Shown here in pieces: positions 1 through 64,000 of a stretch of 64,000 nt of DNA. Source of the stretch: an uncultured Alphaproteobacteria bacterium (GTDB taxonomy: Bacteria > Pseudomonadota > Alphaproteobacteria > Rhodobacterales > Rhodobacteraceae); contig CAVWAE010000020.1 of NCBI GenBank assembly GCA_963752895.1, positions 60,878 to 124,877 of the forward strand, written 5' to 3'. Numbering within the stretch: the stretch's first letter is position 1; each line of letters opens with the position of its first letter. A program made the position numbers and the translations under genes. Under the pieces are notes generated by a model that saw only the letters and a list, made by a program, of their open reading frames with translations, did not search any database and was not told the DNA's origin.

Positions 1-968
1 GTTGACGACCATGACGAACACCGGCGATCAGCAAGCAGCCCGCCCTGCACCACCGGGTAGTCGCGCCGGAAGATCGCAATCGACCATCCACTTGCCGATG
101 CCGGGCCAGGAGAAGATCGTCTCGGTCAGGATGGCGCCGGCGAGCAGCACGCCGACCTGCAGGCCGATCACGGTGATCACCGGGATCAGCGCGTTGCGCA
201 GCGCGTGCAGGCCGATGACCCGGATCGGCGGCGAGCCCCTTGGCCCGCGCGGTGCGCACGTAGTCCTCGCCGAGCACTTCGAGCATGGCCGAGCGGGTCT
301 GGCGGGCGATCACCGCCAGCGGGATGGTGCCGAGCACGATCGGTCGGCAGGATCAGGTGGCGACACGGCCGAGGTGAAGGCGCCCTTCTGGCCGGAGCAG
401 CAGGCTGTCGATCAGCATGAAGCCGGTGACCGGTCGAAGTAGTAGAGCAGCGATGATCCGGCCCGAGACCGGCGTCCAGCCGAGATTGCCGGAAAACAGG
501 ATGATCAGCAGCAGCGCCCCACCAGAAGATCGGCATCGAGTAGCCGATCAGGGCGGCGGCCATCAGCGCCTGGTCGAAGAACTTGCCGCGGTTCACCGCC
601 GCGATCATGCCGGCCGGGCAGGCCGAGCGAGGATCGCGAAGATGATGGCGCAGAGCGACAGCTCGATCGTTGCCGGGAACAGCGTGAAGAACTCGTCGAG
701 CACCGGCTGCTTGGTGACGATAGACTTGCCGAGATCGCCCTGCAGCACGCCGGTGAGGTAGTCCCAGTACTGCACCAAGATCGGCCGGTCGAAGCCGAAC
801 TGCGGCCTGCAGCTCGGCGTGGCGCTCGGCGGTCGATGCCGCGCTCGCCGGCCATCACGATGATCGGATCGCCCGGCAGCAGCCGGATGAAGGCGAACGA
901 GATCAGCGTCACCCCGATGAAGGTCGGCACGAAGAGTGAGCAGGCGGGACGAGGAAAAAGCGGAGCAT
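1..968 (-). pseudogene. dppB: DppB-like dipeptide ABC transporter permease; 3' end runs off the window; reading frame broken repeatedly
   Basis: Minus-strand fragments spread over three frames: MLRFF.., [144 protein letters not shown]. They are colinear with E. coli DppB by eye. ATG at 968 is preceded by GAGG. Confidence 0.75.
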
Positions 969-1082
969 CGGACCTCGGGTTCGCTGGTTGCGAAGCGGGG
1001 CGCCCGAGCATGCATGCCCGCGCGCCCCGCACGCCTTTGGCATGAGGCGCGGGGAGCCGCAAGCCCCCCGCGCCCCGGCTGA

Positions 1083-2685
1083 TTATTCGGCCAGGTCGAC
1101 GCCGTAGAAGATGTGGCCGCCGAGCGGGTCGATCACGTAGCCTTCGACTTCGTGGCGCATCGGCATGAAGACGACCGAGTGCGCGATGGTCACCCACGGC
1201 GCCTGCTCCTTGAAGATCACCTGCGCCTCTTCGTAGAGCTCGGTGCGCTCGGCCGTGTCGGAGGTCGTCTTGGCCTTCTGGATCAGCAGTCGTCGAACGG
1301 CTTGTTGCACCAGTGGGCGCGGTTGGAGCCGCCGACGCCGTCGCAGCCGAGCAGCACGGCCAGGAAGTTGTCCGGGTCGCCGTTGTCGCCGGTCCAGCCG
1401 AGCAGCACCGCGCCGTCGCGCTCGCCGTCCTTGGAGCGCTCGAGGTACTCGCCCCACTCGTAGGAGACGATCTCGACCTCGACGCCGATCTTGGCCCAGT
1501 CGGCCTGGATCAGCTCGGCCATGCGCCGCGCGTTCGGGTTGTAGGGCCGCTGCACCGGCATCGCCCAGATCTTCATCGACAGATCGGTGACGCCGGCTTC
1601 GGCGAGCAGCGCCTTGGCGGCTTCCGGATCGTAGGGGTCGTCCTCGATCGCGTCGTTGTAGGACCAGATGGTCGGCGGGATCGGGTTCTTGGCGATCTTG
1701 CCGGCGCCCTGGAACACCGCGTCGATGATGGCCTGCTTGTTGATCGCCATGTTCAGCGCCTGGCGCACCTCGGCGTTGTCGAACGGCGCCTTCTCGGTGT
1801 TGAAGGCGAGATAGCCGACGTTGAGGCCTTCCTGCTCCAGCAGGTTGACGTCGGCGTCGGCCTTCATCGCCGGCGACGTCGGCCGGGTTCGGATACGGCA
1901 TCACGTGGCATTCGCCGGCCTGCAGCTTCTGGTAGCGCACCGAGGCGTCCGGGGTGATGGCGAAGACCAGGTCGTCGATCGGCGCCTTGCCGGCCCAGTA
2001 GTCCGGGTTGCGCCTTGTAGCGGATCACCGCGTCCTTCTGGTAGGCGACGAAGCTGAACGGGCCGGTGCCGACCGGCTTCTGGTCGAGCTGCTCCGGCGT
2101 GCCGGCTGCCATCAGCTTGTCGGCGTATTCGGCCGACATGATGGAGGCGAAGTCCATGCCGAGGTTGGCGATGAACGGCGCTTCCGGCCGGTTGAGCGTC
2201 GAACTTGACGGTGATGTCGTCGACCTTCTCGATGCGACTTGATCAGGTCCGGCATGCCCATGCCGTTGAAGTATTCCCAGGACCCGCCCGAGACGTCGTG
2301 CCATACGGATTGTCCGTCGCTCGAGCTGGCGCTCGAAGCAGAAGATCACGTCGTCGGCGTTGAAGTCGCGCGTCGGGGTGAAGTCGTCGTTGGCGTGGAA
2401 CTTGACGCCCTTGCGCAGCTTGAAGGTGTAGGTCAGGCCGTCGTCGGAGACCTCCCAGCTCTCGGCCAGACCGGGCACGATCTCGGTGGTGCCGCGCTCG
2501 AACTCGACGAGGCGGTTGAAGATCGGGTGCGACGAGGCGTCGAAGGTGGTGCCGGCCGTGTAGAGCGCCGGGTCGAAGCCCTCGGGGCTGCCTTCGGAGC
2601 AATAGACGAGCGTCGATTGCGCCGAAGCCGCGCCGGCCATCGTCATGACGAGGCTGGTCGCGGTCAGTAGGTTGCGAAGTGACAT
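1083..2685 (-). pseudogene. dppA: DppA-like periplasmic dipeptide-binding protein (family 5 SBP) with at least five frame switches
   Basis: N-terminal part (MSLRNLLTATSLVMTMAGAASAQSTLVYCSEGSPEGFDPALYTAGTTFDASS..), middle part (MKADADVNLLEQEGLNVGYL..WAMPVQRPYNPNARRMAELIQADWAKIGV..GWTGDNGDPDNF) and C-terminal part (..ELYEEAQVIFKEQAPWVTIAHSVVFMPMRHEVEGYVIDPLGGHIFYGVDLAE) lie in different frames. GGAGGGAG sits upstream of the ATG at 2685. Confidence 0.8.
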
Positions 2686-3106
2686 TGGGGTGAACTCCCT
2701 CCTGGATTTGGCTTGGGGGTCTGCCGGCGACGGCATGAAAAGCCACGACCCACGAACCTCGGCCCGCAGCAGCAGCATGACACGACGGTCGCCCGGTGCC
2801 CCCATGGGCGGGATCAAACTCCGAAAACGATTGCGGCGCAAGGAGTCACGCAGGGAAAATTTGACCAAGCCGTCAGACCGTTGTCGAGGGCAATGGAAAT
2901 CGGGGCATGGCGCGCAGGACCCGCGCGTGCCTGCGCGGGGTTAAACCGGGCGCCGACATCTGCGCCGCCCGGCGAGACACCCGATCGCGGGCCGGAGCGG
3001 GGCGGACGGGCCCGCGCCCCGTCCCGGTCCCCGGGTCCGGCCCGAATACAGCACCCGCCCCGGTCCCCGAACCGGGACGCTGCGGCGTCGGGACCCCTGC
3101 CCCGTC

Positions 3107-4172
3107 TCAGGCGCGTTGCGAGAAGACGGGCGCTTTCATTGCCTGGCCGTAGGGGCGCGCGAGGGCCAGGGCTGCGTCGTAGCTTTCTTTTACCTGGGCG
3201 AAATCGGGGTTGGCGGCGGCGTTCTCGTCGAGCACTTCCGCCGCGGCCACCTTCAGCGCCGCGACCACGTCGTCGGGGAAGGCGCGGAACTCGACGCCCT
3301 GTTCCTTGAGCTGGGCGAAGGCCTGGGCGTTGAACCAGTCGAACTGGGCGAGGCTCTCGGCGGCGGCGGCATCGGCGGCGTTGCGGATGATGGCCTGAAG
3401 ATGCGCGGGCAGTTCGGCCCAGGCGTCGGCGTTGACCACCACTTCGAGCCCGGCGGAGGGTTCGTGGAAGGCCGGCAGGTAGCAGTAGTTGGCGACCTTC
3501 TGCAGCCCGAAGGCCTGGTCGAGCAGCGGGCCGACCCATTCCGCCGCGTCGATCGCGCCCGACTGGAAGGCGGGGAAGATCTCGGTGGGCGGCAGCAGCA
3601 CCGCGTTGACGCCGAGCTTGCGCATCGTCTCGCCGCCAAGTCCGGCGATGCGGAAGTTGAGGCCGGCGAGGTCGTCGACGCTCTCGATCGGGGTCTTGAA
3701 CCAGCCCGCCGCCTGGACGCCCGAGTTGCCCGAGTAGAACGGCACCAGGCCGCGCTGGGCATAGAGCGCGTCCCAGATCTCCTGGCCGCCGCCGTAGCGC
3801 AGCCAGCCCGAGGTCTCGACCGCGGTCATCCCGAAGGGCACGGCGGAGAAGTAATGCAGCGCGGTGTTCTTGGAGGCGGCATAGTAGGGTGTCGAATGGC
3901 CGATCTCGGCGGTGCCCTGTTCGACCGCGTCCTCGACACCGAACGGCGGCACCAGCTCGCCGCCCGAGAACACCTTGAGACTCGAGCTGGCCGTCCGACA
4001 TCGCCGCGACCCTTGCCGCGAAGGTGGTGGCGTTGGTGCCCACACCCGGCGCCTGGGCCGGGAAGGCGGTGGGCATCTTCCACTCGACCTTGCCTTGCGC
4101 GAGCGCCGGCGCCGCGAGCGCCGCCGCGGGGGCGGCGATGGCCCCTGATTTCAGAAAGTCACGACGTTTCAT
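3107..4172 (-). pseudogene. dctP: TRAP transporter solute-binding subunit (DctP family) with Tat-type leader; one frame switch near 3950-4045
   Basis: MKRRDFLKSGAIAAPAAALAAPALAQGKVEWKMPTAFPAQAPGVGTNATTFAARVAAMSDGQLE in one frame, continuing as LKVFSGGELVPPFGVEDAVEQGTAEIGHSTPYY..GLNFRIAGLGGETMRKLGVNAVLLPPTEIFPAFQSGAIDAAEWVGP in another. Confidence 0.75.
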
Positions 4173-4199
4173 GGGAGGTCCTCCAGGGTTGGGTACAAG

Positions 4200-5758
<1,559 letters not shown>

Positions 5759-5769
<11 letters not shown>

Positions 5770-6280
5770 CCCGCGCCTCCCCTGCCCCGCTATCGGTCCC
5801 GTCATCAATCCCGTCCACCGATCAACGTCGATGACCGCATGCAGGAGCACCAGGACGCACATCACCACGATGGTCGACTTGACTGCGAACAGCCCCGGCA
5901 GCCCGCCGGTTTCGCGCGAGCCCTCGAAGATCGACCAGGAGGCGGCGACGAGCGGCCAGGCGTTCCACAGCATCAGGCCGAAGACCGGCAGGGTGAACAG
6001 CGCATGCCCCCAGCGGTCGAGGCGACGCGTTGGTGCGCGCCGAGAACCCGCCCCGCAGGATGTCGACCCGCACGTGCCGGCCCGCGCGCAGCGCCAGCGG
6101 GATCGTCAGGACCACGAGGGCGGAGAAGCTGTAGGTGATCGCGTCCTGCAACTCGAGGAACCCGACCCCCATGACGTAGCGCATCAGCACGACGATGAGC
6201 TGGGCCGCGAACATCACCCCGAACAGGGCGATCGAGAGCGCGAGGGTGAAGCGGTGAAGGAGGTCGGCGACGTGTTTCAT
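5759..6280 (-). pseudogene. dctQ: TRAP transporter small permease (DctQ family), frame-shifted
   Basis: MKHVADLLHRFTLALSIALFGVMFAAQLIVVLMRYVMGVGFLELQDAITYSFSALVVLTIPLALRAGRHVRVDIL, then the frame changes to ..MLWNAWPLVAASWSIFEGSRETGGLPGLFAVKSTIVVMCVLVLL. The likely stop TGA at 5761-5759 overlaps the dctM ATG, in a third frame. Confidence 0.6.
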
Positions 6281-6442
6281 CGATCAGCGGCGGTCGGCGC
6301 TCGGGCCCCGGCCTGCGCCCCTTTCCTGTGCGGTCACCCCGGTGTTTGTCCAAATCCCGGTCGCTGTTCAACAGGCATTTTCGTCCACCCCCGTTGGACC
6401 CGGTCCGGGAAACGGGTGGCGGCGCCCGCCACCGGGGCCGGG

Positions 6443-6630
6443 CGGGGAATACATCCCCTCGCCCACGCACCACGGGCGATGTCCGGTCGATTGTTTCCAT
6501 TGTGGGGACAATGCGGGAATTATACTCTGATTATTTCCGAATACCGGCTAATACCGGGGCCGACCGGCAAGTAATGCGGGAAATCCGTCTTTCCCGTCGC
6601 GAGGGCCAAATGTCGGGAATAGAGTATTCC
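6443..6630. promoter_or_regulatory. Cluster of four GGGAA/TTCCC-type inverted repeats in the lower-GC region upstream of dctQ
   Basis: GGGGAatacaTCCCC (6443-6457), GGGAATtatactctgattATTTCC (6514-6537), GGGAAAtccgtcTTTCCC (6577-6594), GGGAATAgagTATTCCC (6614-6630). Confidence 0.3.
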
Positions 6631-6925
6631 CGAGCATATTTCCCTCCGACGGGTCGCCGGCGTCGCCGAAAACACCACCTTTTCCAATATTTTTTCGAGG
6701 CCTGCAACCGCGTCGCCGCCAAAATGCTGAAAAAGTGCAATTGCCGTTCCCCGCCCAAGGCGCCGGCGCGATGACGGCGCGCGGGGCACTCCGGGCGCGC
6801 CGCCACCACACCCTGCCGTCGTCCCGGGCGCGGCGCAGGCCCCGTGGCAACCGGCCGCCCGCGACCGGGCGGCCCTGCGTCGCGCGGCGGGGGAAATGGC
6901 CTGGCCGCGCCCGCGGAAGCGGCGG

Positions 6926-6968
6926 CGGAAAACAAAGCCGCCCCGCCGCCGGTCAGGCCTGCGGGGCG
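6926..6968 (-). terminator. Rho-independent terminator downstream of rmlA
   Basis: On the minus strand: GC stem CCGCCCCGC / GCGGGGCGG (6937-6945 pairs with 6960-6968) followed by CTTTGTTTTCC, about 45 bp after the rmlA stop. Confidence 0.6.
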
Positions 6969-7010
6969 GGGTTCGGTCGCGGTCGGCCAGTGCCCGGCGC
7001 GGGCGCCGGA

Positions 7011-7889
7011 CTACCGGTCGTGGACAAGCGCCTCGAGGTAGTGGCCGTAGTCGGTTTTCTTCAGCGGCGCCGCCAGTTCGAGAAGTTGCTCGGTGGTGAT
7101 CCACCCCGACTTGTAGGCGATCTCTTCCGGGCTCGCGATGATGATGCCCTGGCGCTGCTGAAGCGCGCCGACGAATTGCGCCGCGTTGAGCAGGCTTTCA
7201 TGGGTGCCGGTGTCGAGCCAGGCGAAACCGCGCCGCATCGTCTCCACCATCAGCGCGCCGTCGTCGAGGTAAGTGCCCAGCAGATCGGTGATTTCCAGCT
7301 CGCCGCGCGGGGACGGCGCGATCGTATGCGCGCGCTCGGGGGCGGTGCCGTCGAGGAAATAGAGCCCGGTCACGGCGTAGGAGGACGGCGGATTTTCCGG
7401 CTTTTCGACGATCTCGGTCACCCGGCCCTCGGCATCGAACCCGAGCACACCGTAGCGCTCGGGATCGGACACCCGGTAGCCGAAAACGGTGCCGCCGGTC
7501 TCGCGGGCCGCGGCCGCCGCGAGCAGGGCGCCGACGCCGTTGCCGAAGAACAGATTGTCGCCCAGCACCATCGCCGAGGGGCTGCCGGCAAGGAAGTCTT
7601 CCGCCAGCAGGTAGGCCTGGGCGAGCCCGTCGGGCGACGGCTGCTCGATATAGGTGAGCGACAGCCCCCATTGGCTGCCATCTTCCAGCACCCGCTCGAA
7701 CTGTTCGCGGTCGCGCGGCGTGGTGATGATGGCGATCTCGCGGATCCCGGCCAGCATCAGCACGGTCAGCGGGTAGTAGACCATCGGCTTGTCGAAGATC
7801 GGCAGGAGTTGTTTCGAGATCCCACGGGTGGCGGGGAACAGGCGGGTGCCGGAACCGCCGGCAAGCAGTATTCCCTTACGTGTTGTCAT
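7011..7889 (-). CDS. rmlA: Glucose-1-phosphate thymidylyltransferase
   Basis: 292 aa, MTTRKGILLAGGSGTRLFPATRGISKQLLPIFDKPMVYYPLTVLMLAGIREIAIITTP.. Canonical RmlA/RfbA N-terminus and length. Confidence 0.93.
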   Translation of the reverse strand: MTTRKGILLAGGSGTRLFPATRGISKQLLPIFDKPMVYYPLTVLMLAGIREIAIITTPRDREQFERVLEDGSQWGLSLTYIEQPSPDGLAQAYLLAEDFLAGSPSAMVLGDNLFFGNGVGALLAAAAARETGGTVFGYRVSDPERYGVLGFDAEGRVTEIVEKPENPPSSYAVTGLYFLDGTAPERAHTIAPSPRGELEITDLLGTYLDDGALMVETMRRGFAWLDTGTHESLLNAAQFVGALQQRQGIIIASPEEIAYKSGWITTEQLLELAAPLKKTDYGHYLEALVHDR

Positions 7890-8410
7890 ATAGACTCACC
7901 ATTTCTTTCCGTTTCTGTGCCGGACCCGGTCCGGCGCGCCGAATCATTCGGCAAAAGCGCGTCCTGCGCACCAGTTTTTTTGCACAAATGTGGCCAAATG
8001 TGGGTGCGTCGCCGGAACCTTGGCGACGACCGCGGTATTTCGGTGACGGTCATATGGATTTTTGTTTTCCCCATAGCCGAGACAATACCCGCGTGTAATA
8101 AGCTTCGTTTCAGAACCGAGGCTCGAATTGTAAAATTGTCGCGGCACGAGAAACGGTATGTAGACGAGATAGCACAGGGTCCGGGCCCGGGCCGGTGCTA
8201 GATTGAATAGGGCGAAATTGGGGCAAGTGTTGGTCTCGATTGTGCCGGTGGAACGAGTACGAACCGGGGTGTTTGTCTCAGTCCCGAGCAGGGTTGTCCG
8301 TCCCGCTCATGCGCCACTGCTAGGCGTGGGACGTGGGAAACCCGAACGGCCGAGTAAACGCTGAGGGGCGTGCTCGGAATGCCGGTCGAGCAAATGAGAA
8401 GGGGTGGGAA

Positions 8411-9187
8411 ATGAACAGAACGATGACCGGGCGCCGGGTTGAAGCTGGCGTTCTTCCGGTGGAAGAAGTGAAACGCGCGATTGCGCCTCACGTCGATGCC
8501 GCAGCGGAATTGAGGCCGCGGCTGATGAAGGCGATCGAGACGTTTCCGCGCCCGATTTCCGGTGTAAAATCAGCAAATTCCTCGTGGTATCTCAGCCATG
8601 GCAAGCGCGTGATCGACCTGGTGCTCGTGCTGCTCGCGGCGCCGTTTGTATTGCCGGTGGTCCTTCTGACCGCGCTGGCGCTCTGGGCCGAAGGGGGCAA
8701 CCCGTTCTACCAGCAGGAGCGGATGCGGGCCGATGGATCGCGCTACCGGATCCTGAAGCTGCGCACGATGGTGAAGAACGCCGACAAGAAGCTCGCCGCC
8801 CTGCTCGACAGCGACGCGTCGCTGAAGCGCGAGTGGGAAGCGACCCAGAAACTCAAGCACGATCCCCGGATCACCCCGATCGGCCGCCTGCTGCGCGTGA
8901 CCTCGCTCGACGAACTGCCGCAACTGTGGAACGTCGTCACCGGCGACATGAGCCTGATCGGACCGCGCCCGATGCTGCCCGACCAGGTCGCCATCTACAA
9001 CGGCCCGATCTACTGGGGCATGCGCCCGGGTATCTCGGGGCTCTGGCAGGTTTCCGAACGCAACGACCGCAACTTCGATTACCGCGCGGAGATGGACAGG
9101 ATCTATCGTCGGCAGGTAACCTTCCGCGAGGATCTCTCCATCCTTTTGCGCACTGTTGTTGTGATGGTCCGCCGGACAGGCTATTGA
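8411..9187 (+). CDS. Polyprenyl-phosphate sugar-phosphate transferase (bacterial sugar transferase family, WbaP/ExoY-like C-terminal domain)
   Basis: KRVIDLVLVLLAAPFVLPV..YRILKLRTMV..DPRITPIGRLLRVTSLDELPQLWNVVTGDMSLIGPRP. The ATG at 8411 follows GAAGGGGTGGGAA; the ORF is open from 8333. Confidence 0.85.
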   Translation: MNRTMTGRRVEAGVLPVEEVKRAIAPHVDAAAELRPRLMKAIETFPRPISGVKSANSSWYLSHGKRVIDLVLVLLAAPFVLPVVLLTALALWAEGGNPFYQQERMRADGSRYRILKLRTMVKNADKKLAALLDSDASLKREWEATQKLKHDPRITPIGRLLRVTSLDELPQLWNVVTGDMSLIGPRPMLPDQVAIYNGPIYWGMRPGISGLWQVSERNDRNFDYRAEMDRIYRRQVTFREDLSILLRTVVVMVRRTGY

Positions 9188-9218
9188 CGCCAGTGTTCGG
9201 ACGCGGGAGACCCGTAAG

Positions 9219-10061
9219 ATGAACAAGATGAACTCGGATCTCCATGCGGACGAAGCTTTGACCGGAATGTCGGACCAGGACCACTCAAAAGACGAACCCA
9301 GGAAAAAGCCGACCGGCACCGCCCTCGTGGCGGTGCCGGCCGGGTCTCTCACGGGGGTCGAACGCGACCCGCGCGAGGAGGTCTGGGGCGTCCTCCACAA
9401 TGCCAAGCGGACCGAGGCGGAAGTGCCCCGGACCTGGCGCCGTCGCAAGATCGCGGCCAGGCGTGAGGCCGCCGTTCAGGCTTTCGACCAGCTGCGCACG
9501 CAATTTCTGCAGGGTGTGCGGTCGGAAGGCCTCAAGCGCATCGCCGTGGCCTCGCCGCGGTCGGGCAACGGCACCACCTTCGCCGCCGTCAACCTCGCCC
9601 GCTCGCTGTCGCGCGTGCCCGGCTGCAAGACCGTGCTGCTCGACCTCAACCTGCGGGCCCCCGGCGTCGCCGAGACCATCGGTGTCGAGGCCGAAGGCAA
9701 CATGGACGAATTCCTGACCGGTGAGATTTCCTTCTTTCAGCATGTCGTGCGCTACAATGACGGCCTTGCGCTTGGCTTGTCGCGCAGCGCCCGTCCAAAC
9801 GCCTCCGACCTCCTGCAAAGCGGCCTCGTCGCCGGCGCGGTGTCGGAGATGACGCACCTGCTGAAGCCCGACGTGGTCATGCTCGACCTGCCGCCGATCC
9901 TGGAATACGACGACCTCAGCGCGGTGCTGCCGCATGTCGATGGCGTGCTCCTGATCGCCGATGGCACCAGCACCCAGACCAAGGACATCGCGGAGTGCGA
10001 GCGGCTGATCAAGAACAGATCCAAGCTGATGGGGGTCGTCCTGAACCGCGGCCGCACCTGA
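9219..10061 (+). CDS. Stand-alone BY-kinase/MinD-like P-loop protein with degenerate Walker A (probable pseudokinase)
   Basis: LKRIAVASPRSGNGTTFAAVNLARSL..KTVLLDLNLRAPGV..DVVMLDLPPILEYDDL..GVLLIADG. It has the CpsD/ExoP-C-terminal fold signature, but GNGTT replaces G-x-GK(S/T) and there is no C-terminal Tyr cluster. Confidence 0.6.
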   Translation: MNKMNSDLHADEALTGMSDQDHSKDEPRKKPTGTALVAVPAGSLTGVERDPREEVWGVLHNAKRTEAEVPRTWRRRKIAARREAAVQAFDQLRTQFLQGVRSEGLKRIAVASPRSGNGTTFAAVNLARSLSRVPGCKTVLLDLNLRAPGVAETIGVEAEGNMDEFLTGEISFFQHVVRYNDGLALGLSRSARPNASDLLQSGLVAGAVSEMTHLLKPDVVMLDLPPILEYDDLSAVLPHVDGVLLIADGTSTQTKDIAECERLIKNRSKLMGVVLNRGRT

Positions 10062-10184
10062 CGCCGCCGCCGACGGCGCGGTTGCCCAAATTTCGAAACG
10101 CCAGCGCCGCAGCAATGACGCGGCGCCGTGCATTTTTGCCGAAGCCAAAGCCGAAACCAAATCTGTGACCGGAAAGCGCGCTAC

Positions 10185-11459
10185 ATGTCTCCGTTGGACC
10201 TGATCGACGAAATCCTCGACCTCCTGCGCCGCCGCTGGCGCCTGATATTGCGGGCAACGCTTTTGTGCGTTCTGGCCGCGGCCTATGTCGCGCTCAAGAC
10301 GCCGCGCGCCTTCGAGGCGCTCGAAGTGATCCAGATCGAACGCCCCGTGATATCGGAGGATACCGTGGATGGCGTCGGCGAGGTCTCGTCGGCGCGCCTG
10401 TTGCAGACGATCGAACAACGCCTGTTCACCCGGGAATCGGTGCTCAAGGTGGCCGAGGAACTGGGGTTGTTCGACGACGCCCCGGGCCTGCCCGAAGACG
10501 ACCGCGTCGCCTTGGTGCGCGGCGCCGTCAACCTCAACGCGGTGGCCGCCGCCCGGGAGGGATTCGGCGACGACGGGACGATCTCGGTCGTCCGGATCTT
10601 CGCGACCTGGTCCAACGGGGAAACGGCCCGTGACCTCGCCCATATCTTCGCCACCCGCACGCTCGACCTCAGCGCCAGCCAAAGGCTTGAAACCGCACAG
10701 CAATCGCTCGATTTCTTCCGGCTTCAGGAAGAGAAGCTGAACGGTGAGATCACCGCCGTCGAAGACGAGCGCGAAGCCTTCCGCAACGAGAACGCGCTGG
10801 CGATCTCCGGGTCGATCGAGTCGCTGCGCGGCGAGATCAGCACGATCAACACCCGGCTGTTCGAGATCGGTCAGCAGATCCTCACCGCCGAAGGCGAGAT
10901 CAGCAAGATCACCTCGGCCGACCGGACCTCCGAAGTCGCCCAACTGCGCGCCAGGATCCAGATCGAGGCGCTGGAAGACGACATCGGCCGGCTCAATGTC
11001 CAGCGCGACTCGCTGCTTCAGAACAAGGCCGGGCTCGAAGCCGCCCTTGCCAGGGTGCCGGTGATCGAACGCCGTCTCAGCGACTACGACCGCGCGCTCA
11101 CCCAGCTGCAGACCGAACTGAGCGTGGTTTCGGGCCGCCGGCGCGAGGCCGAGACCGCCTATGCGCTCGAGGCGCAGGACCACGGCGGTCGGCTCACGGT
11201 GATCGAGGCGGCCACGGTGCCGGAATTTCCGATCGGGCGCAGCCGGAAGACGACGGTGGCGATGGGCCTCGTGGCCGGTCTCCTGCTCGGCGGCGGGCTT
11301 GCCCTTCTGCTCGAAATCCTGCATCCGGTCATCCGAACGTCGGGGCAGATGACCCGCCGCGTGGGTCTGACCCCGGTGGTAACCATCCCCTCTGTGGGCG
11401 AAGGACGCCGGCGCAGCGATCGCCGGCGGAACAAGCAACCGCCGCTCGGGACCCTGTAG
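10185..11459 (+). CDS. Polysaccharide co-polymerase (Wzz/GumC-like chain-length determinant) without a kinase domain
   Basis: N-terminal TM (LILRATLLCVLAAAYVALKTP), long coiled-coil middle and a C-terminal proline motif plus TM (EAATVPEFPIGRSRKTTVAMGLVAGLLLGGGLALLLEIL). Confidence 0.75.
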   Translation: MSPLDLIDEILDLLRRRWRLILRATLLCVLAAAYVALKTPRAFEALEVIQIERPVISEDTVDGVGEVSSARLLQTIEQRLFTRESVLKVAEELGLFDDAPGLPEDDRVALVRGAVNLNAVAAAREGFGDDGTISVVRIFATWSNGETARDLAHIFATRTLDLSASQRLETAQQSLDFFRLQEEKLNGEITAVEDEREAFRNENALAISGSIESLRGEISTINTRLFEIGQQILTAEGEISKITSADRTSEVAQLRARIQIEALEDDIGRLNVQRDSLLQNKAGLEAALARVPVIERRLSDYDRALTQLQTELSVVSGRRREAETAYALEAQDHGGRLTVIEAATVPEFPIGRSRKTTVAMGLVAGLLLGGGLALLLEILHPVIRTSGQMTRRVGLTPVVTIPSVGEGRRRSDRRRNKQPPLGTL

Positions 11460-11560
11460 ACCGGACGGCGAATAAGGACTGGGCGCACACCCACCTGCGC
11501 GCCCCCGGGTGTCGGTAAGGCCCGGGTGTCGGAAGGCCGGAATGTCGGAAGGGATGTGAC

Positions 11561-12766
11561 GTGACCATTGCCTATGTGCTGAACACCTATCCGCAACCCT
11601 CCCAAAGCTTTATCCGCCGCGAAGTGCGCGCCCTCGAACGCCGGGGGGTCCCGGTGCTCAGGATCGCGATGCGGCGTTCCGAACTGGAGCTGATCGATCC
11701 GGGCGACCGCGAAGAGGCGACAAAGACCGCCTACGTGCTCGATGCCGGTGCGGCGGGACTGGCGGGCGCCTTGGTGCGCGCCTTCGTCAGCGCCCCGGGG
11801 CCGGCCTGGGCCGCGTTCAAGCTGGCGCTGAAAGTCGGCCGCGTTTCGCCGCTGGGGCGGCTGAGGCACCTGATCTACCTCGCCGAGGCAGCGGATGTGA
11901 AAGCCCGCTGCGACCATGCCGGCGTCACCCATGTGCATGCCCATTTCGGGACGAATGCCGCCGCGGTGGCCATGCTCACCCGGGTGCTCGGCGGCCCCGA
12001 CTACAGTTTCACCGTACATGGTCCCGAGGAATTCGACGCGCCGGCCGCCCTGTCGCTCGGCGAAAAGATCGCGCACAGCGCCTTCGTCGTCGGCGTCAGC
12101 CAGTTCGGCCGCAGCCAGCTCTGCCGCTGGACCCCGCTCGCCGACTGGGACAGGGTCAAGGTCGTGCATTGCGGGATCGAGCCGGCCGTCTTCCCGGAGC
12201 CGGCCCCGCCGCCGGCACACGACGGCTTGCATCTCGTCGCCATCGGACGCTTCGTCGAACAGAAGGGCCAGAAGGTGCTGATCGAAGCGATGGCGAAACT
12301 GGGCACCGACGGGCCACCGGTGACTTTGGCGCTGGTTGGCGACGGCGAACTCCGGGGCGATCTCGAAACCGCGATCGGCGAGGCCGGGCTCGGGGACAAA
12401 GTGCGGATCACCGGCTGGCTCGACGAGGCCGGGGTACGCGCCGAAATCGCCGCCGCCGATGCGCTGGTGATGCCGAGCTTCGCCGAGGGCCTGCCGATGG
12501 TCATCATGGAAGCGATGGCCATGGCCCGGCCAGTCATTTCCACCTATGTCGCCGGCGCGCCGGAACTGGTTCTCGAGGGCGAGAATGGCTGGCTGGTGCC
12601 CGCGGGCGATCCAGAAGGGCTTGCGGGTGCGATCACCGAACTGGCCGCCACACCGCCCGAAACCCGTGCGGCGATGGCGCAGGCTGGACGCGCGCGGGTG
12701 CTGGAACGGCACGGGATCGACGGACAGGCCGCGCGTCTGGCGGGCTTCATCGAAGCCGCGTCCTGA
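11561..12766 (+). CDS. Family 4 (GT-B) glycosyltransferase, WcaL-like
   Basis: 401 aa, GTG start; ..LVGDGELRGDLE..VRITGWL..ADALVMPSFAEGLPMVIMEAMAMARPVISTYVAGAPELV..GENGWLVPAGD (E-x7-E type GT4 motif). Confidence 0.8.
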   Translation: MTIAYVLNTYPQPSQSFIRREVRALERRGVPVLRIAMRRSELELIDPGDREEATKTAYVLDAGAAGLAGALVRAFVSAPGPAWAAFKLALKVGRVSPLGRLRHLIYLAEAADVKARCDHAGVTHVHAHFGTNAAAVAMLTRVLGGPDYSFTVHGPEEFDAPAALSLGEKIAHSAFVVGVSQFGRSQLCRWTPLADWDRVKVVHCGIEPAVFPEPAPPPAHDGLHLVAIGRFVEQKGQKVLIEAMAKLGTDGPPVTLALVGDGELRGDLETAIGEAGLGDKVRITGWLDEAGVRAEIAAADALVMPSFAEGLPMVIMEAMAMARPVISTYVAGAPELVLEGENGWLVPAGDPEGLAGAITELAATPPETRAAMAQAGRARVLERHGIDGQAARLAGFIEAAS

Positions 12767-12945
12767 CGCCTGGAAACTACGCGTAGTATTGAGGGTGCGC
12801 CCCGACCGACCGTTCGCACGGGGCGTGCGGACTTGTCTGAAGATCCGGGTTTCGGGTGGATCAGGCGGCGTGTTCGTACGGCCCAAGCATTCCCGTTCGC
12901 CCCGCCCCGTGATCCTGCATGTTTCGATATCCCGGTGTTTTTGGA

Positions 12946-13000
12946 CTAGGGGCTAGGGGACTAGGGGACTAGGGGACTAGGGGACTAGGGGACTAGGGGA
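12946..13000. repeat. Tandem octamer repeat CTAGGGGA, about 7 copies
   Basis: Read directly: CTAGGGG then six exact CTAGGGGA units, lying between the convergent 3' ends of 11561-12766 (+) and 13200-14045 (-). Confidence 0.95.
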
Positions 13001-13199
13001 ACTCCATTATCGTTAAATATCAATAGGTTGATTTGGCTCCAGCGTTAACTTCCCGTCAGGATCCATGGCCTGGCCCGGCGCTTCCGCTTTGGGCGGGCCG
13101 GTCGCGGGAGCCGCGCTTTGCGGGGCGGACCAAGGTCGATCGACTCGAACGGGCCAGCCGGGCACGGGACCTGTTTGTCGAAAACCGGGGGTGGCGGGC

Positions 13200-14045
13200 T
13201 CAGCGGCCGCGTGCCCAACGTTCGCCGCGGGCAGGCAGCCTGCTTGCGAATTTGACCGCAGTATAGACCGACCATCCAACCGGATCGCTCAGAAACAGCT
13301 TGAGCGTGCCGCCGGACCCGAGCGGGGCCTTGTCCTCGTTCGCCTCGAGGTCGGGCCGGAAGGCCATGACTTCGCGCACACCCTGGTCCTGGCGGCGGCG
13401 CACGCGCACCAGCGGGAAGAACCCGTCCGACAGTGGCCATTCGTAGGTCTCGGGCACCTGTACCCGCTCTGCGGCAGCGAAAACGAGCCGGGCGAAGGCG
13501 TCGTCGCCGCGCACCCGTGGCCAGGTTTCCCATCGCGCCCGGCCCGCCCGGTTCATCGCGAACAGCCCGAAGCCGGGCGCGCGGGTTATGAAAAACGGCA
13601 ACCGGGTCCAGATCCTTGCATAGGCTCGGGTGATCGCCGAGGGCGACCGGCTGACGACCGGGGTGCCGCCGCCATAGAGCGGCGCCGCGCTGTCGAGTGC
13701 GCGCGCGAGCGCCCCGATCAATCCCGGTGAGACGGTCACGTCGGCGTCGAGATAGATCAGGACCCGGCCCGTGGCCTCCGCGTCGCCGAGATCGAGCGCC
13801 AGCGGTTTGCCGCCCTCGGCACTGTCGATCACGGTGAAGGTCCAGCCCGCGTCCCGGGCCTGCGCTTCGAAGCCTCGCGCGATACGGGCGGTGTCGTCGG
13901 TGCAGCCGTTGGCCACCACGATCGCCTGCGCTTCGAGCCCGTGGATGTCCGAGCCAAGCAGCGCCGCGAGCGTCTGCCCGAGATAGCCCGCCTCGTCATG
14001 CGCCGGGATGATGACGCTGAGCATGGGCGAAGCCTGTGGTGTCAT
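13200..14045 (-). CDS. Family 2 glycosyltransferase
   Basis: MLSVIIPAHDEAGYLGQTLAALL..AIVVANGCTDDTARIA..VLIYLDADVTVSPG (GT2 N-terminal motif and DxD). Its start overlaps the stop of 14042-15745 by 4 nt. Confidence 0.8.
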   Translation of the reverse strand: MTPQASPMLSVIIPAHDEAGYLGQTLAALLGSDIHGLEAQAIVVANGCTDDTARIARGFEAQARDAGWTFTVIDSAEGGKPLALDLGDAEATGRVLIYLDADVTVSPGLIGALARALDSAAPLYGGGTPVVSRSPSAITRAYARIWTRLPFFITRAPGFGLFAMNRAGRARWETWPRVRGDDAFARLVFAAAERVQVPETYEWPLSDGFFPLVRVRRRQDQGVREVMAFRPDLEANEDKAPLGSGGTLKLFLSDPVGWSVYTAVKFASRLPARGERWARGR

Positions 14046-15745
14046 TCAGGTGTGACCTCATCGCGTGCCGCAACCAGCGCATCCCACCGCGGGTTCTTGT
14101 CTCCCAGATGACGCAGATGTCCCCAGCTGCCGTATTTGCTGGGGGATTCGACGTCAACATAGGCGGCGAAAACCCCGCCATCCACGGCTTTCCAACCCGC
14201 GAGCACCTGCTCGTAGAGCGCGGCCATTTCCGCCGTGTAGTTGAGGTGGATCAGGAAGGCGTTGAGCTCTTCGTCGTCATGTTCTTCCCAGCTTGCCACC
14301 ACGTGCGTGCCGGCCTCATAGGCGACCATGTCCAGCCCCCATTCGGCCGCGACCTCGGCGTGGTAGGGAAACAGCGTGCCGACCAGGCTCGGCACATCGT
14401 GCACACCCTCCTGGGGCCCGTCGCCCCCGGCGAGGTGTTCTGCCGCGCGGGTCACCGCCGCGTCGAACCGGTGCGCCTCGACATAGGCCGAGCGTGCGGT
14501 GCCGGTGAGCCCGTCGGCGTCGGCCTGCGCGGCGGCCGCCGCCTTGCTGTCGGCGATCCAGGCGCGCACCGGGTCGGCCCAGTCGCCGCGCCCGAGATGG
14601 CTGCCGAAATAGCCGGTCACCGCGTAAGCGTCGAAATGTTTGCCCGGGGCCGTGCGCCCGCGCTCGTCGGCCACCCATTGGCCGGCGTTGAGGATCTGCT
14701 TTTCGAGCCCCAACCAGCCGGTCTGGGTGGCGATCACCCGCACCAGGCGGGCGTCGGCCTCGTCACCGAAGACCTCGGTCCAGATGTCGACGACCTCCGT
14801 GGCCCGGCCGGCGTAGAACTGGATCCAGCTCGGGTCGCGCTTCCACAGCGCCTGGGCCTGTTCGTCGGCCCAATGCGCCTGGTCGAAGCCCCAGTTCCAG
14901 ACCTCGTTGGAAAACTCGACCCAGGCGCGCAGCTCCGGATCGAGCTGGTCGCGCACCACTTCGGCGAAGTTGCGCACGAAGTCGTCGTCGGCCAGGTGCG
15001 GGATGTTGAACCAGGGCTCGGCGCCGGTCTCGTGCGCGAGCCGGATCATGACCTCCAGAGGCACGCCGTTCATCCGGTAGCTGAGGTCGCCGGGTTCGGG
15101 GCGGTCGGCCCAATGGGCGAGGAGGGAATCGTTGGTTTCCATCCAGTCCATGAACCGCAGCACCTCGAAGCCGTCGATCAGTGCCATCCAGTCGGGATTG
15201 AATATCTCGCCTGAGCTGTGCAGCGCCACCCGGTCCTGGCGCACGACGGTGAGGTCGCGCACGTAGTCGCCGGTGCCGCCGGGATCGGTGCTCAGGATGG
15301 TGATGTGAACTGCGCCGTTGCCCGGTGCGAAGTCGAACTCGGCGCTACCCGGGCCGTAGCTCACGTTCATCGCGCCCTGGTCGATCTCGACCTCGCCGGT
15401 GCCCTGCCAGCGCACCACGTAGCGCCCGGCGACACCACCCGCGTCATCCGGCAGGCCGGTCATCACCAACGTGCCGATCGAACTCACGCCGGGCGGGATC
15501 GTTGTCGGCCAGCCTGCGTCGTCGAACACGCCCGCGGCCAGCATGTCGTCCCAGTTCATGACCTCCCAATCGTCGGCGCCGTGGCCGATCCACGGCCGCG
15601 CGGTCTTCATCAGGTCGAGAAACGGCAATCCCGTGCTCCAGTCGACCGGAGCGGCGAGATTGATCCCGAGCCCATCGGCGTCGGCGCGGGCCGGGGCCGC
15701 CAGAAACACGAGAACGGCGAGCAGAGTTTTGAACAGACGGATCAT
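14042..15745 (-). CDS. Secreted glycoside-hydrolase-like protein (N-terminal beta-sandwich-like region plus clan GH-A-like TIM barrel)
   Basis: Start chosen at MIRLFKTLLAVLVFLAAPARADA (signal peptide). Candidate acid/base WVEFSNEVWNW and candidate nucleophile MVAYEAGTH. Confidence 0.5.
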   Translation of the reverse strand: MIRLFKTLLAVLVFLAAPARADADGLGINLAAPVDWSTGLPFLDLMKTARPWIGHGADDWEVMNWDDMLAAGVFDDAGWPTTIPPGVSSIGTLVMTGLPDDAGGVAGRYVVRWQGTGEVEIDQGAMNVSYGPGSAEFDFAPGNGAVHITILSTDPGGTGDYVRDLTVVRQDRVALHSSGEIFNPDWMALIDGFEVLRFMDWMETNDSLLAHWADRPEPGDLSYRMNGVPLEVMIRLAHETGAEPWFNIPHLADDDFVRNFAEVVRDQLDPELRAWVEFSNEVWNWGFDQAHWADEQAQALWKRDPSWIQFYAGRATEVVDIWTEVFGDEADARLVRVIATQTGWLGLEKQILNAGQWVADERGRTAPGKHFDAYAVTGYFGSHLGRGDWADPVRAWIADSKAAAAAQADADGLTGTARSAYVEAHRFDAAVTRAAEHLAGGDGPQEGVHDVPSLVGTLFPYHAEVAAEWGLDMVAYEAGTHVVASWEEHDDEELNAFLIHLNYTAEMAALYEQVLAGWKAVDGGVFAAYVDVESPSKYGSWGHLRHLGDKNPRWDALVAARDEVTPE

Positions 15746-15849
15746 GACGTACCCCCAATTTGGGAAGAGATGGCGTTGGATCGCCGTGGCGGCAAGAGCG
15801 CGCCGGCACACGGGGAATGAATATTCGGTCATCGGCACTTTTCCCGGAC

Positions 15850-16560
15850 CTAGCTCGGCGCCATGTCCGCCAGCAGCACGACGGCGGCATGGATCAACCC
15901 GCCCTGCACAGCGAACCGGCCGTCCAGCCGGTGGTTTACGCGAAACGGGCCGGTGTCTACCAAAAAGGTCGCTTCGAACTGGCCGGTATCGACATCCGGC
16001 GTCACCAGCACGGCGTCGAAATCGAGCAGCTTGTGGCTGACCGGGAACTGGCATTTGTAGAAAGCTTCCTTGGCGCAGAAGATCAGCTTGGCGAGACGTC
16101 CGCGCGCCGCTTCGGGTTGGGTCGCGAGCCAGGCGCGTTCTTCCAGCGTGCAGATGGTGGCGATGAGGTCGGGGTCGAGCGGGCTGTCGTGCTCGACATC
16201 GATGCCGAGGCTCTTGACCTGCGACGACCGTGCGACGGCGGCGACACAGGTGGTGTCGTTGTGGCTGAGGCTGCCGGTGAGGCCGCGCGGCCAGGACGGC
16301 GCGCGCGACCGGTTCGAGAGCACCGGCCGGGCGCTGAGACCGAGCTTTTCCATCGCCCGGTGCGCCGCGACGCGGCCCGCGACGTATTCGCGCCGGCGGC
16401 TGTCGACCGCGCGCGGCATCTCGGCAAGTTCGGTCGGAAACGCGCCCGGATATTCGGCCCGGGGATCAGTGACCGCCACCGCGACCGGGCGTCCCGGCGC
16501 GACGTCCACGAGACCCTGGAAGGTCTCTTCCGTGGTGTGGAAGGCGGTCTCGAGCATCAC
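15850..16560 (-). CDS. 4'-phosphopantetheinyl transferase (EntD/Sfp type)
   Basis: ..EYVAGRVAAHRAMEKLG..WPRGLTGSLSHNDTTCVAAVA..SLGIDVE..IFCAKEAFYKC. The start GTGATG overlaps the NRPS stop codon. Confidence 0.85.
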   Translation of the reverse strand: MMLETAFHTTEETFQGLVDVAPGRPVAVAVTDPRAEYPGAFPTELAEMPRAVDSRRREYVAGRVAAHRAMEKLGLSARPVLSNRSRAPSWPRGLTGSLSHNDTTCVAAVARSSQVKSLGIDVEHDSPLDPDLIATICTLEERAWLATQPEAARGRLAKLIFCAKEAFYKCQFPVSHKLLDFDAVLVTPDVDTGQFEATFLVDTGPFRVNHRLDGRFAVQGGLIHAAVVLLADMAPS

Positions 16561-19500
16561 GCCGCGACCCGCCCGCGCTTCGCCCGCATCTCGCGGCGGC
16601 GCGCCATGATCGCCGCCCGGTCGAACTCGGGCAGCACGATCGGGGCGTCGGACGCCTGGTCGGGACCGGCGAGGCCGTACTTGGCCGCGAGGTGCGCAGC
16701 AAGATCGCGCAGGACCGGGAACCGGAAGACCTCGGTGATCGCCGTGCCCCCGAGCCCTTCCAGACCCTTGATTTCCTTGTGGGCCTTGACCGCGAGCAGC
16801 GAATGGCCGCCGAGCGCGAAGAAGCTGTCGTCGGCGCGGATGTCGTCGATGCCGAGCGCCTCGGCCCAGATTGTCGAGATCTGCGCCTCAAGCCCGACCC
16901 CGGGGGGCGGCCCCTCGCCGGACCGCTCGATGCGCACCTCGGCCTCGGGCTCCGGCAGCGCCTTGCGGTCGACCTTGCGGTTGGGGGTGAGCGGCAGGGC
17001 GTCGAGCACCATGAACTGCGCCGGCACCATGACCTCGGGCAGGTTCGCCACCAGATCGGCGCGGATCGCGGCGGTATCGACGGCGCCGGCCTCCTCGATA
17101 TAGGCGACAAGGCGGGTCTCCGCCCCCTCCCCTTTCGGCACCACGACCGCCTGGCGCACACCGTCCGCCCGGTTGATCCGGGCCTCGATCTCGCCCAGCT
17201 CCAGCCGCTGGCCGCGGATCTTGACCTGGTGGTCGGTGCGGCCGAGGAAGTCGAGCACCCCGTCGGCGCGCCAGCGCACCAGATCGCCGGTGCCGTACAT
17301 CCGCGCCTCTTCGAAGGTCGCGACGCCGGTCTCTTCCGCAAAAGGATCGCGCCGGAAGCGGTCGGCGTTGAGCTCGTCGCGCTGCCAGTAGCCGCGCGTG
17401 ACCCCGAGGCCGCCGATCCAGAGCTCGCCCGGCAGCCCGACCGGCACCGGCTGCATATGCGCGTCGAGCACATAGACCGTCTGGTTGGCCATCGGCTTGC
17501 CCACCGGCACGACGCCGGTTTCGTTGCCCTCGACCGGGTGCGCGGTCGACCAGATCGTGGTCTCGGTCGGCCCGTACATGTCGATGATCTGGGCATCCGA
17601 GATCGAGCGGATATCGGCGGTGAGCGAGGCGGTCACCGCTTCGCCGCCGAGCAGGATCTGCTTGAGCCCGCCGAGGGCTGCGCGCGCGCCGTCGTCGGCG
17701 AGGATCATTCGCCCCATCGAGGGTGTGCATTGCAGCACTGTCGCCTTGTGGCGGGTGAGCTGGGCGGAGAGCGAATAGTCTTCGCCGCCGCTGTCCCCAT
17801 CCGACAGGGTCACGCGGGATTCCTCGCTGACGATCACCACCTTGAAGCCGCGGGTGATGGTGTAGAACAGCTCCAGCACCGAGATGTCGAACCCGAGGCT
17901 CGTGACCGCGAGCCAGACGCCGTCATGACCCTGATCTGGCCCCTGGTCGAGATAGGCGTCCATCCCGGTGAAGAAGTTGGACACGTTGCGGTGCTCGACC
18001 TGCACGCCCTTCGGGATGCCGGTGGAGCCCGAGGTGTAGATCACGTAAGCCAGCGCGTCGCCGGGGATGTCCAGGTCCGGGCGGCTGGTGTCGGCGTCGC
18101 CTGACACCATCACCGGCACCGCGTCGGATTTCGGCAGGCTCGGGGCCAGGCCGAGGTTGGTCACCACGAAGGTGGCCTGGCTGTCGGTGACGTAATGCAC
18201 CAGCCGGTCGGCCGGATAGGCGGGGTCGAGCGGCACGTAGGCCGCACCGACCTTGTGGATCGCGACCGCCGCGATCATCAGCTCGAAGGAGCGGGCGAGA
18301 TAGATGCCGATGCGGTCGCCGGGCACAGCACCTTCGGCGATCAGCCGGTGCGCCAGCGCGTTGGCGCGCGCGTCGAGCTCGGCGTAGCTCATCGAACGGT
18401 CGTTGAACACCAGCGCGGTGGCATCCGGCGTGCGGTCGACCTGGGCTTCGAACGCCCTGTGGATCGGCCCGAGGTAGCTTTCGGCCTGGGTCTGGTTCCA
18501 GTCGACGACGGTCAACGCCCGCTCGCGCGCGGGCATCACCAGGAGCTCGCGCACCGGCCGGTCCGGCGTGGCCTTGAGGTTGTCGAGGAACAGAACGAGG
18601 CGGTCGGCAAGCAGCACGAGCGCCTCTTCTTCGATCAGCCGTGCGTCGTGCCAGAGCGTGATCCGGCCCATGCCCAGCGCGAGCGTGAGCGCGGTGCCGT
18701 CGATCGGGCCGTTGCGGCTGAGGCCGATCGAGGGCATCTCGACCGCCGCGAGCCCCGGATCGCGGGCGATGAGGTCGGCGGCGAAACTGCCCGTCCGGGC
18801 GGCGGCAAGGTCATCTGCGAGCGCGCCGGCAAGCGCGGCGACCGGCGCCGCGGCCGGGTCTTCGAGCGTGAGCGCGAGCGGTACCCAGGGGGTCACGTAG
18901 CCCGGCGTCGCCTGTGCCGCGGCCTCGATCTCGGCGCTGGCGAAGGCGAGACCCGCCCCCCAGTCGCCGGTGTTGTGCAAGGCCCAGGCCGCGAGCGCCG
19001 CGAGGGCATCGTCTTCGTTGAGCCCCTTCGGCGCGGTGAAGTGCCGCTCGCCCCAGGAGGCGAGCCCGCGGGGGCGCTGTGCGAGCGCGAGATGGGCGGG
19101 ACGAAAGCCCGCGAGGCGCGCGCGCCAATGGGGCTCACCCGGCGCGAGCGCGGCCATGGCGGCACGGAGCGCCTCCGATTGGTCCGGCTCGGGCGAGGCC
19201 AGCACCGCCCCTTCGAGGGCCGCGGTGTAGAGTTCTACCGGATGCCCGGCCATGTCGGCGAAGCCGCTGAGACGCACCGCGCCGTCGCTCGTGGCCACGG
19301 TCATCGAGTCCGGGCTCACACTCAGCACCGTGCCCGGCTCGGCGGGGGCGACGGTTTCGACCGTCTTGGCCTTGCCCACCAGCAGGAGCCGGCCGCCGGC
19401 CTTGATTTTCGGCATCGCCAGCGGATTCCAGTAGCCGCCGAAATCCAGCGCCCGGACGACCCGGGCGACCTCGACCGCCGCGCGGTTGAAATCGAGCCGG

Positions 19501-20093
19501 CCGGCCGCCTCGGGGCGCGCGGTCGGCTTGAAATAGCGCCGCCGGGCGGGGTCCTGCGGACGCCGGTCGAGTTTGCCGGCTTCGATCTGGTCGAGCACCG
19601 CGTCGAAACCTTCGAGCCCGGCGGCGTAGCATTTCGCGTTCAGGGTGAAGGCGGTCTCATCCGCGGCGATGTCGAAGTCCTTGAGGCAAAGGATGTCGCC
19701 TTCGTCCTTGGTGCCCTCGACAAGGTGCCAGGTGATCCCGTGTTTGGGCGCGCCGGCCATGAGCGCCCAGGCCGGCGTGTTGGGCCCGGCGCAGTCCGGC
19801 AGCGGCCCGTCCTGGAAGTTGATCGTGCCCTCGCGCGGGAGCGCCCTGAGCGCCTCCGAGATCACCCCCGGGTTGGCGATCGAGAGCAGCCAGTCGACCG
19901 GGATGTCGTCGTCGGCGATGATGAGATCCTCGAAGCGCGCCGCCTGGGCGAACCCCGCGTCGCGCGCCCAGGCGCGAACCTTTTCATTGGCGCTCACGAC
20001 CCCGGTGATCGTGTGACCGCGCGCCACGAGCGCGTCGCCACACCCGATGACGAGTGTCTCTTCTCCGATGAGCAGGCAGGACAACTGGGTCAT
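16557..20093 (-). CDS. NRPS-like loading module: formyltransferase-like domain, degenerate condensation-like region, adenylation domain (glycine code), PCP
   Basis: Start at MTQLSCLLIGEE (ATG at 20093). Fmt-like GTINFQDGPLPDCAGPNTPAWALM. A-domain motifs LSYAELDARANALA, YVIYTSGSTGIPKGV, FDISVLE, YGPTETTIW, GELWIGGLGVTRGY, YGTGDLVRW, GRTDHQVKIRG. PCP motif FFALGGHSLLAV. Confidence 0.85.
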   Translation of the reverse strand: MTQLSCLLIGEETLVIGCGDALVARGHTITGVVSANEKVRAWARDAGFAQAARFEDLIIADDDIPVDWLLSIANPGVISEALRALPREGTINFQDGPLPDCAGPNTPAWALMAGAPKHGITWHLVEGTKDEGDILCLKDFDIAADETAFTLNAKCYAAGLEGFDAVLDQIEAGKLDRRPQDPARRRYFKPTARPEAAGRLDFNRAAVEVARVVRALDFGGYWNPLAMPKIKAGGRLLLVGKAKTVETVAPAEPGTVLSVSPDSMTVATSDGAVRLSGFADMAGHPVELYTAALEGAVLASPEPDQSEALRAAMAALAPGEPHWRARLAGFRPAHLALAQRPRGLASWGERHFTAPKGLNEDDALAALAAWALHNTGDWGAGLAFASAEIEAAAQATPGYVTPWVPLALTLEDPAAAPVAALAGALADDLAAARTGSFAADLIARDPGLAAVEMPSIGLSRNGPIDGTALTLALGMGRITLWHDARLIEEEALVLLADRLVLFLDNLKATPDRPVRELLVMPARERALTVVDWNQTQAESYLGPIHRAFEAQVDRTPDATALVFNDRSMSYAELDARANALAHRLIAEGAVPGDRIGIYLARSFELMIAAVAIHKVGAAYVPLDPAYPADRLVHYVTDSQATFVVTNLGLAPSLPKSDAVPVMVSGDADTSRPDLDIPGDALAYVIYTSGSTGIPKGVQVEHRNVSNFFTGMDAYLDQGPDQGHDGVWLAVTSLGFDISVLELFYTITRGFKVVIVSEESRVTLSDGDSGGEDYSLSAQLTRHKATVLQCTPSMGRMILADDGARAALGGLKQILLGGEAVTASLTADIRSISDAQIIDMYGPTETTIWSTAHPVEGNETGVVPVGKPMANQTVYVLDAHMQPVPVGLPGELWIGGLGVTRGYWQRDELNADRFRRDPFAEETGVATFEEARMYGTGDLVRWRADGVLDFLGRTDHQVKIRGQRLELGEIEARINRADGVRQAVVVPKGEGAETRLVAYIEEAGAVDTAAIRADLVANLPEVMVPAQFMVLDALPLTPNRKVDRKALPEPEAEVRIERSGEGPPPGVGLEAQISTIWAEALGIDDIRADDSFFALGGHSLLAVKAHKEIKGLEGLGGTAITEVFRFPVLRDLAAHLAAKYGLAGPDQASDAPIVLPEFDRAAIMARRREMRAKRGRVAA

Positions 20094-20113
20094 GTCGGAA
20101 CCTCTGAACAGGG

Positions 20114-21115
20114 TCAGGACGCGGTGCCGGACGGCGCCGCGCGGTGGGTGAACAGGGAGCGAAAGTGGTGGCGCAGGAGATCGCGCCCGAAGCGGCTGGT
20201 ATTGCGGTAGCGCACGGATTTCGGGTTCACGAGACGGCGCAGCATCCACACGCCCTCGCCCGCCAGCAGCGCCAGGGTGACCGCGATGGTATAGGGCAGC
20301 CCGTAGTTCTTGCGGAAATAGTAATAGCGCGAGTCGAACCAGTAGTTCGGCACCCGTTCCCAGCGGTCCATGCCGGTGGCGACCCCGCCGATATGCACGA
20401 CGCGGCTGTCGGGCAGCGACCAGATCTCCCACCCCGCCCGCTTGCAGCGCAGGCACAGGTCGGTTTCCTCGAAATAGAGAAAATAGGTCTCGTCGAAGAG
20501 CCCGACCTCGTCGAGCATCGCCTGGCGGAACATCACCGAGGAACCCGACACCCAGTCGACTTCGACCGTGTTCAGAGCGACCGGCGACGGGTCGCGACCG
20601 CGTTCGAGGAGTTTCGAGAACACCGCGGTGCGGGCCGCGTCCTCGAACTCGCGCACCATGTTGGGAAAGCGGAAAGCGCCGTAGGCGGGCGCGCCGTCGG
20701 GCGTCAGGATCAGGCTGCCGGCGACACCGACTTTCGGGCGGGCCTCGAAGAAATCGACCAGCGCCCGGATCGCGCCGGGTTCCGGCACCGCGTCGGGGTT
20801 GAGCAGATAGATGTAGTCGGGTTTCTCGCCCGAGGTGAGACCCGCCCGAATTGCGAAATTATTGCCCGAACCGAAGCCGCCGTTGTGGCCGGCGCTGTAG
20901 ACATGGATCCGGCCGTCCTCGGCCCAGCCCCTTTCGGCAGAGGCCGCCAGCAGGTGCTCGAGGGAGCCATCCTGAGAATCGTTGTCGACGATGGCGATCT
21001 CGCCGCCGAGATCCGCCATTTCGCGCAACGCCCCCTCCGCGGCCTTCACCGCCAGTTCGGGCGTGCGGTAGTTGAGGATGACCGTCAGCACCTTGGGTTC
21101 AGACAACAGGTTCAC
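20114..21115 (-). CDS. Family 2 glycosyltransferase
   Basis: KVLTVILNYRTPELAVKAAEGAL..IAIVDNDSQDGS..GHNGGFGSGNNFAIRAGL..YIYLLNPDAV. The GTG start is immediately preceded by TAAGGAG, which includes the PKS stop. Confidence 0.85.
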   Translation of the reverse strand: MNLLSEPKVLTVILNYRTPELAVKAAEGALREMADLGGEIAIVDNDSQDGSLEHLLAASAERGWAEDGRIHVYSAGHNGGFGSGNNFAIRAGLTSGEKPDYIYLLNPDAVPEPGAIRALVDFFEARPKVGVAGSLILTPDGAPAYGAFRFPNMVREFEDAARTAVFSKLLERGRDPSPVALNTVEVDWVSGSSVMFRQAMLDEVGLFDETYFLYFEETDLCLRCKRAGWEIWSLPDSRVVHIGGVATGMDRWERVPNYWFDSRYYYFRKNYGLPYTIAVTLALLAGEGVWMLRRLVNPKSVRYRNTSRFGRDLLRHHFRSLFTHRAAPSGTAS

Positions 21116-21118
21116 TCC

Positions 21119-24100
21119 TTACTCCGCCGCTTCCCGGGCGTCCCACTGGACGATCTCCCCGGGAGAGGCGAGCGCCACGTCGATCCGCGTGCGCAGGTAG
21201 GTGCCAAGAACACCGACATTGGGCACCAGGACCATCGATCCGTGGTCGCCCGGCACCTCGACGACTTCCAGCTTCGGGATGTGTTCACCCCAGTCGTTGT
21301 CGTCGCTCACGTAGCGTTTTTCCGAGGTGATCCACCGGCCGCGGCTCACCTTGTAGTGCTTGTCGAGCGCCGGACGCATCAGGACGACGTTCATGTCGTA
21401 TTGCGGCGGCTGATAGGCCGCGATCGCATCGCGGAAGGCCATCTCGATCCGGTGGTTGTGGAACGTGCCTTCCGGCTCGTCGTTGCCCTTGCGGCGTTTC
21501 TCGAACTCCCAGGCGATCCGGTTGCGCGCCCATTCGAACACGTAAGCCCCACCCTTCTTGCGGAATTCTGCGAGCTTTATCAGTGCCTTGTCGATCTTTT
21601 TCAGGACCGGATCCTGGACCTTGTAGGTGTCGAGCAGGACCACGAGCGCCGCCTCTTCGCCTTCGGCCTCGAGTTGGCGCGCGATCTCCAGCGCGGTGAT
21701 CCCGCCGCCCGAGAACCCGCCGACCACGTAAGGCCCCTCGGGCTGGATCTGGCGCATCTCGGCAAGGCAGGACGCGGCGGCCTCCTCAAAGCTGTGCAAG
21801 GTCTCGTCGTCGCCGAGCAGTCCCTTCGCCTGGAGCCCGTAGACGGGGCGGTCCTTGCCCAGGATCTGCGCGATGTGGCGCAGGTTGAGCACGTTGCCGA
21901 ACATGCCGGCGACCAGGAAGACCGGTGTCGCATGGGTCTCGCGCGAGCGGTTGAGCGGCACGATATGGGTGAAGGCCGGACGGGTCTCGCCAGCCGCGGA
22001 GCCGTCGCCGCCGGTTGCGGTCTGGCGGTCGATGCGCGCCGCCCATTCGCGGATCGTCGGCGCCTCGGCCAGTACGGCCAGGCCGAAATCCGTCGCCCAG
22101 GTCTTGTTCACGTTGGCGCAGAGCCGGACCGCGATCAGGGAATGGCCGCCAAGGTCGAAGAAATCGTCGTCGATCCCGACCTTTGAAATGCCGAGCAGCT
22201 TCGACCATTCCTCGGCCAGCGCCGTCTCGACCTCGGTCTCGGGCGCGGCATAGGCGGTGTCGAGATCCGGGCGGTCGAATGTCTGCCCCGGCGCGTGCGC
22301 CACAGGCTCGGTCCGGTCGGCCTCGGCGATGAGGCCCGCGAGATCCAGCGAGCTGACAAGGACCTGCGGCAAGCCGAGCGCGAGGCTGCGCTCCAGGGCC
22401 GCGAGCCCCTCGCCCGGGCGGATGCCCTGGCCGACGTTCCAGGCCAGTTGCGCCTCGGCGGCGGTGCGCTTGTGCGGCGCATCGGCAGGGTCGGGAAAGG
22501 TCACATCGGTTGCCGTGAGCGGCGCCGGCGCAAGCCCTGTCTCCGGGTCCACCCGCTTCATCCGCAACCCGCCGATCTCGACCAGCACGGTGCCGTCGAG
22601 ATCGCACAACGTCACCTCGAACAGGGCGCTGTCGAGCGGGCCGTCGGCCGGCGCGAGCCGCACCCAGCAGGCCAGTTCGGCCCCGAGCGGGCGGTGCACC
22701 CGGATCGTGGCGCAGCTTTCGGGCAACCAGAGGCTGCCGTCGACATGGTTCGGCGCCAGCCCGACCGCCCAGGTCATGGCGAGGTCGAGCAGGCCGGGGT
22801 GAAGGATCATCCCCGGCGCCAGTGTGTCCATCGCCGCGGCCGGCAGTTTGAGCCGGGCCAGCCCTTCGGTCGTGCCGAGGGCTGTCTCCCGAAGCCCGTG
22901 CCACGCCGGCCCGTAGATGAGCCGGGCCTCCTGCGGCGCGCGCAGGTGATCGTCCTCGGCGGCGGAACTGGGCGTGCCGTTCTGACAGCGCACGGCGACG
23001 GCGCCGAGATCGACCGGCGGCGGCGCTGTCGCATCGAGCGCCGTCACCTTCGCCCGCGCATGGGTGAGCCGGGCGGCGCGCCCATCGACGCTGACATCGC
23101 TGTGCAATTCGAACTGCACAGCCGCAGCGTTCTGGCGCATCCGGACCGCGGTTTGCGGGGCCCGGGCCCCGGACCCGGCGCCGGCCAGGAACGGATGGTC
23201 GAGATGCAGGCCCTCGATCTCGAGCGGAACCGCACCGCCATCGGCCACGAAGCCTTCGGCGGCCAGTTCGATCATCGCCGCGGCGGGCATCAGCCCGGTG
23301 CCTGCGCCAATACCTGATCCCGTGCCTGAGCCGGTGCCGGACCTGACCTGGTGCTGGTCGAGCACCCAGGCGCGCCCGGCCTCCCAGGTGGTGCGTAGCA
23401 GCCGCACCCCGTCGCGGTCGAACCCGGCGGTGCCGATGAGCGGCGCGTCGACCGGCACCCCCGGCGCCTCCGACGGGTCCACCGGATCGAGCGCACGCGC
23501 GACCATGCCGATGTCCGACCAGACGCCCCAGTTGATCGAGACCACCCGGGTTTCGCCGCCCTGCCGGCTCTTGGCATAGGCGTTGAGATATTCGTTGGCG
23601 GCCACGAAATCGACTTCGCCGGCGTTGTGTGTCGCCGTCGTGGTCGAGGAGAACAGCACCATGAGGTCGGTGGAACCGTCCGGGAACAGCTCTTCGAGCA
23701 CCCGCAGTCCGTCGATCTTGGGCGCGAACACCAGTTCCATCGCCTGCGGGTCGCGGTCGAGGAGCGGGCCGTCGTCGAGCACGCCGGCCGCATGGAGCAC
23801 CCCGTCGATCCGGCCGTGGCGCTCGGTCACCGAGGTGACAACGGCGCGCATGGCTTCGAGGTTGGTCACGTTGGCGGCGGCGATCTCGATCTCGCCGTCG
23901 AGCATTTCGAGCGCCTGGACGCCGCGAATGGCGGCGGCGATGCGGTCGCCGGGCGCGCTGCGCGCCAGTACCCCGTCCCAGCTTTCGCGCGGCGGCATCG
24001 CGCGCCGCCCGACCAGGATCACCCTGGCCGCATGGCGCTCGAGCAGGGAGCGTGCCACGTCGAGCCCGAGGTCGCCGAGCCCACCGGTGATGAGATAGGT

Positions 24101-27100
24101 GCCGCCGTCGCGGAAGGCCGGCGTTTGCGGCGCCTCCAGCTTCACCTTGGTGTAGCCCTGCCGGTACCGGCGCGCGTCGCGGTAGGCGGCAACCTCGTTC
24201 GCCGGGTCTGCCAGCAGGTCTTCGAGAAGCCGGAGCGCGAGGGCGTCATGATCGGGTTTGGTCCGCCTGCCGAACAGGCCCTTGCGGGCCGGCGCCGGGC
24301 CGACCGGTTCGAGATCGAGGGTCGCGCAGGTGACCCCCGGCAATTCGCGCGACATCACCCCGGCGGGGCCGGCGATCGTCGCCTTTTCGGGCGAGGCGAT
24401 CGGCCCGCCGTTCACCGACGCCGAATCCCGCGTGACGGCCAGGATGTGGACCGGCCCGGAGAGATCGGCGCGGCCCAGCGCCTGGGCGAGATAGGTCAGG
24501 CTGTAGAAGCCGTATTCCATGTTGTCATGGAACGGGTCCGAGCCGAGCCGGTGGGAGTCCGCCCCGAACAATCCCCAGAAATGGGCAATGCGGGTGGGGG
24601 TGAGCCCCTTTTCGGCAAGGTCCGAAAACAGCGCCTCGTAGCCCTCGCGCCCCTGTTCCGACAACAGCGAATAGCGCCGCTCGCCGACTTCGGCGAAGGT
24701 GTCGCCCGAGACCACCCGGACCACCGTGTGACCGGCCGCCTCGAGGCGGTCGAAAGCGGCCCTGGCGATCCCCTCGCTGTCTTCGAAGACCAGCCAGGTT
24801 TCTTTCGGGGCGCGGTCGAGCCCGGTCGCCACATCGTATTCGCAGGCGGCATAGGCCGGGTACCAGGCCGGACGCCAGCCCCAGTCGGCGATGTCTTCCT
24901 TGCGCAGGAGATCGTGCGACACGGCCGACGCCGTCGCGGCAGCGGTGCGCCCCGGTTCGATGAGATAGCGCGCACGCTGGAAGCTGTAGCCGGGCAGCGG
25001 GACACGGTGGCGCTTGGCCTCGGCCCAGAACTGGCCCCAGTCGGCCTCGACCCCAAGGGCCCAGAGCCGGGCCAGCGCGCCGATGAAATGCACATCGTCG
25101 GCAACGGGCGCCGCGGGATCGCGCAGCGTGTCGATGAACCGGTCCGCGGTCACGCCTTCGGTGTCGAGGACACGGGCCGCGAAGCCCGGATCGCGTGCGA
25201 GCGCGAGGAACACCCTGTCGGGACTTGCCGCGAGCGCGGCGATCGCCGCGGCGAGATGGCTTTCATCCCCACCGGCGGAGACCCAGGTCTCCGGGCTGGT
25301 CGCCTGTTGCGGCGTGATCGGCGCGCCGGTGCGAGCCGAGACCAGCGGCATCCCGGGTGCGTGCAGTTCAAGCCCGCTGGCAAAACCGCGCACTTCGGCG
25401 CGCGCGGCTTTGCGCGCGTCGGCCTGTTCTGTCGCGGTCAGGCGCCCGCGCAGATGGGCGAGCTTGACGGCCTCTTCGAACGTCAAGACGCCCGCGACCA
25501 CCGCGGCGGCGGTTTCGCCCGCCGAGGCGCCCACCAGCGAGACCGGCGCCACACCCCAGGACAGGGCGAGCTGCGCCATCGCGACGCCGAGGATCACGGT
25601 GAGCGGTTCGGCAATGGCGGGGGTTGCGAGCCGGTCGGACGCCGCGTCGTTGCGCTCTTCGGCGAAGCAGAGCGCGCGCAGATCTTCGCCTGCCTGTTCA
25701 CCCAGCTGGTCGCCGAACGCATCGAACCCGCGCGCCATCCAGTCGTTGAAGACCGGTTCGGTCTCGTAGAGATCGCGCGCGGTGCCCGGCGCGAGCACCG
25801 GCGCGCCCGGGAACAGGAACACGACGCCCGGGGCGGACCCGAGGCGGTCATGGGTGAAAACCCGGCGTTCGTCGCCGGTGTCAAGCAGGCGCGCGGCCTC
25901 GGCGTGGTCGCGCGCGACCAGCACCCGGCGCTTGTCGAACCGCTTGCGCCCCTGCATCAGCGTGAAGGCCACGTCGGCCAGCGGCTGTTCGGGATGGGCG
26001 CGCAGATGGGCCGCGAGGCGTGCCGACATCGCGTCGAGCGCTTGGCCGTTGCGCGCCGAGAGCACGATCGGCTGGAACGGGAACACGCCCGGGTCCGAGG
26101 CCGCACGTTCGGGCGCCTGTTCGAGCACCGCATGCGCGTTGGTGCCGCCCACGCCAAGCGTGTTGACCGCGGCCCGGCGGGGGGATGCGCCCGCGGGCCA
26201 GGCGGCGCGCTTGTCGTTCACGTAGAACGGGCTGGCCGCGAAATCGATCATCGGGTTCGGCGCCTCGTAATTGAGGCTCGGCGGGATCTCGGCATGGCTG
26301 AGCGCCAGCGCCGTCTTCACCAACCCGGTGACGGCGGCGGCGGTGTCGAGGTTGCCGACGTTGGTCTGGACCGAGCCGATGCCGCAGAACTGCGCCCCTT
26401 CGGCGCCGCGCGCCCGGTAGGCCTCGGTGAGCCCGGCCACCTCGAACGGATCGCCCAGCAGCGTGCCGGTGCCGTGGCATTCGACATAGGCGATGGTCTC
26501 GGGCGCGACCCCGGCGGCATCGAGCGCCTGGCCCACCACCGCGGCCTGCCCGGCCTCGGAGGGCGCGAAGAACCCGGCCTTGTCGGCGCCGTCGTTGTTG
26601 AGCCCGGTGCCCTTGATGACCGCCCAGATATGGTCGCCGTCGGCCAGCGCGTCCTCGAGCCGGCGCAGCACCACCGCGCCCGCGCCCGAACCCATGACCG
26701 AGCCGCCCGCCTTGTGGTCGAAGGCGCGGCAATGGCCGTCGGGCGAGAGAATGTCGTTCTCGCGGTAGAGATAGCCGCGTCCATGCGGCATCTCGACCGA
26801 GACGCCGCCGGCCAGCGCCATGTCGCACTCGCCGTCCTTGAGCGCCTTGGCTGCCTGGTGGACGCCGACCAGCGCGGTGGAGCACGCCGTCTGGATGTTG
26901 ATCGACGGCCCCTTCAGGTCGAGCAGATGGCTCACCCGGGTCGACAGGAAATCCTTGTCGTTGCCGGTGTTGCGCAGCTGGAACGGCCCGAGATCGTCGA
27001 CCAGATCGGGGTTCGAGAACAGGTTCAGATAGAGATAGCTGCCCGCCCCGCAGCCGGCGAACACGCCGACCCGTCCGGCGAATTCTTCCGCCGTGTGACC

Positions 27101-27436
27101 CGCGTTCTCCAGCGCCTCCCAGGCGGTTTCGAGAAACTTGCGGTGTTGCGGATCGAGGATCGCGGCCTCTTTCGGGCTGAAGCCGAAAAACTCGGCGTCG
27201 AACATGTCGTAGCCGTCGAGCAGTCCGGCGGCGGGCACGTAGTTTTCGCGCCGCATCATCTCGGGGCTTTCGCCGGCCGCTTTCAGCTGAGGCGGGTCGA
27301 GCCGGGAAATGCTCTCGACCCCGTTGGCGAGGTTGTCCCAGAAGTCATCGAGCGTCGCCGCACCGGGCAGGTTGACTGCCATGCCCACAATCGCGATGTC
27401 GCCTGACGCATCGCCGGATAATTTACGTTGGGTCAA
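21119..27436 (-). CDS. Type I polyketide synthase, domain order KS-AT-KR-DH-ACP-TE
   Basis: KS (DIAIVGMAVNLPG, IQTACSTALV, ECHGTGTLLGDP), AT (FLFPGAP.., GASAGE), KR (GTYLITGGLGDLG), DH (LDQHQVRSG..LMPAAAMIE, HPGLLDLA), ACP (FFDLGGHSLIAV), TE (GFSGGG). The ORF is open to the ATG at 27526; a TTG at 27436 behind AGGA is the more plausible start. Confidence 0.88.
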   Translation of the reverse strand: MTQRKLSGDASGDIAIVGMAVNLPGAATLDDFWDNLANGVESISRLDPPQLKAAGESPEMMRRENYVPAAGLLDGYDMFDAEFFGFSPKEAAILDPQHRKFLETAWEALENAGHTAEEFAGRVGVFAGCGAGSYLYLNLFSNPDLVDDLGPFQLRNTGNDKDFLSTRVSHLLDLKGPSINIQTACSTALVGVHQAAKALKDGECDMALAGGVSVEMPHGRGYLYRENDILSPDGHCRAFDHKAGGSVMGSGAGAVVLRRLEDALADGDHIWAVIKGTGLNNDGADKAGFFAPSEAGQAAVVGQALDAAGVAPETIAYVECHGTGTLLGDPFEVAGLTEAYRARGAEGAQFCGIGSVQTNVGNLDTAAAVTGLVKTALALSHAEIPPSLNYEAPNPMIDFAASPFYVNDKRAAWPAGASPRRAAVNTLGVGGTNAHAVLEQAPERAASDPGVFPFQPIVLSARNGQALDAMSARLAAHLRAHPEQPLADVAFTLMQGRKRFDKRRVLVARDHAEAARLLDTGDERRVFTHDRLGSAPGVVFLFPGAPVLAPGTARDLYETEPVFNDWMARGFDAFGDQLGEQAGEDLRALCFAEERNDAASDRLATPAIAEPLTVILGVAMAQLALSWGVAPVSLVGASAGETAAAVVAGVLTFEEAVKLAHLRGRLTATEQADARKAARAEVRGFASGLELHAPGMPLVSARTGAPITPQQATSPETWVSAGGDESHLAAAIAALAASPDRVFLALARDPGFAARVLDTEGVTADRFIDTLRDPAAPVADDVHFIGALARLWALGVEADWGQFWAEAKRHRVPLPGYSFQRARYLIEPGRTAAATASAVSHDLLRKEDIADWGWRPAWYPAYAACEYDVATGLDRAPKETWLVFEDSEGIARAAFDRLEAAGHTVVRVVSGDTFAEVGERRYSLLSEQGREGYEALFSDLAEKGLTPTRIAHFWGLFGADSHRLGSDPFHDNMEYGFYSLTYLAQALGRADLSGPVHILAVTRDSASVNGGPIASPEKATIAGPAGVMSRELPGVTCATLDLEPVGPAPARKGLFGRRTKPDHDALALRLLEDLLADPANEVAAYRDARRYRQGYTKVKLEAPQTPAFRDGGTYLITGGLGDLGLDVARSLLERHAARVILVGRRAMPPRESWDGVLARSAPGDRIAAAIRGVQALEMLDGEIEIAAANVTNLEAMRAVVTSVTERHGRIDGVLHAAGVLDDGPLLDRDPQAMELVFAPKIDGLRVLEELFPDGSTDLMVLFSSTTTATHNAGEVDFVAANEYLNAYAKSRQGGETRVVSINWGVWSDIGMVARALDPVDPSEAPGVPVDAPLIGTAGFDRDGVRLLRTTWEAGRAWVLDQHQVRSGTGSGTGSGIGAGTGLMPAAAMIELAAEGFVADGGAVPLEIEGLHLDHPFLAGAGSGARAPQTAVRMRQNAAAVQFELHSDVSVDGRAARLTHARAKVTALDATAPPPVDLGAVAVRCQNGTPSSAAEDDHLRAPQEARLIYGPAWHGLRETALGTTEGLARLKLPAAAMDTLAPGMILHPGLLDLAMTWAVGLAPNHVDGSLWLPESCATIRVHRPLGAELACWVRLAPADGPLDSALFEVTLCDLDGTVLVEIGGLRMKRVDPETGLAPAPLTATDVTFPDPADAPHKRTAAEAQLAWNVGQGIRPGEGLAALERSLALGLPQVLVSSLDLAGLIAEADRTEPVAHAPGQTFDRPDLDTAYAAPETEVETALAEEWSKLLGISKVGIDDDFFDLGGHSLIAVRLCANVNKTWATDFGLAVLAEAPTIREWAARIDRQTATGGDGSAAGETRPAFTHIVPLNRSRETHATPVFLVAGMFGNVLNLRHIAQILGKDRPVYGLQAKGLLGDDETLHSFEEAAASCLAEMRQIQPEGPYVVGGFSGGGITALEIARQLEAEGEEAALVVLLDTYKVQDPVLKKIDKALIKLAEFRKKGGAYVFEWARNRIAWEFEKRRKGNDEPEGTFHNHRIEMAFRDAIAAYQPPQYDMNVVLMRPALDKHYKVSRGRWITSEKRYVSDDNDWGEHIPKLEVVEVPGDHGSMVLVPNVGVLGTYLRTRIDVALASPGEIVQWDAREAAE

Positions 27437-27582
27437 TGTCGAATTCCTGTTCCCCCAATACAGGCCAACTGCATAACAAATACCTGCGTGGAACAGTAGC
27501 TGGCCTCCGGCAAGATACCGCCGCAAGTCGGGTAAGTATTTGAAAAATTAGTGAAAACAGATTATTCACGAAATAGGATACA

Positions 27583-27601
27583 GTTTCCGTTACAGAAACA
27601 A
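27583..27601. promoter_or_regulatory. GTTTC-N7-GAAACAA palindrome in the PKS / wecB-like divergent intergenic region
   Basis: caGTTTCcgttacaGAAACAAtc, read directly, about 150 bp upstream of the PKS start. Confidence 0.3.
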
Positions 27602-28030
27602 TCTGTCCACTCCGCGGCATTTGCATGAACAAAGGGATAATGTGCGGCGCGACACGGAGTTGAATTCGCCCCGCGGGGGCTCGACACCCCGAATTGCTCC
27701 ACCGCCCCGCGTGATGAACAGGGACCCGAAATTGGCGCATATCCCGTCCGGTCGGTTTGGTTTTCGACATCTTGCGGCTTCCGGCCAGAGTGCCGCGACA
27801 TCTTGACGGAAGCCACGAAACACCCCCACGGCCCAGCTCGAGACAGTGGTTCCAAAGCGGAAACAATCCTGGCAAAACAACGGTGACTTTGCGTGGCTTT
27901 CGCCACAATCCATCCGCGGCGGCCCCGATCCCGCCGAATCCCCGTTTCATTCCGGCTCCAATCGACCGATAGGATCCTGCCCGGGCGCCTCGCGTCCGGG
28001 ATTCGAAACCGCTGAAGAGAGGTCCAGCCC

Positions 28031-28786
28031 GTGCAGTTCCGCTACGACGACAAGACAATCTCGGTGAACGTCGCCACGCAGGCGGATTTGGCCGCGAAGG
28101 TGGCCGAACGCTGGCAGGCCGGAGACGGGTTTGCGCTGGCGACGATCAATCTCGACCACCTTGCCAAGCTGGAGGTCGACCCGGCCTTTGTCGATGCCTA
28201 CGCGGCCCAGGATTTCGTCGTCGCCGACGGCTGGCCGATCGTCACGCTGGCGCGCACCGCCGGCACGCCGGTCGAGCTGATGCCCGGCTCCGACATGGTG
28301 CAGCCGCTTTGCGAATGGGCCGCGAAGGCGGGGGTGAAGGTGGGGTTCGTCGGCAGCCACGACCAGGCGCTGGCGGACGCGAAACGGGTGCTGACCGAGC
28401 GGGTGCCCGGGCTCGACATCGTCTATGCCCATGCGCCTGCGATGGGGTTCGACCCCGAGGGTGACGCGGCGGCGGCGATCCTGGCGGCGCTCACGGCGGC
28501 CGAGGTGCGCATGTGCTTCCTCGCCCTCGGCGCGCCGAAACAGGAACAGCTCGCGGCGCGCGGGCGGCAGGTGGCCCCCGGCGTCGGCTTCGCCTCGATC
28601 GGCGCCGGGCTCGATTTCTTCGGCGGTCACCAGGTGCGCGCCCCGAAGCTCGCCCGCCAGCTCAAGGTCGAATGGCTCTGGCGCGCGCTGACCTCGCCCC
28701 GGCGGATGGTGCCGCGCTACTGGCGCGCGGGCAAACTGCTGCCACGCCACATGATCGAAGCCCGCCGCCAAAGGCGGCAGGGGTGA
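28031..28786 (+). CDS. WecB/TagA/CpsF family (GT26) glycosyltransferase
   Basis: GTG start; ..FALATINLDHLAKL..VVADGWPIVTLAR..VGFVGSHDQAL..FLALGAPKQEQLAA..GAGLDFFGGHQVRAPKLARQLKVEWLWRAL..PRRM. Confidence 0.85.
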   Translation: MQFRYDDKTISVNVATQADLAAKVAERWQAGDGFALATINLDHLAKLEVDPAFVDAYAAQDFVVADGWPIVTLARTAGTPVELMPGSDMVQPLCEWAAKAGVKVGFVGSHDQALADAKRVLTERVPGLDIVYAHAPAMGFDPEGDAAAAILAALTAAEVRMCFLALGAPKQEQLAARGRQVAPGVGFASIGAGLDFFGGHQVRAPKLARQLKVEWLWRALTSPRRMVPRYWRAGKLLPRHMIEARRQRRQG

Positions 28787-29757
28787 GCTGGCACTTGTAT
28801 TCGATCAGGGTCGAGCGCCGGGCGGTGAGCCGGGACCGGTAGAACTTCAGCGCCCCCAGACGCCTCGGGGAACTTGCCGAGAGTGAGAAAGAACGCCCAT
28901 TCCCAGGAGAACCGGTCGCGGATCCCGCGCGCGCGGGCGAGCCGGGCGATCTGGAGCGGGTAGAGCCCCAGCACGAGCAGGCCCCAGCCCCCGACCAGCA
29001 GCACGGCCACGAGCGTGACCAGCGGAATTGCGAGCCCCCAGAAAAGGAGCCGCCGGGTCTCGCCGACCCAATGTCCGTGCGCCTTGCCGTGCAGGTGCGC
29101 GCCTTCCGCAAAGGCGTGGCCGGCGCGGCTCACCCGTTTCCACCATTGGCCGAATTGCAGGATCGCGGCGTCATGGGCGGTCATCTCGGCGTCGAGCCGC
29201 CAGATCTTCCAGCCCGCGACGCGCAGGCGCAGGCAGAGGTCGGGCTCTTCGCCCGCGATCAGCGTCGGGTTGTAGCCACCGACCGCGTCGAGCGCCGTCC
29301 AGCGGCCGAGCGCATCGCCGCCGCAGGCCAGCGCCTCGCCGGGAGGGGTGTTCCATTCGTCGTCGCAGAGCCGGTTGTAGACCGAAGCCTCGGGGTGGAT
29401 CTCGCGGCGCCGTCCGCAGGCCATCGCCACCTCCGGGTGGTCCTCGAGAAAGGCGTGCGCGGTGTCGATCCAGCCCGGTTGCAGGACGCAGTCGCCGTCG
29501 ACGAACTGGACGTAGTCGGGCGGCGCGTCTGCGAGTGCTTCAATCCCCGCATTGCGCGCGCGCGCGGCGGTGAAGGGTTTGGTCATGTCGAGCGCCACGA
29601 CCTCGGCACCGAGCCCGGCGGCGGCCTCGGGGCTGCCGTCGGTCGAGCCGGAATCGACATAGATGATCCGGGCCACGTGGTCCCCGAGCGAGGACAGGCA
29701 GGCGACGAGGCGGTCGCCTTCGTTGCGGCCGATGACGACGGCGGAGATCTGGCTCAC
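28717..29757 (-). CDS. Family 2 glycosyltransferase with C-terminal membrane segment; probable frame switch near 28855-28870
   Basis: ISAVVIGRNEGDRLVACLSSL..IIYVDSGSTDGS..YVQFVDGDCVL..GEEPDLCLRL. The expected tail (LGALKFYRSRLTARRSTLIEYK) appears in a different frame (ORF 28662-29111). GTGA overlap with the rmlD stop. Confidence 0.75.
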   Translation of the reverse strand: MSQISAVVIGRNEGDRLVACLSSLGDHVARIIYVDSGSTDGSPEAAAGLGAEVVALDMTKPFTAARARNAGIEALADAPPDYVQFVDGDCVLQPGWIDTAHAFLEDHPEVAMACGRRREIHPEASVYNRLCDDEWNTPPGEALACGGDALGRWTALDAVGGYNPTLIAGEEPDLCLRLRVAGWKIWRLDAEMTAHDAAILQFGQWWKRVSRAGHAFAEGAHLHGKAHGHWVGETRRLLFWGLAIPLVTLVAVLLVGGWGLLVLGLYPLQIARLARARGIRDRFSWEWAFFLTLGKFPEASGGAEVLPVPAHRPALDPDRIQVPAHPCRLWRRASIMWRGSSLPARQ

Positions 29758-30625
29758 GGTGCCCCCTCCGCGCGCCAGCCGGCGGCGATCCGGGCCACGT
29801 CCGGGCGCCAGTCGGGCTGGGCGAGACCGTAGGCTTCGGCGATGCGGCTGCAGTCGAGCACCGAGTTGGCCGGGCGTTCGGCGGGGGTGGGGAAGGTATC
29901 GGACGAGACCGGGTCGATCCGGGGCGGGTTCGGGGTGCCGGCCAGGATTGCGCGGGCGAAATCGTCGCGCGCGACGGCCGGGGCGCCGGCGTAGTGGAAC
30001 AGCCCGGGCACGCCCTGCCCCGCCTCGAAAGCCCGGGCGATGTGAAGGAGCGCCTCGGCCACGGCGCGCGCGGGCGTCGGGCTGCCGCGCTGGTCGTCGA
30101 CCACGCTGAGCACGTCGCGGGTGGCGCCGAGGTTCAGCATGGCGGTGACGAAATTCTTCGCCGCGCCGTCATAGACCCAGGCCACCCGCAGGATCACGGC
30201 GTCGCCGCCGGCGTCGCGCACGGCGCGCTCGCCGTCGAGCTTCGACTGGCCGTAGTAACCCAACGGCGCGACCGGGTCGTCCTCGCGCCAGCCGCGTGTG
30301 CCGCTGCCATCGAACACGTAGTCGGTGGAGATATGCAGGAAGGGCACGCCCTTCGCCGCCGCCGCGGCCGCCATCGCGCCCGGCGCTGCCGCGTTGACCA
30401 AGTTTGCCGTTTCCCGGTCGGTCTCGGCCGCGTCGACGGCCGTGTAGGCGGCGGCGTTGATGACGGCATCGACCTCAGCGGCGGCAATGGCGCGGGCACA
30501 GGCGTCCGGATCGGTCAAATCGGCCGCGTCACGCCCCAGGACCTGAGCCTCGATCCCCTCCGCCGCGCATGCCGCGGCCAGCGCCCGGGCGACCTGGCCC
30601 GTCTTGCCGAAAACCAGGAGCCGCA

Positions 30626-30626
<1 letters not shown>
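29754..30626 (-). CDS. rmlD: dTDP-4-dehydrorhamnose reductase
   Basis: MRLLVFGKTGQVARAL..VINAAAYTAVDAAE..FLHISTDYVFDG..YGQSKLDGE..VILRVAWVY. Confidence 0.9.
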
Positions 30627-31674
<1,048 letters not shown>

Positions 31675-31678
<4 letters not shown>

Positions 31679-32244
31679 GTGCTGGTCTCCCAGGAAAAAG
31701 GCGAAGTCCAAGTGCTGAACGCGGGGGCGGCGGTATCTTTCGCGGAGACCTTGGCCTCGTCGGGCGAAATGCCCCAGTCGATCGCGAGACCCGGGTCGTT
31801 CCAGGCCACCGAGCCGTCCGCGGCCGCATCGTAGTAATTGTCGACCTTGTATTGCACAAGCGTATCGGGCGTCAGGGTGACGAAACCGTGCAGGAAGCCC
31901 CGCGGCACGAACAGCTGGTTGCCGGCCTCGGCAGACAGCTCCACGGTCTCCCAGCGGCCGAAACCGGGCGAGCCGCGGCGGACATCGACCACGACATCGC
32001 GGATCCGTCCCGAGATCACCCGCACGAGCTTGGCCTGGGCCGAGGGCGGCGCCTGATAGTGCAGGCCCCGCACCGTGCCCGGCGTAGCGGACAGGCTTTC
32101 GTTGTCCTGCACGAAGTCGGTCTCGATCCCCGCTTCGGAGAATCGTTGCCGGTTCCAGGTCTCCGAGAAATACCCCCTCGCGTCGCCGTGACGGGCCGGC
32201 GTCAGTACAACCACCCCGTCAAGCGACAAGCGTTCGACCTTCAT
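31675..32244 (-). CDS. rmlC: dTDP-4-dehydrorhamnose 3,5-epimerase
   Basis: ..[60 protein letters not shown]. 4-nt overlap with rmlB. Confidence 0.92.
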
Positions 32245-32367
32245 ACAATACCTCCGCGGCGCTGCCCCACCCGCGCGACCGCGCCGAGCGGGCTCTTGAT
32301 ACGTCCAAAAGCCCCCGACGTCATGGCATTGGCCCGCGGGTTTTCCGCCGGGTACCGGAAAAAGACT

Positions 32368-32385
32368 GTTTCTTCCAGAAGAAAC
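32368..32385. promoter_or_regulatory. Perfect palindrome GTTTCTTC-ca-GAAGAAAC between the tamB stop and the rmlC start
   Basis: Read directly. It lies about 125 bp upstream of the rmlC ATG and about 180 bp downstream of the tamB stop, so it could be a terminator or an operator. Confidence 0.35.
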
Positions 32386-32566
32386 CGGGAAGTTGAGCCC
32401 GGTTCGCGCGAAACGGGTGCGATTTGGCCCGCTGCCGACGGCCGGGATGGCGGATCCGATGACCTACGTGCGGCCAGGGTGCAACCGACCCCGGGCGCCT
32501 TTCCCGGCGGTCGGGGCGTGCACCCGCGCGGGCACGGCATTTTCAGTGGGGTGTGGGGCTGGAGGC

Positions 32567-35500
32567 TCAGTAGTCTTTCTCGAAATAGACACCGATCCCG
32601 GTCGTCCCGTCCGATCCGACGCTGCCGCGCGCGGTGACGTTCGGGGTGAGCGTGAGGTTGAGATTGACCTCGGCCCGGCCGTCCGCGCCGACGGTCACAT
32701 CCGTATAGATATTGTCGCTGATGTAGGTCCCCGCGCTGAGCTCGAGATCGCCCTCCGCATTGGTGGTGACGTCGAGGTCGTCGAGCCCGAAGCCTTCCCG
32801 CAGCCGCCCGATCGTGCCGGCGCCGCCCTTGCCCGACAGCGTGGCGATCGCCGAGGCGAGCTTCAGGGCCTGGAACGCACTAATTTGGTCGAGGCCGCGG
32901 CCGAAGACCAGCCGGGCGAGGATCTCGTCCTCGGGCAGGTCCGGCGAAGACGAGAAAGTGACGCTCGGGTTGGAGGCGAACCCCTCGACGGCGATCCGCA
33001 CGGAGACGTCGTCGACATCCGTCTCGGCCAGCAGCCTGAGCGACGGATCGAGACTGCCGCGCAGCGTGGCCGTGCCTTCGGTGAGCGCGAGCCGGTTGCC
33101 CAGGATGTCGAGCCGGCCGCGGATCAGGCTCACCCCGCCGGTTGTGACGACGTCGCGGGTGGTGCCGCCAACGGTGAGCGAACCACCGAGCTCGGCATCG
33201 AGACCGCGGCCGCGGATGAACACCGCGGACGGCGCGGCGATGGAGATGCCGAGCCCGTATTCGGCGCCGCTGCCGCCGCCGGACCCACTGCCCGTCTGCC
33301 CCGCGCGCGCCAGCGTGGCGCGTACGGCGGGCGGCGCACCGACATGGGTGAGGCCGTCGAGGCTGCCACCCGCGCCGAAGCCGGTTTCGGGGATCCTGAG
33401 TTCGACCGTACCGAGCTGAAGCCCGCCGGTGATGCTGGCCCCGCCCGCGAGTGCCCCGGACATCGCGAGATTGCCGCCGAGGGTGAGGTCGTAGAGGCTT
33501 TCGTCGCGCAGGCGGACGTTCTGCAAATCGATCGCGAGGTTGCCGAGGAAGGGCGCCGTCAGCGCCACCGGTCCGCGCACGAAGAGACGCCCGCCGGTCG
33601 AGACTTTGGCATTTGCGTCGATCGTCGCCTGTCCAGCGGCGAGACTGACGTCCACCGACAGCGGATCGAGCGCGAGCCCGACCGTGGGCAGCGCGGCCCG
33701 CGCGCCCCTGGTGGTGAGCGTGCCGGAGATCGATCCGAGCGCGAACGGGCCGTCGAGGCGCAGATCGAACGCAGCCATACCCGACAGCGCCCGGGGCGCG
33801 ATGCTGTCGTTCACGAGCGCGAGCGGCACCCGGCCGGTCAGCGTCAGGTTGGCGCTCTGGCCGTCGCCGTCGATGTCGCCGGACGCCTTGATCACCGTGC
33901 CGCCGGGACCGTCGCCGCTGGCTTTCACCCGCCAGCCGGCCTCGCTGAGCTTGGCGTCTCCGGAGAGGGTGAACGCACCCGGCAGACCCGGGACGAACTG
34001 ACCGAGATCGCGCAGACGACCATCGAATGTGACCCGCGGCAGATCTTCTTTCGCGCGCCCTTTGGCGTTGAGGCTGAGTTCCGGGGTCACCAGGCTGAAC
34101 TGGTCGACGATAAGCACGCCGTCGTTCTTGCGGCGGATCTCGAAACTGGCGGTCGAGGCACCGGCGGTCAGGCGGTCGGCGGCGCCGAGATCGAAATCGA
34201 GGTCCTGCCCGCTGGCGTCGCCTTCGAGGACGAACCTGCCGGTCTCGGGATCGAAGGTACCGGCCGCGCTGAAAGTCGCGCTGCCCGCGATGTCGCGCCG
34301 CGCGAGCCCGGACCAGCCGGAGAGCCGGGCAATGGCACCGGACAACTCGCCTGTGACCTTGACGACGCCGCGGGGTCTGGTCTCGGCCAGGCCGGAGAAG
34401 TTCACGCGCGCACCGCCGGGGCCGGAGGCGTCGAGCGACAGATCCCAGTCCCGCCCCCGTTGCAGCGCGGTCGCCTGCACCGAGAGCGGCCCGTCGAGCC
34501 CCTCGGCGACGAGCGCCGCGTTTGGCAGATCGAGCCGCAGCGCGAGCTGGCTGCCGGTCTTGGCGAGCCAGCCGGTACCTGTAGCCGCGGCCCCGGGGGC
34601 GCGGATATCGAGGCGCTCGATCTCGGTGCCCTCGGCGGTTCGCGCCGCCGAAATGGCCAGCGTGCTGGCTCCGGCGAAGAGGCGGTCGACCTCGGCCATC
34701 CCGATTCCGAGATCCTGCCCCGTCCCGGTGATGTCGATATCGAAAGGCCCGCCCGGCAGTGCCGCGTTGCCCTCGATGCGCAACCGTGCCGCGCCCGAGA
34801 GGTCCTGACCCGAGAGCGGGCCGAACCGAGAGAGATCGTCGGCGGTGAGCAGGACGGCGCCCTCGGCGACGAGGTCGAGCTTTTCGACCACGGTGTCGAG
34901 GGTGACATCGCCGGCGAGCCGGTAATCGGCCCCGCCGAGGGTGAGGTTGCTGAAGGCGAGCGTCTCGCCGCTGGTGCGGGCAAGGTCGAAACTGCCCGAA
35001 AGATTGGGTCCGAGCGCCGCCGTGGCGCTGCCCGGCGCGCCGGTGAGCCCGGTCGCGGTGAGATCGACATGGCCCCCGAAGGCCGGCAGCGCGCCGTCGG
35101 TCCCGGGCGTGAGCGTGCCCCGCCCCGAGAGCGTCGCGCGGGTGAGTTGCACATCCGGCCGCGAGAACCCGTCGAGAGTGATATCGGCCTGCCAGTCCTC
35201 GCCGAGGCTCGCGTCGTAGGCGAAAGTGAGGCCCAGCCGGTCGACCCAGCTCGGGTCGCCCCCGAACGGCAGGCGCACCGGGCCGCCGTCCGGCGCGACG
35301 ACAGCGCCGGTGAGCGAAACCCGCTCGGGCCAGCCGCCGGGAGCGATCACCGCGTTGCCGGAGAGGTTGAGCGCGTCGGCGGCAATATCGAGCCTGGACA
35401 GGTCGAGGCGGCCGTCCGCGGCGCGCTGGCCTTCGACGGCGAGCGCGACGTCGTCGCCGAAGAAATCGCGGTAATCGGGCGCCATCAGCGCGGTCGGATC

Positions 35501-36319
35501 GCCCGCGAGGTTGGCGGTGAAATTCAGCGGTGCCTCGGGCGTCGCGCGGTTCAGCGTGACCCGGCCGCCGATCCTGTCGGCGCCATCGGTCGCGAGCGCG
35601 AGATCGGCGACATAGTCGTCGATCGGGCCGGTGCCTTTGAGCTCGAACGACAAGGGCGCGCCGCCGGGCAGGCTGGTGAGCGTGGCGACGATGCCGTTCG
35701 CCCCCTCGTCGAGGTCGAGATCGAGCGCGAGCACGCCTGTGTCGTTGGCGTAGGCCGCCGCCACGGAGAACAAGCCCCTCTGGCCGTCGATGCGTTCGAG
35801 CGTCAAGGCGGCATCTCCGGCGCCCCCTTCGAGCTGGCCGCGCCCCTCCAGCCGAAGCTCGGCGGGCACGCCCAGAACCGGCTCGCCCAGCACCAGGCTG
35901 GCGGCGGAGATCTCGCCGATTTTGATCGAGACCGGCAACTCCGGCAGGGCGAAATCCGAGGTCGCGGGTTGCGGCCCGTCGTTCACCGCGACCGGACGGC
36001 GGACGATCTCGATCCGCTCGGCGGTGAGCGAGTCGATCTCCAACCGGCCCTTCAGCAGCGCCGAGCGGGTCCAGTCGAGCTCGGCGCCTTCCAGCGTGAG
36101 CCAGACTCCGTCGTCGTCGGCCACCGTGAGCCGTTCCATCGTCGCGCGCGACGACAGCGCGCCGGCGAAACCGGTGACCTCCACGGTGCGGCCCGCAGCC
36201 GACAGGTTGTCCTGCAGGAAGTTTTCGAGGATGGATTTGTCATCCGCCGCCTCGTCCTGGGCATATGCCGGCAGGACCGCGAACAGGGCCGCGGCAAGGA
36301 AAGGGGCAAACCGGGTCAA
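32567..36319 (-). CDS. tamB: Translocation and assembly module subunit TamB (DUF490 family)
   Basis: About 1250 aa. TTG start overlaps the tamA TGA (TTTTGA). N-terminal anchor LTRFAPFLAAALFAVLPAYA, long repetitive beta-rich body, C-terminal ..LELSAGTYISDNIYTDVTVGADGRAEVNLNLTLTPNVTARGSVGSDGTTGIGVYFEKDY. Confidence 0.85.
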   Translation of the reverse strand: MTRFAPFLAAALFAVLPAYAQDEAADDKSILENFLQDNLSAAGRTVEVTGFAGALSSRATMERLTVADDDGVWLTLEGAELDWTRSALLKGRLEIDSLTAERIEIVRRPVAVNDGPQPATSDFALPELPVSIKIGEISAASLVLGEPVLGVPAELRLEGRGQLEGGAGDAALTLERIDGQRGLFSVAAAYANDTGVLALDLDLDEGANGIVATLTSLPGGAPLSFELKGTGPIDDYVADLALATDGADRIGGRVTLNRATPEAPLNFTANLAGDPTALMAPDYRDFFGDDVALAVEGQRAADGRLDLSRLDIAADALNLSGNAVIAPGGWPERVSLTGAVVAPDGGPVRLPFGGDPSWVDRLGLTFAYDASLGEDWQADITLDGFSRPDVQLTRATLSGRGTLTPGTDGALPAFGGHVDLTATGLTGAPGSATAALGPNLSGSFDLARTSGETLAFSNLTLGGADYRLAGDVTLDTVVEKLDLVAEGAVLLTADDLSRFGPLSGQDLSGAARLRIEGNAALPGGPFDIDITGTGQDLGIGMAEVDRLFAGASTLAISAARTAEGTEIERLDIRAPGAAATGTGWLAKTGSQLALRLDLPNAALVAEGLDGPLSVQATALQRGRDWDLSLDASGPGGARVNFSGLAETRPRGVVKVTGELSGAIARLSGWSGLARRDIAGSATFSAAGTFDPETGRFVLEGDASGQDLDFDLGAADRLTAGASTASFEIRRKNDGVLIVDQFSLVTPELSLNAKGRAKEDLPRVTFDGRLRDLGQFVPGLPGAFTLSGDAKLSEAGWRVKASGDGPGGTVIKASGDIDGDGQSANLTLTGRVPLALVNDSIAPRALSGMAAFDLRLDGPFALGSISGTLTTRGARAALPTVGLALDPLSVDVSLAAGQATIDANAKVSTGGRLFVRGPVALTAPFLGNLAIDLQNVRLRDESLYDLTLGGNLAMSGALAGGASITGGLQLGTVELRIPETGFGAGGSLDGLTHVGAPPAVRATLARAGQTGSGSGGGSGAEYGLGISIAAPSAVFIRGRGLDAELGGSLTVGGTTRDVVTTGGVSLIRGRLDILGNRLALTEGTATLRGSLDPSLRLLAETDVDDVSVRIAVEGFASNPSVTFSSSPDLPEDEILARLVFGRGLDQISAFQALKLASAIATLSGKGGAGTIGRLREGFGLDDLDVTTNAEGDLELSAGTYISDNIYTDVTVGADGRAEVNLNLTLTPNVTARGSVGSDGTTGIGVYFEKDY

Positions 36320-38118
36320 AACGCCTGCCCGATCCCGATGTAGAGCTGGGCATCCCAGACGCTGTCGAGGCTGGCGCCCGGACCCGAGACCGGCACGGCC
36401 ACGTCGAGGCGGATCGGCCCCAGCCCGGTGTAGTAGCGCAGGCCCGCGCCGGCCCCGATCTGCCAATCGGCATTGTCGAGGAAGGTGTCGGCCCCGACCC
36501 TCCCCGCGTCGGCAAAGGCGACGAGGCCGATCGTGTCGGTCACCTTGTAGCGCAGCTCGGCGGAGCCGCCGAGGAAGGTGCGCCCGCCGATCGTGTCGCC
36601 GCCGCCGAGATCGACCCCCATCGATTGGTAGGGAAAGCCGCGTACGGTGCCGCCGCCGCCGGAGAAGAACAGGAAGTCGGACGGCACGTCTTCCGAGGAC
36701 GGCGCCGCGACATAGCCCACTTGGGCGCGGCCGGCGAGCACGAACCGACCGTCGGCGAAGCCGCGGTAGGCGCGCGCGTCGACATAGGTGCGGGCGCCGA
36801 AGGTCTCGCCGTTGAACTCGTAGAACGGCTCGGCCTCGGCCATGACATAGGTGCCCGTGGTCGGGTCGAGCTGGTTGTCGCGCCGGTCCCAGGTGAGGTC
36901 TGCGGGCAGCGAGAGGAAGGAAAAGCGCCGTTCTCCGAGATCGTCCTCGGTGATCGAGTAATGGTAGGCGAGCGCGGCTGAGCCCGCGAGTTCGGGGGTG
37001 AAATAGCGCTGCACCCCGGCCCCGCCACCGCCGCCGTAGAGCAGGTAGCCGGGATCGTCGAGGTAGCTGCCTTCGAGGAACACGAAGGCATCGTTGTCGG
37101 TGCCGAAGGCGGCGGGGATGTCGAGCCGGGCAAGCGCCTCGGCATCCATGCCGTCGAGCGTGCCGTCGATGCCGGAGATTTCGCCGTCTAGCCGAAGACG
37201 CTCGGCGCCGCCGAGCAGGTTGCGGTGCATCCAGAAGCCCGACAGCGACAGCCCTTCGAGCGACGCGAGCTCGGCGCCGAACCCGAAGCGGCGGGGTTTT
37301 TCATCCGTGAGCGCCACGGCGACATCCATCGTGTCGCCGGGGCCGAGGGTTTCGGCCTCGGTGAGCGCGACCGAGGCGAAGGCACCGGTGCGCCGCAGCC
37401 GTTGCGCGGCCAGGTCGACCTCGTCGGGAGAATAGACCTCGCCGGTCGGGAGCCCGGCGATCCGCTGGACCCGCTCCGCGCGCACCGCCGACGGGGTGGT
37501 CTGGACGAGGTCGCCGAGTGTGACCAGCGGCCCCGGCGTGAGACGGACGTTGGCATCAAGCGTCTGGTTGCGGTGATCGGCGGACACGCTCTGCGCCGCC
37601 ACCGCCGCCTTGGCCCGGCCGGCATCGCGCCAGTCGGACACCGCGGCGTCGACCGCGCCCTGCACCGCCCTGCTGTAGGCGGGCGCGCCGGCCTCGACCG
37701 CCGAGGGCGCGGTGGAGCCAGGGGCGCGCGGCCCGATCGCCACCTTGCCGAACTGGAACTGCGGGCCGGGATCGACCGCGACCGTGACGGAGCCGATCTG
37801 AGCGGGCGCGGCAAACGGCGACAGGGCCGCGGCTTCGCGGCCATCGACCCGGATCCGGACAACGCCGCCGTAATAGCCCTCGCCGTAGAGCGCGTTGACG
37901 AGGCGGGCGTAGTCGGCCCGCGCCGCCGCCAGCACATCGCGCGGGTCGCGGTCGGCCGTATCCTTGCCGGCATAGAGCAGCGATGCGCCCTGAAGCGCCG
38001 CGGTCACGGCCTTGTCGTCGCCCTTGACCATGAAATCGAGCTGTTGCGCAGGCGCAGGCAAAGCCGCCGCGGCCAGCGCGACGCCCAGAAAGCGAGGAAG
38101 CAATGTCAAATTGGCCAT
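36316..38118 (-). CDS. tamA: Omp85-family outer-membrane protein TamA
   Basis: Start at MANLTLLPRFLGVALAAAALPAPAQ (signal peptide). POTRA-like N-terminal half, then a beta-barrel ending ..LDSVWDAQLYIGIGQAF (terminal aromatic residue). Confidence 0.85.
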   Translation of the reverse strand: MANLTLLPRFLGVALAAAALPAPAQQLDFMVKGDDKAVTAALQGASLLYAGKDTADRDPRDVLAAARADYARLVNALYGEGYYGGVVRIRVDGREAAALSPFAAPAQIGSVTVAVDPGPQFQFGKVAIGPRAPGSTAPSAVEAGAPAYSRAVQGAVDAAVSDWRDAGRAKAAVAAQSVSADHRNQTLDANVRLTPGPLVTLGDLVQTTPSAVRAERVQRIAGLPTGEVYSPDEVDLAAQRLRRTGAFASVALTEAETLGPGDTMDVAVALTDEKPRRFGFGAELASLEGLSLSGFWMHRNLLGGAERLRLDGEISGIDGTLDGMDAEALARLDIPAAFGTDNDAFVFLEGSYLDDPGYLLYGGGGGAGVQRYFTPELAGSAALAYHYSITEDDLGERRFSFLSLPADLTWDRRDNQLDPTTGTYVMAEAEPFYEFNGETFGARTYVDARAYRGFADGRFVLAGRAQVGYVAAPSSEDVPSDFLFFSGGGGTVRGFPYQSMGVDLGGGDTIGGRTFLGGSAELRYKVTDTIGLVAFADAGRVGADTFLDNADWQIGAGAGLRYYTGLGPIRLDVAVPVSGPGASLDSVWDAQLYIGIGQAF

Positions 38119-38326
38119 GGCCGGATCCCACTCAGAACGAAGGGCCGAACCCGCAGCGCTTGTGCCCCTGCCGACTCGGACAGGGACCCAACGCTCTTGA
38201 TCAGCCCCGGGATCCATTATGTGCGCGCAGCGGCACAGGTTACAACTGCTCGTTAAGTCCCGTGGCGGCAATCGGCGAAAACGTGACACCCGCGCGCGGC
38301 AACCGGGTGGCGCCTGGAGAATGCGG

Positions 38327-38929
38327 TCAGAGGGGCAGGCTATGCGCGACGAGGATTGCCCAGATTTCGCGGTTGATCGCCTGGATGTCGGAAAGCGCCT
38401 GGTCGAACTCTGCGAGCGTGGCGCCGTCGAGCGATGTTTCGCCGCCGAGGCGCAGCCCTTTCTTGCGATCGGCGATCCGCATCTCGATGGCTCGCACTGG
38501 CCCGCCCGCGGCGTCGAAGGCATAGATCGAGTGGTTGAGGCGGTTGCGCAGGCCCGAAAGCCGCTTCATCCGGCCCGACACGTCGAGGATCTTCGCCCGG
38601 GCCTCTGCCTCCACCGGGCAGGGCTCTCGCTTGGCCAAGCGCTCGACCATGTCGAGCCGGGCCCGGCTGGTGTTGAGCGTGAGATGGAGGATCGTGGCGG
38701 TTTCCTTGTCGCAGGGCACCAGCCCCGCGAGCAGGTGGATCAGCAAGCTCTCGGTATTGGTCCAGGCATAATTCATCCGGCCGATACGGAGCAGGAACGC
38801 GTCGAATTCCGGCGGCGGCACGGCCCCGCCAACGCCCGCAGGCGTCCCGGGTGAGGCGGCGGGCGGGCGCTCAGCCACCTTGGCCATTCTGGTGATACCA
38901 GACCGCCGCCTCGGTGCGGTTCCGGACAC
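38327..38929 (-). CDS. Hypothetical helical protein, start uncertain (38929, 38887 or 38821)
   Basis: Only ORF-level support, plus its position between luxR and tamA on the same strand. No motif recognised. Confidence 0.4.
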   Translation of the reverse strand: MSGTAPRRRSGITRMAKVAERPPAASPGTPAGVGGAVPPPEFDAFLLRIGRMNYAWTNTESLLIHLLAGLVPCDKETATILHLTLNTSRARLDMVERLAKREPCPVEAEARAKILDVSGRMKRLSGLRNRLNHSIYAFDAAGGPVRAIEMRIADRKKGLRLGGETSLDGATLAEFDQALSDIQAINREIWAILVAHSLPL

Positions 38930-39635
38930 CGAGTTTGCCGATGATCCGGTGCATGTAGAGCTTGACGGTGTGCTCCGACAGCTCCAGCTCGCCCGCGATC
39001 AGCTTGTTGGGACTTCCGGCCGCGGCCATCGCCAGCACCTCGGCCTCGCGCGGCGTCAGCCCGTCTGGCCCCCGGGTCTCGCGCGCAGCGCTCGCATGCC
39101 CCGCCGTTTGGTCGCCAGACGCGGGCGCAGTGGCTGGCGCCGGGTCGGCCGCGATATTGGCCTCAGGCTCAGGCCGCGCCTGCAACAGCTCCGGCGGCAC
39201 GTAGTGGCCCCCGGACTGGATCACCTGCAGGAGCCGCACCCAGTTGGTGACATTGGTGTTCATCGGCAACAGGCTCACCCGCCATTGCAGAAGTTCGTCG
39301 CAGATGTCGGCGAACAGCGCGCAGGCCATGGTCTCGTTTTCGAAGGCGATCGCGAGCCGTTGTTTGGGCAGGTAATCCGCACCCTGCTCAAGCGCGCTCA
39401 GAAGCGCCCGCGCGCAGCTTTCGTGCACCACGACCATATATGCGGGTTTGACGGTTCCGGTTTCGGTCATCCGCGCGAAGCGCAACGCATCCAGGTCGGG
39501 GACCCGCTGCGTCGGGCCGTCGAACTCGTTTTCAACCGTGCGCAGCGCAACTCTCGAAAACATCGCGCTGGGCCCTACGAAGTAAACGCCACCAACGGAT
39601 GATCCGGCCGTAGCGGCCACATTTTGATAAGTCAT
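38871..39635 (-). CDS. LuxR/FixJ-family transcription regulator with degenerate (pseudo-) receiver domain
   Basis: C-terminal HTH LTPREAEVLAMAAAGSPNKLIAGELELSEHTVKLYMHRIIGKLGVRNRTEA. The N-terminal domain has receiver-like topology but lacks the acidic pocket (VYFVGPS, YMVVVHES, SLLPMN). Confidence 0.8.
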   Translation of the reverse strand: MTYQNVAATAGSSVGGVYFVGPSAMFSRVALRTVENEFDGPTQRVPDLDALRFARMTETGTVKPAYMVVVHESCARALLSALEQGADYLPKQRLAIAFENETMACALFADICDELLQWRVSLLPMNTNVTNWVRLLQVIQSGGHYVPPELLQARPEPEANIAADPAPATAPASGDQTAGHASAARETRGPDGLTPREAEVLAMAAAGSPNKLIAGELELSEHTVKLYMHRIIGKLGVRNRTEAAVWYHQNGQGG

Positions 39636-39812
39636 TTCCCACCCCCGTGGGCGCCGGAAACAGCGCCCGGATAAAAACGAGACGTCCGACTGGTTCTCGC
39701 GAAAAGCGACACCACACCACGGCCCGCGAGATCAAACTCAATACACTCAATCGATCAAAATCACTCGAATGATAGCACCAAACTAACCTTTTGAATATAA
39801 GTCATAGGGACT

Positions 39813-39857
39813 ATTTTATCGTGATAGAACAATCACTCACGAATATCGCGATAAAAT
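39813..39857. promoter_or_regulatory. 14-bp inverted repeat (13/14 match), candidate operator in the luxR / acidic-protein divergent region
   Basis: ATTTTATCGTGATA (39813-39826) .. TATCGCGATAAAAT (39844-39857). Each arm contains a TATCG(C/T)GATA palindrome. This is the most AT-rich patch of the window. Confidence 0.45.
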
Positions 39858-40304
39858 GCCGCAGGCACGCCCCACCGCGGCACCCGCCCCTCCGCGCGCA
39901 GGGGATCGCACCGACCCCAGCAGTCGCACACCCCCGCGCCGCGACGCCCTGCGCCGCGCGACCGCCCGGAAAAAGGGCGTTTTCGGCAAAATCCTGTCCA
40001 CAAGGCCCGCGGGCGGTCCTTCGACGCAGGACGTACTCCCAATGATCTAGTCGCAAACATTTTGCCCTTATCTTCTGGATTGTCCCGAAACGAAAAACAA
40101 ACTTTCGGGGAGTCCCCATTCGGCGATCACCCGAATTCGCAACTGTGAAAGACCCATGATTCGGCGCAGCATTTTCCTGTCGGGATATTCTCTCGACGAC
40201 CTTTGAATCCGCTCCCGGGTCCGACCCTATCGGGGTTCGTGCCAGATTGCGGACGCCTTGGGGGGCGTATCCGGGAACGATCAGGGGTGGAGGGGAGACC
40301 TCAC

Positions 40305-40343
40305 ATGACGAAACCGGTCCGACAGCAGCCGTTTGCGAGATGA
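40305..40343 (+). other. 12-codon upstream ORF (MTKPVRQQPFAR) with a strong Shine-Dalgarno
   Basis: GGTGGAGGGGAG lies 7 nt before the ATG, and the stop is 24 nt before the 40367 ATG. Sequence-level evidence only. Confidence 0.25.
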
Positions 40344-40366
40344 GTGACGGCATCGGACCATGAACC

Positions 40367-41503
40367 ATGGAGAGTAAGATGGCGTTCGGATCAAATAACA
40401 ACGGTATTGGCGGGCTCCCGGGGATGATGCATTTCCCGATACCCGACGATCAGGAACAGCAGCAGCAGCAGCGGCAGCAGGAACAGCAGCAGCAGCGCGA
40501 GCAGCAGCAGCAGCGCGAGGAACAGACGCAGTCGCAAGACTCGACGTCTGACCAGACGCAGACGCAAACCGGTGACAACTCGAACAACAACAGCAACGAG
40601 AACATGTCGGCCACGGACACTTCAACTGTGAGCGACACGTCCACCGGCAGCACCACGTCCACGGACAGCACCACGACCACGGACACGACCACCAGCAGCG
40701 ATCTGCAAGCCAAGCTGGACAGCCTGTCCGACAACGACAACCTGAACGAGAACACGAACGACTCGACCAGCACAACTGACGTCGATGTGGACGTGGATCT
40801 GGGCCTCGACAGCCTGCCTGACGACAACGACTGGGTCGATGTCGATTTCGGCGACAGTTCCAGCATGGGCGATATCTTCGCCGCGAAAGGCGATCTGGAC
40901 TACGACCCGGGCAATGACATCGAGATCAGCGACTTCTTCGACGGCGCGCTCGACGGTGCCGGCAATGACGTAGGCCAGTCGTTCATCGGCTCGAACAACC
41001 TGGTCGACAACGACACGCTGTCGAATGTTCAGCTCACGAACAGCGCCCCGTTCACCGCGACCGCGACGGGTGGCACCGCGACCGCCGATGAGGGGATCGA
41101 GCTCGAGAACGAACCCTATGGCGAGGTCGAAGCGGAAGCCGAGGCCGAGGCCGAAGTCGACGGCGGCGGCGGCCAATTCGGCGGCTTGCCGCCTCTCGTT
41201 GCGATGCGGGAAGGTGGTGGCGGCCGGCCTGGTAACGACGAAGAGGGCGCCCGAGGCGAAGTCGACGGCAATGTCAGCGCCGATGGCGAAGCCGAAGTCG
41301 AACTCGGCGATTGGGGTTCGGGCAACGGCCGTGACGGCATTGTCGAGGGCAACTCGCTCGCCGACGCGGACGCAACGCTCGATATCTCGGCGTTCAACCA
41401 GAATATTGTTCTGGGCGCGAACGTACTCGGCAACTCTGTCGATACCACCGTCGTCGGTGGCAACATGGACATGAGCTACGACATGGACGACAGCGTCAGC
41501 TGA
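40367..41503 (+). CDS. Highly acidic, Gln/Ser/Thr/Asp/Asn-rich low-complexity protein, probable type I secretion substrate (non-RTX)
   Basis: 378 aa with no signal peptide. Contains QEQQQQQRQQEQQQQREQQQQREEQ, TSTVSDTSTGSTTSTDSTTTTDTTT, EAEAEAEAEV and a C-terminal NQNIVLGANVLGNSVDTTVVGGNMDMSYDMDDSVS. Alternative ATG at 40379 behind GGAGAG. Sits upstream of the T1SS genes. Confidence 0.6.
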   Translation: MESKMAFGSNNNGIGGLPGMMHFPIPDDQEQQQQQRQQEQQQQREQQQQREEQTQSQDSTSDQTQTQTGDNSNNNSNENMSATDTSTVSDTSTGSTTSTDSTTTTDTTTSSDLQAKLDSLSDNDNLNENTNDSTSTTDVDVDVDLGLDSLPDDNDWVDVDFGDSSSMGDIFAAKGDLDYDPGNDIEISDFFDGALDGAGNDVGQSFIGSNNLVDNDTLSNVQLTNSAPFTATATGGTATADEGIELENEPYGEVEAEAEAEAEVDGGGGQFGGLPPLVAMREGGGGRPGNDEEGARGEVDGNVSADGEAEVELGDWGSGNGRDGIVEGNSLADADATLDISAFNQNIVLGANVLGNSVDTTVVGGNMDMSYDMDDSVS

Positions 41504-41603
41504 GGTTCGCCGAGGCCCAAAAAGAGATGGCGTACCCCCAACCGCCCCACAGTCCCCGGGGGTTCGTCGAAACTGCCTGCGGCTTGCCAGGGCCGCAGGC
41601 GCG

Positions 41604-41633
41604 CCGGGTCCGGCCCGTTCAGGCCGGGCCCGG
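41604..41633 (+). other. Stable 12-bp GC hairpin between the two acidic-protein genes
   Basis: CCGGGTCCGGCC-cgttca-GGCCGGGCCCGG (one G-U pair), with no U-tract after it. Confidence 0.4.
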
Positions 41634-41690
41634 AGCACCCCGAAACGGAAAGATGCGCCTCAGAGCGCTTCGGGTTGAAAGGGGGTAACA

Positions 41691-43967
41691 ATGCTTGACA
41701 GACATTCCGAGATCATCGCGCATTTTATTGGCCAATTCGACCAGATCGCAGAACAGTCGCTTTACCGGCAGCAATACGATGCCTTTCGCGCCCAGCAGCG
41801 ACCCCAGGAGGAGCCCGGCCCCCTGCTCAACGTGAACGTGCGGGTCACCTCCGAGCTGCTGCCCGACAAACATGTCGCCGGTGGGGTCCGGTGGTACGAG
41901 CAGAAGCCTGCGCCACAGCGCGACCAGGAGGACCTCGAGGTTACCGCCCGCGACACCGGGCCCGTTCTGGACGTTCCGGCAGCGACCTTCGCCGAAACCT
42001 TCGTCGAACTCGAGTTCCAGCTTGAACTTCCGTATTTCGCGTTCGAATTCACGCCGGGATTGCCGGAAACGCCGGTTTTCGAGTTCGGGCCGCCCGGCAA
42101 CGTGATGATTTTCGCGTATCAACAGAACATATTGCAGGACAACGACCTGCTGCTCACCCGTCCGCTGGACCTTTCCCCGGAACTTGCCGCCAGTCGCTCC
42201 GACGCGGCCCTCGATGACGGCCTGATGACGCTTGCGGCCACCGCCGACGCACTCGTGCCCGGCGACTTCACCCTCGGCCGCGAGATCGAAGATACCGCGG
42301 CGCGGATCGAGACCCTGCGCGAGACCTTCGCGGGCGTCGACCCGGCAGAGGCCCCGGACGGGGCGACCGTCACACTTGTCAGCCAGGCCGACGGGACGCT
42401 GCCCGAAAGCGGTATTCTCATCGACGGCGAAGAGGCGGAGAGCCTGCCCACCACGCTCGAAGAGGCGCTGGACGCACGCGGCTACGGCGACAACGCAGAA
42501 GACGGGGATGCGGACGGCAGTGACGGCGAAGACGCCGATGAAGACACCGACTCCGGAAGCGGCGAAGACGCAGGCGGCGACGCTGTGTTGGTCGCGACGA
42601 TCACCATCGGCCCGGACGACACCGGTCCGCACGCGGAGGCGATGCAACTGATCGAGACCGGCGGCAACCTCCTGATGAACAACGCCGTTTCCGGCTTTGC
42701 GCCGGTCGACGCGCCGCTGATCGCGGTCGGGGGTCAGGCGATGTCGCTCACGGTCATCAGCCAGGTCAACGTGATGAGCGACCGCGACACGCTGGTCGGA
42801 CCGGACGACGCCGTCTGCACCGGCGCCGACCACCCGTTCCAGGATGCGGCCTCCGAGGGTCACAACATCGCCAGCGTCAAATGGGAAGGCGTGAGCCGGG
42901 GCCATCCGGAGAACGCCGGTAAAGAGAACGCAAACGGTGCCAGCAACGGCAATGCCAATGGCCCCGGGAATGCCAACGGCAAAGGGATCGGCATCGGGAA
43001 TGGCAACGGCAATGCCAAAGCCAACGGCCACGGCACCGATGAAGACGACGACAATGGCCCGATAGCATTCGCGATCACGGAAATCGACGGCGACCTGGTG
43101 CTGACCACCCACGTCGTCCAGCTCAACCTGGTGACCGACAACGACGTGATCACCTTCGAGACGACGGTCCATGAGGTCGAGATCGGCACCGGTGGCAACG
43201 TTTCGGTCGATGTGCTGAACGCGCTCGGGTTTCAGAACGGGTTCGACATGATCCTGGTCGGCGGCGACATGCTGAACCTGGTGTCGATCTCGCAGCTGAA
43301 CATGATTTTCGACAACGACCTGGTCGCCGATGGCGACGGTGTCGGCGGCGACATCGACACTTCGGGCAACCTGCTCTGGAACGAGACCCAGGTCACCTGG
43401 CACGGGATCGACACCGCCGCCGAAGAGGTCTCGGACAGCGCCGCTGAGGCGCTCGAGACGATGGCCGGCGGCCAGCTCGATTTCGAGGCGCTGAAGGGCG
43501 AAAGCCTGCTCGACGGCAAGGAAGTGCCGCTTCTGCTCACGATCGGCGGCAACCTGGTTTTCGACTACCGGCTGGAACAGATCAACATCCTGGCCGATGC
43601 GGACACCGTGCAGCTGTTCGCCGACATGGCCCTGGAAAACGGCTTCAACCCGGTCGACGTGGCGACCGGCGACAACCTGCTCGCCAACGTGGCGAGCCTC
43701 GATATCCACGGTACCGACAGCACGATCATGGCGTCGGGCGGCGTCTTCTCCGACTTGGTGATCCACCAGGCCGGCATGTACGACACCGACGACACACCAC
43801 AGGATCTGGGTGGCGCCGGATCGGACCTCGCGAGCGAGGCGGTGGTGTTCCTGGCGGACGGCATGATCGACGACGGCCACGGGATCGAACCCGGCGGCGG
43901 CGAGGTGATCGTCGACACCGGCGGCGGCTCGGGCACCTTTGACACGCTGGGCGGCGTGGTTGCGTGA
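41691..43967 (+). CDS. Large acidic repeat protein, probable type I secretion substrate (non-RTX)
   Basis: 758 aa with no signal peptide. Five Q-x-N-h-h-x-D-x-D motifs, an Asp/Gly/Glu-rich linker, an Asn/Gly-rich tract and a C-terminus ..GGGSGTFDTLGGVVA. GGGGG Shine-Dalgarno before the ATG. The T1SS ABC gene follows after 49 nt. Confidence 0.65.
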   Translation: MLDRHSEIIAHFIGQFDQIAEQSLYRQQYDAFRAQQRPQEEPGPLLNVNVRVTSELLPDKHVAGGVRWYEQKPAPQRDQEDLEVTARDTGPVLDVPAATFAETFVELEFQLELPYFAFEFTPGLPETPVFEFGPPGNVMIFAYQQNILQDNDLLLTRPLDLSPELAASRSDAALDDGLMTLAATADALVPGDFTLGREIEDTAARIETLRETFAGVDPAEAPDGATVTLVSQADGTLPESGILIDGEEAESLPTTLEEALDARGYGDNAEDGDADGSDGEDADEDTDSGSGEDAGGDAVLVATITIGPDDTGPHAEAMQLIETGGNLLMNNAVSGFAPVDAPLIAVGGQAMSLTVISQVNVMSDRDTLVGPDDAVCTGADHPFQDAASEGHNIASVKWEGVSRGHPENAGKENANGASNGNANGPGNANGKGIGIGNGNGNAKANGHGTDEDDDNGPIAFAITEIDGDLVLTTHVVQLNLVTDNDVITFETTVHEVEIGTGGNVSVDVLNALGFQNGFDMILVGGDMLNLVSISQLNMIFDNDLVADGDGVGGDIDTSGNLLWNETQVTWHGIDTAAEEVSDSAAEALETMAGGQLDFEALKGESLLDGKEVPLLLTIGGNLVFDYRLEQINILADADTVQLFADMALENGFNPVDVATGDNLLANVASLDIHGTDSTIMASGGVFSDLVIHQAGMYDTDDTPQDLGGAGSDLASEAVVFLADGMIDDGHGIEPGGGEVIVDTGGGSGTFDTLGGVVA

Positions 43968-44016
43968 TGACTGGCAGGCGGCCCGGGACCGGGTCACCGA
44001 TTAGGGGAGTGGGGAA

Positions 44017-45933
44017 ATGACGAGCAGGAAGGAAAAGGCGCAAACCGGCGCACCGGTGACGATTGACGCGAAGGTGAACTCCGCAGTTCCCGGGACGGTG
44101 CAAGGCGGAGGCGGCGGCGCAAAGACGCCCGGCTTCCACAAGCGCACGCAGCCGGAAGACCACACCAGGACCATGGCGCGGGTCCGGCGCCGGCTCAGCG
44201 CCAATATCGTGTTCGTCGCGCTGATGACCGTGGGCACCAACGTCTTGATCCTCGCGGTGCCGATCTATCTGTTCCAGATCTCCACCCGGGTGCTCACCTC
44301 GCGCTCGACCGACACGCTGGCGATGCTCACGATCGTCGTGGTCGGCGCGATCGCGGTGCAATCCGCGCTCGACGCCCTCAGGCGCTTCGTGCTGATGCGC
44401 ACCGCGGTCGATGTCTCGGCAAGCCTCGGCGGCGCGGTGCTGTCGGCCGCCGCGCAGGCCTCGCTGCATTCCAACGGACGCGAATACCAGGTGCTGGGCG
44501 ATCTCAATTCGCTGCGCGCCTTCCTCGTCTCGGGCACGCTTCTGGCGTTCCTCGACGTGCCCTTCACGCCGATGTTCCTGCTCGCGATCTTCCTGATCCA
44601 TCCCCAGCTCGGCGCCATCGTGATCACCACGGCGCTGATCCTCGCGCTGTTCGCCTGGATCAACCAGAAGATCACCTCCGAAGGGTTCAAGGCCGCCAAC
44701 GCGGCCCAGACCCGGGCCAACCTCCATCTCGAATCGATGTCGCGCAACAGCCAGATCATCAATGCGATGGCGATGATCCCCGAGGCGGTGCGGATCTGGG
44801 GCGCCGACATGGTCGGCTCGCTGACCGCGCAGGTGAAAGCCCAGGACCGCAACATCATGACAGCCGCGCTCTCGCGCTTCTTCCGCCTGCTCGCCCAGAT
44901 CGGGATGCTCGGCTGGGGCGCCTGGCTGGCGCTCCAAGGCGAGCTCACCGGCGGCATGGTGATCGCCGCCTCGATCGTCGCAGGCCGCGCGCTTGCCCCG
45001 ATCGAAGGCGCGATCGAGGGCTGGAACAGCTTTCTCGTGGCGCGCGGCGCCTATGACCGGGTGTCGGCGCTGCTCGCCCGGTCAGCGAAGCGCAACGACA
45101 AGCTGCGGCTGCCGAACCCGGAGGGCCGGCTCGATGTCGAGCGGCTGCTCTACGTGCCCCAGGGCACCAAGCACGTGGTGCTGAACGCGCTCACCTTCAG
45201 CCTTGGCGCGGGCGAAAGCCTTGCGGTGATCGGCAATTCCGGCGCCGGCAAGACGACGCTCGGCAAGATGCTGGTGGGCTCGCTGATGCCGACGTCGGGC
45301 GCGGTGCGGCTCGACCTCATGGACCTGCGCAACTGGGAGCCGCGCCAGCTCGGCGAGATCGTCGGCTACCTGCCGCAGGACGTGCAGCTCTTCCCCGGCA
45401 CGATCAAGGCCAATATCGCGCGGATGCGTCCCGAGGCGACCGACGAACAGATCCACCGCGCCGCCGTGCTCGCGGATGTCCACGAGATGATCGCCTCGCT
45501 GCCACAGGGCTATGAAACGGTGGTGGCCGCCGACGGCGCGCCGCTCTCGGGCGGCCAGAAGCAACGCATCGGCCTGGCCCGTGCCTTCTTCGGCAACCCC
45601 AAGTTCCTCGTGCTCGACGAGCCGAACTCGAACCTCGACACCAACGGCGACCAGGCGCTGGTGCGTGCGCTCGGCCACGCCCGGGCCAATGGCATCACCG
45701 CGGTGGTCATCACTCAGAAACCGGCCCTGCTCACCGCCGTGGACAAGATCATGGCGCTCAACAATGGCAACATCTCCATGTTCGGCTGGCGCGACCAGGT
45801 GCTCGCCGAGCTCCAGAAGTTGAAACAGGCCAAAGCCGCCCGTCTCGCCGCCGCCAAGGCCAAGGCCGACGTGGCGGCCGCCGCGGGGTCCGCCGTCGGC
45901 GCACCCGCCGCACCAGAGGGAGCGATCGCATGA
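44017..45933 (+). CDS. Type I secretion system ABC transporter (PrtD/AprD type, no C39 peptidase domain)
   Basis: TMD ..LILAVPIYLFQISTRVLTSRSTDTL.., Walker A GNSGAGKTTLGKML, signature LSGGQKQRIGLARAF, Walker B FLVLDEPNSNLD. Confidence 0.88.
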   Translation: MTSRKEKAQTGAPVTIDAKVNSAVPGTVQGGGGGAKTPGFHKRTQPEDHTRTMARVRRRLSANIVFVALMTVGTNVLILAVPIYLFQISTRVLTSRSTDTLAMLTIVVVGAIAVQSALDALRRFVLMRTAVDVSASLGGAVLSAAAQASLHSNGREYQVLGDLNSLRAFLVSGTLLAFLDVPFTPMFLLAIFLIHPQLGAIVITTALILALFAWINQKITSEGFKAANAAQTRANLHLESMSRNSQIINAMAMIPEAVRIWGADMVGSLTAQVKAQDRNIMTAALSRFFRLLAQIGMLGWGAWLALQGELTGGMVIAASIVAGRALAPIEGAIEGWNSFLVARGAYDRVSALLARSAKRNDKLRLPNPEGRLDVERLLYVPQGTKHVVLNALTFSLGAGESLAVIGNSGAGKTTLGKMLVGSLMPTSGAVRLDLMDLRNWEPRQLGEIVGYLPQDVQLFPGTIKANIARMRPEATDEQIHRAAVLADVHEMIASLPQGYETVVAADGAPLSGGQKQRIGLARAFFGNPKFLVLDEPNSNLDTNGDQALVRALGHARANGITAVVITQKPALLTAVDKIMALNNGNISMFGWRDQVLAELQKLKQAKAARLAAAKAKADVAAAAGSAVGAPAAPEGAIA

Positions 45934-47300
45934 ACGCCCAGACTGCCCTCCCCGTCCCGACTGCCCTGGCGCCGGCAGCGCCGGCCCCGGCCGAGAGCTG
46001 GGACGCCAATGTGCCGCGCCGGGTGCGCTATCACGTGATCGCCGGGCTGATGATCATCCTCGCCGCCTTCGGCGGGTTCGGCACCTGGGCGGTCACCGCA
46101 CCGCTCGCTGCCGCGATCATGTCGCCCGGCTCCTTCGTCGCCACCGGGCGCAACAAGCTGGTGCAGCACCTCGAAGGCGGGATCATCGCCGATCTCAGCG
46201 TCGCCGAGGGCGACCGGGTTGTCGCCGGCCAGCCGATGATCCGGCTCGACGAGACCTCGGCGCTCGCCACCCAGCGGGCCCTGTTCCTGCGCAGGGTCCG
46301 CCTCGAAGCGATGGAGGCGCGGATCCTTGCGGAATACGAGGCCGAGCCCGAACTCGTGTTCCCGCTCCACCTCATGGAGAGCCGGATCGACCCCGAGGTC
46401 GCCACCATCCTCGACAACCAGCTCTTGTCCTTCACCGTCGCTCGCTCGCAGCTCGAAAACGACATCGACCTGATCGAGCGAAATGTCGCGGTCATGGAGC
46501 AGCGCATGCGCGGCTACGAGGCCCAGCGCGACGCGCTGTCGCGCCAGATCGCGCTGCTGTCGGAGGATCGCGTGTCCAAGGCCCAGCTCCTCGACAAGGG
46601 GTTGATCCGCCGGTCCGAATTGAACGCGCTGGACCGGGCGCTGGCCGAAGCGGAAGGCCAGTTCGGCCGGATGGAGGCGGAAATCGCCGAATCGCTGGAG
46701 TTGATGGCCAAGTACGACGCCCAGAAACGCCAGGCGATCGACACCTACCGCCAGGCCGCGCTCGACGAGCTCGAAAGCGTCCAGGCCGAGCTCGACACCG
46801 TGCGCGAAAAGGAACGCGATGCGCAATCGATCCTTCGCCGGGTCGTGATCGAGGCCCCGGTTTCGGGCACCGTCGTCCGGCTCAATTATTCGAGCGTCGG
46901 CGGCGTGATCGAGGCCGGCAAAGTGATCGCCGAAGTGTTGCCGACCGACGTGCCGCTCATCATCGAGACGATGATCGCGCGCACCGACATCGACGCGGTC
47001 AAGGTCGGCCAGCCCGCGGGCGTGATGCTGACCGCGCTCAACAGGCGCACCACCCCGGTTCTCAACGGCGAGGTCTTCTACCTGTCCGCCGATGCGATCG
47101 TCCAGAACGGCGCCGAGGACCAGGAGGTCTACATCGCGCGGATCCAGATCCCGGTGTCCGAACTCGACCGGGTGTCCGGTTTTGCGCCGGTCCCGGGCAT
47201 GCCGGTGCAGGTGATGATCCAGACCGCGGAGCGCACCTTCCTCCAATACATCATGAAACCGGTAACGGACTCGATGCAGCGCGCATTCCGGGAGAACTAG
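45930..47300 (+). CDS. Type I secretion membrane-fusion (HlyD-family) adaptor
   Basis: ATGA overlap with the ABC gene. N-terminal TM IAGLMIILAAFGGFGTWAV, lipoyl-like GIIADLSVAEGDRVVAGQPMIRLD, long coiled coil, C-terminal ..PGMPVQVMIQTAERTFLQYIMKPV. Confidence 0.88.
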   Translation: MNAQTALPVPTALAPAAPAPAESWDANVPRRVRYHVIAGLMIILAAFGGFGTWAVTAPLAAAIMSPGSFVATGRNKLVQHLEGGIIADLSVAEGDRVVAGQPMIRLDETSALATQRALFLRRVRLEAMEARILAEYEAEPELVFPLHLMESRIDPEVATILDNQLLSFTVARSQLENDIDLIERNVAVMEQRMRGYEAQRDALSRQIALLSEDRVSKAQLLDKGLIRRSELNALDRALAEAEGQFGRMEAEIAESLELMAKYDAQKRQAIDTYRQAALDELESVQAELDTVREKERDAQSILRRVVIEAPVSGTVVRLNYSSVGGVIEAGKVIAEVLPTDVPLIIETMIARTDIDAVKVGQPAGVMLTALNRRTTPVLNGEVFYLSADAIVQNGAEDQEVYIARIQIPVSELDRVSGFAPVPGMPVQVMIQTAERTFLQYIMKPVTDSMQRAFREN

Positions 47301-47307
47301 GCGGGCC

Positions 47308-47340
47308 GTGGGATTGTTTCTGGATGGGAAACAATCCCAC
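47308..47340. repeat. Perfect 13-bp-arm palindrome GTGGGATTGTTTC-N7-GAAACAATCCCAC, 8 bp after the hlyD-family stop
   Basis: Read directly. No T-tract follows it. Shares the core TTGTTTC-N7-GAAACAA with 48808-48832. Confidence 0.9.
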
Positions 47341-47512
47341 CCTCATTTCGGATTGTTGCCAAAGACCGGTGGCTTTCCACCCGGCGCCATTGGCGCCCGG
47401 ACCAATGGCACCCTCCCCGGAGCAGGTCTTTCCAAGCCGAAAGAGGTCGGGCCGGACGGGTGGCGGCGCCAGCCCCCCGGCGAACCGGGCCATGCGCGTG
47501 CGGCTCGGCCGC

Positions 47513-48526
47513 TCAGAAAATCGTTGGATGTGGCCGCTGGCGGGCGCGGATGACGGTGCCGGTCGCGCTGAGCAGACCAGCCGCATGCGCGGCGATGGCG
47601 GTGTCCTGCGCCCCGGTTCCGGCAAGATCGCAGATCGTGATCTCCTCAGGCGAACGACGGCCCGGACGGCGGCCGGTGACGATGTCGCCAAGCTCGATCG
47701 GGGTCTCGTCCGTGAACAGCCCGGCCTCCCGTGCCGCGCGCAATTCGCCCGCGGTGGCGCATTGATCGACGCGGTCGCAGACGTAGAGATCGGCGCGGGC
47801 GAGGCCGGCCGGCTCGATCTCGTTCCGTTTGAGCTGATCCGTCCCGACGGCGGTCACGTGCAGTTCCTTGTGCAGCCAGGCCGCCTTCAACACCGGCGAC
47901 TGCGCCGAGGTGGCCGTGACCACGAGTTGCGACCGCTTCACCAGGATTTCCGGATCGGTCGTGACCTCGACCTCCACGTCGAGGCTCGCGGCCAGGTCCG
48001 CCGCGCAGGCGGCGGCATTGTGCGGGTTGCGGCCATAGACCAGCACCCGCTCGAAGGGCCGCACAAGGCGGGCCGCCTTGATCTGCAGGCTGGCCTGGGG
48101 CCCGGCACCGATCACGCCCGCCGTGGTCACGTCCTCGGGTGCGAGGTAGCGGGCGGCGACGGCGCCGGCGGCGGCGGTGCGCAGGTCGGTGAGATACCCA
48201 TTGTCGAGGAAGACGGCCTCGACCGCCCCGGTCTCGGCCGAGAGTTGAACGACCAGCCCGTCGCGGCCGGGCCGGCGCACGTCCGGCGTGTCGCGCAGGC
48301 CCGACAGGATCTTGACCGCGTAGCTTTTCAGCCCGTCGATCCGGGCGGTTTCCACATCGACGGAGCCTTCCCCGTCGGCGAACGGCATGGACAGGCCCGG
48401 CGGCATCGAAACATTGCCGGTGGCGAGGGCCGCGAAGGCCCGTTCAACCACCTCGATCGTCTCGAGATCCATCGTGACCGCCTGGCGCAACTCGGTTTCG
48501 GTCACGATCCGGATGTCATGCACCAT
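47513..48526 (-). CDS. Ornithine cyclodeaminase / mu-crystallin family protein
   Basis: 337 aa; ..YLTDLRTAAAGAVAARYLA..AGVIGAGPQA (Rossmann GxGxxA)..VVTATSAQSPVL..HVTAVGTD. Confidence 0.8.
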   Translation of the reverse strand: MVHDIRIVTETELRQAVTMDLETIEVVERAFAALATGNVSMPPGLSMPFADGEGSVDVETARIDGLKSYAVKILSGLRDTPDVRRPGRDGLVVQLSAETGAVEAVFLDNGYLTDLRTAAAGAVAARYLAPEDVTTAGVIGAGPQASLQIKAARLVRPFERVLVYGRNPHNAAACAADLAASLDVEVEVTTDPEILVKRSQLVVTATSAQSPVLKAAWLHKELHVTAVGTDQLKRNEIEPAGLARADLYVCDRVDQCATAGELRAAREAGLFTDETPIELGDIVTGRRPGRRSPEEITICDLAGTGAQDTAIAAHAAGLLSATGTVIRARQRPHPTIF

Positions 48527-48807
48527 GGGCCCTCCCTTTCCGCACCCTTCGCCGGAAGGATGTTCTGCGCCGCAAGATAGTGGGGAATCGGGCCAAGTCG
48601 AGGTTGCGGCCTGATTTTATTGTGGCGGAACCGATATTTAGGGTGACTTCACGACGCCCCGTCCGGCGCCGCCTCCTCCGGCTGTGACGAGCGGGTCGGC
48701 CACTGCCCGGGACCCGCGCATGGCGCCGCCCGAAGGTGTCAGCCGCCGTGGCACATCACGGTGACACCAGGGTGACACACCGGGACCCGGGGATGTTCGT
48801 GCCGGTT

Positions 48808-48832
48808 TTTTGTTTCCGGATTGGAAACAAAA
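48808..48832. repeat. Palindrome TTTTGTTTCC-ggatt-GGAAACAAAA in the divergent region between the OCD-family gene and the exoY-like gene
   Basis: Read directly. Same TTGTTTC-N7-GAAACAA core as 47308-47340. Confidence 0.9.
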
Positions 48833-49466
48833 CACCCCAAGACCGCGTATTGATTGCACCATCGGTCACGGATGCGCAACAAAACGCCCCCGTACTGGCC
48901 ACTGGTTCTGTTGTGAAAACGAACCCGTGACACCCCGGGATACGCCTTCCGCCCCGCGGATCAGTCCGCCGGTGCACATCGGCGTATGTGCACGGGGCGC
49001 CACCCGGCGCGGGCCGTTCGCTTGTTCGACCTGGCGCGGGGCCGACGGGACCGACGCCCAGGCGCCCGCCCCGGGGCCCGCGTGACCTTTCCTCGGGGCC
49101 CCGTATCGCGGCCCGGGCGCGCAGGGGCCAGACTGTCGCGCAGCGGCGCTTTCGCCCCCATCGGCCGCCCCACGGAATTGAATAAATCGAACGCGAATCA
49201 CGGCCGAATCGTGCAAGAAAACGCCATATTTCTCGCAGTTTCCCGACACCGCACCCGGGCTGAGAGGTCGTTAGCCCGGCCGAGTGTTGATGATTGTCTC
49301 CAATCGAACAACAATCGAACGTATTGCGGGGAATTATCTTGGAAAAATTACCATGAACAAAACGTTTCCGTGATTTAGGCAGAAATTGGGCATCGATATG
49401 GCAGACACCGGGCAGAAACCGGCGTAAATTGTGACCGGTGTGGTGTGTGTACCAGGGGGATCAAAC

Positions 49467-50168
49467 ATGACTTTTGAAGCGGGGCCGCTCCCGAACAGGG
49501 AGGCTGTACGCGTTGGCCGTCCGTCGCCGGGGGCGAACGGGCAGGCAAGGGTCCGGGAAATTCCGTTCGGCAAGCTCGTATTCGACAAGGTTTTTGCCGC
49601 TTTCGCGCTTTTCACGCTTGCACCTCTGTTGACCGCAATCGCGCTCGCGAACCGCTTTGGCGACCGCGGTCCGGTGTTCTACAAGCAGAAGCGCATCGGA
49701 CAAAACGGCAAACCGTTTTACTGTGTCAAGTTCCGCTCGATGCGTGTCGACAGCGCCGAAGTGCTCGCGGACTTGCTCGAAACCGATCCCGTCGCCCGGG
49801 CCGAGTGGGCGCGTGACCAGAAGCTGACCGACGACCCGCGTATCCATCCGGTCGGCCGGTTCCTGCGCAAGACCTCGCTCGACGAATTGCCGCAGTTCTG
49901 GAACGTGCTGAAAGGTGACATGTCGATCGTCGGCCCGCGGCCGATCATCGCCGAAGAGGCGCAGCGCTACGGCGTGCATTTCGCCGACTATTGTGCCGTG
50001 CGTCCGGGGATCACCGGGGCGTGGCAGGTGGGCGGCCGCAACCTCTTGAGCTATGACGAACGGGTCGCGCTGGATGTCGACTATGTGCGCAACGCGACGC
50101 TGCTCGACGACTTTCGTATTGTGCTGAGGACCTTTGCCGTGGTTCTGACACAAGAGGGTGCCAGCTGA
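49467..50168 (+). CDS. Polyprenyl-phosphate sugar-phosphate transferase (ExoY-like small priming transferase)
   Basis: ..FDKVFAAFALFTLAPLLTAIALA..PVFYKQKRIGQNGKPFYCVKFRSM..DPRIHPVGRFLRKTSLDELPQFWNVLKGDMSIVGPRP. The ATG at 49467 follows AGGGGGA; the ORF is open from the GTG at 49431. Confidence 0.85.
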   Translation: MTFEAGPLPNREAVRVGRPSPGANGQARVREIPFGKLVFDKVFAAFALFTLAPLLTAIALANRFGDRGPVFYKQKRIGQNGKPFYCVKFRSMRVDSAEVLADLLETDPVARAEWARDQKLTDDPRIHPVGRFLRKTSLDELPQFWNVLKGDMSIVGPRPIIAEEAQRYGVHFADYCAVRPGITGAWQVGGRNLLSYDERVALDVDYVRNATLLDDFRIVLRTFAVVLTQEGAS

Positions 50169-50204
50169 CCCGCCGGTCCGCATCACAGCCAAGAGCTACA
50201 CGAC

Positions 50205-51206
50205 ATGATAAAGACTGCAAGGGACGCGGATTGGACCGGCCGGGCCAGTGACCTGCCCGACCGCAACCGCGACAACCTGGGCCCCGCGGGGCCCATTCTA
50301 CGTGGTTTGCCGGAACCCAGCAGCGGCTTCCGCCTGGTCGTGGCGATCCCCTCCACCGGCCGCGCGCCGATCCTGCCCGACACCGTGCGCGCGATGGCAC
50401 TTCAGGACCGGTTGCCGGACCTGGTGATCCTGAGCCTCGCCTTCCCGGAGGACATCGGCGATCTCGACATCGAGACGCTGCCCTTTCCGGTCAAGGTGGT
50501 GATCGGGCGCAAGGGGGCAACCGCCCAGCGCAACCGGGTGTTCGAAGAACTCAACCCGGACGACATCGTGCTGATGCTCGACGACGATTTTCTGATGGCG
50601 CCGGACTACCTTCAAAAGACCCTCGAGGTCTTCCAGGACGATGCCGAGGTGGTGCTCGCCACCGGGACGGTGCTGGCCGACGGCATCCGCGGCCCCGGCT
50701 ACAGCCACGAACAGGGGCGCGCGCTGCTCGCCGACCTCAACACCGACAGCTTGCCCGACACGCTCACGCCCGCCTATTCGGGCTATGGCTGCAATTTCGC
50801 CTTCCGGATGTCGGTCGTGGCGGCCTACGAAATGTGGTTCGACGAGGACCTGCCGCTGTACTCCTGGCTTGAAGACGTGGATTTCTCGCGGCGCATCGCC
50901 CAATACGGCACGCTGGTGAAATCCGGCGCCATGCGCGGCGTGCATCTCGGCACCAAGACCGGGCGCACCCCGGGCGTGCGGCTCGGCTATTCGCAGATCG
51001 CCAACCCGGTCTATCTGCTGCGCAAGGGCTCGATGACGATCTGGCATGTGCTCGAGATGACCTCACGCAACATGCTCTCCAATATCCTGCACTCGGTCCG
51101 GCCGCCGGCCTATGCCGATTTCCGCGGCCGGTTGAAGGGCAACCTGATCGCCCTGACCGATCTCGTGCGCGGGAAGGTCTCTCCCGACCGGATTCTCGAC
51201 CTCTGA
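50205..51206 (+). CDS. GT-A-like (family 2-like) glycosyltransferase
   Basis: ..RLVVAIPSTGRAPILPDTVRAM..GATAQRNRV..IVLMLDDDFLMAPDY (DDD motif)..EDVDFSRR. Confidence 0.6.
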   Translation: MIKTARDADWTGRASDLPDRNRDNLGPAGPILRGLPEPSSGFRLVVAIPSTGRAPILPDTVRAMALQDRLPDLVILSLAFPEDIGDLDIETLPFPVKVVIGRKGATAQRNRVFEELNPDDIVLMLDDDFLMAPDYLQKTLEVFQDDAEVVLATGTVLADGIRGPGYSHEQGRALLADLNTDSLPDTLTPAYSGYGCNFAFRMSVVAAYEMWFDEDLPLYSWLEDVDFSRRIAQYGTLVKSGAMRGVHLGTKTGRTPGVRLGYSQIANPVYLLRKGSMTIWHVLEMTSRNMLSNILHSVRPPAYADFRGRLKGNLIALTDLVRGKVSPDRILDL

Positions 51207-51213
51207 GCGCGGG

Positions 51214-52449
51214 TCAGGCCCGGGTTTCAGCCAGGACCCGGGCGTATTGCGCCTCCAGCCCGTCGATCCAGCCGTCAGGCGTGGTGCCGAGCGCCGCCTC
51301 ACCGGAGTACCCGCGCGCACTCATCGCCCGCACCTCGCCGTCCGGCAGCCCCAGGACCCGGGCCACCGCCGCGTCGAAACTCGCAGGGTCGAACACGTCG
51401 AAGGCGAAGCCGAGCCCGGCGTCCTCCACTTCACCGGCCATGGCCGCGGTGTCGGAGGCGAGCACCGGCAGGCCGCTGGCCGCCGCTTCGGCGATGACCA
51501 GGGCGAAGGGTTCGGGGTGGCGCGAGGGCATGACGAGGGCGCGCGCGCGCGCGGCATAGGCCCCGAGCCCCGCCTTGTCGACCCAGCCGGCCAGCTCGAC
51601 CTGTGGATAGCGCGCCTCCAGCTCCGCCCGCATCGGCCCCTCCCCCACCGCGATGAGCGGGACGTTCGCGCGCGCAGCCGCGGCCGCCACTTCGCCCACC
51701 CCCTTGTCGGCTTCCAGCCGGCCGACATAGAGGAGTGCGGTGTTGGCCTCCGCAGGAATGCGTTCACGCGCGAACGGAACGACGGGGTTGCGCACCGTGA
51801 ACATCCGGTCGGCGCGGTATCCGGCACGACCAAGTTTTTCTTTCATCCCCGGGTGGATCACGATGATCCCACCCCAGCCGTCGAGCGTGCCGAGCGCCCC
51901 GTGCACCCGCGCTTCGCGCGCCACCCGCCAGAGCTTCTGGGCGTAGCTGCGCTTGTCGCAATGGGTGGTGATGCAGTCGAAGGAATTGGGCACCCGGTCA
52001 CAGGCCCGGTTCTTCCGGTAATCCATGTAGACGCCATTCGGGCAAGCGAGAAACATGTCATGCGCATGGAGCAGGGTGCGGCGCGCGACGGGTTTAAGCG
52101 CCGGAAAGACCGCGGGCGAGAAGATCTGCGCCCAGCTGTGGACATGGTAGAGCGTGTCGGGCGTGTCGCGGTGGGCCACGAAATCCGACACCAGCCGCGC
52201 GGCCGCCCGGTTATGCACCCCCTCGACGAGGGCGCGTTTGGCCGACAAATCCAACAACGGACGCGAGCCGAGCGCCACCACCTCGACGCCATGCGCGACA
52301 AGCTCCGGGTTGACCCCCTCATCGCCGCACAGCCAGATCACCTCGTGCCCGCGGTCGGCCAGCGCCTTGGCCGACATGACGGCGAGCACCGCAGTGCCGC
52401 CGCGCGCGACGCTGTCGTCGTTCACGACGACGATGCGGCGTTTGTTCAT
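51214..52449 (-). CDS. Family 4 glycosyltransferase
   Basis: Start at MNKRRIVVVNDDSVARGGTAVLA (ATG at 52449). C-terminal ..LYVGRLEADKG..ALVMPSRHPEPFALVIAEAAASGLPVLASDT. Confidence 0.8.
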   Translation of the reverse strand: MNKRRIVVVNDDSVARGGTAVLAVMSAKALADRGHEVIWLCGDEGVNPELVAHGVEVVALGSRPLLDLSAKRALVEGVHNRAAARLVSDFVAHRDTPDTLYHVHSWAQIFSPAVFPALKPVARRTLLHAHDMFLACPNGVYMDYRKNRACDRVPNSFDCITTHCDKRSYAQKLWRVAREARVHGALGTLDGWGGIIVIHPGMKEKLGRAGYRADRMFTVRNPVVPFARERIPAEANTALLYVGRLEADKGVGEVAAAAARANVPLIAVGEGPMRAELEARYPQVELAGWVDKAGLGAYAARARALVMPSRHPEPFALVIAEAAASGLPVLASDTAAMAGEVEDAGLGFAFDVFDPASFDAAVARVLGLPDGEVRAMSARGYSGEAALGTTPDGWIDGLEAQYARVLAETRA

Positions 52450-52683
52450 CGGATCTCCCACACGATCTCTCACACACGGCACTTGGGTCGGTCGCGCACA
52501 GAAATCGCGCAAAAGCCGCGCGAGGGCCAGTCAAAATCGGGCAACAGGGTGTTGCCTTGCCGGATTGACACAGATTGGCGCCCGAACCGGAGACCGCAGG
52601 CGCATCGCCGGGCGGACAGGGCTCGCAGACACGATCCGTTCACAAGGATGCATTCGGAATGCCCGAGATCCGGAGGTCTACGA

Positions 52684-52714
52684 GGCCTAGGGGCCTAGGG
52701 GCCTAGGGGCCTAG
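52684..52714. repeat. Tandem octamer repeat GGCCTAGG, 3.9 copies
   Basis: Read directly. Lies about 235 bp upstream of the GT4 start (52449) and about 135 bp downstream of the GH stop (52848). Shares the CTAGGGG core with 12946-13000. Confidence 0.95.
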
Positions 52715-52847
52715 TGCAGCGCTGACGCAACATTATAAAGCCATTTCAGACAGTTGCATGGGACCTCGCGCGCGACGGATTTCTCTCGAGCCAGGCAGGA
52801 TATGCAATCGGCCAACCGCGGCGACCGCGCAACGGTGGGCCGCCGCC

Positions 52848-54512
52848 CTATTCCGCGCGCCGCAGCGTGAACCTGTAATCGCTCGTATCGCCATGCGGCG
52901 AGTCGCCGGGGCCGACAACGATCTCCAGCACGTCGCCCGTCGCCAGCGCGATCCGTGGCAGCGTCATCTCCGTCTTTTCGCGGACGATGGTTTCGGCGAG
53001 CGCGATCCCGTTGTGGCGGACCGAGATCGTCACGCCGTCGGAGCTTTCGGGTGTGGGCGATACCCGGGCCTCGAGCGCGAGCGCCATGGCCTGGGGCGCG
53101 GTGAAGGCATGGACGATCTCGGCCGCCACCCCGTCCCACATCGAGGGCTGCAGGAACTCCGCATCCATGCGCAGGGAGCCGTCGCGCTCTGTGGTGAGAT
53201 ACGGGGTCCAGGGCACGCCGCCGGTCTGCTGGCCGGGCCCGAGGATGAAGGGCACCTGCTGCCCGCCGACACGGATGAACCGCGCGAACCCGTGGCGCTG
53301 CGCGCCGGGATAGGCGAACTGGTCAAAGCTGTCGGCCACCACCTGCTGCGGGCCGAGCCTCAGGTTTTCGCCCAGCCGCGGGGCGGGCCCGTCCGAGAGC
53401 ACCACCAGCGGCCAATCGGGGCTGAGGCGAGGCTGCGCGACGGGCTGGCCGGAGAGGTCCCGCACCACCAGGCCCGGGTCGTCCGGCACCAACGCCCGGT
53501 CCGCGCCCCAGATCACCAGCGCCCGGTCCCCGAACCGGCAGGCATAGGTGAACGGGTCCGGCGCGCCGTCGGTAACCTCGCGCCCCTGCAACTCGGCCTG
53601 GATCATCTGCCAGGTGCGGCCCACCGGTGTGACCGATCCGTCGTCTTCGAGCAGTGGGACGTAGCCGTCGCCGCGGGCGCTGAGCGGATACCAGGTGACA
53701 TTGGTCACCCCGGCAAGCGCCGCCTGGCAATAGGTTTTCATCAACAGCGCCTGTGCCTTGGCCGCCTCGACCGTCCCGATCTCGGTGATCTCGATCGGCA
53801 GGGTGTCGAACCCCGGCACCGCGCGCAGAAGCGCGACCTGGCGGCGGAGCTGTTCGGGCGCCGTGGTGTAGGGATGCAGCGCGATGCTGTCCATGAAAGG
53901 CCCGGCCCCGTCCGCCGACAAGGCGCCGAACCAGGCAAGCGGGATCGAATGCGCCGCCCCGCCGAGGATCCGCAGCTCGGGACGGGCGGCCCGCACGGCG
54001 CCGTACGTGGCCTTCAGGAGCGCCGCGTAATAGCCTGCGCGGCCCTCGATGTCGGCCTCGCGCGCCGGTCCTTCGGTGAAGCTTTCGCTGTTCATCTCGT
54101 TGCCCACTTCGACCGCATCGACAGCCGGGAAGCGCCGCGCCGTCTCGGCGAAGAAATCCGCGAAGGCCGTCACCGCCGGGGCCGTGTAGGGGGTCGCGCC
54201 CGCGTCGTGATCGGGGTGCTCGCCGACGGCGATCAGGGTGAGCTTCATGCCCGCCGCCGCCATCCGCTCGGGATAGGTCAGGATCTCGTGATCGAACACG
54301 TAAACGCCGTCGCGCTCGGCGAAATCCCAGTGGATCTCGTCGCGCAGCGCGGTGAACCCCTCGGCTCGGGCCGCGTCGAACACCACCTGGTTCCAGGTCT
54401 GGCCGAAATTCGACGCCGCCTGCAATTCCGGCCCAACGCCTGGCTCCCGTGCAGGTTCCGCGACCGCACCGGTCGCGGCCAGGACAAACCCCAAGACCCA
54501 ATTGAAACGCAT
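52848..54512 (-). CDS. Secreted clan GH-A-like glycoside hydrolase with C-terminal beta-rich domain
   Basis: Signal peptide MRFNWVLGFVLAATGAVAEP. Candidate acid/base AVEVGNEMN and candidate nucleophile PIEITEIG, with (beta/alpha)8-like spacing between them. Confidence 0.55.
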   Translation of the reverse strand: MRFNWVLGFVLAATGAVAEPAREPGVGPELQAASNFGQTWNQVVFDAARAEGFTALRDEIHWDFAERDGVYVFDHEILTYPERMAAAGMKLTLIAVGEHPDHDAGATPYTAPAVTAFADFFAETARRFPAVDAVEVGNEMNSESFTEGPAREADIEGRAGYYAALLKATYGAVRAARPELRILGGAAHSIPLAWFGALSADGAGPFMDSIALHPYTTAPEQLRRQVALLRAVPGFDTLPIEITEIGTVEAAKAQALLMKTYCQAALAGVTNVTWYPLSARGDGYVPLLEDDGSVTPVGRTWQMIQAELQGREVTDGAPDPFTYACRFGDRALVIWGADRALVPDDPGLVVRDLSGQPVAQPRLSPDWPLVVLSDGPAPRLGENLRLGPQQVVADSFDQFAYPGAQRHGFARFIRVGGQQVPFILGPGQQTGGVPWTPYLTTERDGSLRMDAEFLQPSMWDGVAAEIVHAFTAPQAMALALEARVSPTPESSDGVTISVRHNGIALAETIVREKTEMTLPRIALATGDVLEIVVGPGDSPHGDTSDYRFTLRRAE

Positions 54513-54633
54513 GATACCCCCCCGAAACCTGACACGCGCGCGAGACTGCCCGAGCCGCGGTCCCCGTGCAACCGGGCTTCACAGCGACCCGCGTTTGCGG
54601 CAGGTAGGGGCGACGTGGCAAGAAGGGGCCGGT

Positions 54634-56049
54634 TTGCAGTTTGTTCCCAGTACCCCGATCGCATTCGTGGCGATCGTCCTGCTCCTGGTCCTCGGCGCGC
54701 GCCGCGGGGCCTGGGTGTTCTTTGCCCTCCTGCCGTTCGGGGCCGCGGCGGCGTTCAACCTGCCGGCCCTCGGCGGCGCCTCGATCATCGTGGCAGACCT
54801 GGCCGCTGTGGCGATGTTCGTGATCCTCATTCTCACCCCCGGGGCCGGCTCCAGCCTGATCGGCAGCGTGCGCCCCTGGCAGCCGGGGTTTTTCCTCACC
54901 CTGGTGATCGTGATCTCAGCCTTCTCGGCGATCTTCGCGCCGCGGTTCTTTGCCGGCCTCACCGAGGTCTTCTCGATCGCCCGCGACGAAAGCCGCGACA
55001 CGATCGTGCGCAACCCGCTGGGTCCCTCGGCGGGCAACATCACCCAGCTGTTCCGGCTGATGCTGGGCTACCTCGTGTTCATCGGCCTCGCCACCGCCTT
55101 CCGCCGCGCGCCGCAAGCGGGCTCGCTGGTCGCGGCGATGATCGTTGCCACCTCGGTGCATTTCGCGATGGGCTGGATCGACGTCCTCACCTATGCCGCC
55201 GGCCTCGACAACCTGCTCGAGTTCATCCGCACCGCCAATTACACGATCCGCGTGACCGACACGATGGCGGGCGTGAAGCGGATGATCGGCGGCTTCCCCG
55301 AGGCGTCGAGCTTCGGCTTCTTCTCGCTGGGCCTGTTCGGATTCTGGCTGCAATACTGGCTGAGCATGCACCGTTCGCGCGCCGCGCCCTGGATGCTCGT
55401 CCTGGCCACCATCACGGTGCTGCGCTCGACCTCGTCGTCGGCCTATCTGTCGCTGATCGTCTTCCTGGTCGGCTTCGCGATCTTCAACTTCTTTCGGTTC
55501 CTGCGGCCCGAGGCGGAGCGCCGGTCGGTCGCCGTGACGGTGGCAGGTGCGCTCCTGCTCTGGTTCGCCGCGGTCGGCGCGACCGCGAGCTACCAGATGG
55601 TCGAACCCGTCACCGCCTTTTTCGACGACATGTTGTTCGACAAGATGGAATTGGACTCGGGCGTCGAACGGATGAGCTGGAACACCCAGGCGCTCACCAA
55701 TTTCCGCGACACCTTTGGGCTCGGCGCCGGGCTCGGCTCGGTGCGCGCCTCGAACTGGCTGATCGCCTGCCTCGGCTCGATCGGGGCGCTCGGCACGGCG
55801 CTGTTCGTGGCCTTCCTCACCGCATTCCTGCTGAGCCCGGCCGGGCCTGCCGGCGATGCGCGCCACGCGTCGATCCGCGGGGCCAAGGCCGGTGTCTTCG
55901 CGATGCTGTCGTCGGCCGTGCTGACCCATTCGACCCCCGACCTCGGCTTGTTCATCTTCGCACTCGCCGGTGCGGCCACCGGATTGTCACGCGCCGCGAC
56001 GGTGGAATCGGTCCAGCCCGACCGCCGGTCGCCGGCGCCACGATCCTGA
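54634..56049 (+). CDS. O-antigen ligase/polymerase-like (Wzy/ExoQ-type) polytopic membrane protein
   Basis: About 10 or more hydrophobic segments, with a large loop ..IRVTDTMAGVKRMIGGFPEASSFGFF... TTG start at 54634 behind AGAAGGGG; the ORF is open from 54352. Confidence 0.6.
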   Translation: MQFVPSTPIAFVAIVLLLVLGARRGAWVFFALLPFGAAAAFNLPALGGASIIVADLAAVAMFVILILTPGAGSSLIGSVRPWQPGFFLTLVIVISAFSAIFAPRFFAGLTEVFSIARDESRDTIVRNPLGPSAGNITQLFRLMLGYLVFIGLATAFRRAPQAGSLVAAMIVATSVHFAMGWIDVLTYAAGLDNLLEFIRTANYTIRVTDTMAGVKRMIGGFPEASSFGFFSLGLFGFWLQYWLSMHRSRAAPWMLVLATITVLRSTSSSAYLSLIVFLVGFAIFNFFRFLRPEAERRSVAVTVAGALLLWFAAVGATASYQMVEPVTAFFDDMLFDKMELDSGVERMSWNTQALTNFRDTFGLGAGLGSVRASNWLIACLGSIGALGTALFVAFLTAFLLSPAGPAGDARHASIRGAKAGVFAMLSSAVLTHSTPDLGLFIFALAGAATGLSRAATVESVQPDRRSPAPRS

Positions 56050-56384
56050 CACAATGTTGCCGTCAGAATGCCAGTTGATTTCAGGCGTTTGGCATTGTTT
56101 CCAAGGAACGGCCGGAATTGACCAAAAATCCATAAATGATTGACAGAACGTGAAGAACCACCGCATCTGGAACAGGGAAACGGGTGCAGGGTAGCGAGTG
56201 AAGGTGGTGATTGTAACGACCGCTGGGGGGCGGTATGCATGACACCCGGCTGGGGGCGACGCAATTCAACGTCATGTTCCGGCCGGGTCGACGCGCCGAA
56301 CGCGACGCCGGACCGTGCCGGCCGCGCCGGCAGACCCCACATTGCCACCTGATGTGAACGCGCCGCGGCGCAAGGAGGAACTAA

Positions 56385-58505
56385 GTGTCCAGGATGGATG
56401 TGCATTCGCCCATTCCAGCCCGCGTGACGACGCAGACGGCCGATGCCGACCGCGTCGATGTGCGCGGTCTCTTGCGTGCGATCTTCGGCCGCCGCCTGCT
56501 GATCGTGGGCCTCATGCTGCTGTTCGGCGCGCTGGCCTATTTCACCGCCAACCTGATGGAGCCGGTCTACACCGCCCATTCCAAGGTCATTCTCGCGCCG
56601 CGCAACGTCCAGGTCAGCCAGACCGACGCGGTGGTGTCGAGCGTGGACGTGACCGAACCCGAGATCTTCTCGGAAATGTCGGTGATGCGGTCGAACACCC
56701 TTCTGGGCGACCTGATCGACCAGATCGGCCTCAACCGGCTCGAGAGCCTCTACTACGACCAGCCCCGCACCGATAACACCCGCGAGAACCGGGTCGCCTC
56801 GCTGATCGACCAGATCCGTGAAAACCTGCGCGTCCAGCGCGAGGCGGAAAGCTTCGTGGTGATGATCCGGTTCGACGGCAACGATGCCGAGCTCGTCGCC
56901 GCTGTCGCCAACGGCATCGCAGATACCTATATCAACCAGGAACTCTCCAGCCGCCGCGACAGCGTGCGCCAGGCGACGGTCTGGATCCAGGAACTCGTGA
57001 CGGAAGCCCAGCTCGACGTGCAGCGCACCGAGACCGCGCTCACCGCGGCCCGCGCCCAGAGCCTTCAGACCGAAGGGTCGAGCTACGACAACGCCAACCA
57101 GCAGCTCGGCAACCTGACCAGCGAGCTCGCCGTCGCCCGGGCCGGTCTGGCGGCCGCCCAGGCCACCTATGACCAGCTCGAAGCCGTGCGCGCCCGCGAG
57201 GGGGCCCAGGGCCTTGCCATGGCCATGACCTCGCCGATGCTCGAAAACCTGCTCTCGGACCGGCTGGACGCCCAGCGCAAGGACGACGAATGGGCCCGCA
57301 GTTTCGGCCCGGACCACCCGCAACGGATGCGCCTGCTCGACCAGATCGAAGGCATCGACGCCCAGCTCGAGATCGAGGCCCGCAGGGTCATCGAACAGCG
57401 CGCGGGCGATGTCATCGTGGCGCAGTCGCGCATGGACTCGCTTGCCGCCTCGGTGCAGCAGCTCGAAGACCAGCTCGCGGGCATCTCGGGCAACACCGTC
57501 GGCCTGCGCCAGCTCGAACTCGAGGCCGCGGCCGCCCGGCAATATTACGAGACCCTGCTCGCGCGCCTCAGCTCCGCGACCGGCCAGGACAAGCTGCAAC
57601 TGCCCGAGGCCCGGGTGATCGACCGCGCCCCGGTTCCGGAAGCGCCGACCGCGCCGCGGCCCAAACTGCTCGGCGCCTTCGGCGGCCTGCTCGGCCTCAC
57701 CGTCGCGATCATCGCTGCCGTGGTCATGGAAATGACCCGCTCGACCTTTCGCACCCGGCGCGAGATCGAGGCCCAGACCGGGCACCGGGTGCTGGCCACC
57801 CTGCCCCGGATGCGCGGCCGCGACATGCGCCGGATCATCACCAACCTGCGCGGCAAGTCGAACACCGTGTTCGGCGAGCGGATGCGCCAGCTCAAGACCG
57901 TGCTGCTCATGCGCCGCGGCGGCTTCGACAAGCAGGTCATCATGGTCGCCTCGTCGCGGCCCGACGAAGGCAAGTCACTGGTGGCGATGGCGCTCGCCGA
58001 GATGGCCGTGCTGGCCGGCAAGGAGGTCGTCGTGGTCGACGGCGACCTGCGCTGCTCGTCGCTGGTGAAAAACTTCGGCTGGACTCCGCAACACGACTTC
58101 GCCGATTTCGTGCTCGAACGTTGCGCGCTGGACGAAGCGATCCTGACCGACGAGGAACTGGGCATCAACGTGCTGCCAACCGCCCACCACAGCGTCGAAG
58201 CCGCCGACGAACTCAACGTCGACTGGCTCGCGCCGATGATGGACGAACTGAAGGCCGTCTATGACGTGGTCATCATCGACAGCCCGCCGCTTCTCGAAGT
58301 GGCCGACGGGCTGGTGCTGGCCCGGGTGGCCGACAGCATCGTCTACGTCGTGCGCTGGGACAAGACCCCGCGCCAGGCGGTCGCGGAAGGGTTGGAGGCG
58401 CTGGCGGCCATGCGTCTCGGTGTGGCGGGGATCGTTCTCAACCGCGCCGATCCGAAATATACGGAGAATTCCAGCGGGGGACCCTATGCTGCCTACGCTA
58501 AGTAA
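56385..58505 (+). CDS. ExoP-like polysaccharide co-polymerase fused to a BY-type tyrosine autokinase
   Basis: GTG start behind AAGGAGGA. Wzz-like N-terminus with TM, coiled coils, PVPEAPTAPRP plus TM. Kinase domain has Walker A SSRPDEGKS, A' VVVVDGDLR, B VVIIDSPPLL, and a tail YTENSSGGPYAAYAK. Confidence 0.82.
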   Translation: MSRMDVHSPIPARVTTQTADADRVDVRGLLRAIFGRRLLIVGLMLLFGALAYFTANLMEPVYTAHSKVILAPRNVQVSQTDAVVSSVDVTEPEIFSEMSVMRSNTLLGDLIDQIGLNRLESLYYDQPRTDNTRENRVASLIDQIRENLRVQREAESFVVMIRFDGNDAELVAAVANGIADTYINQELSSRRDSVRQATVWIQELVTEAQLDVQRTETALTAARAQSLQTEGSSYDNANQQLGNLTSELAVARAGLAAAQATYDQLEAVRAREGAQGLAMAMTSPMLENLLSDRLDAQRKDDEWARSFGPDHPQRMRLLDQIEGIDAQLEIEARRVIEQRAGDVIVAQSRMDSLAASVQQLEDQLAGISGNTVGLRQLELEAAAARQYYETLLARLSSATGQDKLQLPEARVIDRAPVPEAPTAPRPKLLGAFGGLLGLTVAIIAAVVMEMTRSTFRTRREIEAQTGHRVLATLPRMRGRDMRRIITNLRGKSNTVFGERMRQLKTVLLMRRGGFDKQVIMVASSRPDEGKSLVAMALAEMAVLAGKEVVVVDGDLRCSSLVKNFGWTPQHDFADFVLERCALDEAILTDEELGINVLPTAHHSVEAADELNVDWLAPMMDELKAVYDVVIIDSPPLLEVADGLVLARVADSIVYVVRWDKTPRQAVAEGLEALAAMRLGVAGIVLNRADPKYTENSSGGPYAAYAK

Positions 58506-58521
58506 CGAGGACAATGTTTCG

Positions 58522-59709
58522 ATGAACACCCATATCAGGACCGTGCCGCCCGCGGCGCAGCGTCTACGTCAAAGGCGCCAGCCGCCCCGGGTCGCGATCA
58601 TCCATTACTGGCTGGTTGGCATGCGCGGCGGCGAAAAGGTGCTGGAAGCGCTTTTGCGGATGTTTCCGCAGGCCGACATCTATACCCATGTCTACGATCC
58701 CGCCTCGGTGAGCGATCTGATCCGGTCGAAGAACGTCTACACCACCTCGGTCGGCAAGCTGCCGATGGCGACGAAGTATTATCAGAAATACCTGTCGCTG
58801 ATGCCGCGCGCGCTCGAGGAGATCGACCTCACGGGCTATGACCTCGTCCTGTCGAGCGAATCCGGCCCGGCGAAAGGCGTGATCGCGCCGCCGGACACGC
58901 CGCACATCTGCTACTGCCACTCGCCGATGCGGTATCTGTGGGACCAGTACCACGTCTACCGCGACAGCGCCGGGTTCCTGTCCAAAGCGATGCTGCCACG
59001 CCTCGCGCACCGGCTGCGGAGCTGGGACGTGACCAGCGCCGCGCGGGTCGACACATTCGTCGCCAACTCCACCCATGTGGCGGCCCGGATCGAGAAATAC
59101 TGGCGCCGCGACGCGGTCGTGGTGCACCCGCCGGTGCCGGTTGAGGAGTTCGCGCCGGTCGCGCCCGAAGAGCGCGGCGACTTCTACCTCTGGCTCGGTG
59201 AGCTCGCACCCTACAAGCGGGCGGATCTCGCCATCGAGGCTTTCAACCGGCTGGGCAAGCCGTTCTACATCATCGGCGGCCCCGACGCGACGGCGAAGAG
59301 GCTGGCCGCCGGGGCGAAGGACAATGTCCGCCTGCTCGGCAAACTCCCCTTCGACGAAGTGAAGAGCTACATGGCCAGGGCCAAGGCGCTGATCTTCCCG
59401 GGCGAGGAGGATTTCGGCCTTGTACCCGTCGAAGCCATGGCCGCCGGCCGCCCGGTGATCGCCTACGGGCGCGGCGGCGCGCTCGACACGGTCATCGACC
59501 GGCAGACCGGGCTCTTGTTCCACGAACAAAGCGTCGACGCGATCGTCGACGCGGTGGAAACCTTCGAGGCGGAGGGACTCGACCAACTCGACCCCATGGC
59601 GCTCGCGCGCCACGCGCAGTCCTTCGACGAACACGCCTTCCGGCGCGGTATGTCGGAGATCCTCCTGCAGCACGGTATCAACGTGAAGACCGCGGCCGTT
59701 GCGGGCTGA
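58522..59709 (+). CDS. Family 4 glycosyltransferase
   Basis: ATG behind GAGGA; ..RVAIIHYWLVGMRGGEKVLEAL....ALIFPGEEDFGLVPVEAMAAGRPVIAYGRGGALDTV. Confidence 0.8.
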   Translation: MNTHIRTVPPAAQRLRQRRQPPRVAIIHYWLVGMRGGEKVLEALLRMFPQADIYTHVYDPASVSDLIRSKNVYTTSVGKLPMATKYYQKYLSLMPRALEEIDLTGYDLVLSSESGPAKGVIAPPDTPHICYCHSPMRYLWDQYHVYRDSAGFLSKAMLPRLAHRLRSWDVTSAARVDTFVANSTHVAARIEKYWRRDAVVVHPPVPVEEFAPVAPEERGDFYLWLGELAPYKRADLAIEAFNRLGKPFYIIGGPDATAKRLAAGAKDNVRLLGKLPFDEVKSYMARAKALIFPGEEDFGLVPVEAMAAGRPVIAYGRGGALDTVIDRQTGLLFHEQSVDAIVDAVETFEAEGLDQLDPMALARHAQSFDEHAFRRGMSEILLQHGINVKTAAVAG

Positions 59710-60108
59710 CGCCCGCCGGACCCGAATGACGTGCACGCGCCCCTTTTCCTCCGGCCGACCGCACCCGGCGCGCAGCCCGGCGCCCGCAAGGCGGCCGGCG
59801 CCCGGACATTTTCCGCGGCACCGCGCCAGCGACGCCGCCCATAGCACGCACGGCGGCGCCGTCGCCGCGGACCGCGCGACCGCCGACGGCCATCGTGCCT
59901 GCTTGAAAAGGACACGATCACATCGTAGCACGGCGCCGCGCCCGGCAATTCCCGAAGCGCCGGCTGCACAGGACGCACGCAGATCGTTTCCGTTTCGGAA
60001 CGGATGGCCCGGGGCCCGCGGCGACAGAGATTTGAACCGGCCGCGCACCTTGGTCCTTTCCGGACCGGTCGAAACTGCGGCGCGCAGGGTAAGGACCGTT
60101 TGTCGGGC

Positions 60109-61524
60109 ATGATGAAGAGCCTCAGAGAGCCCTATGTCGTCGGCGTCGCCTCCCGGATTTTCGGGCAGGTCATTGCCTTCGTCGCCGTCGCCGTCGCGTC
60201 GCGCTATCTCGCGCTCGAGGTTTTCGGCACCTATGCGCTCGCCTGGGCCTGGGTGGTGATCGGCAACACCTTCGTCTTCACCGGCTTCTACCAGGCGCTG
60301 TTGCGGTCGAAAAACTTCGAGCGCGACTGCGATACGCTGTTCTGGCTCAACGCCGGCGTCGGCGCCGCCAGCGCCCTTGCGATCGTGCTGTTCGGGTTCA
60401 TCGCCGGCGGGGCCGACACGGTCAAAGGCCTGACACTGCTCGCAATGGCCCCGCTTCCTTTCCTGATCACCCCGCAGGCCTGGTGGGAGGCGCAACTGGT
60501 GCGCGAACAACGGGTGCGCGCGGCAAGCCTCTACGTGCTCGCCGCCGAGGCCAGCGCGCTGGTCGCCACCATCGTGATGCTGCAGATGGGCTACCAGATC
60601 GCCGCGCTGATCGTCCCGCGCTATGTCTCGGTCGCGGTCGGCCTGATGCTCACCTGGGGGTTGGTGCGCCGCCTGCCCCGGTTCGGCTTCCAGCGCGACA
60701 CGACCGGCGATGCCGCGAAGACAGCTGTGCCGCTCTGGGGTTCGTCCATCGTGCATAATTTCCAGATGTATGGCACCGACATCATCCTCGGCGCCTTCGC
60801 CAACCCGGCCATGGTCGGCGCCTATCGCGGCGGCGCGCGGATCGCGGTCACCGCTTCCGACCTGGTGCTCCAGCCGCTCGGCGTTCTCACCTGGTCGCGG
60901 TTCACGCGGATCGAGAAGGACGAGGACGGGACCGGCGCTTTGCGCGAAGCCTGGACCCAGAACATGGCGATCGCCGCCGCCATCCTCTGGCCGCTCAGCG
61001 CCACCGTCGCGCTGCTCGCCGAGCCTCTGGTGGTGACGGTGCTCGACGAGACCTGGCTGCCGGCGGCGGGCGTCGTGGTGATCCTCACGACCTCGCGCGC
61101 GGTGGTGTTTCTCGGCGGGCTGCTGGAACCCACGCTGATGACGACCGGACATGGCCGCACCCAGTTCTACATCCGGGTGTTCGGCGCCGGCGTCCTGCTC
61201 CTGCTCTTGATGATCTTCGCCCGGCACGGCGCGGAACCCGCCGCCTGGGCGCATCTGGCGAGCTCGGTCCTGGTCGCGTCCGCCGCGCTCTGGGCCATGA
61301 TGCGCGTGTTGCGGCTGACGCGCGCCGACTTCCTGCGCACCTTCACGCCCGGGCTGGTGATTACCGCCGCGACCGCCGCCGTGATCCTGGCCACGGCCAC
61401 GCCGCTGGCGGCGCTCGGCGAGGTTGTCGGGCTTGTGCTCTGCCTTGCCGCGGTCGGCGTCGCCTGGCTCGCGCTGATGGTCTTCTTCCTGCACCGCCGC
61501 GCGCTGGTGCTGCCGACACCGTAA
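60109..61524 (+). CDS. Wzx-type (MOP superfamily) polysaccharide flippase
   Basis: 471 aa, about 12 or more TM segments. N-terminal ..IFGQVIAFVAVAVASRYLALEVFGTYALAWAWV.. is typical of polysaccharide biosynthesis (PST) proteins. Confidence 0.7.
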   Translation: MMKSLREPYVVGVASRIFGQVIAFVAVAVASRYLALEVFGTYALAWAWVVIGNTFVFTGFYQALLRSKNFERDCDTLFWLNAGVGAASALAIVLFGFIAGGADTVKGLTLLAMAPLPFLITPQAWWEAQLVREQRVRAASLYVLAAEASALVATIVMLQMGYQIAALIVPRYVSVAVGLMLTWGLVRRLPRFGFQRDTTGDAAKTAVPLWGSSIVHNFQMYGTDIILGAFANPAMVGAYRGGARIAVTASDLVLQPLGVLTWSRFTRIEKDEDGTGALREAWTQNMAIAAAILWPLSATVALLAEPLVVTVLDETWLPAAGVVVILTTSRAVVFLGGLLEPTLMTTGHGRTQFYIRVFGAGVLLLLLMIFARHGAEPAAWAHLASSVLVASAALWAMMRVLRLTRADFLRTFTPGLVITAATAAVILATATPLAALGEVVGLVLCLAAVGVAWLALMVFFLHRRALVLPTP

Positions 61525-61720
61525 GGGCAACCGAAGACCCAGACGACGCCGGGCAGGTCGCCCCCCACGCGGGGAGCCAGCGTTGGCTTTTCGTCAGGGA
61601 CCGCTGCGCTTATCGACTGTCCACCGGGCCACTTATGCGACGTCGTGGGATACCGCCTTTCGGGGCGGTCGGTGTCGCGACCGTCCAGGTGCGGGGAGAC
61701 ATGGCCACCGGGCGCGGGGG

Positions 61721-61763
61721 AAGCGGGTTCGAACCCGCTTGGCAAGGCGTTTCGAAACGCCTT
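61721..61763. terminator. Two consecutive perfect 20-bp palindromes centred on TTCGAA, between convergent genes (candidate bidirectional terminator)
   Basis: AAGCGGGTTCGAACCCGCTT (61721-61740), ggc, AAGGCGTTTCGAAACGCCTT (61744-61763). Both were verified as self-complementary by hand. Confidence 0.5.
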
Positions 61764-61785
61764 CAAAGCGCCCGGAACCGCGGGA

Positions 61786-63330
61786 TTACCCGGCCGGCCT
61801 CGGGGCGCCCAGAACCCGGCGCCGGACATCGATCACAAACCGCCCCGCGGCCGCGTCCAAGTGGTGACAGGCCATGATCCCGTCGTCGAAATCGCCGGTG
61901 ATATGACGCACCCGTCGCTCGGCGTAGCCGTCCATGTCGAGCCGGGTTATCTCCATGACATTGAGCCCGAACCCGTAGAGCCCGTGCGAATTGTCCTGGC
62001 TGGAGCGGTAGAGTTTCCCGTCCTGTTCGAACACCCGGCCCCCACCCCGCGCCGTGGTGGTGTCGATCACCACCGGGTTCAGCGGATGCGGCTCGATCTT
62101 GCCGAGCATCGGGCTGTCGATCCGGAACAGGTGCAGCTCCGCGCCGTGGTCGTTGAAACTGTCATCGCAGATATTGCTGAACATCCACCATTGGCCGTCC
62201 CGCTCGAAGACCACGGTATCGGCCATCGAGACACCCTCGAAGGCGGTCGTCGCAAGCTCCCATCCGGTCGGGAAATCCGTCGCGCGCCAGAGCTCGAGGC
62301 GCTTTGCGGCGTGGGTTTCGGGGATCATCCAGATCTCGCCGTCCCATTGGAAGACGAACGGGTAGGACAGATGGTAAGGCCGTTTCAGCGCGGTCCCGAG
62401 CGGCACCAACCGGTCGCCCTCGATCCGGCCGACGTCGAGATGGCCGAGCCGGGTCTCGTAGTCGAAGACCTCGTAGAACAGATAGAGCGCACCCGCGTGT
62501 TCGAGCAGGAAGGGATCGGCCCAATAGGTGCCGGCGGACGGGGTGAGGGTGACCCCGGTCGCGGGGTCGAAGCTGAGCCCGTCTCCGTGGCCGAGCCGAA
62601 GCTCGAACATCCCCGGACGGCGTCCGACCCGCTCGCTGGCGGCTCTGAGCGTCCGGCTTGCCAGTTCACTCACCGTGCGAAATCCGTAGCCCGGCAGATC
62701 GGCAGGGGCGAAGGGGGTATAGTCGGGAAGCGGCCGGGGCGGCGGACCGTCGAGCGGGCCGGGCGCCGCCGTTTCCGAGCCGGTGTGCGCCAGGCTGGCA
62801 AGCGCCTGGATGACCAGCTGCACCGACTTTTCTCGGATCAGCGCGGCGTTGCGCGTGGCGAGGAACTTGGTGTCGTAGCGGGCGGTAGAGATCGTCTGCG
62901 GCGCCTGCCCGGACAGGTGCCGGTAGAGGGTCACCTCGGTGAAAGGCGCGCGGTCACGGGCTTCGGCGAGACCGGCGTCGGGGGCATAGGCGCTGAGCCG
63001 CCAGACCCCGTCGCGCGCGCCGCCCGCGAGCGCGAGCGCGGCGTCGGTATGGCTGAAATCGACAACCACGTCGCAGCCCGCCGGCAGGGTTTCGGGCAAG
63101 GGCGCGATCTCGGGCATATCGGTCGGGGCCTGGTCCGGCGCGGGGAATGCCCGCGCCTCCAGTTGCAGCGCCTTGTCGACAAACGCGGGGCATGTGTCGA
63201 CCGACGACGGCGCGGCGGCAATCAGGCAAAGCTCGAACCGCGGGTCCTGCGCGATGGCCGTCACGAACCTGCGTTCACCCGGACCGGGCGTTTCCGCTTC
63301 GTCAAGAACGACGCCTATACCGATTCCCAT
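61786..63330 (-). CDS. Two-domain hypothetical protein; the C-terminal half resembles a GH43-like beta-propeller / glucosamine-inositolphosphorylceramide-transferase-like family
   Basis: 514 aa. C-terminal ..YWADPFLLEHAGALYLFYEVFDY..LSYPFVFQWDGEIWMIPET..MADTVVFERDGQWWMFSN... The family assignment is from memory only. Confidence 0.4.
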   Translation of the reverse strand: MGIGIGVVLDEAETPGPGERRFVTAIAQDPRFELCLIAAAPSSVDTCPAFVDKALQLEARAFPAPDQAPTDMPEIAPLPETLPAGCDVVVDFSHTDAALALAGGARDGVWRLSAYAPDAGLAEARDRAPFTEVTLYRHLSGQAPQTISTARYDTKFLATRNAALIREKSVQLVIQALASLAHTGSETAAPGPLDGPPPRPLPDYTPFAPADLPGYGFRTVSELASRTLRAASERVGRRPGMFELRLGHGDGLSFDPATGVTLTPSAGTYWADPFLLEHAGALYLFYEVFDYETRLGHLDVGRIEGDRLVPLGTALKRPYHLSYPFVFQWDGEIWMIPETHAAKRLELWRATDFPTGWELATTAFEGVSMADTVVFERDGQWWMFSNICDDSFNDHGAELHLFRIDSPMLGKIEPHPLNPVVIDTTTARGGGRVFEQDGKLYRSSQDNSHGLYGFGLNVMEITRLDMDGYAERRVRHITGDFDDGIMACHHLDAAAGRFVIDVRRRVLGAPRPAG

Positions 63331-63579
63331 GATTGCCTTTCACCCATCCCGACGGCTCATTCGGCCCGCCCGCTCTGTCTCGATCCGAATATTCGCCCTG
63401 CAGTAGGCCCGGTCAAGGCGGCTGGAATAGGGCGGTGTTTTGTTTCCATTTTGGAGATCGCGGACCCGAACACGCCCCGATCGTTGTCTGAATTCAAGCC
63501 CGCAGCGCGGGCTGTCGCGCATTTCCCCGGCCCGTCCCCCCTGTCTCGTGCGATGCCGGACGGCGCGCGCCGCGCCGGT

Positions 63580-64000
63580 TCAGAAGATGCGGCCCGCCGA
63601 GAGCAGCCGGTTGCCGACGCGCCGGGCCAGTTCCGCATGCTCGGCCTTGCCGGTCTTTCCCGCCGCCGCCTGCGCCGCCTTGCGCAGCTTGCGCGTGAGC
63701 CCGAGCGGGCCCAATCCGCGTTCGACGGAGCCTTCGCACAGACCCCGTGCGCCGTTGGCGAACTCGCTTTTGTAGCGCTCCGACCCGCGCCCGAGGTCGA
63801 CCTCGGAAAACCCCGCCTCGCCGGCATGGCGCAGGGTTTCCATGAGCAGGGTGAGACCCGGCGAATGGCGCTCGAAGGCTGGGTTGTAGGTGGGAAACCA
63901 GCTGTGGATCGTCGTGTTCGTCCGCATCGAGAAATTCACCGCCGCCAGCGCGTCGCCCGCCCAGAGCGCGGAGATCATGCCGCCAAAACCCGGGGCGTCG
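63580..64000 (-). CDS. CelD/BcsL-like GNAT acyltransferase (FemAB-like fold), N-terminus outside the window
   Basis: ..ISALWAGDALAAVNFSMRTNTTIHSWFPTYNPAFERHSPGLTLLMETLRHAGEAGFSEVDLGRGSERYKSEFA... Confidence 0.6.
   Translation of the reverse strand, partial: DAPGFGGMISALWAGDALAAVNFSMRTNTTIHSWFPTYNPAFERHSPGLTLLMETLRHAGEAGFSEVDLGRGSERYKSEFANGARGLCEGSVERGLGPLGLTRKLRKAAQAAAGKTGKAEHAELARRVGNRLLSAGRIF

What the first reader, a model, noticed from the sequence alone, without database searches (positions are those of the whole stretch)
42121..43604. Five copies of a Q-x-N-h-h-x-D-x-D motif define an unrecognised repeat in the 758-aa protein
Read directly: QQNILQDND (42121-42147), SQVNVMSDRD (42759-42788), VQLNLVTDND (43116-43145), SQLNMIFDND (43290-43319) and EQINILADAD (43575-43604). 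Most are preceded 10-20 residues upstream by a G-(G/D)-(N/D)-(L/M)-(L/V) element (GGNLLMNNA, DGDLVLTT, GGDMLNLV, GGNLVFDY). The smaller protein has related strings (NQNIVLGANVLGNSVDTTVVGGN). Alternating hydrophobic residues flanked by Asn and Asp ladders are what a Ca-binding or Asn-ladder beta-solenoid would look like. This would be a functional analogue of RTX repeats with a different sequence grammar.
Basis: seen in the sequence. Interest (0 to 1): 0.6.

Follow-up and report, generated by a model that had tools for sequence, protein, structure and literature searches.

The report
New repeat family in secreted protein
The five motif copies are real and mark an undescribed two-part repeat in a very acidic protein that many alphaproteobacteria encode next to its own type I export pump, so it is probably a new kind of secreted beta-sheet repeat protein distinct from the classical calcium-binding RTX proteins.

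Summary
The 758-aa protein (41691-43967, +) has five exact Q-x-N-h-h-x-D-x-D matches, against 0.0014 expected by chance. A sixth, degenerate copy lies at aa 693.

These motifs are the cores of about 30-aa "B" units. The B units alternate with a second, unnoticed "A" unit (T-G-x-N-x-L-x-N-x-A...G-x-D).

No Pfam, NCBIfam or PDB sequence match exists for the protein or for 37 homologues. Foldseek found no significant structural neighbour for confident AlphaFold2 models.

The family is large: 760 clusters at 50% identity. It occurs in 44 of 299 sampled near-complete genomes of its order, and also in Paracoccus denitrificans, Sinorhizobium and Mesorhizobium.

In all 83 fetched loci the gene directly precedes PrtD-type ABC and HlyD genes. 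Where the flank is present, it usually follows a low-complexity partner protein and a divergent LuxR-type regulator.

Coevolution analysis indicates that like units stack in register and that A strands run opposite to B strands. That suggests a two-layer cross-beta, solenoid-like core with Asn ladders.

Export through the type I system, calcium binding and the biological role remain inferences.

The same scan had noted this cassette on this same stretch, not on other DNA.

Verdict: a new repeat family, a new variant of type I secretion cargo.

The parts
41691..43967 (+). 758-aa very acidic protein (D+E 137, K+R 25, 1 Cys), the repeat protein under study
   Evidence: ORF. Composition. 79 homologues and 760 clusters at 50% identity. 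No Pfam or NCBIfam hit.
41691..41798 (+). Conserved N-terminal helix (aa 1-36, MLDRxTEIIAHFIGxF...R..YD.F). It has no Sec-type hydrophobic signal by eye.
   Evidence: Alignment A1 gives Y29 invariant and D3, I9, H11, F12, G14 and R26 nearly invariant. Helices 4-36 in the AF2 model.
42069..42158 (+). B0 unit (aa 127-156), motif QQNILQDND at 42120-42146. It is an orphan B unit ahead of a helical subdomain (aa 163-262).
   Evidence: DCA pair N146-N479 has z 13.5.
42636..42710 (+). A1 unit (aa 316-340), ETGGNLLMNNA
   Evidence: DCA pair L328-L634 has z 13.7.
42711..42800 (+). B1 unit (aa 341-370), motif QVNVMSDRD at 42762-42788
42843..42896 (+). A2 unit, degenerate (aa 385-402; N392 invariant and A394 nearly invariant in A1)
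   Evidence: (56-70% to other A units).
42900..43040 (+). Asn/Gly-rich insertion (aa 404-450), disordered, absent from the other 37 aligned homologues
   Evidence: A1 alignment columns 597-636. pLDDT below 50. DNA repeat family D2.
43062..43160 (+). B2 unit (aa 458-490), motif QLNLVTDND at 43119-43145
43167..43241 (+). A3 unit (aa 493-517), GTGGNVSVDVL
43242..43334 (+). B3 unit (aa 518-548), motif QLNMIFDND at 43293-43319
43338..43424 (+). A4 unit (aa 550-578), TSGNLLWNET
   Evidence: DCA pairs L562-L664 and G559-D661.
43521..43619 (+). B4 unit (aa 611-643), motif QINILADAD at 43578-43604. It is preceded by a helical insert (aa 582-601).
43644..43718 (+). A5 unit (aa 652-676), ATGDNLLANVA
43719..43796 (+). 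B5 unit, degenerate (aa 677-702), QAGMYDTDD, Gln invariant
   Evidence: (59-68% to B1 and B3).
43797..43964 (+). Disordered C-terminal tail. It carries the conserved LASEAVxFLADGM segment and the ending D-[VI]-M-Q-T-[MV]-L-A (here FDTLGGVVA). Candidate type I secretion signal.
   Evidence: L713, E716, F720 and D751 invariant. Asp at position -8 in 98% of 281 members. pLDDT below 50.
40367..41503 (+). 378-aa acidic low-complexity partner protein. It has a B-like motif GSNNLVDND (40988-41014) and a conserved C-terminal module with an A-like unit, AFNQNIVLGANVLGNSVDTTVVGGN (41390-41464).
   Evidence: A homologue is detected upstream of the big gene in 77 of 83 loci. C-terminal 55 aa highly conserved while length varies from 76 to 1178 aa. 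hhalign results.
44017..45933 (+). PrtD-type type I secretion ABC permease/ATPase
   Evidence: TIGR01842 at 677 bits against a cut-off of 510. Directly downstream of the big gene in all 83 loci.
45930..47300 (+). HlyD-family type I secretion periplasmic adaptor
   Evidence: TIGR01843 at 373 bits against a cut-off of 209. Conserved position.
38871..39635 (-). Divergent LuxR/GerE-family regulator
   Evidence: PF00196 at 4e-19. A homologue is found in 73 of 83 loci, upstream and divergent in all but one.

Best explanation
The 758-aa protein belongs to a large, so far undescribed alphaproteobacterial family of very acidic proteins. These are most likely exported by the dedicated PrtD/HlyD type I secretion system encoded immediately downstream, using an unlinked TolC.

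Its core (aa 127-156 and 313-702) is built from two alternating repeat units.
- Six B units of about 30 aa: a short strand, a G-G-(D/N) turn, then a long strand carrying Q-x-N-h-L-x-D-x-D.
- Five A units of about 25 aa: a short strand, a T-G-x-N turn, then a long strand L-x-N-x-A-x-I...G-x-D.

Like units lie side by side in register, and A strands run opposite to B strands. The core is therefore a two-layer cross-beta, solenoid-like sandwich. The conserved Asn, Gln and Leu face is buried as ladders. The Asp-rich turns line the two edges.

By analogy with RTX proteins I infer that the protein crosses the envelope unfolded, guided by its conserved disordered C-terminal tail. I also infer that it folds outside the cell, probably with Ca2+ or Mg2+ neutralising the Asp-lined edges.

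A co-conserved low-complexity partner protein carries one B-like and one A-like unit at either end of a variable Gly/Ala-rich spacer. This suggests that it docks on, or extends, the big protein's sheets to form a surface or matrix structure. The adjacent LuxR-type regulator would control this.

Shown: the repeat, its conservation, the family, the gene neighbourhood, the predicted beta repeat architecture and in-register coevolution.

Inferred: secretion, metal dependence, partner docking and the biological role.
For: - The motif is far above chance: 5 observed against 0.0014 expected.
- Profile-profile comparison gives two unit classes.
- Motif residues are conserved across 281 members.
- No described family matches.
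- The family has 760 clusters, 527 of them at E<=1e-30. 144 species loci were found. 44 of 299 near-complete genomes of the order have it.
- The order big gene, then prtD, then hlyD holds in all 83 loci wherever the flank suffices. The small-protein and luxR homologues are present in most.
- A TolC gene over its family cut-off lies elsewhere in the genome.
- The AF2 core model has pLDDT 80 and pTM 0.75, with a repeating pattern of short strand, 3-residue Gly turn and long strand.
- In DCA, 14 pairs exceed every score from a column-shuffled control. They include the in-register pairs N146-N479, L562-L664 and G559-D661, and the A-B pairs L328-L634, V481-S505 and M362-S388.
- Among the top 60 DCA pairs, 9 of 14 like-unit pairs are in register (background 14%). 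11 of 16 A-B pairs have a constant position sum (background 13%).
- The protein is extremely acidic, has one Cys and has no N-terminal hydrophobic signal by reading.
- The C-terminal tail is conserved.
- The partner protein shares the units.
Against: - Foldseek found no significant structural neighbour (best E 0.5 to 1.5 in PDB, 0.08 in BFVD). The beta-helix and solenoid names at the top of the lists are not evidence.
- I could not inspect model coordinates, so the sheet topology rests on DSSP strings and on DCA with a modest Neff of 225.
- The inferred stacking order (B0-B2-B4-B3-B1-B5 and A3-A1-A5-A4-A2) is non-sequential, which is unusual for a solenoid, and several of its links are near noise level.
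- There is no experimental evidence for secretion, metal binding or expression.
- The partner's B-like match is weak (P 0.003).
- The family occurs in only about 15% of sampled genomes of the order, so its role is accessory and unknown.
Confidence: 0.6

Rival explanations
1. A type I secretion dependent functional-amyloid or cross-beta matrix system. The small low-complexity protein would be the polymerising subunit. The big repeat protein would be its nucleator or anchor, analogous to CsgB/CsgA or FapB/FapC, and a CsgD-like LuxR-type regulator would control the system.
For: - Buried Gln/Asn ladders and G-x-N turns resemble the curli repeat grammar.
- The partner protein carries one B-like and one A-like unit at the ends of a spacer that varies from 76 to 1178 aa.
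- FapC and a phage 'curlin associated' protein appear among the top Foldseek names, though non-significantly.
- The regulator hits the CsgD model weakly, at 2.6e-10, well below its cut-off.
Against: - No Curlin_rpt or Fap Pfam hit at E<=1.
- The Foldseek matches are not significant.
- The big protein's core appears closed: A1 pairs with B4. It does not look open-ended.
- No evidence of fibres exists. Many GerE regulators hit CsgD at this level.
Confidence: 0.15
2. A divergent RTX protein: the units would be a degenerate form of the GGxGxDxUx beta-roll.
For: - The context is a PrtD/HlyD operon, as for RTX proteases and lipases.
- The protein is acidic, with Gly-Gly-Asp turns and Asp at strand ends.
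- Alkaline protease appears in the Foldseek list at E of about 7.
Against: - No HemolysinCabind hit at E<=1 in this protein, nor at E<=0.1 in 38 members.
- Only one GG.G.D string is present, and it is not conserved.
- The unit length is 25-30 aa with 10-15-residue strands, against 9-aa half-turns in RTX.
Confidence: 0.03
3. A secreted beta-helix enzyme such as a polysaccharide lyase or glycanase, like the T1SS-exported PlyA/PlyB or ExsH of rhizobia. Alternatively, a T1SS-exported S-layer protein like RsaA.
For: - PrtD-type systems export such proteins (established knowledge).
- In one relative the cassette lies next to polysaccharide-export genes.
Against: - No glycoside hydrolase, lyase, PbH1 or S-layer family hit.
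- Almost all invariant residues lie in the repeat motifs, the N-terminal helix or the C-terminal tail. They do not form a distinct catalytic cluster.
- Flanking genes outside the five-gene cassette differ between lineages.
Confidence: 0.12
4. The motif recurrence is compositional chance in an Asp/Asn-rich protein.
For: The protein is rich in D, N, L and V.
Against: - 5 copies observed against 0.0014 expected, with none of 20,000 shuffles giving 2 or more.
- Each copy is conserved across 281 homologues.
- Unit profiles match each other at up to 98% probability.
Confidence: 0.01

Closest known systems
RTX proteins (HemolysinCabind, PF00353) exported by PrtD/HlyB-type type I systems, e.g. serralysin-family proteases
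   Same: - Very acidic and Cys-poor, with no Sec signal by reading.
- Encoded next to an ABC exporter and a HlyD adaptor, with TolC unlinked.
- Repeats of Gly-rich turn plus beta strand, with Asp at the turns.
- Two parallel sheets of opposite polarity are inferred.
   Different: - No GGxGxDxUx nonapeptide and no Pfam hit.
- Units are 25-30 aa, of two alternating kinds, with 10-15-residue strands and mid-strand Gln/Asn.
- Stacking appears non-sequential.
- Ca2+ binding has not been shown.
Curli CsgA/CsgB (Curlin_rpt) and Pseudomonas FapC functional-amyloid beta-solenoids
   Same: - Strand-turn-strand units.
- Buried, conserved Gln/Asn ladders and Gly-x-Asn turns.
- In-register parallel stacking.
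- A two-protein arrangement with a LuxR/GerE-family regulator nearby.
   Different: - No sequence-family match.
- Export genes are type I (ABC plus HlyD), not CsgG/CsgE/CsgF or FapF.
- The big protein is a 650-760-aa multidomain protein rather than a small fibre subunit.
- No evidence of fibres.
Ca2+-bound beta-solenoid of the Marinomonas primoryensis ice-binding adhesin (region IV), a type I secreted repeat domain
   Same: - Type I secreted.
- T-G-x-N-like turn motif.
- Asp/Asn-lined solenoid. This resemblance is recalled from memory, so it is a lead only.
   Different: - The MpIBP repeat is a regular 19-aa RTX-like unit that stacks sequentially.
- It was not compared here by any tool.
BapA/BapBCD of Paracoccus denitrificans (PMC5588039)
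   Same: An acidic, presumed Ca-binding, non-classical type I secretion cargo involved in biofilm formation, from a genus that also carries the present cassette (locus L061).
   Different: - BapA is a 2,211-aa Asp-Ala repeat protein.
- Its system includes its own outer-membrane component gene.
- It is unrelated in sequence, and the present cassette is not mentioned in that paper.

Membership tests
RTX / HemolysinCabind (PF00353) | Tandem nonapeptides GGxGxDxUx detectable by the Pfam model | tested here: not met
   No Pfam hit at E<=1. None in 38 family members at E<=0.1. One non-conserved GG.G.D string.
RTX / HemolysinCabind (PF00353) | Ca2+ bound in the repeat turns; Ca-dependent folding | not testable with these tools
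   Needs ITC, CD or a structure.
Type I secretion system substrate (functional class) | Encoded adjacent to a T1SS ABC transporter and membrane-fusion protein | tested here: met
   TIGR01842 at 677 bits and TIGR01843 at 373 bits directly downstream. The same order holds in all 83 loci. TolC is present elsewhere in the genome.
Type I secretion system substrate (functional class) | No cleavable N-terminal signal; uncleaved C-terminal secretion signal | tested here: inconclusive
   The N-terminus is a conserved amphipathic helix without a hydrophobic core, by reading. The C-terminal 55 aa are disordered but carry invariant L713, E716, F720 and D751, and end in Asp plus a hydrophobic tail. No signal predictor or secretion assay was available.
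Type I secretion system substrate (functional class) | Acidic pI and few or no cysteines | tested here: met
   D+E 137 against K+R 25, and 1 Cys.
Curli / Curlin_rpt (PF07012) | Curlin repeat detectable by the Pfam model | tested here: not met
   No Pfam hit.
Curli / Curlin_rpt (PF07012) | CsgG/CsgE/CsgF export genes nearby | tested here: not met
   The neighbouring export genes are type I (PrtD-type ABC and HlyD), not CsgG/E/F.
Right-handed parallel beta-helix (PbH1 / Beta_helix) | Family HMM hit or a significant structural match to a solved beta-helix | tested here: not met
   No Pfam hit. The Foldseek best match to beta-helix proteins (Awp3b, SufD, tapirin) has E>=0.5 and TM<0.1.
Beta-solenoid / cross-beta repeat architecture (structural class, not a sequence family) | Repeated strand-turn units whose equivalent positions stack in register in parallel sheets | tested here: inconclusive
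   DSSP of the AF2 models shows the repeating strand-turn-strand pattern. DCA shows in-register like-unit contacts, 9 of 14 against a 14% background, and three of the four like-unit pairs above the shuffled maximum are exactly in register. Against this, coordinates could not be inspected, the stacking order looks non-sequential and no significant Foldseek neighbour was found.

The most novel reading that the evidence does not exclude
The five-gene cassette is a previously unrecognised type I secretion dependent two-component cross-beta assembly system. The big protein would be a closed cross-beta template. Its exposed sheet edges would be completed by the single B-like and A-like units at the two ends of the variable Gly-rich partner protein. 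The result would be a tethered or polymerised extracellular matrix, that is, a functional-amyloid-like pathway independent of curli and Fap.
Probability: 0.15. Interest if true: 0.8.

Novelty: new variant of a known kind. Interest (0 to 1): 0.55.

Why it matters
Type I secretion cargo is recognised in genomes almost entirely through RTX repeats, so non-RTX cargo is usually missed.

This family is large: 760 clusters at 50% identity. It is present in about 15% of sampled Rhodobacterales genomes. It also occurs in laboratory species such as Paracoccus denitrificans and Sinorhizobium meliloti. Nearly everywhere it is labelled 'hypothetical'.

The work here gives:
- a defined repeat grammar of two alternating units;
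- a fold with no significant solved neighbour;
- a fixed five-gene cassette that makes function testable by simple knock-outs.

It would justify new family models for both proteins. It also offers a second, independent example for studying how acidic beta-repeat proteins are kept unfolded for type I export and then fold outside the cell.

Tried and rejected
- Pfam-A, NCBIfam, PDB sequence (single sequence and profile) and Pfam on 38 members gave no family.
- Foldseek of the full-length model and of the trimmed core against PDB, and of the core against BFVD, gave nothing significant. I do not use the solenoid-like names in those lists as evidence.
- Literature searches for a described non-RTX T1SS cargo in Rhodobacteraceae or a T1SS-linked amyloid found nothing on this family.
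- BapA/BapBCD of P. denitrificans is a different system.
- My first guess was that an A unit and the following B unit form one sequential solenoid coil. DCA did not support it. The strong contacts link units i and i+2, and link B(k) with A(k+1).
- A first DCA on anchored windows contained duplicated columns, which gave artefact scores of 38-51. I repeated it on non-redundant columns with a shuffle control.
- I considered a common A/B frame, [G/Q]-x-N-x-L-x-[N/D]-x-[A/D]. A and B profiles do not match each other (below 11%), so I do not claim homology between A and B.
- The model coordinates are not exposed to scripts.
Full report
**Observation**

The ORF at 41691-43967 (+) encodes a 758-aa protein. 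The first begins at nt 42120 rather than 42121.

The strict pattern Q.N[ILVMF][ILVMF].D.D is expected 0.0014 times in a protein of this composition. None of 20,000 shuffles gave more than one match. A sixth, degenerate copy (QAGMYDTDD, aa 693-701) lines up with the others. Even at the DNA level the repeat finder groups four of the five sites at 61-75% identity.

**The family**

The protein has 79 relatives in the 90%-clustered protein collection. All are 'hypothetical' or loosely named 'type I secretion protein', and none has a Pfam domain.

A profile search of 1.84 billion representatives finds 760 clusters at E<=1e-3 and 527 at E<=1e-30. Nearly all are full-length proteins of 640-800 aa.

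Distribution:
- In one-genome-per-species contigs, 144 loci encode a relative. Most are Rhodobacterales, including Thioclava, Paracoccus (with P. denitrificans DSM 413), Cereibacter azotoformans, Roseovarius nubinhibens ISM, Sulfitobacter and Phaeobacter. There are also some Hyphomicrobiales and a Geminicoccaceae MAG.
- Rhizobiaceae replicons carry it too, including Ensifer, Sinorhizobium meliloti Ak57 and Shinella.
- In an even sample of the window's own order, 44 of 299 near-complete genomes and 27 of 113 genera have it, almost always as a single copy.
- The window's genome has one copy.

**No described family fits**

- Pfam-A and NCBIfam return nothing for the protein at E<=1.
- Pfam returns nothing meaningful for 38 diverse members.
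- PDB sequence searches with the protein and with a 77-sequence core profile return nothing.
- The RTX test fails. There is no HemolysinCabind hit, and the single GG.G.D string is not conserved.

**Anatomy of the repeat**

The family alignment shows a second conserved element, T-G-x-N-x-L-x-N-x-A...G-x-D, at aa 324, 501, 558 and 660. A degenerate copy lies around N392/A394.

I cut the family alignment into units and compared their profiles. This gives two classes.
- The clear B units (aa 127-156, 341-370, 458-490, 518-548, 611-643) match each other at 80-98% probability. The unit at 677-702 matches B1 and B3 at 59-68%.
- The clear A units (316-340, 493-517, 550-578, 652-676) match each other at 89-97%. 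The unit at 385-402 is weak, at 56-70% to two A units.
- A against B never exceeds 11%.

Conservation pooled over 81 species:
- B units: Gln 99%, Asn(+2) 67%, Asp(+6) 79%, Asp(+8) 79%, Gly(-10) 75%.
- A units: Asn(0) 99%, Asn(+4) 98%, Gly(-2) 88%.

In 281 distinct members, each unit's Gln is present in 268-281 of them.

The fourth, GGNLLMNNA, is an A unit.

The order along the chain is B0 ... A1 B1 A2 [insert] B2 A3 B3 A4 [helical insert] B4 A5 B5. The Asn/Gly-rich tract at aa 404-450 is an insertion absent from the other 37 aligned homologues.

**Predicted structure**

The full-length AlphaFold2 model from the 38-sequence alignment has mean pLDDT 69 and pTM 0.66.
- The repeat regions are mostly at pLDDT 85-97.
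- Disordered segments lie at aa 36-124, 268-312, 404-450 and 701-758.

The trimmed core (aa 313-702, 77 sequences taken from fetched loci) gives pLDDT 80 and pTM 0.75.

In both models every unit has the same DSSP signature: a 4-5-residue strand, a 3-4-residue Gly turn, then a 10-20-residue strand. In B units this strand ends at the D-x-D and is followed by a further short strand.

Foldseek finds no significant neighbour in PDB, for either the whole model or the core, or in BFVD (best E 0.5, 1.5 and 0.08). The top names are beta-helices, FapC and curlin-associated proteins. At these scores that is not evidence. I had no access to the model coordinates.

**Independent test of the architecture**

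I ran mean-field direct-coupling analysis on 281 family members (Neff 225, 465 columns), with a column-shuffled control. Fourteen pairs exceed the maximum score of the shuffled alignment.
- Like-unit pairs at identical unit positions: N146-N479 (the motif Asn of B0 and B2, z 13.5), L562-L664 and G559-D661 (A4 and A5).
- A like-unit pair two positions out of register: G524-T617 (B3 and B4).
- A-B pairs linking B(+4) with A(+2) or A(0): L328-L634, V481-S505 and M362-S388.

Among the top 60 pairs:
- 9 of 14 like-unit pairs are in register within one residue, against a 14% background.
- 11 of 16 A-B pairs have a constant position sum, against a 13% background. For example, 328-634, 334-626 and 339-622 line up A1 antiparallel to B4.

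The coupled residues lie on the conserved face of each strand: N, L, N, A, I in A units and I, Q, N, L in B units.

The simplest reading is two parallel in-register sheets, one of A strands and one of B strands. They would have opposite polarity and pack by their conserved faces. That is a cross-beta, solenoid-like sandwich with Asn ladders.

The apparent neighbour order is B0-B2-B4-B3-B1-B5 and A3-A1-A5-A4-A2. This order is not sequential, and several of its links are near noise level, so I treat it as tentative. It argues against a simple linear solenoid.

**Genomic context**

- Directly downstream lie a PrtD-type ABC exporter (TIGR01842, 677 bits) and a HlyD adaptor (TIGR01843, 373 bits).
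- Upstream lie a 378-aa acidic low-complexity protein and a divergent LuxR/GerE regulator.
- In all 83 fetched loci the big gene is directly followed by prtD, and then by hlyD wherever the flank suffices. A small-protein homologue is found upstream in 77 loci and a luxR homologue in 73, both mostly limited by contig ends.
- Genes outside these five differ between lineages.
- A TolC gene above its family cut-off lies on another contig of the same genome.
- The big protein has D+E 137 against K+R 25 and one Cys, and an N-terminus that is a conserved amphipathic helix rather than a Sec signal.
- Its disordered C-terminal tail carries invariant L713, E716, F720 and D751. It ends D-[VI]-M-Q-T-[MV]-L-A in the family.

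These are the usual hallmarks of type I cargo, but secretion itself is inferred.

**The partner protein**

Its length varies from 76 to 1178 aa, through low-complexity Gly/Ala/Ser/Thr/Asp tracts. Its last 55 aa or so are highly conserved: WGSxNGDDGyVtGeS..ASA....AFNQSIVMGANVLGNxVDMTVVGG....GDDD.

- This C-terminal module aligns to big-protein aa 487-529, an A unit plus the first strand and GG turn of a B unit (hhalign 67%, P 5e-5).
- A conserved middle region has the consensus Q-x-N-x-L-x-D-N-D, here GSNNLVDND. It matches B0, B1 and B3 only weakly (P 0.003-0.04).

So the partner seems to carry one B-like and one A-like unit separated by a variable spacer. From this I infer, without a test, that it docks on or extends the big protein's sheets.

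**Mechanism proposed**

Shown:
- a conserved bipartite repeat;
- a predicted beta repeat core with in-register coevolution;
- an obligatory T1SS neighbourhood.

Inferred:
- export of the unfolded protein through PrtD/HlyD/TolC, guided by the C-terminal tail;
- folding outside the cell, helped by divalent cations at the Asp-lined G-G-D and D-x-D turns. Some Asp-bearing turn positions of different units covary, but near noise level (D364-N542, D340-D574, D556-D661);
- assembly with the partner into a surface or matrix structure, under control of the LuxR-type regulator.

**Comparison with known systems**

It works most like an RTX protein but fails the RTX membership test. Its Gln/Asn-ladder grammar and two-protein layout recall curli and Fap amyloids, but it matches neither family and uses a different export route. 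BapA of P. denitrificans is another non-classical acidic T1SS cargo but is unrelated (PMC5588039). I found no paper describing this family.

**Verdict**

The repeat is real and undescribed, it is T1SS-linked, and it looks like a beta-stacked structure with Asn ladders. Calcium binding and a true solenoid are not shown.
- This is a new repeat family and a new variant of T1SS cargo, of moderate to good interest.
- The scan's earlier first-reader note on this same stretch (e1-3882080) reached the same cassette-level reading.

Noticed in passing
window 42900-43040: An Asn/Gly-rich tract (aa 404-450), encoded by degenerate AAY-GGC repeats, is an insertion absent from the other 37 aligned homologues. 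It sits in the loop between the degenerate A2 unit and B2 and is predicted disordered. It looks like a lineage-specific slippage product.
   Followed up: partly
window 40367-41503 and loci L001-L083: The partner protein's length ranges from 76 to 1178 aa between species through low-complexity tracts, while its last 55 aa or so are nearly invariant. In a few loci (L018, L032, L065) two ORFs in tandem matched the small protein. Whether these are two genes or a split gene was not checked.
   Followed up: partly
L003 and L087 (Mesorhizobium plurifarium, Sinorhizobium meliloti Ak57): In these rhizobia the cassette lies beside the homogentisate pathway genes (hmgA, hppD). It is followed by a conserved 164-aa hypothetical protein, a TPR protein and a SAM-dependent methyltransferase, which are not part of the Rhodobacterales cassette.
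   Followed up: no
window 36316-38523 (-): A 735-aa ORF upstream of the cassette reads like an outer-membrane BamA/TamA-type (surface antigen) protein. It was not analysed and is not conserved next to the cassette in other loci.
   Followed up: no
G270, G279, G088 and proteins P0211, P0062, P0202: Some relatives are much longer (up to 1251 aa) and match the core profile in two or three separate stretches. This suggests large insertions or extra units in some lineages.
   Followed up: no
window 38871-39635 (-): The LuxR/GerE regulator has no recognised N-terminal domain in Pfam. It is conserved divergently upstream of the cassette in most loci. Its best NCBIfam hits cover only the C-terminal HTH.
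   Followed up: partly
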